64,000 nt of DNA from Nitrosopumilaceae archaeon (GTDB lineage: Archaea; Thermoproteota; Nitrososphaeria; Nitrososphaerales; Nitrosopumilaceae): NCBI GenBank assembly GCA_965207375.1, contig CBDBMG010000003.1:384001-448000 (forward strand). Reading direction: 5' to 3'. Made by a program: the position numbers and the translations under genes. The stretch's first letter is position 1. Each line of letters starts with the position of its first letter. The notes beneath the pieces are model-generated. The model saw only the letters and a program-made list of their open reading frames with translations. It made no database searches and was not told the origin of the DNA. Below are positions 1-64,000 of this stretch, in pieces.

Positions 1-1629
1 AGCAGCAGTTAAGTTGTCAGTTTTTCCCACATGGAATGTTAAATTGTATTCTGTTGGATTTTTATAAGAGCTGCATACTGAACATGCATATAATTTACCA
101 CTTTTATGACGATAGTCAAGATGTCCTTTACCACTGATTACCATGGCACATTGGTAAGCCACTGCTGGTATCATTTCATCCTCTACATCAAGGTTCACTA
201 ATCGAGTATGAGCATTATCAACCCTTGACCATAAAATGCTACCACAGCAGTAGCACATCCCTATACCTAAAGGTTTAGCATCAAATCTCACCTGTTGTCC
301 AATTCGTTTTTTAGCTCTAACTAAAAGATCATCATTTAAGGACAAACTATCAGTATTCCATGTTGTAGGCAATTCATACTGTTTCATATACTGAATTAAA
401 AGGGTCAAATTGTCCTCAATAAACATGTCAGCTTCATCAGTTGAGATGTTGTTACAGTAACTGTCCTCTACTGAGTTACTACTACTATCTGGACGACCGG
501 TTGATGCACTAAATCCTGCATCTCGAGTAGTGCCAACAGGGCGTCCAGTTGGTACATTCATCTCAATGTCAACATCAGATGTGGGGGGTCCGGTTGATGC
601 ACTAAACCCTGCATCTCGAGTAGTGCCAACAGGGCGTCCAGTTGGTACATTCATCTCAATGTCAACATCAGATGTGGGGGGTCCGGTTGATGCACTAAAC
701 CCTGCATCTCGAGTAGTGCCAACAGGGCGTCCAGTTGGTACATTCATCTCAATGTCAACATCAGATGTGGGGGGTCCGGTTGATGCACTAAACCCTGCAT
801 CTCGAGTAGTGCCAACAGGGCGTCCAGTTGGTACATTCATCTCAATGTCAACATCAGATGTGGGGGGTCTGGTTGATGCACTAAACTCTGCATCTCGAGT
901 AGTGCCAACAGGGCGTCCAGTTGGCACATTCATCTCAATGTCAACATCAGATGTGTGGGGTCCGGTTGATGCACTAAAGCCTGCATCTCGAGTAGTGCCA
1001 ACAGGGCGTCCAGTTGGTACATTCATCTTAATGTCAACATCAGAAGTGGGGGGTCCAGTTGATGCACTAAGGCCTGCATCTCGAGTAGTGCCAACAGTGC
1101 GTCCAGTTGGTACATTCATTTCAATGTCAACATCAGATGTGGGGGGTCCGGTTGATGCACTAAACCCTGCATCTTGAGTTGTACCAATTGGACGTCCAAT
1201 TGCCAGCTTTCCATGTTTTCTAAAAAGCTTATAACCACATTCACAAGTTTTTTTCCTGACGTGAACTTGAATATTACAATTGGGACACACTGTATAAAAA
1301 GGTCCAGGATTGACTTCTACATCACCACTGCAAAGTAGTAGCATAGAAACAACATAGATTATGAATACAGGCATATGCAACACAGCAAAATCAAACCAAT
1401 CATTTAATGATGTGTGTAACATGCCTTTTACATGCAACACAGCATCAAACCAGTCATATACTATGTGCAATAAGTTTACATACAACATAGCAATATCAAA
1501 CCAATCATTTACTGCTAACATGCCATTTTCAAATGCATTATTGGTATACTTGTGACCAATGTTACAGTAGCACTTGAATTTCCAGTTAAAAGATCCGATA
1601 ACATTTCTCCATTGTACTATGTCAATCAT
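1..1629 (-). CDS. 5' part of a long ORF, probably Helitron/Helentron-type transposon protein, with N-terminal hydrophobic peptide, 2A-like motif, Cys-rich knuckle and 31-aa repeats (runs off left edge)
   Basis: Manual minus-strand translation from ATG 1629 found no stop to position 1: MIDIVQWRNVIGSFN...VVSMLLLCSGDVEVNPGPFYTVCPNCNIQVHVRKKTCECG...(GRPVGTTRDAGFSASTGPPTSDVDIEMNVPT)n...GMCYCCGSILW...YACSVC. It is absent from the ORF track because it has no stop in the window. The Helitron assignment is inferred from the Cys pattern and the terminal structure near 2490-2540. Confidence 0.8.
   Translation of the reverse strand, partial: MIDIVQWRNVIGSFNWKFKCYCNIGHKYTNNAFENGMLAVNDWFDIAMLYVNLLHIVYDWFDAVLHVKGMLHTSLNDWFDFAVLHMPVFIIYVVSMLLLCSGDVEVNPGPFYTVCPNCNIQVHVRKKTCECGYKLFRKHGKLAIGRPIGTTQDAGFSASTGPPTSDVDIEMNVPTGRTVGTTRDAGLSASTGPPTSDVDIKMNVPTGRPVGTTRDAGFSASTGPHTSDVDIEMNVPTGRPVGTTRDAEFSASTRPPTSDVDIEMNVPTGRPVGTTRDAGFSASTGPPTSDVDIEMNVPTGRPVGTTRDAGFSASTGPPTSDVDIEMNVPTGRPVGTTRDAGFSASTGPPTSDVDIEMNVPTGRPVGTTRDAGFSASTGRPDSSSNSVEDSYCNNISTDEADMFIEDNLTLLIQYMKQYELPTTWNTDSLSLNDDLLVRAKKRIGQQVRFDAKPLGIGMCYCCGSILWSRVDNAHTRLVNLDVEDEMIPAVAYQCAMVISGKGHLDYRHKSGKLYACSVCSSYKNPTEYNLTFHVGKTDNLTAA
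497..1195 (-). repeat. 93-bp coding tandem repeat, about 7.5 copies (31-aa GRPVGTT unit)
   Basis: The unit ccggttgatgcactaaaccctgcatctcgagtagtgccaacagggcgtccagttggtacattcatctcaatgtcaacatcagatgtggggggt recurs every 93 bp with few substitutions. Confidence 0.97.
1300..1345 (-). other. 2A-like (StopGo) ribosomal skipping motif MLLLCSGDVEVNPG|P
   Basis: Exact match to D(V/I)ExNPGP at 1323..1300, preceded by the hydrophobic LLLxSG tract typical of cellular and transposon 2A-like sequences. Confidence 0.85.
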
Positions 1630-2159
1630 TTTGTTTCCTTGAAAACTGTAAAAAATATGTATGAGTGTGTTTCTTCATGCAATCTACATAATTACATTAT
1701 TATTGATATTATAAATTATAATTATACAGTGCACATACACCAGTAGCTACACAATTAACACCTTAGCAATCTATTACCACTTGCAGAATTACATAAAACC
1801 ATAGATTATATACGTATATAAATATCTATGAAGCAGTGAGAAATTCCTCGAGAAATTCAAAACGTCTCGCCACTGACAGCTATTGTCTTGGTTAGCCAGA
1901 AAAATTCCCAACCCAACGCGCAAACTGAGGCGCACGCTTGCTGTCTATGCGCCAAAAGCATAATACATTCACACAACTTTGCTAATCAATGACAATACAG
2001 TCATGTCGATCTAAGAAATAATCCTTCGACAAAACCTTCGATGTTTACGAATTACACTACGAGCGCGCAATAAATAGACTAGCACTATACGTACAATACA
2101 ACAACAAAACAACAAAACAACAGGGACAAACAACTAACCTTCAAGAATTTCAAATGTTT

Positions 2160-3250
2160 ACTCGCGTGATCACGCTCGTCAATTGGAGTGACAAAAACAA
2201 ATTTCTGCGGAGTTATCCGAAAAGGCACATGGTCATTTGGAAATGGCGTTTATTAGAATTAACGCTTTTTAAAAGAAAGAGAGTTAAGTAATTTCCTACA
2301 TTTAAAAAGATCGCTGTTGAACAAGGACCCCATTAAAGGTTAGCTTAAGTGTCTAGAGTGCGTAGTTTAGTCGTGGTTTTTAATTACATCATATTTAATT
2401 ACCTAAGACTTAATTACCTAAGACTTAATTACCTAAGACTTATTTACGCCCATTTTTGACGTCACTTTTAACCACAGTTTTTATTATTGTACTTGGTTGT
2501 ATAATTATTTACTAGCAACGATGACCCTAAACCAAGTACAGTCATTTCGGAGCAACCACCCACCGGGTTAATAACTAGACATATTAAAATCACAGCCAGG
2601 ACTACAATCAGCTAGCCAGGTAACTTATATAACAGGGAAATGGGTTGATTGGTTGGTTACTGGCTTCTAATTACTAAGGCAGAATAAGAGGAATAAAAAT
2701 GTACACACCACAAAAATCTACACATTATTAACATAGTTCTAAGCTGTGCAAAGTATACGTAGCTATTAAAACATTTTTATAAAATTAGTTAATACAATCA
2801 AACATACCACTAGTCAGTTAGCTATGGCTTCAATAAATTCATTAGCAAACACCAACCCACTTCGAAATCCATGCCTCGCTGCAACAACAACTGCTATCTT
2901 ATTCACCTGATGTCGCTCGTCAATTGGAACGCGCTCATTAATTGGGTAGTGAGTTACTAAAAATAGATTTGTACGAAGTTATCCTGAGTTATCCGTAATA
3001 TCGCATGGTGAATGTACTAGGCGTTTATTAGAATTTTTATATTGTAAACGAGTAGGAGTTTGGCAAATCGCTACATTTAAAAAGAACGCCATTAAATGAG
3101 GATCCGATTAAAGGTTAGTTTATGTGTCTAAAGTGCGTAGTTTATCCGTGGCTTTTAATTACATCATACTTAATTACCTAAGACTTAAATACCTAATACT
3201 TAATTACCCAATACTTAATTACCTAAGACTTAATTACCTAAGACTTATAT
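2160..3250 (-). mobile_element. Terminal region of the Helentron-like element plus an adjacent partial non-autonomous copy, with 15-bp subterminal tandem repeats
   Basis: Blocks 2160-2440 and 2910-3250 are diverged duplicates, each with (taattacctaagact)n (about 3 and 5 copies). There is a 10-bp inverted pair gtacttggtt (2489) / aaccaagtac (2530). A homologous terminus is seen at 36096-36280. Confidence 0.5.
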
Positions 3251-3910
3251 GTGGAGTGTGGCTTCCAGCCAGCTAGAGGTTTTATCATACATTGGCAAGG
3301 GGTCTGACACTCGAGAATTTTTGCATGAGGTTTAGTTTACCAACAGTTCATGATATATTATAACTATTATATTATAAACTCTTGACTTTACCAAATTAGG
3401 CTGTAAATATCACGTGATTATAAATATACGGAGAAAAACAAAAATTTACATTCAGCAGTTGTGTAAGAGATTTGGAGCATTGGGCAGCGAATAGGTATTA
3501 ACTTGATAGGAACGAGAACAATACATAATTAATTTTTATGCCACACACAAAATCATACATAAATAAAACTCACACTCGACGACGATGGCTTAAGCTTCGT
3601 GTAGCGAGTCTTTTGATCTTGTATCTTTGCTACTGACGAAGCTACAAAAGCAAAGGACGCACCAATTCCACCACAGCCATAAGGGCGTCTAAAATTATAT
3701 GTCTAGGCGCTAATGGATGTTATGCGGCTTGCGCGTTTAATCTCGGCGTACATGGACTCGCATGGACCAGAAAACAGCGTTTTACCACGGTAGAAAACTG
3801 ATCTGGAAAGAATTTTCCGAGCTGTTTGTATGATGGAAGGTTTAAAGGTACTATAACTATCCGACACTACTTAAGATATGTGTTTGTTTGGCTGTTATTT
3901 AACTTTCATG

Positions 3911-4766
3911 GGTAGCCACTAATTTGCGGACTGGACTGGACCTGCGGACTGGTCCATCTTGCTGTGAAAACACTAATTTGCGGACCGGACTGGACCAGTG
4001 GACCAGGCAATCAATGGCACGTGGCCATGGGCTATAACAAACGATCTACTACCACTGATACCAACGAACCTGTGCAGTGTCCCCACACGCGCTTGGGCGA
4101 CTCTGAAAATGATACATGGGGCGAATTGTTGTAGCTATAATACTCATGTATGCAGAACTGACTACTAAAAGCCACCGTGACTCCGGCCATTAGAAAAAAA
4201 CATTGTCAATCCTGGTCTAGCACAGAAAGGGCTTACTTATATAGCCTCTGGATATATGCAAGGAGTAGTGTATAACTGACTATATGAAGTTATATATAAA
4301 CTGCATGATTTGATCAACAATGCAAATAAAGGTCACAGCAGAGATAGTCGATCGGCTACTGCTGATGACCGGAGGTCTAGATCTACACATTCAGTGTGCT
4401 GCCAGCACTTACATTGTACACACTTGAACTACAAAATGATAAGAACAAACAATCAGTTAAAACTGCTGTGTTGTTTTAGCACACAAATTAGTCATATTTG
4501 GTACCCTCTTTCTGTTTTTCTCTGTGACATGGTACCAAATATGACTCATCTTTTGTTAAAACAACACAGCAGTTTTAACAGTGGCCAGTAGAGTAAATCA
4601 GCTTACTTTGACAAGGAGCGTTTAGCGCCGTGTACGGCAGTCCGTGTTTTTCGCCAATACTAGTCCGCTAATTAGTCAAACTTGCCTAAACTGCGGACTG
4701 GACTGCGTACAATGCGTTAAAGTATTGGTCCACTGGTCCAGTCCAGTCCGCAAATTAGCGACTACC
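3911..4766. mobile_element. Non-autonomous Mutator(MULE)-like MITE
   Basis: TIRs ggtagccactaatttgcggactggactggacc / ggtccagtccagtccgcaaattagcgactacc; 9-bp TSD actttcatg (3902-3910, 4767-4775). Confidence 0.85.
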
Positions 4767-4878
4767 ACTTTCATGGGAGTTCAGGACAATAGTGCGTATG
4801 CGTTTGACGTCACGCGATTATTCACGTGATAAAGTAGCCATTTTAAAGAGGCAAAAGGAGATAAACAGTTTCGTGAGG

Positions 4879-6726
4879 ATGGTGAATTCATGTTGTGTAA
4901 TTGGATGTTCAAACCGGAAAACTAAGGGAACCAAATTAACTTTCCACTGTATACCAAAGGTATAGTAGTTTTCGTTATTTGAGGACGATTTTTAGATACT
5001 TCTTTTTCACACATTACCTTTTTCTGAACGCTATGCTGAGCGTTGCAATGGAATCTCATTACATAGCGGTGGAAGTTATTTATAATGTTAGGAGTATCAA
5101 ATTACAAGCCTTTGGTTGTGAGAACACGTGTTTGTTTGTACTTGATATAAACATTACATGGTTTTGATACAAGAAAACATGTAACAATACAAAACTTGTA
5201 GTTTGCATAAAACCACACATTAAAAAATGTTTCATTATAGGTAATTAAAGACAAAGGAAAGAAGCTGGAACAATTATCTACCAGAAGAAGGGCAGAGTGG
5301 CTTTCAAAAATTAATAGGAAGAATTGGAGTCCTAGTCCTGGTAGTCGTGTATGTTCAGTCTATTTTGCACATGGACAGCCAGCAGATTTGCTAGATGATA
5401 CCAATCCAGACTGGATACCAAGTGTTTTGATGGGTTATGCTACCAAGGAAGGAGATTTTGATTGTTACCATCGTTGCAAGAAAAGAATGGCACACTCTGA
5501 TGATGATGATAACTCTGTGAAAAGTGTTCGAGTAGATAGTAGTGCTGTAAATAATGTTCCTTTAGACAGTAGCATTCCTGTAGGTAGCAGTACTAGTGTT
5601 CCAGTAGAAAGCAGTATTACAGAAAGTTTAGATGTACCTGAACAAGCTAGCACTTTACAGTTGGAGGAAATTGCCACTGCTGAAAGCACTTTGATGGATT
5701 GTGAGGAAAGTGATTTGTATGTAGAATACCTAGGTCTAGAAGATGAACTTGCCCATCTTAGACTGGATAATCAAAAGTTACGAGATGAGAATATTAAACT
5801 GAGAAGTCAAGTAATTGTTTTTACACCACATTTATTTGAAAATGACAAGAATATCCTACAATTTTACACTGCTTTACCAAATTGAACAATACTTAAGGCT
5901 GTTTTTGATTTGGTACTGCCTTCACTTCCCAAGATGCCGAATAGTAAACTTTCCCCTTTTGAAATTATTGTAATGTTTTTTATGAGAATTAGATTGAATC
6001 TGGTGGAAGAAGATATTGGATATCGTTTTGGTGTACATCAAAGCACAGTGTCGAGGAATTTTTATAAAGTGTTGGATGTAATGGATGTTAAATTATCTCA
6101 TCTAATCAAGTGGCCAGAACGTCAAATTCTGCGAGAAACTTTGCCTATGAGGTTTAGACGTTTTTTCAAAAAGTGCTGTGTCATCATAGATTGTACCGAA
6201 GTGTTTGTGGAACGTCCATCAGATTTAATGGCTCGAGCACAAACCTGGAGTAATTATAAACATCACAACACTGTCAAGTTTCTTTTAGGAATCACCCCAC
6301 AAGGAACAATTTCTTACATCTCTCGATCATCGGGTTGCTGGTGGTCGAATGTCTGATAAACAAATTGTTGAAAGTTCTGACCTTATCAGCAAGTTGCTTC
6401 CTGGAGATGTGGTGATAGCAGACAGGGGGTTTACATGTGATGATTATGCCCACATGGTACTTGCTGAAATAAAAATCCCACCATTTACCAAGGGGAAGAA
6501 ACAACTTGAAAAGATTGAATTAGATTGGAGTAGGGAACTGTCTATGGTACGGATACATGTAGAACGCGTTATAGGTGCACTAAAACAGAAATACACAATA
6601 TTACAAAGTGTTCTGCCTATCACAGTAATTGCTGATAAAGATGATGGAGCTGCCACTATTGACAAAATAGTTAGAGTATGCTGTGCTTTGGTAAATTTAT
6701 CACCATCCGTTGTACCACAGGATTGA
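4879..6726 (+). pseudogene. THAP + HTH + DDE_Tnp_4 (Harbinger-like) transposase, disrupted
   Basis: Exon 4879-4959 MVNSCCVIGCSNRK..FHCIPK, GT-AG intron 4960-5240, then W..CSVYF..PDWIPS (THAP, zinc His changed to Tyr). Motifs IIDCTEVFVERP, YKHHNTVKFLLGITPQG, ADRGF, RIHVERVIG are present. Premature TGA at 5883-5885 and a frameshift near 6330. Confidence 0.9.
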
Positions 6727-6760
6727 GTTAAGATGTTAATTATATTACTATATAATATTA

Positions 6761-9513
6761 TTAGTTCTTATACTTTTTCAGTTTTCTGCATGACGGACAG
6801 TACCATTTTCCTACTGGAGCAGAATGCATCTTTAAACAGTCAAAGTGAAACCACTTAATTTTGCATGTCTTGTGATCACACATGATCATCTTTCCATGGC
6901 TAGGTTCTCCACAGTAACACCATGCTGCCTCTGGGTCTTCCTCACTAGCTTCACTAGCTGTACTTTTACTAGCTGCAGCTTGTTCTAAGTTAGGGATCTG
7001 TACAATACCATCTTCATTAGCAATAGGTTTTCTAGTCAGCCATTTGCCAACTATCTCGGGTAGAACAGAGTATATAAAGAAATTTTCCACTTGGCCCATT
7101 AAATTTTCATAAAAACAACGATCTAGATGGATTCGCTCTATGATCACCTCCTCCTTACTCCACACAACAAAATCTCCATGCTTCATATTGTATACATTCA
7201 GTTGTGCTTGCACCTGATAATAATAGCTGTGCTCCCTAGATAGTCTCCATTTCCCTACAGCAATGCACAATAATAATTATTTATAAAACTATTGTTATTA
7301 ATGTTAAAGAGCATACCTTTTTCATCTTTTTCTAGACAAAATTTTTTATCACTCTCCTCTGGAAGCCTCTCTCTGAAACAATATGGACACTTAACTTCAA
7401 TAGTTCCTTTACCACAACAATCACACATAATAATTGCATCAGGTGATGCCCCAATGTATGGTCTCTCTTGGCTAATAAATAGTCCAGTGTCTTTAATGGA
7501 TACATTGCTGTGTGCGGACATCTTTTCTTTATATGTTTTCAAAGCATCTTTTTCATGCAAACAGCCCCACCTATATACAATATATCATAACATTAATACA
7601 TTAATACAATAATACATTCTTTCATACATGGTACTTTCAGTAGTGAATGCATAAGCCTGAGGGTAACAAATTCGCTTTATCAAACTCGTTGAAGGCATAC
7701 ACGGATTTGTTCTGGCTACTGCTTTGAAATTGGAAGCAATAATTCTTCCTTCATGATGGACCTTCCACAGCTTACATTTAGCCTGCTTCCTTGTAGACTG
7801 CTCCAACAGCATTACTTGCTCCAAGGATATCTGAAAAGTATTTTTAAAAATATTAAAAGATTTAGCAAAATATACAACCTTCAGGTTTCTTGCAATCTCC
7901 TCACATCTGCTAAGAAGGGATAAATAATCTAATTGCAGAGCATCCGGGTCGTACAGTTGAGAAACTGGCTGTGGGAGTGATTCGTTCATACCCATGGGAA
8001 TAAACTGCTTTGAATAAGGAGGTGTTATCTTCAATATGGCAGGTTTAACATCTGATGAATTTAAACAGTCATAAAATTTGACAAGTTCATCTTCTGTGGG
8101 AACATCAATGCAATGTTGTTCTTTAGACTGCTTAACTGCTTTTGATGTAAACACTATATCTTCGATGTTGGCAGGTTCTACCTACAAAACAAACCAAAAT
8201 TTATAAGGACTGATTGATTTTTGTCATACATTTCTGGCTGAAGGTAACCAGCCACAGCTTTGTGATGTGCAGGAAGTTGTCCCAGATTGTTCTTGGTACT
8301 GAGCTGCTCTTATTAAACAAGATATTACTGCAGTAATGTGTGAACATGCTTCTCCCAATCTACATAATATTTAAATCAGTCTTAGTCAGTTAAGTACAAC
8401 CCCACTTACCCTGCCATGCAGGTACAGTGTGCACCAAGAACATTCCCAGATTGATGACAAACCACCCAGGGTATTAGTGGAGTAGCTGATAGACTTTGGG
8501 AATGTTTAACCTCCATAAGGTACATATTATCAATTCAAATCATAACTTATGGACTCACTTTTCCCATCACAAGCCAATGTTTATCATTCTGGTGGGTAAA
8601 AATATAGCATCTGAGGTTATGAATCCATCCAGCTTTGACAAAACTGTCTGACCGTAGCATACCTTTCCAAGCCTATATGTGTAGAGTAAAGCAGAATCTA
8701 TTACTGTATAAGTGGTACATTTGATGGTGATTTTAATTTGGCAGTTTGGTGGATTTGTCTTAAATCGCCAAACTAAAGTCACCGCCAATACTATTTTTTA
8801 GATGGCACTGTGGAAGTATCTTATGGCGATCCTTGGCCAATCCGCCAAACTAAATGTTCGCCAATCTGTGTTTATTATCTAATCGCCAAACTTAATGTCC
8901 GCCAAATGTACCACTTATACGGGGTATGTGCTTAACTGACCCAGTAAGAAGGATATTAATATCTTCCTTATAGCTGTTGTGAGCCTGAAGCAATTGTGGT
9001 GATGTTAAAATGTTGTACTCGTGTACTTGTTTACAACAACATGTTATTATATACAAGCTTACAACATTCCTATTCCATGGCTGGGGATACCCTGCATATC
9101 TTTACTTTAATTAATCATTGGTATAAGCCAACAGATAAATTGAGATAATATATGTGCATGGAATAGCTATACATAATATTATAGCCTAAGTTTAAACAAT
9201 GTCGGACCTAAAACAGCCCAGTATTCAATCACCGGGCTGCCCAAACTATATGCTATACTTTCGAAGTTATAAGCATGCATTGTAGATGAAACCAAACCTT
9301 CATTTCTTCCTTAGTATATACACTGGGGGTAGATATCATGTACAAAAACATGTCACTCCATGCAATTTTGGGGACTGAAGGAGGTTCTTCAACCCATAAA
9401 TCGTTAGGTATCGCGTAGGGATCATCCTTCAGACCAACTTTGGCAAGTTTTTGCTTATACCTTGCTTTTGCCTCAGCAAACAAATCGTCAAAATACTCTG
9501 AAGTTCGCTCCAT
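6761..9513 (-). CDS. Spliced ISL2EU second ORF: SWIM zinc finger, YqaJ-like exonuclease, C-terminal PHD finger
   Basis: Short GT-AG exons give ..TKEEMK|AWKGML..AGWI..|VKHSQS..AHCTCMAG|LGEACSH (SWIM); GRIIASNF, GASPD..IEVKCPY, YYYQVQAQL (YqaJ); WCYC..MIMCD..C..WFHFDC..WYCPSC (PHD). Start could also be ATG 9549. Confidence 0.85.
8704..8924. mobile_element. TA-flanked MITE (C(C/T)GTA termini) in an intron of the YqaJ gene
   Basis: TIR ctgtataagtggtacattt / aaatgtaccacttatacgg; internal cgccaaa/tttggc repeats; TA on both sides. Confidence 0.75.
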
Positions 9514-9972
9514 CAACACATTCGCTCGATGATTTTGCCTCTGAAACATGGTGGGTAGCAACTATTACTAATTACGTAATATTTATGGTGACGTAATGCA
9601 TATCCTCTATAGGCTGCATTACGAAAATCGAGAATTGCCACGGGGAAAGTATCGTATTCTTTCACTTTTACTTCACCATAATTACTTTAAACAGTTTTAA
9701 AACCCTATTCTTTCCGACAAATGTGCCCATGTTTGATGTTTGGCTGGTTTCTCATTCAACCCTGTACATTTGGGCGTGATTAATTTTTGCGAGTTGACCG
9801 CTCAATCTTGGCAATGTTTTCCACCTTTCTTTTACTCATTACGTATATTATGACTACATAAATGAATGTTACTCATGTGCAGTGTAATGCAGATCATGAT
9901 CAGTCAAACTTATCATAACCTCATGATCACATCTTGATGGTTCTACATCTTACATGTGATGAAATGAATATA

Positions 9973-10462
9973 CCGTAAACAACAAAAGTTCCGCGGTACA
10001 AAACTTTCGCGGTTCACTGGATTTTATCAAAATGTAGGGAAAGCTTTCGCGTTTTTGCTTCAATTATAATACCCGCGTATGTTCGCGTATCAGTGCTCCG
10101 CAATTGTGTTTAAGCGGATCTCGCACGTGAATTAAAATGGCAGGCATTAGTTTAATGACACGTGTGTTCGTGGTTTTCATGTTTATAAAGATGTCTGGAG
10201 ACCAGTTATAGGCGAAGAACTGAGATGTCAGAGAGAGGAAGACAACCCAAGATATCCTTATGCTGTAGCTGTGACTCGGTTAAATTCTTGCCAACTTCCT
10301 GGCCTAATGGACCACAGTGATCCGGCCACGTAGCGCCTCCTTCTTACAAAAGTATTACAAGAAGTGCCATAACCCAAAATTAGTAGGGAAAACTTTCGCG
10401 TTTTATTGAAAATCCGCAAAAAACGTGAAAGTTTTGTACCGTGGAACTTTTGTTGTTTACGG
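9973..10462 (+). mobile_element. TA-flanked non-autonomous DNA transposon carrying a HIRAN-like coding fragment
   Basis: TIRs ccgtaaacaacaaaagttccgcggtacaaaactttc / gaaagttttgtaccgtggaacttttgttgtttacgg. Bases 10157-10273 translate as DTCVRGFHVYKDVWRPVIGEELRCQREEDNPRYPYAVAV. Confidence 0.8.
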
Positions 10463-13400
10463 TATGTAATAAACCACAGCAGGAATTTATTATGAGAAAT
10501 ACTTTTGTGAATTTTTGCTCTCAATCTCAGAAGAAATATTTGCGACGTTTTGAATATTGTATCCATACAAGATATGTACCTAGACTGGCTAGACATTCCA
10601 GATAGCAAAATTTGCAAAATTAAAAGACCCACAATATATACATGTGTCTGAGTGAAAACCACCCTTAGCTTACATCCAATTTTGCCAATTTAAATCATTT
10701 TGAATGTTACACAAAGCTCAATTTTCACTGAAAAGTGATGTTTATTCTACTAACCTCAGTTGTAAATACGTACAAACTCTGTATTTTTTTCCCAGCAGAA
10801 GTTATAATAGTTAGCTATAAGGTTAGCATGAGTATCTTAATGTATTTAAAATACTCTAAGATACGTAGCTATTTGGGGTTCATAAGATACGTACTAGCTA
10901 GCTAGCTAGCTATAGATACTGGATTTTCATAAATATGATTGGCTTTTTGTCAATTGACATTTGGCCACCAGTTTGTATTACCCAAGTGACAAGACAATCA
11001 CACTGTTGTGAAAATACCCTATAAACTATTATACATATACTTTTTTGATAAACAATTACAAATGTTGGCCTTATTTACATAATATCATAGTCATTGGTCA
11101 AATAATCGTGCTTTTGCACCTTTTTACAGCCAGGCTGTTTTAATTTAATTATGACCCAAGAAAATGGGTTTGGTTTGCTATAGCAAACACAAGGGAAAAG
11201 CCCAAAGGTTAACTCTGTGTTCACTTACCCCTCCTCTAAGTTATTTGCCTTTTAATTATAATTTTTAGTTGCATACTTACTATGGTTTCCTATTAGGAAT
11301 ACTCTATTGCTTGCTTGCAACTAACATCTCTTTATATGTACGTAGCTACTTACAAAAAATTAGTGATAGTTATATATGTATATGCTAATTGAAGACATGT
11401 AGAAAAGCAAAGAGGAAATAAGTTAATGTGTCTACACAGCAAGGTTCTATGAGTTCCCAAACCCTATACGTATGTCCTCTAGTCCAGTGTTTTATTTAGC
11501 ATTTAGCTACCCAAATACGTAAATATGCATGCAAACCTTGGTAGATAACATGCTTATACTAATTATAGGGAATTTCATTTGTATAGTGACTGTATGCATG
11601 TATAGTTACAAGGTGTTATTTATACATGAATAAGTTTTGTTTTGCTTGAAGCTTTAGTGACTATATTACTCAATTGATAGTTATAAACTAAATTAAACTT
11701 AATTAAAGTGTTCATTCAGTATACAGATTGCTTGTAGGACTTTGGCATCATTTTTCTATTTATTAGATGTTAGTGAATAGACAAAACATTACTGTTAAGT
11801 GGTAAAGAAGTCTTACATACGTAACTACGTATATAGTTGAAGAGATAGCCAAGTTGTTATGAATTAATATGTAGATTCTTGGAAAAATGTTATTCTTGAG
11901 AATTCTTACTGTATACACCGACAGTTGTAGTTGTTGTTTGGTACATGTATAGCATTAACTGCGCATGCATAATATGTTTAGTTACGTATGTATACATATA
12001 CTGTATTTGAATATATAATTATTGTGCTATACCATGTAGCCAGTACTAAAGTCCGACTACATGGAGCAAGGGTTTTGAATTTAATGAAGGAGTAGGGATA
12101 AACAAAGACACATCTTCTATAGCTCATGTAAGAAAGATACCGTAATACAATTTTAATTGACAGTTTAGAACTGGCTTATTATATACGTAGCTATAACCAT
12201 TGATATGATAAAACTATATTATAATACGTAGATATTTTTTATTAAGATAAAATTCTCTACTTTGTCATGGTGTACCAATATACTTTTAATTAGTGTACCT
12301 TTTGTCCTGTAGCTACACATGTATGTACCCTTAGGTATCAGTCACTATGCATACAGGAAAGCTACAATGATCAATTTATGTATCAATACTAAGCCCAGTT
12401 TTCTCATGCCGGGTCACATATGTAAAATATTCTAGTATGGAGGGTTTTCACAAAGCCAGTCACAATTACTACATATGTAAATATACTATCAATAATTATT
12501 CTTTTATCCATATAGCCATACGTATGTATATATCACACATGATAATTACATATATACACATAATTAAGAATGACATACAACCATATATCATATATGGGAA
12601 TCAGTGGGCTTAAGTTACATTTTCATGTAACAGCCAAATCTTATACCAAATAGCTACTGCAACCATATTATATTACGTATGTATGTGCATATACACAATT
12701 TTGAAATCTCATATGTCACAATTTCTTGAAATGCTATGTACGTATGTACATAGCTACATATGTAAATACTTCATAATAATTATATCAATGTAGTTTAATA
12801 AGTATAGCTACTTAAATTTTATGCAAAAAGTGTTTGCAATCTGAGTTATATATAGCAACTGTTAATCTTCTGTGTAAAAGTGGTTTTATCCTAAAAACTG
12901 TTTGACCTGTAGAGTATAATTGTGACCAAGTCTGCAAAACAGGTCTTATCTGCACAAAAACACCTATTCATTTTATCATGTCTATCTCTTTTTCTGTGTG
13001 GGTTATACAATATCTGTAAGTTTTATTGAATTCCTTAGGAAATTTTGTGTATAGAATTTTTGACTTACCCTGATTTTGCTTTGATTTGCTTATTACAAAT
13101 TTGAGTAATTATTTTAGATGGTGCTTATTGATTTGTTTGTGGGTTAAATAATAATTTCAATGGGAAGCTGTAGCACAGATTGGAAGTTGTATGTAGCTAC
13201 CACATGTAGCTACAAGCCACTGGAAAGTTTTAGCACACTTTGTAAGTTGTAGCAAACTGACCTAATGAATGCTACAAGCTACCTATATGTACGTATATAG
13301 CATACATAACTGGAAGATTTGATCTGAGGAGAGAAAGTTTTTGTATTGGGTTAAAATTTTAAGGCCAAACTTTGTTTACGTACGTACCTTTCTTTTACTC

Positions 13401-13674
13401 AGGATGACTGACTTTTACTAATACATACGTAAATACTGCAGAAATATCAGTCACTAAGCCTGGATAAAACACACAATGTGATGGTTCTACATCTTATACA
13501 CGTGATGATTCTGTATCAATGAGTGATTAATGTGGTTATTATAAAGTTGTTGATACACCCCTGACATAGCTTAGCTAGGTAGATTGATGTTAAAAACATG
13601 TTATTACAGCAAAGTATGTAGCTATGTATACTATTACAGACTAAAATCTAAAGTGTTAATTGTTAACCTTATAT

Positions 13675-13925
13675 GTGATCCGGTCTGACAAAACCATTCT
13701 TATTGCCATAAAAATTTTGAGTTAATTTTGAGTCTTTCAAATTTAATAACTCTTTTTCTGAACACAATATTTTAGCACAAACTTCACCATGTACGTAGCT
13801 AAAATCCTAAGCAATTCAATAAAACTTACAGAATTTGAATAGCACCTACAGAACAACAGATAGATACCATTATATGCATGGGTGTATTTTCGGGCAATAA
13901 GACTGGTTTTGTCAGACCGGGTCAC
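13675..13925. mobile_element. Sola1-like MITE (GTGAC..GTCAC termini, AWWT TSD)
   Basis: TIRs gtgatccggtctgacaaaacca / tggttttgtcagaccgggtcac; TSD atat. Confidence 0.75.
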
Positions 13926-16900
13926 ATATATATAACTATATACACATATTATGATATCAATGGTTATACGTATGTAAGTCTCTAAATAAATATTTTCACT
14001 TATGTAGCTACGTATATACAAATCTACTATATCCTATTATTCATCTACTACGTATGTAGCTAGCTATAATACAAAAATTATAACTAAATTATTGCATTTC
14101 AATAGGAATGTATGAGCAATGGGAAGTTGCATGTGCTACAGTGGGCCATTGGGTCACACTTTGGAAGTTGCATATACAAAGCAATACATCAAGCCAAAAT
14201 AAGGATTAACTCCTTGATCCCAGAGTTTATCCTGCGAAGCCAGAATTAATTTTCAAACGATTGTGCATTGTATAGCATATTTTAAACCATCTGCTAGGCC
14301 TTCTGTCAAAGCAAATATTAAGGTAAAACTATATATTATGGAACGAAAGCTGATTCCATGACCAACTCGAAAATCTAAACAAATAGCTATATTCTATGAT
14401 AAAGAACTCACTTGTGATGCGGTGAAATGCAGAGCAGCTTCCTTTACCCTCTAAATTCATTGAACTATAATTTGGCTTCAAAGGGTTTAAAAGACAGTCT
14501 CCAATACAGTTACTGCTCGTGCATGTTATTTATGTATCATACCTATTATGTTATGTAACATTGTAATACTTTGAATTCAAACATAATGCCACAATATTTG
14601 TAATGGTTATGTGTAAGTTACTCAACTATAGGCTTAAGTACATTATGCTTTTAAAATTCCCAATTATTCTTGTTTTATTTTTCACCCATTATTCCCAAAA
14701 TTGTATCAGCCTTTTAGCTAGCTATGTACCTTAAATCTATTGGATTTACTTAACCACATAGCTATGTATATCTTACTTATTAAGGCCACAGCATTACATT
14801 TCTTATCTTAAAAATGTGACAAAAGGTCCCCTTCAGCATAAGATGTTGTCATGGACATGAGAAATCATTGATTGTGGGTTTAAGTTAGGTTGCATCTTTA
14901 AATATTTATGCAGCAGCGTTGTTTTTTCACTTATTATCAGATATAGGTATTTACAGGCATTATCACTTCTATTTTGTTGAGCTCATCGATAAAATTTCAC
15001 AACCATGCACTTTCAAAATGTCAATGATATACGTATGTATGTCTGTGGGCAAAGTGTACTTTGTACAAAAAGTTACCTATTAGCTATGCCAGGATTATGC
15101 TCAATGCTATTGCCATCCTACGTATAGTACGTATTATGCTCAAAATTATGCTGGCATGATTGCTCAATTGTAGATATACACGATCATTTCACTTTTTATG
15201 GTAAGAAATTATGGCATTAAATGTTCATTATAAAATTATATGCAGAAAATAAGTTGTTAAGTGTATTTCTTATAGCAAAACAAAAGTGAAACTGTCTACA
15301 CTATAATTATTAGCTATTTAATTTTATTAGCTTTATGCCTATTAAATGTACATATGTAGCTAAGTCAGTTAATTAAATGTTAGGTACTCATGATAGCTAG
15401 CATTAATTAACCAATCATACATAGCAATTTCCTCAACAACAGTAAGGTTTTCATTACTACACCTATGTACGTAGGAAACTAATCATATTGGAACAGTTCA
15501 TAATCAAGAAATGAGACCACTTGTTAGAATTCTCATATTATAGTCATGTATACATGTATGTATATCTATAATCATAGAAGAATTCTTAGAACAGATATAT
15601 TACTCAGAATAATCTGTACAGTTCATCACAATACTATAGTGACCTGTGAGAAGGCTAATGAATCTGTAGCTAGCTATGTACGTAGCTACAGTAGACATAA
15701 AGCTTGAAAATATTTTTGTTATACGTACCAACCATGCACTGTAGCTAACACTATTGTTAATGTTAAATATCATCATTATCATCATTATCACTTTATTGAT
15801 CAACAATAATGGTCGCAGTGCATATGGCAACCATTATACTGATCAATAAGTGCAGTGTTATCTTATGGGGAACTAAGCTACTAATTGAAAGAATAAAGAA
15901 TTGAAATTATTTTTGGATTACAATTTTGTGATTGATTAATATTATACTTGTATTACACTGTAAATGTCCTAATGTATAATTTCAAAATATGCTCATAAAT
16001 TCGAAAATCCTATAATTCTACATAATAATTTTCATAACATCATGACATATGTATAATTATTAGGTTCAGGCCTATAGCTTGATCGGTATTCACTTTTTAT
16101 GGCAATACCTATTTGTTAAGAAAATTTGATATTAGTATTCTTTTGTATATTATATAAAAGTAGCTACATATGTATAGGCATAGCTACGTACATATGTATA
16201 TGCAAAAATATTGAGTCAGTTGAGGTTGTTAAGTGTGTTTCTTATTTATAATAATTATTTATATTATCTCTATGTCAGTTGAGGAATACTATCCTATCGT
16301 TCATATACTTTACCACAAAAGTTAGCACCTGGTATGGATTGCAGCAATTAATCAGTGGGAAGTTGTAGCACAGATTGTAAGTTATATGTACCACAGGCCA
16401 CTAGCACACCTTGGAAGTTACGTATAGCACACATAATGAGTGCTACATAAGCTAACTTACTAGCTATATGTAGCATAGCTAACTACGTATGTAGCATAAC
16501 TGGAACATTTGATCTGAGGAGTGCATTGCATTATATTAAGCCTTGTCTATTTTTCTTTTACTCATGATGACTTCATAAATGCATGTTACTAATAGATACG
16601 TACTGCAGAAATGTCAGTTACTAAACTTACAATGTAATGGTTCTACATCTTATTCATGTGATATGATGATTCTGTATCAATGAGTGATTAATGTGATCAT
16701 TATAAAGATGTTGATACACCCCTGTAGCTTATACATAGATTGATGTAAAAACATGTTATTACAGCAAAGTATGTAGCTAGCTACGTATATGTATGCTATT
16801 GCAGACTAAAATCTAAAGTGTTATTCCTGTTTATCTACGTACATTGCTAGGTATATTATGAAATCATAATTCATAATCAATCATGTATAGTTGTGTACGT

Positions 16901-18951
16901 ACATACCTCAATAGTTTCAGTTTCCATCATAGTAACTGTTGGTTTAGCAGTGGTGGTTACTCACTAATCTCATACAGTAATCAATAGACAATACAGAGGA
17001 AGTCTTCAAAGTAAATTGTCTGATCTTGGGACTAGCTATGTAATAGGTTTCTAGGATACCAGCCTTTCCAAGAAATCCATGTATGTGTAATAAATGTAAA
17101 ACTTGTTCAAAGGTACATACACATTGTAGTTGGCTTAAGCCAATTAAGCCAGATTTTGAGCATAGCAGGACACCAAAAACATCAAGTATAATTGCAGCAA
17201 ATATTTTTAATAATTTGACAAAATAGAAATCTAAATGTAGTTGTATCCGGCTGAGAGCAAAAAGCTCAACATGAATATATATATCGCTTTAGCTATACAT
17301 AAATAAACTATCACAGTGCACAATTATAGTACGTAATTGCTGAGTATATTTTTGAGCGTAATAGGCTTCATTTTGGTGCTGTGCTCAAAAGCATAATATA
17401 GGAGCATAACTGGCTCAAGCCTATATTACAGTCAGCTTGTCAGTGTAATAATCATATTAGCCCTTGTGCATACATACAAAAGATAACTTTGTACTATATA
17501 CATATGTACAGGTAGCATAACTGGAACACTTAATCTGAGCATGAGGAGAAAGTTATATAAAACTCACAATAAATGATGGTTCTGTATCAATGAATACTTG
17601 TGCTTAATGTAGTTATTATAAAAATGTTAAAAGTTTAGCAATCTTGATAAGCATGTTAATTGTAGCAAACTACATTGCAATTACAGACTAAAATCTATGG
17701 ACGACAGTAACAGAATAAAATGTTAATTGTTAATATGATATCATAATTCATAGCTACCCGGTCATGGATAGTTATGTATTTCATGTTAACAGTTGAATTT
17801 AGTTAATACCATAATCAAGACTCACGATAGTGAGTTGCGAGGCCAAGAAGAAGCAGGCCTAATCTCTTAGACTAATACATGCATGCATTAGCTATCAAAC
17901 AAATTGCTCCTACTCATATGCACTTTAAATACATATGTCTATATGCATTAGCTACCTATATACGTACAAAGACAAACAAAAAATCCAGCATAGTATAAAT
18001 TATAGCTACTATTGCTATACGGTATTTGAGTTTTCAGCTGTAGTTAATCTTTACTAAATCTATTTGTTTAGATGCACAAGGGCTAATATTATTTCACAAG
18101 CTGACTACAATACAGGTTTGAGCCAATTGTGCTCCTATTATGCTTTTGAGCACAGCACCAAAATCAAGCTCAAAAATATTCTCAGTAATTATAATTTTAT
18201 AATTGTGCACTGTGATAGTTAATGTGGAATTTAATAGGTAAAGGTACATATATAAAGGGATATTCATGTTGAGCATTTTGCTCTCAGATACAACTATGTA
18301 TACGCACATTTAGATTTCTATTTTATCAACTTTTGTATAACTTTTATCAGTACCTATTATCATCATAATAACCATCCCACTAGTAACCTGTGAAAAGGCT
18401 TACAAATCTGTTGACAGAGAATCAGAAACATTTGCTGGTATTTTCTATCCTTGATGGTGGCTTAATTGACTTAAGCCTACTACAATATGTACCTTCAAAT
18501 AAGTTTTGCATTTATTATACATAATTATGTATATGGATTTCCTGGAAAGGCTGGTATACTTAGAAACCTTTTACAATAGCTAGTCGCAAGATCAGACAAT
18601 TTACTTTGAAGACTTCCTTTGTGCTGATTACTGTATGAGGTTAGTGAGCTGTTGATTATAAAATTTGACAGTTAATAATTATGATAGAAACTTAACTGAA
18701 ACTATTGAGGTACGTACACAACCATGCATGACTTATTATGATATCATAGCTAATATAGCTACCTAGCAACATAGTAATAAATAGGTTAACAATTAATAAC
18801 ACTTTAGATTTTAATCTTAATAGTACACATACGTATAGCTAACTACATACTTTGTTGTAAAAACATGTTTTAAACATCAATCTATCGCCTATACCTAAGC
18901 TACATACAAGGAGAATAAACATCTTTCATTGATCACTTAATATTGATATAT

Positions 18952-19199
18952 GTGATCAGATTTTGGAAAAAAGTTCTAAATCATACATGAAATCCGGTGT
19001 ATTTGTGCATATATTTAATGATATTTCTATTATGTACAAAATATTTCTTAACTACTTTAGTAATAAATTTTGAGCATTGAATTCCATAATAGTATTATGA
19101 AATATCTTTGAATATGTAATATGTGTGGCAGTGATAAATGTAACTAAAATTAATAGCTAAATATGTGTGATTTGGAACTGTTTTCCAAAATCCGGTCAC
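18952..19199. mobile_element. Sola1-like MITE
   Basis: TIRs gtgatcagattttggaaaa / ttttccaaaatccggtcac; TSD degenerate (atat/ataa). Confidence 0.65.
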
Positions 19200-20818
19200 A
19201 TAATTTATTATACAGAATCATCACATGTATAAGATGTAGAACCAGCACATTGTAAGTTAATGCCAAGGTTAGTGACTCATTTATGCAGTATCTATTTGTA
19301 ACATTCATTTATTGAGTTATCATGAGTAAAAGAAAGGTATAGAAGCTTAGCTTTAATAAATTTACTGTGCCAATGCAAAAATTTTCCTCAGATCAAATTG
19401 ATGTTCCAGTCATGCTACACAGCTAGTTATCTTATAATAGCACTCATTAGGTGTGCTACAACTTGCCATAATATAATATTGAAGTGTGCTAGTGGGCATG
19501 TGGTACATGAAACCTGCAATCTTTGCTACAACTTCTTTATGTTATATAATATTAATTAATACAGTCCAGGTGCTAACTTTTATGGTAAAGTATTGAATGA
19601 TAGTATAGTATTCTTCAACTGCTCTAAATATAATACTAATTATTAAATAAAAACACGCTTAACAACCTCAAACAACTTTGCATATTATAACTATTACGTA
19701 TTTTTATAAAAAGAGCATGTGATGTATTGGATTCGAACAAACCCTTGAAGATTCCAACCTTTGAATGTTAATATAACATTTGAAATCACTACATAATGGA
19801 GTACATTGATAATTTGTACAGTCCTTGGACTCCTTAACTTGTCCCTTACATGAGCAGCTTATGTATGTACATGTGTGCCTTATGGCTTTAGTATTAGAAG
19901 AAAGTTTGCAGGTAACTACGTACGTAGCTATTTAATACCAAATTTTCTATGCTACATTTATATGCTGTTATATGATTTTCTACGTAAGCTTTACATGCTA
20001 CATTTGACATAACTGTTTGGTTATTTTAAGTTAATCAATTCACAATAATACTCTAGCTAAGTATAGACTTTAAGAGTAAGAATTCTCAACATTAAGTATT
20101 CTTATATGGCATCTGATCATGAAGTCTGTAGGATTAGGTAGGATTTCTTTACCAAAACTAACTTAATGATAATTCTATTCAGTTAAATAGCCTATATCCT
20201 GAAAGTGAAAGTTTGAAATCTACACTGATAATTTAATAAGATTTGATGTCTTAATGAAGTCACTCATCAACTGTGAATAATTAGGTGTATTAACAAATCT
20301 CATTCATGTATAAATAACAATCTTTGCAACTACACCCTTCCATTTTACAGTCAAATGATGTATAAGATACATATGTAACTAAATTACCTACGTAGCTTAG
20401 TGCAAGGAAAGCATGTGACCAATATTGCTTTATATATAAAGTAAAGCAATTTTTACTCGAAAATGTTAGTTTCTAGATCACAAAATTTTCAATTTAGCTA
20501 CTGTGTGTTTAAATTTAGCAAATTTTGTGATTTGGAATACATTAAAACTAGCTTACATTTTTTGAGTAAAATAGCTTGCTTTGATTTATATATGAAGCAA
20601 TCTTGGTTACATGATTTGCTTGCACCAAGGAGCGGTTCGTGGTATTGAAATCAGCACGGCAGAGGTTATACGTACATACTTACAGCTGGGATTAATGTTT
20701 ATGTTAGGAGTGTGTCACGATAGAGTAAATTGCCACTGTACATGTTTAGCTAAGCCATGGAGATACTGTAGATCGTTGATCATATTTTCTTCTTTTATTA
20801 AATCTAGTTAGCATACGT

Positions 20819-21322
20819 ATGTGGAGAATGATATTGACGAAATCTGGTATGTATATGCAGATATTATCAAAGCGTCCTATAGTGATATGATAAAATGATC
20901 AATATAGCTACTGTTTATATGTGGAGAATGATATTGACGAAATCTGGTATGTATATGCAGATATTATCAAAGCGTCCTATAGTGATATGATAAAATGATC
21001 AATATAGCTAGCTACTGTTTATATGTGGAGAATGATATTGACAAAATCTGGTATGTATATGCAGATATTATCAAAGCGTCCTATAGTGATATGATAAAAT
21101 GATCAATATAGCTACTGTTTATATGTGGAGAATGATATTGACGAAATCTGGTATGTATATGCAGATATTATCAAAGCGTCCTATAGTGATATGATAAAAT
21201 GATCAATATAGCTAGCTACTGTTTATATGTGGAGAATGATATTGACAAAATCTGGTATGTATATGCAGATATTATCAAAGTGTCCTATAGTGATATGATA
21301 AAATGATCAATATAGCTACTGT
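20819..21322 (+). repeat. Tandem repeat, 5 copies alternating 99 and 103 bp
   Basis: Unit atgtggagaatgatattgac(g/a)aaatctggtatg...aatatagct(agct)actgtttat with no spacers. Confidence 0.95.
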
Positions 21323-22785
21323 TTTCACTGATTATTCTCATGAACAGTCACTTTGAAAATGTCAATGACAATTATATTACGTATGCAAAGTGTATATAGT
21401 CACATAGTTTGTACCAAAAGTTTACCAATTATCATCATAATAACTATCCCACTAGAGATCTGTGAGAAGGCCTATAAGCCTATTGACAGGGAGTCAAAAA
21501 TACGTATTAGCCTAAGCTAAATATGCTACACTGAATGAAGAAAAATCCCAGAGCAGTGTAGAAGTGAGCCCCAGATCTAGATGTTACACAATCTTAGTGA
21601 GAGCCACAGAAGCCACACAGCTGGGATCCGGAATGCGCTCTGTATTTAATTGCAATGTACATAGCTATACTTAACAGGACTGATTTCTCACTGATAAATA
21701 ATAACTATATCCCACTAGGCCCCTGTGAGAAGGCTTATAAGACTGTACATGTTGACAAGGTCAGAAATATTTGCTGGCATTGTATTATCCTTGATGTTTT
21801 CGCTGTCCTATATTATGCTTGGCTTTAATTAGCTTATAAGTCTACTACAATTATGTACATACTACCTTTGAGCAAAGTTAGCATTTATTATACATATATG
21901 GATTTCTTGGAAAGGCTGGTATACTTAGAAACCTTTTACAATAGCTAGTCGCAAGATCAGACAATTTACTTTGAAGACTTCCTTTGTGCTGATTACTGTA
22001 TGAGGTTAGTGAGTTGTTGATTAAAATTTGACAGTTAATAATTATGATAGAAACTTAACTGAAACTATTGAGGTATGTACACAACCATGCATGACTTATT
22101 ATGATATCATAGCTAATATAGCTACCTAGCAACATAGTAATAAATAGGTTAACAATTAATAACACTTTAGATTTTAATCTTACATAATTTGCTTAGTTTG
22201 CTGTAATAACATCAGTCTATGTACATAGCTAAGCTACAGTGGTATATAAACATCTTTATAATAACCACATTAATCACTCATTATTGATACAGAATCATCA
22301 CATGTATAAGATTATAGAACTTAGTGACATATTTCTGCAGTATCTACGTACCAGTAAAATTCATTTATGAAGACATCATGAGTAAAAGAAAGCTTTGCTT
22401 TAAAAAATTTAACTCAATACAAAAACTTTCTCTCCTCAGATCATTATATTTGCTACATACGTATACGTAGCTACATAGTTAGTGTATGTAGCACTCATTG
22501 GGTGTGCTACAACTTCCAATTATTGGAGTGTGCTAGTGCATAGTAACTTGTGGTACTGATGTACATAAAACTTCCAATCTGTGCTACATCTTTCCATTGA
22601 AATTATGTTATTATTTTAATCCACAATATTTATTGTTGCAGTCTAGGTGCTAAGCTAACTTTTGTGGTAAGGTATATGAATGATAAGATAGTGTTCCTCA
22701 ACTGTGCTAGAAATAATAATTATTATAAATAAGAAACACACTTAAGTTAACTTAACAACCTCAACTGACTCAATATATATAATTT

Positions 22786-23027
22786 GTGACCAAGTCTACG
22801 AAAACAGGTCTTATCTGCACAAATACACCTATTCCTTTTATCATATCTATCTCTTTTTATGTTTGGGTTATACAATATGTGAATTCCTTAGGAAATTTTG
22901 TGTATATGATGAAATTTTTGATGAAGTACAGTAACTATGTTAGGAAAAAGAGTTATTAAATTTGAAAGGCTCAAAATTAAGTCAAATTTTATGTGCAGAC
23001 AAGACTGGTTTTCACAGACTCAGTCAC
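22786..23027. mobile_element. Sola1-like MITE
   Basis: TIRs gtgaccaagtctacgaaaacaggtcttatctgcac / gtgcagacaagactggttttcacagactcagtcac; TSD attt. A truncated relative lies near 12922-13050. Confidence 0.75.
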
Positions 23028-23404
23028 ATTTGCATGTACATACGTATGTACGTAGCTACTTTCATAAAGATCAGCTATATATTTAACTAATAGCTAACAA
23101 ATAGCTACGTTACCCTACGTATTACCATAAAGAGTGACTACTGATCAAGTAGCTATAGGCCTGAACCTAGTAATTATATATACAATGTCATGTCATGATG
23201 TTATGAAAATTATACGTATGTAGAATTATAGGATCTTTGAATTCATGAGCATATCTGAATCATACAGTAGAACATTTTACAAGTGCAATCATCATCATAT
23301 ATATAAAGCTGAAAAGCCGTCCGTCCGCATTCCTTTGACGTCCAACGATTTCCTCGCCAACCGCTGCACGCATCGAAGCGATTTCACCTCATTTTCCTTT
23401 CTCA

Positions 23405-23709
23405 TTTGATGACCTATTTACTTTAATTAAACACCAACTCAAGAACTAGGGGGCATAATTTGAAATTATATAAGAAGAGATCCAGATTAAACATTAGTAA
23501 ATATTTTTTCTCCAATCGTGTTGTTAGCTGCTGGAACAGCCTACCAGATTATGTGATTTCTGCAGACTCAATTAATTCCTTTAAAAATCGACTCGACAAT
23601 TTTTGGAATGTCACAGGATATGGATACCAGCAAAGGCCTTTGGTCTAAACAGTTTTTTTACTGTTATTACTGTATCCATTGCAAATAATAATAATAATAA
23701 TAATAATAA
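23405..23709 (+). mobile_element. 3' fragment of CR1/L2-type non-LTR retrotransposon
   Basis: Encodes RTRGHNLKLYKKRSRLNISKYFFSNRVVSCWNSLP..SFKNRLD, the conserved post-RT C-terminus, followed by an (AAT)n tail. Confidence 0.85.
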
Positions 23710-24138
23710 TTTCGGTGATAAAAGAAGCGCTCATTATCTGGCTTCACGAAGATTGCTGCAAGAAGTTTCTAATCGCTGTCGTTTGCCGTCTACGACGCGT
23801 TGAATGCAACGGTGTTGAGGAAAATTCGCTGAAAAGTTTGCCTGCATTCCTGTCTAAACCACAGCCACACAGCCCTGACGTTAGCGCGTCGAGCTCTCAA
23901 CCCTGAGGTCCAGGGTTCGATTCCTCCCATGACAACCTTTATTTCTTCTCACTGGCACATTTTTGCTAATCAATAAATTAAGTTGTTACAACATGGTACA
24001 GCCTACTTCCAGGCGTTAAATAACAACGAAACCCTACAGTGCTAATATAGGCTAAGTGTTACTAATCAATTTACAAGGTGTTATAAGTAAACTTGGTACT
24101 CATGGCAACTACCTACATATATAGCCATAGGCATCATG
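23681..24138 (+). repeat. About 458-bp direct repeat, second copy at 26321-26778
   Basis: The two copies appear identical at an exact offset of 2640 bp. Confidence 0.95.
23871..23932 (+). other. tRNA-derived (SINE-head-like) sequence; duplicate at 26511-26572
   Basis: gttagcgcgtcgagctctcaaccctgaggtccagggttcgattcc contains a Pol III B-box/T-arm (GGTTCGATTCC), but no full cloverleaf can be drawn. Confidence 0.4.
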
Positions 24139-26042
24139 CTAAAATTCATGCTAGCCTGCGGACTACATAACCATACGTATATAAAACCAAGGGATGTATA
24201 ATTAAAGATACCTACTTCATCAATTATCACACATTGCAACTGTTGGTATAACTAGCTACTTTACAATTACAAATGTACAATATTTTTGATACATGGTTTT
24301 CCTCAGTTTGCAAATATTCAGGGTAAGGATAGTACCCTTTTAAAAATGAGTAATATAATAAGTCAGTTACCAGTAAAGGATGTAACCGCCTACTTATATG
24401 AAAATCTTAGGATAGTAACCTATATGAATCTTAACATACACACATAACTAGGTATAATTTATAATAATCACATAAATATATTATCTATGCATGTAGTATA
24501 ATTTACCTGAGGACAGGAACTGAAAGCTGTGCAACACGTATCTTCACTTACGAAAACTCTCTAATAAAGTAGTCATCGTTACCTCTAGCTGAATATTCTC
24601 CTGAGATCAAATCTTACTATCCCACTGGCCAACAAGCTATTCAAGGTTATATATTTACTCGGAAGGCTGGAATATTTACTGGGAACGAGCTGTTGCTGTA
24701 TCTCTTTCTTCTCAACGTATGCGTGTTACGCGTGTAACACGGAATTCCGTTTATTAATTATACTTGGAGACGAATCAATACGCCTAGTTAGGCTGTGTTT
24801 ACAGGTAAAAATTTTCGTTTTATAATAAAAGGCTTTGTTTTGTAACCATATGTTGAAGTAGGCAAGCTTTAGCATCTGTTTTTGAGTCGGCTGTTTCGTG
24901 CTCTTTTATAACAGCACGCACACCAATAAAATGGTTCCATACTATTTAAACAAACCCACCGATGCGTTTGAAACACACATCAATCCACTCAGTAGAGCAA
25001 AGCGAATCTTTTAAGCCACATTTCAAGGCCACAGGACACACGAGTTCTTCGTAACGTGTGTTTTTCTTAGTTCTTATCTCGTACACGCAATCCCTTTCAC
25101 AAGCCAGTGAAGACGGGGTCACAATTCCTGTAATGTCGGTTTGTTTAGCTTAATACCTACATCAATCGATTCGCTGTAGCATAACAAATCCTTTAAACAT
25201 TATTAGAATTTCATACAAGTAACAGGGAGATCATTATATGGCCATTTGTAATTGTATTTTAATATGGCGTCAAAGAAATTTTGCATGTCAGTAGAAGGCA
25301 GGCCATAACTTCAGAATGCTAGCTTCTATAGATTTTAAACAAAGACCAATCTATTCCATATAGAACAGCGATTCTTTTAAGCTATATTACGTGGCTGTGA
25401 GTTAAATACTTTGCCAGTTACATGGCCTTGTAAAACTGCAACGGACGTTTCTTCTTGACAGTTGTAAATATTTCCATGAAGCTTTCCCAGTTTTCTTCGT
25501 GAATGCCATCTAGAGGAGACCACAGCTACACGAGTTTTGGCTTATTCAGCTTCAAGTCTACATAAATCGATTCGCTGTAGCATAATGAATCCTTTAAACT
25601 TTAATTGAGCTTCATAGAGGAAACACAGAGGTTTTTATAGGGCCATTTGTAATTGTATGTCATCACGGCAATAACAGCCATTTAACTTGTTTTTGCATGT
25701 CAGTAGAAATTACCACATAACTTCTAGATGCCAGCTCCTACAGAATTGAAATAAACACCATTGCATTCTATATAAAACAGCGATTCTTTTAAGCTATATT
25801 ATAAGGCTTTAACTTAAATACTTAGCTAATTGCAGGCTCTTAAAAATGATTTCATTTTTGAAATGAAGAGAAAATGGCGAAATTTTGAAGAAGTTTGGAT
25901 ATCTCAGCAACGAAAAGGTCTTTTAAAAATTCCCTTGTTTTAATTTCCCTTTGTATCAAATGTTTTCACTTGGTAGTGTTATTATAGACCTAGCCCTTCC
26001 CAGTTTGCCACACATTAATTAATTAATTAATTAATTATGAGA

Positions 26043-26320
26043 TTATTATTATTGTATAATGGTTATGTAATTTGCAATGGATACAGTAATAACAGTAAAA
26101 AAACTGTTTAGACCAAAGGCCTTTGCTGGTATCCATATCCTGTGACATTCCAAAAATTGTCGAGTCGATTTTTAAAGGAATTAATTGAGTCTGCAGAAAT
26201 CACATAATCTGGTAGGCTGTTCCAGCAGCTAACAACACGATTGGAGAAAAAATATTTACTAATGTTTAATCTGGATCTCTTCTTATATAATTTCAAATTA
26301 TGCCCCCTAGTTCTTGAGTT
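26043..26320 (-). mobile_element. Inverted copy of the same LINE 3' fragment
   Basis: Reverse complement of about 23437-23686 with a longer 3' end (ccattgcaaattacataaccattatacaataataataat). Confidence 0.85.
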
Positions 26321-26995
26321 GCAAATAATAATAATAATAATAATAATAATTTCGGTGATAAAAGAAGCGCTCATTATCTGGCTTCACGAAGATTGCTGCA
26401 AGAAGTTTCTAATCGCTGTCGTTTGCCGTCTACGACGCGTTGAATGCAACGGTGTTGAGGAAAATTCGCTGAAAAGTTTGCCTGCATTCCTGTCTAAACC
26501 ACAGCCACACAGCCCTGACGTTAGCGCGTCGAGCTCTCAACCCTGAGGTCCAGGGTTCGATTCCTCCCATGACAACCTTTATTTCTTCTCACTGGCACAT
26601 TTTTGCTAATCAATAAATTAAGTTGTTACAACATGGTACAGCCTACTTCCAGGCGTTAAATAACAACGAAACCCTACAGTGCTAATATAGGCTAAGTGTT
26701 ACTAATCAATTTACAAGGTGTTATAAGTAAACTTGGTACTCATGGCAACTACCTACATATATAGCCATAGGCATCATGGCACATGCCACAGACTAGGGGA
26801 CTATAGGTAGACATATATATAGGAGACTAGAGGGGCATATAGGAGATCATATAGATAGTGTAATATGATATGTTGCTATCATGCATGCATATAGCCATAG
26901 GCATCATGACACATGCCACAGACTAGGAGACTAGGTAGACATATAGGACTATGTAGACATACAGGAGACTAGAGGGGCATATAGGAGATCATATA

Positions 26996-27414
26996 CCGTA
27001 TGGAGGGAAACTTTGGAGGGTGCTAACATTGGCGAATTTGGCGGAAAATCATCCATTCGCCAATTTTTAAACCACCAATGTTTTCCATACACTAAGCGCC
27101 TTTAAATATTAATTATAAAGCCACGTGATGTGTAAGCGACTTATATATATTGACTTACATATTGACTTATATTCATGATACCCCCTCTGATCATAGACTC
27201 TTAAGGAAAAACGACAACAGCCATCCGACATCATTCAACCGGAATGCAAACACGTGCTACGTCTACTCAAGTTAGGCGCAGCTATATATTCAAATTGTTT
27301 TAATATGCGCTTAATTTAACTTTCGTTATCGATCCGCCAAAGTTTATTCCACCAATGATGTTTTCCTTGTCATTTCGCCAAAGTTTGCACCCTCCAAAGT
27401 TTCCCTCCATACGG
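26996..27414. mobile_element. TA-flanked MITE (CCGTA termini) nested in the Helitron
   Basis: TIRs ccgtatggagggaaactttggagggtgc / gcaccctccaaagtttccctccatacgg; empty paralogous TA site near 26851. Confidence 0.85.
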
Positions 27415-27603
27415 TAGATAGTGTAATAACCATGCATGCACATGAGCATGCATTTAGCTACACGCCCTACACCCTGCATGACAGGGCAGGTACACATGCT
27501 AGTACAAGTATAATACAAAAATGGTTTCAATTCTTTATTCTTTCAATTAGTAGCTTGCTCGGTTCCCCATATTAAGATAACACTTCACTTTTGGTCAGTA
27601 TAT

Positions 27604-27853
27604 GTGACCGGATTTGCGAAAACCTTCCTTATGGGCACATTTTACACACTGTTCTTCTTTTGAGCATAACTACTTCATAATTCAACCAATTTTGATTTTT
27701 AAAGTTTTAATGAACTGAGTGATCATTTTGCAAGAGATCTGTGTTATTATAACTCTGATAAAAATGAGAGTTTAGAAGTTTGAAGGGATACAATTTAAAA
27801 TTTCTTGCCAAAATTCTTGTGCCCTTAAGGATGGTTTTCGCAAATCCGGTCAC
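27604..27853. mobile_element. Sola1-like MITE; close copy at 41375-41625
   Basis: TIRs gtgaccggatttgcgaaaacc / ggttttcgcaaatccggtcac; TSD atat. Confidence 0.8.
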
Positions 27854-27922
27854 ATATAATGGTTGCCAAGTGGACTGCAGCCGTTATTGTCACTGACACA
27901 ATAATATTAAAAAGTCAATAAA

Positions 27923-28036
<114 letters not shown>

Positions 28037-28388
28037 ATTTAATATTGTTATACGTAGTTACAGTGGCTAGAATAAGAAAAAATATTTTATGCTTACTGTA
28101 CAGAAACAAATAAACTAATTAGCCTTCTCACAGGTCACTATAGTATTATGATGAACTGTATAGATTATTCTGAGTAATATATCTGTTCTAAGAATTCTTC
28201 TATGATTATATATACATACGTGTGTACATGACTATAATATGAGAATTCTAACAAGTGGTCTTTGCTGTAATTACATTATAGCTACTAAACATTATTTGTT
28301 TCCTATGTGTAGCAATCTATTGTTAAGGAAACTGCTAAGCATGATCTGTTAATTAATGCTAGCTATTATTAGTACCTAACATTTAATT

Positions 28389-28606
28389 ATGACTGGGTCT
28401 GCGAAAATTAACCATCTGAGCACAAATTACACCTAGTTACATAATAATGAATATCTTCAGTTCTAAATGGAATATCAGCATTCTGTAAGCTTCTCCATTA
28501 AATTCTGCATGTGTGGTAGAAAATCTGTGTTGTTATGAAAAGACAAAATTGAAAAATAAGGTAATTTTTATGTGACCATATGGTTGATTTTTGTAGGCCC
28601 GGTCAC
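28389..28606. mobile_element. Sola1-like MITE
   Basis: Degenerate TIRs atgactgggtctgcgaaaatt / gatttttgtaggcccggtcac; TSD aatt. Confidence 0.65.
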
Positions 28607-29108
28607 AATTATAGGTGACTTAATAGGCTTAAATTTAAATTAAATAGCTAATGATTGTGACCGGATTTTGGAAAACAGTTCAAAATCGCACATTTTTATT
28701 AGTTATATTTATCACTGCCATGCAAACAGTATTGCATATTCAAAGATATTTCATAATTATTAACTGTCAAATTTTAATCAACAACTCACTAACCTCATAC
28801 AGTAATCAGCACAAAGGAAGTCTTCAAAGTAAGTTGTCTGATCTTATTGTAAAAGGTTTCTAAGTATACCAGCCTTTCCACGAAATCCATATATGTATAA
28901 TAAATGCAAAACTTATTCAATGGTACATATTGTAGTAGGGTTAAGTCAATTAAGTCAGCATCAAGGATATAAAATACCAGCAAATATTTCTGTTCTCTGT
29001 CAACAGGTTTGTAAGCCTTTTCACAGGTTACTAGTGGGATGGTTATTATGATGATAATAGGTACTGATAAAAGTGATGCAAAAGTTGATAAAATAGAAAT
29101 CTATAAAT

Positions 29109-29356
29109 GTGACCCAGGATGAGAAAATACACAAAATACACCTATTCATATTATGGTAGCTATGCTGTATCTCCTTTACTAATTAAGACTTCAACAATCT
29201 GCAAACTGCATGAGATTCCCTATGAATCGCTCCATAAATGGTAAAACTTCTATTAGACTCCTATGATTATTTATAAAGCTATGTACATAAGTTTGAAATT
29301 CAAAATGTAGTTAAATTGTATGTGTATATAAACCCTATTTTCTCATGCCGGGTCAC
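29109..29356. mobile_element. Sola1-like MITE
   Basis: TIRs gtgacccaggatgagaaaata / tattttctcatgccgggtcac; TSD aaat; empty paralogous site at about 17230 (atctaaatgtagttgtatc). Confidence 0.8.
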
Positions 29357-29397
29357 AAATGTAGTTGTATCTGAGAGCAAAATGCTCAACATGAATA

Positions 29398-29557
29398 CAG
29401 TGGAACCTGTTAATCAGGACACTTGAAAATGTGGACACCTGCATAATCTGGACACCTAGCTATGGTCCCAAATGATTTATTTATTATGTAAACTGACCTG
29501 GAAAATCAGGACACCTTTGGTTGGTCCCAAGGTGTCCATAATACACAGGTTCCACTG
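29398..29557. mobile_element. pogo/Tigger-type MITE
   Basis: TIRs cagtggaacctgt / acaggttccactg; TA TSD supported by the empty inverted paralog near 18260. Same terminus as the Tigger relic ending at 43431. Confidence 0.85.
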
Positions 29558-32424
29558 TATCCCTTAATATACATAGAATATAATAGGAGCACAATTGGCT
29601 CAAGCATATTATTGTAGTCAGCTTGTGAAATAATACGTATTAGTCCTTGTGCATCTAAACAAATAGATTTAGTAAAGATTAATTACAACTGAAAACTCAA
29701 AATAATACCGTATATGTAGCTATACTATAATTTCTACTATGCTGGATTTTTGTTTGTATCCACTATAGTCTTTATAGCTGCGTATATAGGTTACATAGTT
29801 GGCTAGGCATTTAATAATTTACGTTTGTATTTAAATGGTATAGCATATGTATTACTGTGCATACGTAGCTATGTGCAGGAGTGATTTGTCTGATAGTCAT
29901 GGCCATGTACACATGTGTTAGAGATTAGGCCATGCACAGGTGACTGCATGGCTAAAGGTAATGCTGACATCAGGCAAATCGTGAATTACTGTATGCATGC
30001 ACATGTTGTACAATTATGTCATGTAATACTTTCAAATTATTATAATGTCACAATACCTGTAATGGTTATATATACGTACGTACATAAGTTAATAAATGCA
30101 TATTTTACTTAATTAATGTATATACATGTACTCAACTATCCTATTGTTCATCTACTATAACATAAAAGCAAATTATTGCATTTCAATAGGAAGTTGTTTG
30201 AACAATGGGAACTTGTAGCACAGATTGGATGTTGCACTGGCCCACTGTTGCATGTGCAACAGTGGGCCATTGAAAAGTTTTAGCACACAATTGATTTGTT
30301 TGGAAGTTATAGCACATGCAACTATAGTAGCTAAGTGCTACATACATAAGATAAGTTTATATCTACATAGTTACTTAGCTATGTATGTAGCATAACTGAA
30401 ACACTTAATCTGAGCCTTAATTAGGAGTTACTGTTAATAAGCACATCTTTGCAAATTCTATTCTAAGTTTCTTTTACTCTTTTGTCTTCATAAATGGATG
30501 TTCTCACAAGCATATATCAGTCACTAAACTTAGCATAAACTCACAGTATGATTATCATGGTTGTTGTGATTCAATCAATACTTGTGCATAATGTGGTTAA
30601 TGTTAACAGTTTAAAGCATGTTATTTGTAGCAATCTTACAGACTAAAATCCTAGAGGATAATAACAGATGTGTATGAATAAAATATCAATTGTTAATAAT
30701 ATGATATCATACGTAATTCAAAGCTACCCAGTCAAGCGTATTTAACTGTCAAATTTGTTAATGCCGTAATTAATACATAGTATTCTGGAAGTCCACAGAG
30801 TAAATTGTCTGATTTCAAAGTATACCAACCTTTCCAAGAAATCTCTACAAGTTTAATGTATCAATGAGAAGCACCAAGGTATAATTGTAGTCAGCTCGCA
30901 TAATTGCATAGCCCTTGGGCATCTATACAAAATGATTCAGTAGCACTGAAAACTCATATAGCTAAAGCTCATAGCTTTATTGTAGCTATAGCTATAATTT
31001 TGGATTTGTATATCTACTGTAGTCATTTAATTGTATCCAATAGTCCACTACTCTTCTCTATGTATTTTGTATCCACTACCATTAGCTAGCTTGAAAAGGA
31101 TTTCCTTTACCAATGAAAACACTCTCCTCTGATTAAATGTGCTAGTTATGCTACATACATATAGCTATAATACGTAATCATAATTATTATTATTATGTAC
31201 GTAGCTATAGCTAGCACAACTTTCTAATGGCAAACTTTCCAATGCATGGCCTTACGTAGCTACATATGATTTCATTCTGTGCTTATAGCTACATATGTAT
31301 TGAAGCTATAGGTATAATAATTATAGTTAACTGTGTTCCAAGTTATATTATTCATATGTATGGGAAGGAGTACGTAATTTGTGTGCATATGTTAGAGACA
31401 AGGGCTATAGGTGGCTGATAGTGTATGTACGTAGGCGACAACTTATAGCCTGATGAAATGACTCTTTTTATCACTTGCTTATGGCATTTACAGGTATGTA
31501 TGGCTGTGGTAGGATTTGACATACATAATGTACGATGTAGCTATCCCAGACTAAGTGCTACATTATAAAAGTACATTTTGCTACTGAGATAGTTGAATGT
31601 ACGGTAATATATATAATTATCAGTAAGTTCATGCAGTATAGCTATTAATAAGGTGTCAGAAATTTCAAAATTGAACTATAGTATTGATCTCACAAGACAC
31701 ATGTACACTTTACACATAAACTTAATTACGTACATAGGTTAATAATTATACTGTACTACAGTAGCTATAAAACAGGGAATATATATATAGCTACTACAAA
31801 TTACTTATGATTATTATAGCAACTAAAACAAAACAAAGAAAGTGAGAATTAACAACGTAGACTTATTACTACTAGCTACTAGCTATATAAATACTATTAT
31901 ATTATTGTTATGTTGTTGGCGACATCACTAAGTAACTGTTTCAATAATAATTATTGATGAATCTAATACAAAATGGTGACTTCTTATAAGTTTTGGGTTA
32001 GATAACTACACTGTTAGAAATGGGTAGCTAGTTGTGATAACTACGAAGGAGTTATCCTTTGAGGAGAATTTTTGGTCTGAAAAACTCCTTTAGTACGTAG
32101 CTAGCTACATATATTTAATAGTGTATGACATCAAGTTGAGCAGTTTGTGGCTACATAGCTACCAAAGTGCTAGGTATAATTTGAATAATAAAACTTTCAA
32201 AGTGTAGATAGCTACGTATATTCAGTATCTATAATATTATTATAACGTAGCTAGCTAGTTATAGCTATAATAATAGGTAAAAGTTGATTTTTAATTTAAT
32301 TAATTTAATCAAAACATGTACAACTAAACCACAAATACATATAGCTAGTTATTATAGCTATACATTATAGCTAGGTAACTAAATAACTAGGTCTAACAAA
32401 TCAGTTATCAATGGGCGGTTATAC

Positions 32425-33132
32425 TTAGGCGGATTGACAAAAATTTTCTACCGCGACGGCAGGACGAGAGTAGCGTACGGAAGGTGAACAAGCATACTTC
32501 TGATTTGGCTTAAACATTTCAACCAAAACTTTGTCAGCAATCTCCCATAATGGACGACTAACTTTAGCATGAAGACAAAAGGAATTGGTAAATAATCCTC
32601 CGACAGCTCCCTCCCTCTTATCGTCCCAAGCAGGAATCTCGCTGTTAGCTCCACAGAAAAAGGCCACGGATTTTTCCAAGCGGGTATCCAACCTCCACGT
32701 GTTTATCATTCCCCCAGAATGACAAGCGTCGATGATTACGTAAAGGGTTTTTCCCGATGGTAAATATTCGTCAATGTCTTCAGTAAGCTCCTCGTCTTTA
32801 TACCACTCGTTGTAGTCTTCGACAATACACAAGCATTCGGTGTTGTTTCGCTTCATTCAGTTCCACTGATGACCCCCATGACCACAATTGAAATATATGA
32901 GGAATTCCTCCTCGGTCTTGGTGAGAAAATCGATGAAGGTTTCACGATATTCTTTCTTTGTACTGTAAATCTTGCGGGAAGGATGTTTCGAAAGTTCCTC
33001 CGTGTTCACCAGCACATTTGAGATTCTAAATCCATTGCTATCACAGAGTTTAACCATGCTTTTAATGTCAGGACGGTTATCAATGAAGGGGTAGCATTTT
33101 GCACCAGTGATCAACGCAGCGGTTGCAGACAT
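32425..33132 (-). CDS. Intronless metacaspase-like peptidase C14 with one in-frame TGA (32857-32859); pseudogene, recoded or split
   Basis: Two abutting same-frame ORFs give about 235 codons with the catalytic His motif LIYFNCGHGG, the catalytic Cys motif LYVIIDACHSGGM and C-terminal GGLFTNSF. The only lesion seen is TGA immediately followed by ATG. Confidence 0.8.
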
Positions 33133-33429
33133 GACTAGATACAATATACGTATGGTAGCTTAATCTATAGTTCTATGACTACAGTGAAACAACTGTACTG
33201 TAGATATAGCTATTTATATAGCTTTATTAGCTCTACCGGCGAAAACCACAATTATAGCTACCTAGCTATATATAGCTATATAGCTACGCGTTTTTGTATA
33301 ATGAAATCGCATTTCCGCTTTTTATTGCAGCCCAAAAACTATAAAAAAGGCAGAAACTTATGTGCTGGTATATCAACATCCAGCGTGTTCAAAGCAGTTA
33401 TTTAGCTATACAGCTGAAATTCTTTCGAA
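33133..33429. promoter_or_regulatory. Putative bidirectional promoter
   Basis: Minus-strand TATATAAATA at 33220-33211 and plus-strand TATAAAAA at 33340-33347, each about 80-90 bp upstream of the respective ATG. Confidence 0.45.
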
Positions 33430-33549
33430 ATGTCTACTACTCTCGCTAATGCAAAGAACCTTGCTATGTCCATATTGGACGTCGATGGTGACCACAGGAT
33501 ATCTCGCAGTGATTTTGAGAAGGCTATGAATAGAAATGATGCCAAATAG
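33430..33549 (+). CDS. 39-aa single EF-hand microprotein (below ORF-track cutoff)
   Basis: MSTTLANAKNLAMSILDVDGDHRISRSDFEKAMNRNDAK*. The helix-loop-helix loop D-V-D-G-D-H-R-I-S-R-S-D-F matches EF-hand positions 1, 3, 5, 8, 9, 12 and 13. Position 6 is His rather than Gly. Confidence 0.55.
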   Translation: MSTTLANAKNLAMSILDVDGDHRISRSDFEKAMNRNDAK

Positions 33550-34053
33550 TAAAGCTAATAGTTGAATGTCCTATAAAAACAAAACATTAAGGTTTTTATC
33601 ATATTATAGTTTTTAAAGAATTAACTTACCAGGTGACGAAGGGCCCATTCGTGTGGCTTCAATTGTTATAACCAAACATCACTATATACATTCAATTAAT
33701 CCATCCTAGCTCTCCATGCATTTACCTATCTACAAACCTTACAATCGCTTACCACGATTCATAGTGGCTTCCTCGGGCGGGCTTCCTGGTTGACCAAAAA
33801 CAACATTTGGCTTTTTGATAGCCAACCACTTCCTTCCTTGAATAGAGCTGAGATGCGGAAGCCCAATCTACACGATTCAACATGCCGTGCCATTCAGCAC
33901 AGTGTATACACGCGATCGTTGTCCAACGTCACGGGCACGTGCTTGCACATTCCATACCGCCCCTTTACTGGATGTGCAAAACAATTGGCACTAATTAGAG
34001 TAGATTAATAATCGAGTGTAACTCGTGAATTATAGGGAGTTTTAAGAAATCCT

Positions 34054-36070
34054 ACATTTAAAATGAATCTCGTTATGTACAGATTTGATCACATCACGTG
34101 ATACGCATATTATCACGTACAAGTTAAACTTTGGTTGATTTTAGTGTACCGCAGGTGAACGTGGATTACCACACGTGTCGAAGGTTACTGCTACTTGAAG
34201 CCGATTTCGTTGTTGCGTAGGGGTGCATGGTTTTAACTGGCAGGAACAGTTGGTAGATTTATGACGTCCATTCCAGCACTGAGTTAAGTTATGCATCATT
34301 ATTATAATGTATGATTGATTTATCTATGTTCAGCTAAATATCATTTATTCTGTTCATAAGACTAAACCTAAGCCATATATAGCTTGGCCTGAGTGGTTCC
34401 CCCAGTCTTGTATTAGATTATGTATGCTAATTGAAGCCGATAATAATACTGTAGATGATTGCTATCCAATATTAATCTGTTATTTGTTATAGATGGTATC
34501 CAGTTGCAAGTCAGGTTTCTAACACTTATGGAGGCAATTATTAGACTCCAGTTGATATTGCGATTATGGAGTGATGCCGTGTGTATAATATTGAGCTATA
34601 TATGAATATAGTAGGCTTGTTGTTATGTATATGTTGTTCAACTTGCAGTCTATAACTGAGATAATCGTTCACATAATTACTGAGTCATCAACGTAGGTGT
34701 AGAATAATATACTATATGTAATGGACTCTTCAATGCCGGTATTGTCTTGCACTAATTTTTAGTCTGCCTCAGTGACACTTTCAACTTAGGCAAGTAAACT
34801 GTCATTGTTATTAAAAAATCCCTAGCATACTATTTATGCCCTAGCTTAAAAACTGCCTATTGATCAGCTGTAAACTGCGTTTACAGTTTCTACTGAAGAG
34901 AAATTAATGATAAATGACATAGGGTCCGGCATAATCACCAAGTTGTCTAGCAAGATAGTTTATACAAATGTAAGAGCCTTTTCCCACTATTGATGTTGCA
35001 ATTTATACTTCATTCTTCCGAGCAAAACATCCATGAGCAGTCAAAAGTTGATTGGTTGAACTGGACATTGGAAAAGAATAATATTACGTACATCTCCAGA
35101 AATCTGAAACCATGATTAGCCTCTCAATCATCACTCTTTTTATTATTATTATTGTAAAACCTCATAAATTTCTAGATAGCTACATATGTGATTGTAAGAG
35201 TCATTTAAATTGATAATGGTTGCAGTTTCAGGAGGTAACTTGTTCCAGAGGCTAATGGAGTTTGGGAAGAAACTATACTTGTATTGGTCAGTATGCATAG
35301 CGGGTTGTACAAATTTCATGGTATGTCCTCTTGTGATACGGGGAGCTGGGATGATATAGTCCAGTAAATTGAGTTCAACAAGACCATGGATGATCTTATA
35401 TAACATTATGAGGCATAGTTCTCTGTGTTGGGCTTTGACAGATCGCCACGTGCACTGTAGGAAAGTGAGCATAGCTGATACACTGCTAGTTCTGTGATGA
35501 TCTGACATTATAAACCGAGCTGCTCATTTTTGGATAGCTTCTAATTTATTGATATGATAGTTAGTGTGTGCACTCTATGTATAATAAATTATGTTATGCA
35601 TGCAAATATCAATCAGGCCATGTCATTCCAGTAATACAGGTAGTCCAAATGTGTGATGGTACATCAGCACTGGCATGCATCTTAACCTGCAAAAGAAATA
35701 AATATGATTATATTTACTTAATATACACACCCTGGTAATTCCTGCCAAGGCTGCCTAATACGAGACTGGAGTTACACATAGCTTAGTGTCATGTACAGAA
35801 TAAATATTTAGCTGAACATAAATCAATTACTCTGTTTAATGCATAACTTAACTGTTAAAGATGTTCTGGAATGGGCGTCATAAATCTACCAACTGTTCCT
35901 GCCAGTTAAAACCGCCCCTACGCAACAACGAAAGTAGCAGTACCTTCGACACGGGTGATAATCCACGTTCACCTGCGGTACACTAAATCAACCAAAGTTT
36001 AACTTGTACTTGATAATATGCGTATCACGTGATGTGATCAAGTCTGTACATAACGAGATTCTTTAAAATG
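34054..36070. repeat. About 300-bp inverted repeat arms (34054-34368 / 35781-36070)
   Basis: aatctcgttatgtacagatttgatcacatcacgtgatacgc... is reverse-complemented at 36061 and leftwards with high similarity. Confidence 0.9.
35140..35560 (-). mobile_element. 3' fragment of a second non-LTR retrotransposon
   Basis: AARFIMSDHHRTSSVSAML..MLYKIIHGLV..RITRGH..YKYSFFPNSISLWNKLP is the typical C-terminus of RT ORF2, with an (AAT)n tail. Confidence 0.85.
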
Positions 36071-36151
36071 ATCTTCATCGCACGGCGAGTCGACTGAAGG
36101 TTAGTATATTAATTAAGACTGCTTAGTTTTCGAGATAATTAATTACCTCAT

Positions 36152-36220
36152 GCATTAATCATACTTTCGTCATACATTAATCACACTTTCGTCATACATT
36201 AATCATACTTTCGTCATACT
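36152..36220 (+). repeat. 22-bp tandem repeat, about 3 copies
   Basis: cattaatcatactttcgtcata repeated. Confidence 0.9.
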
Positions 36221-36429
36221 TAACGCCCTTTCGTGACGAAATTCTAACCGCAATTTTTGTTTTTCTTAGTACTTGGTTTATAATATAATATATATCTTAG
36301 TACTAGATAAGATTAAACAACTAGCTAGCTAAATAGTGAAAGTGTAAAAACAACTTACGTAATTAAATAATTCGTTTCGCGGCACGTGACTATATTGTGA
36401 GGAAGACGTAATTTGTTTCTCTGAGAGAT

Positions 36430-38826
36430 ATGGCAATGGATTTGATGGAAGATGCGGTGAAGATTGGCCAAGAGGAGTTGCACAAGCGGCTCAGGCAGTT
36501 AATGAAGCTGGACAAAGACGAGAAATACTTCACATCACTTCTGTTCCGTCGAATGTTTGAAGAAGTAAAAAAGTGTAAGAACTGCGCCTTTCATGGCATA
36601 ATGAAAAAGCCTGCTCGCACTTATGAACGAAATTCTTACGGATCTGGCCTGGAACTTTATTTATCAAGCAAGGGAGTGGTTGGCAAACATATAATCCAGT
36701 GTCCCTTGTGCTCTGAAAAATTTGGTGCCTGGTCGTTTGAGAAACAAGACCTTCCGCCGGAGTCGCACAAGATATACGGACTAGAGGTACGCTATTATAC
36801 TCATAGGATGATGCAGAGTGCGTTAGTTTTTGATGTGATGGATCTCGTGAAAGTTGAAGAGATGGTGGACCCAGCGAAGAGGAAAGATAATTATGAGAAA
36901 GTAGGGGAGTTTATGTTAAAGAATGCGCGCAGGGTGAGTGAAGAATGGTGCTCCCCAGATAATGCTGAAGTGAGACAGAGTATGCTGTTTTGGTTATACG
37001 ACCAAACCATCTTCTCAGTGGAACAAAAGGCTGCCCACCATACTTTCTCAGACGAGAGCCGGGAACGTTACGACAGGACTGTGGAATCTTTTCTTCACAA
37101 TCTCGATAAGACAGAATCTCTACTGCGGCTGTTGAAAGAAACACTTTTTGATCATCCAACACATCCAGTATTTATGGTCTGGCTTTGTATTGCAATGACC
37201 CAAGTTGAGTTATTTTCAACCCTCATAAAGTTCTATGACCCAAAAATATTCATGAATTCGGATGACAAAGAATTTATAAATGTGCGACATCAATACAAAT
37301 CTCTTAATATGCCTAAAGAGATCAAGAAAATACCGATTGTATTAATGTTAATTGAGATGCCACGATTTTTTCATTATACTGATTTTGTTCACCTCAGGGC
37401 AGGGAAGAAGTCATATCCCACTAAAGAATTGGAGGTGGACAGGATTATGAGGAGTTGTTTGTCTAAAGAAGGTTTGAAAATGGCAATTGGTGGAGCGCAA
37501 GGAAAGAAAGTATTGAAGTCTGTTTTACAGCAAAGCCGTTTAGTCAAAAAGAGAATGTTTAACTACAGAATTTTTGACTGCTTGGATTATGTAGAATATT
37601 GTGAAGACTTTGAGAAAGAATTTGTTATAAAATTTCACAAGTTATCGATGGCAGATCAGTATAAACTGTGCCTGCGTGCCATCAAGATAGGTGAGAACTT
37701 TTCCAATGTGAAGTGTGCCACAGAACTGCCAAACCCTATTGTTCTTAAGGACTTATTTCAGGAGTCTTTCAATAATAATGAAGAAGTTATAGATGATGAC
37801 TTAGTCCCCTTCAAGGATCAACCAAAGAAGCATAGAGACATGAAAGAAACACTTGATATGCTTACTAAAAAGTCACAGTCAATTGTATTAGGACCTCCCT
37901 TGGAGGAAGAGTTGGAAATGCATTGTAATGGTAGTATGCATGTGGGTTATGATGCAGACTTGCCAAAACCAAAGGTGGAATCTAGTTCTGAAAGTAGCGA
38001 TAAAGATGAACCTATTCCAAAATTAGGTTCCACATTACCATTGGATGAGATTATGGATCGTGTAAGGGAGACACTAGCAGAACGTAACCTTTCCATTCCC
38101 GAGCAGTACATGCCGCATCCTATAACACTTCCTGCTGGATTAGTTCCGTCTGTCTCCAACGGTGGTAATGTCCAAGCCTTGATGCTGCCGGTACCACCTG
38201 CTGGATCCAAAGATGCTGAAGATTTAGCAGAGACAATGTCGAAATGTCTTCCTATGTACAGTCAGGAATCAACAGATTGGGCTAATTCTGTCATGAAGAG
38301 TCGTAATGTTTATACCATACACGTTCCGAGTACCGGTACAAGAAATCCTGATGGTACCTTACAAGTGACTTCCAAGATGTTTTATCATGGCAAGGAGACG
38401 CTCAGTACCACGCTGATGAACTTAGGCAACCACGCACACGTTGCTCAAATGGCCGCTGCTGCTACAAGCCAGCCCAGTGATGACACAAGCCATCCTAAAC
38501 AGGATAGCACAAATGATACGAAAACTCCAAAAGATGATACAAGTGATCTGAAAAAAGAGGCAAGCACTTCAAATAAAGATGTGACTAAAATTCCTACTGA
38601 AGATGACATTGCTACTGACACAGTGAAGGTAGCAGGGAAGGAGAACCATAAACAGGACATTGTGAAGAGAAAAGGGAAGATACCTCGCTCTTGTAGTCAC
38701 TGCAGTTCTACTCCAGAGAAGTTGCTCACATGTAAAGCATGTCGTTCAGTTGCATACTGCAGCAGTAATTGTCAGCGTGCTCATTGGAAACTCCACAAGA
38801 AAGATTGCCAACAACTTCAAGAATGA
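36430..38826 (+). CDS. Intronless 798-aa protein with C-terminal MYND zinc finger
   Basis: Uninterrupted ORF. CSHC..LLTCKACRSVAYCSSNCQRAHWKLHKKDC is a canonical zf-MYND. There is an N-terminal CKNC..CPLC pair; the rest is unrecognised. Confidence 0.88.
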   Translation: MAMDLMEDAVKIGQEELHKRLRQLMKLDKDEKYFTSLLFRRMFEEVKKCKNCAFHGIMKKPARTYERNSYGSGLELYLSSKGVVGKHIIQCPLCSEKFGAWSFEKQDLPPESHKIYGLEVRYYTHRMMQSALVFDVMDLVKVEEMVDPAKRKDNYEKVGEFMLKNARRVSEEWCSPDNAEVRQSMLFWLYDQTIFSVEQKAAHHTFSDESRERYDRTVESFLHNLDKTESLLRLLKETLFDHPTHPVFMVWLCIAMTQVELFSTLIKFYDPKIFMNSDDKEFINVRHQYKSLNMPKEIKKIPIVLMLIEMPRFFHYTDFVHLRAGKKSYPTKELEVDRIMRSCLSKEGLKMAIGGAQGKKVLKSVLQQSRLVKKRMFNYRIFDCLDYVEYCEDFEKEFVIKFHKLSMADQYKLCLRAIKIGENFSNVKCATELPNPIVLKDLFQESFNNNEEVIDDDLVPFKDQPKKHRDMKETLDMLTKKSQSIVLGPPLEEELEMHCNGSMHVGYDADLPKPKVESSSESSDKDEPIPKLGSTLPLDEIMDRVRETLAERNLSIPEQYMPHPITLPAGLVPSVSNGGNVQALMLPVPPAGSKDAEDLAETMSKCLPMYSQESTDWANSVMKSRNVYTIHVPSTGTRNPDGTLQVTSKMFYHGKETLSTTLMNLGNHAHVAQMAAAATSQPSDDTSHPKQDSTNDTKTPKDDTSDLKKEASTSNKDVTKIPTEDDIATDTVKVAGKENHKQDIVKRKGKIPRSCSHCSSTPEKLLTCKACRSVAYCSSNCQRAHWKLHKKDCQQLQE

Positions 38827-38908
38827 ATTTATTATAATAGTTAATCTCATTTCTAACACACTAATAATATTTTACTACGTAATAATAATATAACACTGTA
38901 GCTTTAAA

Positions 38909-39369
38909 GTAACTTGTATCCCGGTGCGTGGGCGGATCAAAGAAACTACCAGGGTGGATAATTTAGTTATCCCCCAGTGCGCAGGGTGGATAACTAGTTA
39001 TCCACCCGTCGTCAGGGTGGATAACTAGTTATCCACCCGTCGTCAATGGTTACATGATACAAACGTTAAATACAAGGCTTTAAAGCTTGGAGATAACAGT
39101 GAAGCTACTTCAGGTATTGTATAACCTTGTTTGTAATTGATAGGGATAGTTGTAGCGATGTTGTAGGCTACTTTTGCAGTTGTTGTTTCCAAACGAATGT
39201 ATAAGAGTTGCCAATGAAAACTAGCTAAAAGATTGATGTATTCACCGGGATACAAGCTAGTTATATCCCAGTGCACTCGTGAGTTATCTTAGTTATTACC
39301 CTCGTCCTCGGCTTCGCCTCGGACTCGGGTAATAACTAAGATAACTCACTCGTACTGGGATATAACTAA
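38909..39369. mobile_element. Crypton-like non-autonomous palindromic element
   Basis: Two abutting inverted-repeat units: taacttgtatcccggtg..caccgggatacaagcta, and an about 110-bp hairpin tagttatatcccagt..ctcggcttcgcctcgg..actgggatataacta. Internal perfect palindromes gggtggataactagttatccaccc. No TSD seen. Confidence 0.5.
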
Positions 39370-39959
39370 TACTTCAATTAACAAACTTTCACTGTTGCAG
39401 TTATAACCTGCCTAGCGCGGCCGTATGGAACGCCGTTTGTAACAAAAATAATTCAGTTATTTCGTGTCGAAACAAGAGTTTTATTTCGTGTCTAAATAAG
39501 AGCCTTATTTCGTGTCTAAATAAGATACCTTATTTCGTGTCTAAATAAGATACCTTATTTCGTGTCTAAATAAGACGTCTTATTATAAGCTTGCTTATTT
39601 CGTGTCGAAATAACAAATTTATTTTCATTCAGGCGCTATTTGCAAACTCGTTTAAGTTGACGCACAGTGATATGACCAGGCCTCAGCACGATGGGAGGCC
39701 TTTTTTGACAACCTTAGTCGTTTATTCTAGACATTTAGGGAATTGCACCCGGCGAGAGATATGCTTGTTATGTTGCAGAAAGCTCAGGAGTCTCAAACTA
39801 GGCACCAAGAATTCCATCTCGCTCAAATAATAATTCAAAAGGACAATGTTTGGTTGTGATGTTGAAGTCAAATGATCCTGAATATAGCTATGTTCTTTTA
39901 TTTGAGAAATAAACTGCACGCACATTCCCGCACATTTCCGGCCTTCTGCAGCATAACAG

Positions 39960-41333
39960 GGTGGGGTATATTTCACGGAACGGAAACGGAACACTTCCGC
40001 CGGAAGTAACAAACTTTTTTTCACTGATTATATCCGATTGTATCTCGGATTGTATTAATTCATGCATTCATTCATCCTTGCTAACAAACTCGCTTGAGCT
40101 AGCATACATTTTAACATAGATAGCTAGTATAATCTATGATTTTAGCCTCGATTTTAGCAAACTTTGCGTAGTCGCGTACATTATAAATGTAGTGGTAGCA
40201 GCACAACTCGAGGCACAACTAGCTAGCTAGCTACTAGCTATCAAATAGGAAATAGCTAGCTACGTAGCTAGACCAGCTACCCTCTGCCCTGTTGACTAGC
40301 TGCTATACGACCGGACTCTATAGCTATACACTTACGTAGTTATTTGACAATTCAATCGTCAGATCCTTATGCTCTGTCGTAGCCAGATCCGGAATACTGA
40401 GATAGTATAGCTATATGTATGTGCGTGTATACTCCAGGTGGGGAATTTGCACATTAGCTTATGCGGGCTATGGCATAGATATTTAACCAGACACGGGATT
40501 GGAAACTCTCACGTGATGTAAACGAATTTTCTTTTAAAAATACTCTTTTCAGAATCTTTAATGTAAGCCAGAGCACTTCTTAAGTTATTTATGCAACACT
40601 CGATATATATGGCTTATATTTTGCCGACGGCCTACCTTCAGAAGGAGGGATTATGTTTTTGTTCCCGTGCGCACTCCTCACCCACAGCATGCAAACAAAT
40701 CGTGGACCTGTTTTCAAGGATTTAACGTCACGCTCGAAGAATTTAAAGCCATATTCTACTAAATGAAGAATAATTCTATACCCCAATCGGTATTAAAACA
40801 TATAATTTACTTTCAATCGAAAGAAATAACCCAAAGCGGCAAAGTGCTGTAAACTTCAAACGAAACTTTTAGAATTTGTCAGGATTTGTGGACCCGATTA
40901 CGCGTACATTTTGAGTTGTATCCTCGTATAACTGGAGCTGCCAACAGCCTGTGTATTGCCATTTGCCCCAACGTAAATGTTTTGCACATTCAAACATTTA
41001 TATGGGGTTCTTTCGAGCCAAAGACTTGACATAAAAGAGGTGTAGGTGAGGAGTGTTTTCGTGACGTCACAGTTTCGGATCCCGTGTCTGGTTAAATATC
41101 TATGGCTATGGCCACTGAGACTATTAATTTGATAGCTAATATTTAACACTCCAGACGCGTTAAAGGGTCTGGCCATGCACTAAACAAGACTATGTTATTG
41201 TTAAAAGTACACAAAGGTCACTTAACTCGCAGCTACGTACATATGGCTATCCAAAATATTTCTGTTCCGTATATTATACTTCCGTTCCGCATTTTATACT
41301 ACTTCCGTTCCGTTCCGTGAAATATACCCCACC
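39960..41333. mobile_element. MULE-like non-autonomous element nested in the foldback element
   Basis: TIRs ggtggggtatatttcacggaacggaa / ttccgttccgtgaaatataccccacc; 9-bp TSD gcataacag. Confidence 0.88.
40474..41104. mobile_element. P-element-like MITE nested in the MULE-like element
   Basis: TIRs catagatatttaaccagacacggga / tcccgtgtctggttaaatatctatg; 7-bp TSD gctatgg. Confidence 0.75.
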
Positions 41334-41374
41334 GCATAACAGGCGTATCTCTCGCCGTGTGCAATTCCATAAAT

Positions 41375-41625
41375 GTGACCGGATTTGCAAAAACCTTCCT
41401 TATGGGCACATTTTACACACTGTCCTTCTTTTGAGCATAACTACTTGATAATTCATCCAATTTTTTATTTTTAAAGTTTTAATGAACTGAGTGATCATTT
41501 TGCAAGAGATCTGTATTATTATAACTCTGATAAAAATGAGAATTTAGAAGTTTGAAGGCATTCAATTTAAAATTTCCTGCCAAAATTCATGTGCCCTTAA
41601 GGATGGTTTTCGCAAATCCGGTCAC
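41375..41625. mobile_element. Sola1-like MITE inserted in the right arm of the foldback element
   Basis: TSD aaat; the left arm (near 39732) preserves the empty site. Confidence 0.85.
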
Positions 41626-42884
41626 AAATGTCTATTGGAGTCTTGAATAAACGACTAAGGTTGTCAAAAAGGCCTCCCATCGTGCTGAGGCCCGGTCATA
41701 TCACTGTGCATCAACTTTAAACGTATTTGCAAATAGCGCCTGAATGAAAATTAATTTCTTATTTCGACACGAAATAAGCAAGCTTATATCGAGACGTCTT
41801 ATTTAGACACGAAATAAGGTATCTTATTTAGACACAAAATAAGGCTCTTATTTAGACACGAAATAAAACTCTTATTTCGACACTAAATAAGCTTATTTCG
41901 ACACTAAATAAGCTTATTTCGACACTAAATAAGCTTATTTCGACACTAAATAAGCTTATTTCGACACGAAATAACTCAATTATTTTTGTTACAAACGGCG
42001 TTCCATACGGCCGTCTTTGTGGCATGCTATGAGTCAAAACTTGAGAAAAATTTTGGCGTGCCATACCCGACTACTCTATTGACAAATAACCATCCATAGT
42101 AAAACAAAACTTACTTGCTCCATAAGTTTAAATGGTTTGTTCGTCTTCTAACACGTGGTACATCCATTTCGTTGTATTTAAATGAAAAAGGCCATCACTC
42201 CCATAGACATTAAATTTTTTGTAAATGCCAAATTACAGGGAAAAACTATAGAGAATTCCGATCATATTTTGCTAATTGTATTGTAAATTTGTAAATGTGT
42301 TACATGTTTTCAATATGAGGAGCTCCATAATACATATGTACCCTAATAGCAAGAGTCCATAATATTATGGACTCTTGCTAATAGTAATAGTATGATTTAC
42401 CTGAGAAAATTTCTTTTATCATGTGCAATGGAGCAACAAGGACGAGTCAAGATTTTTGATGGATAAAATTTACCTTGATTGCTTGATTGCAATTTGGAAA
42501 GGTCCTTGATCACTTGACATTCACAAAAACCCTTACAAGTGCTTGTTTTACATAAAATTACCCTTCTAACATGCTTGGTCGTCACTTTGAAGCGTTCTTT
42601 GATTGCTTGAATTAATAACACCTTGATCCCTAGATTTAATTTTGATCCCGGTCGCGGATGGATCCACAGGCCTCACAGGAGTAATTACCCTTTGTATTAT
42701 AATCACGGCTATACTCAAGAGCGATATGATACATACCATAGATATAGCTACGGATTTCAGCTATACGGCTTTCACAGGACTGAGAGTCCGGCTGTTTGAG
42801 AACTGTGTAGACTTAAGCTTATGTGTAGGCCTTTTTCTGTCCATAGTAATCTACTGGCAAAGTCTCTAAATTACAGTGCTTCAT

Positions 42885-43431
42885 TGCCCGAGGACTGATG
42901 TATTTGTGAATGACAACTAGTGATAAGCGGAAGTCACCTGAAGCATTAGCAGTGGCAAGAAGAGTAACTCACTCTTTAGATACTTTGGAACCCCTTGTGG
43001 CCCATTTCTGTAAAAACCATAAATGAAGAGCCTTATCTAACTCGTCATACTTGGATCTTCTAATAATGCTTCTTTTTGGTCCTGAAGCATGTTGTATTTC
43101 CAGCACATATTCTGTCAATTGATCTTCACTCTGAACAATATCATGAACAGTTGATTTTCTGAGACCATATTCTTTTGATAAAGAAGTATATGACTGTCCC
43201 ATTTTCTGCCTACGACATATTTCCAGCTTCTTTTCGATAGACATAACTTTCCTTTTACGCTTCTTATACTGGGTACATCAGCATCAGAACTAAGTGATGA
43301 ACTAGAAACGTGACTAGACGCCATGTTTGAAATTATTACATGTGAATGCCGAAATAATTTTTTGACTGTCCAGGAGGTTCGGTAGATGGAGCGTTCGGTT
43401 AATTGGTGTCCAGATAAAAGAGGTTCCACTG
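42885..43431 (-). pseudogene. pogo/Tigger (CENP-B-like) transposase relic with its 5' TIR
   Basis: TIR cagtggaacctc after TA. KRKRKVMSIEKKLEI..LSKEYGLRKSTVHDI..YDELDKALHLWF (CENP-B HTH) is joined by internal deletion to SKE*VTLLATANASG (DDE_1 start). Confidence 0.85.
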
Positions 43432-45086
43432 TACGTACCTATATGTTTTCTTACAAGTCTGTCATTGTAATTATTATATCATGTGTCATAACTATGTATG
43501 TACATAATAGACTCATGGTAGTGAGTTGCATGCCCAAAGTAAAGTACGTAAAATGCACAACCACCGTGTGAATTATTTACACAAACCATGAATTCTAATA
43601 GAACACTCACTTGAAACATCTCATAAAAAGCAACTTTTAAAACTAGCTTGTGTAAGAAATAGGTCATACATAGGTAATTAGTTGATTGGATTAATTTGCA
43701 AATAGGCTATCACATGAGAATTAATAAGGTCGATGTCGTCATGTTCATACATGCATAGTGCTGTGAGCAGTGGAATAACCAGAGTATAGGTACGTAGGCA
43801 CTGAAACATCAGTAACCAACTACAGTAATAGAACATTATAATCCTGTGCATGGTTCTGTGGTGCTGATTAGAGGCATTCGTTAAGGAGCGTGCCAACCTT
43901 GCCAGTAATTACAGTGAGTCAGTGGCTGCTTTACACAATCCACACAAAAACATTACACCTCACCAGTTATGTGCTCTTGGTTGTGGAGCTAAACCACACC
44001 CAGGTAGTCAAATGCCATGCCTTGCCACAACTGCAAGAATATTGGCTAAAGTCTGCCAGAGCAGGTCAACCTCAACTTTAGAACCCAACAAGGCTATGGC
44101 TTCAGTCTCCGTAAATACAGCACCATTATATAGCAAGGATGAAGTTGTCCAATATTCACCATGTCACCTCAATGGATCCAGCTCCTACAACATCACTTCC
44201 CCCAATTACTCCGCGTCTATTCAACTCCTACTAGATTCACATGCAGATATTAATATTTCAGCAGCTGGCAGAGCCATCCTCACCCTCTAACATCATACTT
44301 AAGGCTGTAAATGGTATAAATTTAAATGCATCCACTCAGTAAATTGCCTGTCACATTCAAGCCCAAAAAACAGAGAATACACTGATAACTTACGTACATA
44401 TCTACCCCAGTGTACATGGTATCTTGAGGCTTGCAAAGGGCTCAGCATTTTACCACACTGTTATCCACACCCCTCTATCACAGATGTTGCACCCTTATCC
44501 AGTAATTTAAGCACCCATAGCTACATATATACTTAGTACGTACCACTACAACAAGCTTTCCAATCAACAGGGACGCTTATATGAAAGAATTCCCCTCAGT
44601 TTTTATGGAAATACGTATACGTAAGGAGTATGGATGGTGAAGAATTTCATATCCACCTAATGGACAATGCCAAACCATTTTGTATTAACATACCAAGATC
44701 CATCCCATTTTTATACTCTATATCACGTGTTTTAGCTGGGACATAAATCTCTTATACTCCACCTTGTTCCATGCCTTTAGGCACTAAGAAACACTTTTAT
44801 TCCTGCTTCAAAATACAAGCACCTTCCATGCATTTAATGCCTTTTATAGTTATATATAAAAGAACGACTAATACAGTATCTTTAAAGACAGTTTTACACA
44901 ATGCACTTCGTTAGCTAGGCCAAACTGAAGTCGTCATGACCAGATGAGATGCGCAGGGGCTTAAGTAATATGTGGCCTAGATTTTGTGCAACCTCTAATT
45001 TGTTAACAAAAAATTGTCAACCTTTTCTCAAGGCTATTGGTTGAAATGACATATAGTAAGACTATCTATCATGTATAGAGTATAAA

Positions 45087-45222
45087 ATAGTTATACGCAT
45101 GCATCGTGGAGTCTACGAATTTTATAAACCCTCAGGCCCTTAGTAGTGCTCGTGTGCTACGGCCTCGGGCCTTTGTGTTTACGTATAAAATTCGTAGACT
45201 CTGCAGTAAATGCGTATAACTA
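45087..45222. mobile_element. Short Crypton-like hairpin element; relative at 46376-46510
   Basis: atagttatacgcat..gagtctacgaattttata / tataaaattcgtagactc..atgcgtataactat. The second copy shares a similar core in the opposite orientation. Confidence 0.5.
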
Positions 45223-46510
45223 TATGTATACCGTGATAAACTGGTTGCTGACCTTGAACTGTTACAAACACAACACATAATAGCTCCTGTCACTTAAGTT
45301 AATGATGGATGATGCCATAATATTGTTCTTTTATTGTAGTAAATATTCCACTGCAATATCGCCGCAATAATCACATTGCATCTTGTTGCAATTATTGCAG
45401 AGAACATTTTCAGTATCGCCCAACCCTACACTCACCCTAGCTGAAGCTGTTGCTGATATTGCTGCATCCAGGTAACACAAAGTTCTTTACAGTACTTGAT
45501 ACAATGAAAAGGCTTAGCTATCTTCAATACTCACTGGAATGCTCTATTAGCCATTCATTTCACAGTAGTAGGCATTTTATCAGTTATACAATACTACAAA
45601 GATGAAGTGTTTTAGTTATAAAAGTGGGCATGCCATATGGATAGCAAAGCTTTTAAAAGACTGGCCTATAGTGTTGTAGTAAAATTTCAGCTTAAAACAG
45701 CTTCTTAAAAGTTTTACAACTAAATTAAAGTATAACGTACGGCAGTATAAAGACAGAAGAAATTATATATGCATGCATAGCTATGTGTTTCTTAGTGATG
45801 AGTCTTTGCTCACATGACTTACATATTTCTGGCATCATTGTATATACGTATTATTCTTAATAATAGCAGTAGATTAATAATAGTTTAACTTGTATAGCGT
45901 TCGGTTTTTAGATGGTAAAACATTAACTTGTTAATACTCAGTAAGGAGTGAAGAGGTGTGAGCAATGTAGAAATTGTTGGTGCTGATGGAAAGAAGCCAA
46001 AGAAAGAGCATAGCTCCATTTGGTTAGCTAGGGTGGGGAAATTGGAGATGGTATTTGTCATCAATATAACTCAATAGCCTTCCGTAGACAGTGAAAATCC
46101 AACAAAGGTGACCTGGTCTGACAAAATTAATTTCAAGTATACTTGTCCTACATAGTTGCTTCTCAGGACATATCTGAAAAAATTTCCTGACATGAGTGTC
46201 GTGTTGTGTGATGTCACTGTCATATACGACTATGTCATCAACAATACGGCGAAATCGTGTAAGGCCAGCAAAGGCTTCAGCCATATGGTAATCATAATGT
46301 TCTGATATTGATGAAATGCTATAGGATGCTCAAAGGTATTAAAGGTATTTAAACCTACCAAAATGTGTAATAAATATAGGTTAAACCTCAGGGGTCTACG
46401 GAATTTATAACCCGAAGGCCCTGGGCTGTGGTGCTCGAGCAAAGCGAGGGTGCTACTAAGGGCCTGAGGGTTATAAATTACGTAGACCCGTAGGTTTTGA
46501 GGTTTAACTA

Positions 46511-46913
46511 ATGCTAAACAAAAACAGCCTGGCTGTAAAAAAAGTGCGAGGCCACAAATATAAGCAACCAAAAACTCTGATATCAAGTAAGGCCAAGAAA
46601 TTGAACATTTTATTAAGAATCTTTTTACTTGAATGACATACAATAGTTTACAGGGCATTTTCACAACTATGATTGGCTTTGTCACTTGGCCACCTTATAA
46701 AAGATGATAGTGCAAAAAGGTGGCCAAGTGACAAAGCCAATCATAGTTGTGAAAATGCCCTGTAAACTATTGTATGTCATTCAAGTAAAAAGATTCTTAA
46801 TAAAATGTTCAATTTCTTGGCCTTACTTGATATCAGAGTTTTTGGTCGCTTATATTTGTGGCTTCTGATTGGCCTCGCACTTTTTTTACAGCCAGGCTGT
46901 TTTTGTTTAGCAT
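46511..46913. repeat. Near-perfect palindrome, about 186-bp arms with 20-bp spacer
   Basis: 46511-46696 is reverse-complemented at 46717-46913 with about one substitution and one short indel. Confidence 0.97.
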
Positions 46914-48087
46914 ATCACTGCTTTTTGTAAATATTCAAAAACAGATTATATACTATAAACAAGTCCTGACAAGAAACCTTATATAAAGTATGTAGAGTAA
47001 TAAAATTTTAAAGGGGAGAGGAGGAAGTTAATATTTTGGGTATTTCCCTTGTATTCCCCCAAATAACTAATGAACACTATAAAGTATGTGTTATTATAAT
47101 ATAATTGTTAGCTATGTAGGTGGAGAACAGTTGAGAACTTCAATGAAGGTTACATCATTGCCATCCTCTACTGTTGATTGATCTACAGGAGAAGACAATT
47201 AATATTATAGTGCAAAATATTGTGTATGCTAATAGTGACAGTGGTCTCCTATTTATAATGTGTGGCCACTGTTCACCTCTTGTTGTTTGGTATAATTATC
47301 ATGGCACATTAACATGAATGAAATCGTTAAAGGCTAATTTTGACAAACTGAAGTGTCATAATTTCTTTAAACTTATCCTGAAGATTCATATATCAATATA
47401 GCTTGTGTATCTGAAATTTCATTCAAACGATTTAGAGGGGGTCCGAGTTATGGAAACTATCATCATACAGTGTAAAAGTATCTCTCAAATACATTGAGGT
47501 ATTTGCTTTATGCTGAAAGTTTTTTGTCTGGTAGAGCATACATAGGAGAAGTGTTGATACAAATTTGGTTGAAATCCATGCAGAAATGAGTGAGTTATTA
47601 GACAAACAAGTGTATGTACTAAATGAGTGTTTTAAATATACATTCCGGGATTCACGCCGGGGGTCACGCAAGCCCACGAAAAGTGTGCGATGAAAATAAA
47701 AGAAAGTAGAAAGAAAGAAAAACGACGGCCACGTAAATTTTTTTTAACTGAAAGGAGGACTTTATAAGGCTGTAACAGAAGACTGGCTGGTCCGATTTCG
47801 ATGAACTTTGGGTACTGATTCTACATTAAATGAAGGTACTAATTCTCTAATTAACAAGCGAAAAGGAGCGGGGCAGATGGTTCGTCGTGCGTTGTCGCAA
47901 AACGAGTGCCATAAAACTCGCAATGGCTGATACTCAGGAATGGAGGCAGCTATTTACTTCATTGTTGGTATATTGATTCTATATAGTAAGAACGTACTAG
48001 GTCTGTAATAACTAAGCGGTAGCTTTTATGGCGGCTTAGTTACAGCGTCTGCGAATTTTTGAGCGGTGCTACCTGTAAATAACTCAC

Positions 48088-48208
48088 TCGTTCGTCGCGT
48101 ACGGCTGCTTCTTCTTGGCCTAGCGACTCACTATCGTGAGTCTGATCGCTCGTTCGTCGCGTACGGCTGCTTCTTGTTGGCCTCGCGACTCACTATCGTG
48201 AGTCTGAT
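48088..48208 (+). repeat. Tandemly duplicated about 62-bp hairpin-bearing element end
   Basis: cgttcgtcgcgtacggctgcttcttcttggcctagcgactcactatcgtgagtctgat x2. Related ends occur at 17813-17858 (minus) and 62935-62987. Confidence 0.75.
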
Positions 48209-48714
48209 TTAGACCCTTTGAGTTATTGTACCTTTGCAGCTGCTTATAACAACTAAACAACGGGAAAATGTAGCAGTAATTAGTAATAGTATCGCCTGGT
48301 AATTATTTCCTTTTTTAACACTCACCCGTAGCCAAAGTTATAGGCACGCTATTGTCACATTATTGCTTATTATTTAAACCAATCAAAACACCTGTAAATT
48401 TATAAACATAAAAAGGATCTAAGTAAACATGAAAGGGTCTAAGTAAACATGAAAAGGGTCTAAGTGATTTAGAACACTCCAAAATGTACAGATAATTTAT
48501 CACAAAAGGGTCTAAATGTGGTTAGGAGCTGACTTTCTTGGTCAATCTTCTTTGGCAGTAATTCAAGATGTGCTTCATTATGCTAAGGCCATGCCCATCA
48601 AGAGTATTGATGGCTAGTGTCATAATATTATAAAGAAACTGAAAAGCATTAGAACTGATTATAGAAGCTTCATTTCATGCGAAGAGTTACGTATTTATAG
48701 CCTCAAGGGCAGAA

Positions 48715-48828
<114 letters not shown>

Positions 48829-49936
48829 CACTTTGTGGGCAAAAACAATTTCAAGAAACCAGATACTCCAACCTTCGGTGTGCACCTGGTTTAAAAATGA
48901 ATTTATATGATCACCCAATTACAATGATGCCTTCAAGAAAGCCAAAGAATCTTTCACCGTGACAGCAATATTATCATTCTTTGATACCAACAAATCCACA
49001 CAGTCACACACTGACGCAAGTCACCAACCATGGCCTTGGCTTTATCCTTCAGCAACAATCCACTGATCGAAGCTGGAAGTAGCTAGGGATGGGTGATACT
49101 GAAAATTAAAGCTACAATAATTGTCCACTAAAATATCACTGTTATTACAAATATTACAATATTGATTGAGTTGACAATAATAATACTACAAACATAATAG
49201 AAGAAATATTTATACAAATTATATTGTTTTTGAGCAATAAACCTTATGGTTTTACGGTATTGATGATAATGGAACATTCGTAAACACCTCACTGGACGAT
49301 GATCTTATTGTTAATGGTTGCAGGCTCTTCATCCCAACTAAGATGTGCCAGGCCAACAGGTGTTATCACAACTCCATGAATCACACCAGGGATCCGTCAG
49401 AACTAAACAAAGGGCTTGCCTTTCTATATATTGGCCAGCCATTGATAATGATATTGATAACTATATTCTTACATGTATGTTATTGTGAAGGTAATCTTGT
49501 TACACGTGTAAAAATTAAGCAACACCAAGGGGCCCATTATTCAAAAATCCATGCCATAACAGCCATCTCATTGATCTTTGCTCATGCATATGCTAATCAT
49601 ATAGCTAACGTTCGATGGTGGGATAGCCGACTTACTTGTCTTAAATCTCAACTTTGCTTGGCAGAACTTTTCACAGCCACAAGTTGGCAGTAATTTAAGC
49701 CAGAAAGCTTTTAGTTATGTACGTATATCATAATAGTAATGCCCTGGCTACACAGTAATTAAAAATGGGGCTAACATAACTAAAATGGGTGAAAATATCC
49801 CTTATATATATAGCTATGTATCTGAGTTTCTAGAAACTTGGGTTAATTTAACACATTTTTTTACTGTGTATAGTACTATAGGAATATTATTTATTAATAC
49901 TCTTATCATCATAAGGTGTTGTTTTATTACTTATAG

Positions 49937-63378
<13,442 letters not shown>

Positions 63379-64000
63379 GTAAAGAATTGTGTGTGATGTG
63401 TTGTATTATTTGAATGACTAATGTAGAAATACAGCTATTATTAAATTATCAATAAAGCCAATATGAAAATATAGTAGAGCAATAAATTGAACGTTTTCAA
63501 TCATTTGAGAAAGTAAAGCAGTGTTGCACACCTTAATGACTCTTTAGAGAAAATCCTAACTACGTATAAGCTTCATACTTTTATGCTATTGTACGTAGAT
63601 AATCATGTAATTGATCACTTTTACAATTTTGTGTGGATTACATAAGTTAGTACTTTTAGTTTCCCAACCCCTATGCACATTTTCATTTTAACAATGCATT
63701 TGAACCAAATACTGCAGATATTATGTACAAGTTTGCAGAACACATATGAAGTTGTTAAACTCAATGGTTAAAAACACTCTAATACCACACACATTATATT
63801 AAGCAATCTAATAGAACTATCAATTCAACTTTGTATACTGAAAAAGTTGATGTTTTACCATCAAAATCCAGCCGCTGTATAAGTTTGACTACTGTTAATC
63901 AATTGATATTGTTAATTACGGGATGACATTAAACTCAAAATGTCCCTGCTGAGTTGAAAATGCTGTTTTCTCCTTGTCACTTTCCTCTACAGCTACGTAC

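Follow-up and report, generated by a model that had tools for sequence, protein, structure and literature searches.

Probable decay of a metacaspase-like protease and EF-hand gene pair in DNA most likely from a sponge

Two head-to-head frames in the window (the whole stretch of 64,000 nucleotides that was analysed) are, with a probability of about 0.8, the decayed remains of a sponge gene pair present in multiple copies, in the intact form of which the EF-hand protein would serve as the Ca2+ sensor of a metacaspase-like protease. The window copy cannot make a chain carrying both catalytic residues, His85 and Cys137, and it encodes one EF loop. On this reading the window locus is a pair of dead genes, and the hypothesis of a single-EF-hand microprotein, raised in an earlier note on this DNA, becomes unnecessary. 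What emerged beyond the window is that, in sponge-like genomes, metacaspase-like proteases have a full-size EF-hand protein as a conserved partner, to which they are occasionally fused.

Host origin of the DNA

The genome record consists of four contigs (C1 to C4), and the window is C4:384001-448000. It is host-type eukaryotic DNA binned with a prokaryote genome, and the host is most likely a sponge. The assignment to a eukaryotic host is based on the density of ORFs, on two groups of domain matches, on the distribution of the protease and on the labels of RNA runs. Stop-to-stop ORFs of at least 150 aa make up 78% of the length of C1 (2.16 Mb) vs 11%, 19%, and 15% for C2, C3, and C4, respectively. 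A run of SRCR exons on C2 yields ten matches, nine of them above the cut-off, and 0/14 control prokaryote genomes are positive. All RVT_1 matches (40/40) fall on C2-C4. Not one of the 300 other genomes examined from the prokaryote's family contains the protease. Parts of the stretch are contained in 19 public runs from five studies, and both RNA runs among them are labelled 'sponge metagenome'. A prokaryotic origin of the window was thus rejected because of the low ORF density on C2-C4, the SRCR exons, the RVT_1 matches, and the lack of the protease in the family.

The record, presented as a prokaryote genome, includes host DNA amounting to approximately 2.1 Mb, which goes unflagged by marker-based contamination scores. 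Elsewhere in these 2.1 Mb of host contigs no paralogues of the protease or the EF-hand gene were found.

Probable decay of the two genes in the window

The protease side of the locus has the following features.

32425..33132, minus strand: metacaspase-like Peptidase_C14 frame (PF00656), 235 codons and a terminal stop, with one interruption
32878..32880, minus strand: codon of the catalytic His85, within GHG, assigned from the sequence and from alignment to metacaspases
32857..32859, minus strand: in-frame TGA at codon 92 (tca on the plus strand); close relatives have TGG (Trp)
32722..32724, minus strand: codon of the catalytic Cys137, within DACHSGG, assigned from the sequence and from alignments, located 3' of the stop

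The C14 protease motifs proposed in the earlier note are present in this minus-strand frame, with GHGG at residues 84-87 and DACHSGG at residues 135-141. The PF00656 profile matches residues 6-206, read through the stop, at 27.2 bits vs a cut-off of 21.4 (E 3.8e-6). The frame is not an intact ORF, being broken by the TGA at codon 92, between the catalytic His and Cys. The ORF listing accordingly divides it into ORFs of 91 and 143 aa. The 91-aa product would be devoid of Cys137, because the Cys codon is downstream of the TGA, and the window copy has no uninterrupted frame joining His and Cys in one chain.

Close intact copies of the protease (235 aa after trimming of two caller extensions) are 93-94% identical to the window protease and have W92-V93 in 10/10 cases, at the place where the window has stop-M. 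In alignment A1, five of ten family homologues have W in the TGA column. At sites invariant in the ten close copies the window carries six private changes (E31D, Y82N, W92stop, V93M, G192S, and R215C) vs 0-4 in each of the other copies. The stop is not an assembly slip, because it is seen in contigs of two studies, X1 and X4. At position 32857, C accounts for 0 of 221.1 depth in X1, which has the TGA form alone, and for 18.1 of 33.4 depth in X4; in the latter a window-like TGA contig at depth 15.3 stands next to one of TGG type at depth 18.1. Selenocysteine at the TGA has no support, since the search for SECIS elements gave no match in 31000-35000 at E <= 1. An intron spanning the TGA was rejected by eye, as the sole GT..AG pair nearby would excise 16 nt.

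An intact copy of the protease, approximately 91% identical to that of the window, appears in RNA libraries. Two RNA-library contigs, of 939 and 805 nt, span exactly 32422-33135 with 65 and 64 differences, respectively, and no gaps. Both have about 91% identity to the window, TGG GTG at the stop site, and flanks that differ from those of the window; at 32857 they show C in 81.9 of 81.9 and 40.2 of 40.2 depth. A 939-nt contig is on record as the source of P0093, an intact 235-aa protease in which 14 residues differ from the window product. Thus, over 714 nt the window and the transcribed copy are separated by 65 nt but 14 aa differences, most of the changes being synonymous (dN/dS of ~0.1 as a rough estimate), and apart from the single TGA the window frame is fully open. 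Since the divergence is mostly synonymous, the family is under constraint, and the decay observed here is recent. We read the window protease frame as a pseudogene or null copy, presumably broken by a TGG-to-TGA nonsense change at codon 92 together with the private changes. A read-through product or a segregating null allele is also possible.

The other side of the locus, the spacer and the DNA downstream comprise the following features.

33133..33429, no strand: divergent spacer between the two head-to-head ATGs
33211-33220, minus strand: TATA-like site on the protease side, 86-88 nt before the protease ATG
33226-33279, no strand: repeated TAGCTATA-type stretch in the spacer, with a read depth of 1401 vs ~210
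33340-33347, plus strand: TATA-like site on the ORF side, 90 nt before the ATG of the 39-aa ORF
33430..33549, plus strand: 39-aa ORF, N-terminal relic of a ~190-aa EF-hand gene, with homology over 33430-33543
33478-33513, plus strand: EF1 loop of the 39-aa ORF, identified from the sequence
33541..33800, no strand: start of the high-copy repeated DNA replacing the rest of the EF-hand gene, identified from read depth and contig ends
34055..36070, no strand: downstream transposon-like block bounded by inverted repeats
35149-35523, minus strand: fragment from the tail of a retroelement ORF, inside the inverted repeats

A 39-aa ORF with an EF-hand-type loop does exist where the earlier note placed it. 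This ORF is the first 37 codons of an approximately 190-aa single-exon SCP-like EF-hand gene. It scores 21.1 bits with EF-hand_1, under the cut-off of 25.4; the EF-hand domain of the fusion protein P0016, described below, scores 46-50 bits on the EF-hand profile. A search for longer proteins, with a 42-aa query extended by three upstream codons, retained seven proteins among ten candidates, five of which are EF-hand proteins of 189-197 aa. Over 79% of this 42-aa query the protein P0076 shows 94% identity, and in tblastn its residues 5-37 match window positions 33445-33543 with 93.9% identity. Its residues 38-189 were not found on C2-C4 by tblastn, which gave two chance-level matches (E 4.0 and 4.7). 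The last codon and the stop of the ORF lie beyond the homology and come from unrelated DNA.

At ~33540 the read depth jumps: in X1, ~210 gives way to 3452-7573, and in X4 a depth of 19 gives way to 818-1691. Unique contigs stop at 33516 (X1) and 33539 (X4), and one X4 contig matches 33541-33619 only from its position 72 on. As an X4 contig diverges from the window sequence beyond 33539, the truncation may be polymorphic. Because of these depth jumps and contig ends, we conclude that repeats replace the EF-hand gene from ~33541. The ORF is a by-product of truncation and no microprotein gene, since codon 37 is the last one of the EF-hand gene before the repeat junction; a truncated relic of a longer EF-hand gene is the very outcome under which the earlier note would have given up its single-EF-hand microprotein. 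The full domain of ~185 aa with paired EF-hands, present in intact relatives, is missing from the window ORF with its 39 codons and one loop. In the two RNA runs no contig covers 33334-33800. This gap is no sign of silence, because the runs contain the ~91% relative and not the window copy.

The spacer measures exactly 297 bp, as had been stated. The suggestion that each gene has its own TATA-like box at a similar distance stands as far as the sites are concerned, which lie 86-90 nt from the ATGs. Their weight is low, as TATAWAWR words are so frequent in the window: 142 occurrences (96.9 +/- 12.0 expected from shuffles), which by our own arithmetic amounts to ~0.33 sites per strand in 297 bp. 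The contrast in GC content between the genes and their flanks is one-sided. The protease (0.435) and the 39-aa ORF (0.417) are richer in GC than the left flank (0.295), but the right flank (0.384) is not GC-poor in a window with 0.352 overall. In the transposon-like block, the inverted repeats at 34055-34365 and 35783-36070 are 82% identical to each other, and window positions 35177-35568 are 90.5% identical to C3:686430-686824, which adjoins an RVT_1 match.

Intact families, their pairing and fusion

A word-indexed protein search with the protease returned 15 relatives among 171 candidates, and an exhaustive protein search found 62 relatives at E <= 1e-3 among 1.84 billion representatives. 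No related loci were found in the genome or metagenome contig sets searched, and the clusters retrieved from the ESM Atlas were all of a generic 'caspase domain' kind. Intact members are single-exon proteins of 233-235 aa that retain the His/Cys dyad and both acidic S1 residues.

The closest known relatives are metacaspases (C14B). In a profile search of solved structures only metacaspases rise over noise (Arabidopsis MC4 with E 6.6e-8, MC9, Trypanosoma brucei MCA2, and yeast or Candida MCA1), and, as in MC4, MC9, TbMCA2, and Yca1, the catalytic His and Cys are located in GHG and DxCHSGG. The AF2 model of P0087, which is the closest intact copy and not the window product, has a pLDDT of 84.7 and a pTM of 0.87. 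A Foldseek search with this model ranks metacaspases at the top, followed by MALT1, the bacterial protein GSU0716 (3bij), of the metacaspase-like and orthocaspase group, and legumain. The predicted structure of P0087 thus has the caspase-haemoglobinase fold of C14 proteases (clan CD).

In TbMCA2, residues Asp95 and Asp211 are assigned to S1, and Asp173, Asp189, Asp190, and Asp220 to the Ca2+ site, in the accessible text of PMC4357240. In the HMM alignment to 4afr_A (TbMCA2), Asp95 and Asp211 correspond to D22 and D135, both invariant in the sponge family, an acidic S1 pocket implying a predicted specificity for Arg/Lys. The Ca2+ site is kept in part: Asp189 corresponds to the invariant D113, Asp190 to a variable position (E114 in the window), and Asp220 to the invariant N144; the remaining residue, Asp173, is placed in an insertion adjacent to E99. 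By this alignment the sponge family does not have the four-Asp allosteric Ca2+ site of metacaspases. The same alignment is consistent with the absence of the acidic loop after the catalytic His, which had been pointed out earlier.

The sponge proteases also differ from classical metacaspases in architecture. With 233-235 aa they are too short for a type I prodomain or a 160-aa type II linker, as these are defined in the accessible part of PMC3734836, and they appear to have neither a prodomain nor a long p20-p10 linker. Short forms with no prodomain or recognisable linker are, according to the same portion of that source (PMC3734836), also known among the p20-centred minimal metacaspase-like proteases and orthocaspases. 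In contrast to these, ~90 residues after the Cys (residues 146-235), a possible p10 equivalent, fold in the P0087 model, and the sponge family has an EF-hand pairing of a kind not described in that part of PMC3734836. An EF-hand partner or fusion and an animal-like genome likewise set the family apart from metacaspases, which are placed in plants, fungi, protists, and prokaryotes in the accessible text of PMC9626678 and PMC5756287.

The intact EF-hand proteins are single-exon products of 187-214 aa with canonical loops EF1, EF3, and EF4. Their C-terminus carries a conserved poly-Cys tail, with a CaaX-like tetrapeptide as the last residues of some members. Among solved structures, the best full-length matches are the Renilla coelenterazine-binding protein (2hps, E 5.4e-20) and the Nereis sarcoplasmic Ca-binding protein (1q80/2scp, E 5.2e-18). 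The sponge partner resembles these compact four-EF-hand proteins in size (~185 aa) and differs from them in the poly-Cys or CaaX-like tail and in its linkage or fusion to a protease; the window carries its first 37 residues only. The sponge EF-hand protein Ilborin was rejected as a relative, being a 577-aa TIM-barrel protein of unrelated architecture.

Linkage of the protease with an EF-hand gene appears to recur elsewhere. Among the cluster members listed, both families co-occur on 11 contigs, co-location here meaning that the proteins are recorded from contigs of identical size in bp, irrespective of their order, strand, and spacing. In the window-type lineage these are the contigs of 1743586, 1236206, 319918, 138128, 133258, and 4231 bp. 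A lineage at ~75% protease and 54% EF identity contributes those of 900598, 702836, 50568, and 45970 bp, and a lineage at 66% protease and 51% EF identity contributes a 3584-bp contig. Several shared contigs carry at least two copies of each family. Examples of the proteins recorded together are P0007 and P0126 (3584 bp), P0009 and P0100 (4231 bp), and P0001 with P0078 and P0096 (138128 bp). The EF partner is not among the members listed for protease contigs of 138094, 549385, 591409, 8503, 3685, 1845, 1259, and 939 bp, nor is the protease among those listed for a 73732-bp EF contig; the small contigs may simply be too short. As a control, 119 generic EF-hand loci (80 + 39; 25-53% identity) gave none with a protease relative.

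Four recorded proteins join both families in one ORF, namely P0016, P0101, and P0102 (430-436 aa) and the partial P0015. In the three full-length fusions, the protease occupies residues 1-233, a short linker connects it to the EF domain, and the C-terminus is CaaX-like. They are distinct sequences from three contigs with a mutual identity of 88-99%, and in P0016 both Pfam families score over the cut-off. The association of the two families thus does look real, as judged from their joint occurrence in contigs and ORFs. Full-text literature searches listed no description of a metacaspase that is paired or fused with an EF-hand protein. A functional link of the protease family to an EF-hand partner has support from these comparisons; the peptide half of the earlier idea does not, as the partner in intact copies is a full-size SCP-like protein and not a peptide.

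Structure prediction added little on the arrangement of the partners. Prediction of the complex from protease alignment A3 and EF alignment A4 (residues 1-170) scored 0.00 with no verdict from the method, which counts neither for nor against a complex, and the AF2 model of the fusion P0016 (pTM 0.53; pLDDT <50 in linker 230-256) is uninformative on domain arrangement. Decayed copies are observed elsewhere as well (P0078, P0082, P0097, P0100, P0009, P0013, P0014, P0104, and P0106), and their number suggests birth-and-death turnover.

Competing explanations and a proposed analogy to calpain

Several other explanations of the locus can be weighed against a decayed copy. The original model combined an intact protease with a genuine 39-aa single-EF-hand microprotein, co-regulated by a divergent promoter, the peptide being a Ca2+ sensor in trans. 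The ORF retains its ATG and a complete EF1 loop, and TATA-like sites are found 86-90 nt 5' of both ATGs, but such words are common in the window, the protease has an in-frame TGA, the EF-hand_1 score is under the cut-off, and the ORF corresponds to residues 1-37 of proteins of 187-214 aa and breaks off at repeat DNA. We consider this model extremely improbable. A further scenario is a copy still in use, either by read-through or recoding of the TGA or through its fragments (the N-terminal one of 91 aa, the one of 143 aa that begins with the ATG of codon 93, and the EF1 peptide of 39 aa), which would act as decoys or regulators of intact paralogues. It would account for a frame that has a single stop, that is mostly under purifying selection and in which an ATG lies immediately 3' of the TGA, as well as for the TGA being the sole form in X1 and recurring in a second study. 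However, there is no SECIS match, the ten close copies all have TGG, private changes at conserved sites are more numerous than in other copies, and neither protease fragment has both catalytic residues, all of which makes a live copy very unlikely.

A different kind of objection concerns the pair as such. The two families may be mere neighbours co-duplicated in tandem arrays, with accidental read-through in the fusions and no functional coupling. Both are multi-copy on the same contigs, where co-duplication alone would retain linkage, many copies are decayed, and the orientation differs, since the window pair is head-to-head and the fusions require same-strand order. On the other hand, linkage persists in lineages whose identity to the window type is down to 66-75% for the protease and 51-54% for the EF-hand protein, and the fusion is retained as an open frame of 430-436 aa in three distinct sequences on three contigs. 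Mere neighbourhood is unlikely, but it is the most probable of these alternatives.

In intact copies the EF-hand protein would sense Ca2+ for the protease and control or localise it, either in trans or, in the fusions, as its C-terminal domain. Such a sensor might compensate for the partly degenerate intrinsic Ca2+ site of the metacaspase-like enzyme. The Cys-rich tail suggests putative lipid anchoring, and a lipidated tail would probably hold the protease at membranes. From these sequence features we tentatively propose, as a possibility rather than an expectation, that sponges have a lineage-specific multi-copy Ca2+-switch protease system, in which a minimal metacaspase-like enzyme obtains sensing, and probably anchoring, from an EF-hand protein that is encoded by a neighbouring gene or, in certain lineages, forms the C-terminal part of the enzyme. 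Birth-and-death turnover of the copies would hint at a function in cell death, immunity, or self/non-self reactions.

Calpain is a papain-fold cysteine protease that contains a penta-EF-hand domain and has a small subunit of EF-hand type. The design proposed here would be analogous to calpain but built on a C14 protease, the presumed likeness being that of a cytosolic cysteine protease with an EF-hand Ca2+ switch in cis or in trans. The protease folds are unrelated (clan CA vs clan CD), and so are the EF-hand subfamilies; the sponge pair is known from sequences.

If the coupling is functional, the pair would provide an animal example for a protease family usually placed outside animals, and would show that an EF-hand-gated cysteine protease can arise by a second, independent route. 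It would also offer a natural system of split and fused forms for studying how Ca2+ control becomes attached to a protease. Were the proposed system real, an animal would possess a calpain counterpart from clan CD.

Eukaryotic DNA in the archaeal assembly record

The assembly that contains the window (GCA_965207375.1, recorded as Nitrosopumilaceae archaeon; here G000) is rated as a prokaryote genome, 99.95% complete and 0.06% contaminated. It includes approximately 2.1 Mb of eukaryotic host-like DNA, in contigs C2, C3, and C4, the last of which carries the window. The ORF density of these contigs is low, and they carry SRCR exons as well as 40 matches to reverse transcriptase; contamination scores based on markers leave this DNA unflagged. 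On C2 (G000:C2:194000-224000), ten matches to the SRCR domain, in short open frames of a single strand, form what looks like a multi-exon SRCR-repeat gene.

Surroundings of the protease gene and the EF-hand gene

Further features of the window are as follows.

Open frames and repeats in the window (window positions)
6761-8181, - strand: two open frames with sub-threshold profile matches, at 22.4 bits to PHD-finger and at 19.2 bits to viral alkaline exonuclease
34055-34365 and 35783-36070: inverted repeats, 82% identical
35149-35523, - strand: 124-aa open frame between the inverted repeats
36412-38826, + strand: 804-aa open frame, the largest ORF of the window, with a MYND zinc finger at its end (PF01753, 41.5 bits)

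The DNA of the 124-aa frame is 90.5% identical to C3:686430-686824, a segment that adjoins an RVT_1 match, and is probably a retroelement remnant.

Short TAGCTATA-type words occur throughout the AT-rich intergenic DNA of the window, including positions 33226-33279, where read depth is about sevenfold the local value. Contigs connect this stretch to a similar one on the opposite side of the metacaspase-like protease gene (32244-32268). At the truncation point of the EF-hand gene, a contig from a public sequencing run (X4) matches window positions 33160-33539 almost perfectly and then, at 33539-33541, continues with 28 letters that are unlike the window. This truncation might therefore be a polymorphism; alternatively, there may be an intact paralog that is very close in sequence.

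Terminal extensions in the two protein families

Outside the window, members of the EF-hand partner family (P0076-P0136) end in a conserved C-terminal run of 8-13 cysteines, accompanied in some of them by a run of prolines or by a CaaX-like terminus. Among SCP-like proteins such a tail is unusual, and it suggests heavy lipidation or metal binding.

Two distant members of the protease family, P0021 (528 aa) and P0024 (419 aa), with 37-38% identity, have N-terminal extensions of 210-295 aa. The extension of P0024 has weak matches to a ricin-type lectin domain and to DUF5648; a Pfam search of the P0021 extension found no domain. Thus, the protease module has been joined to different sensor-like domains.
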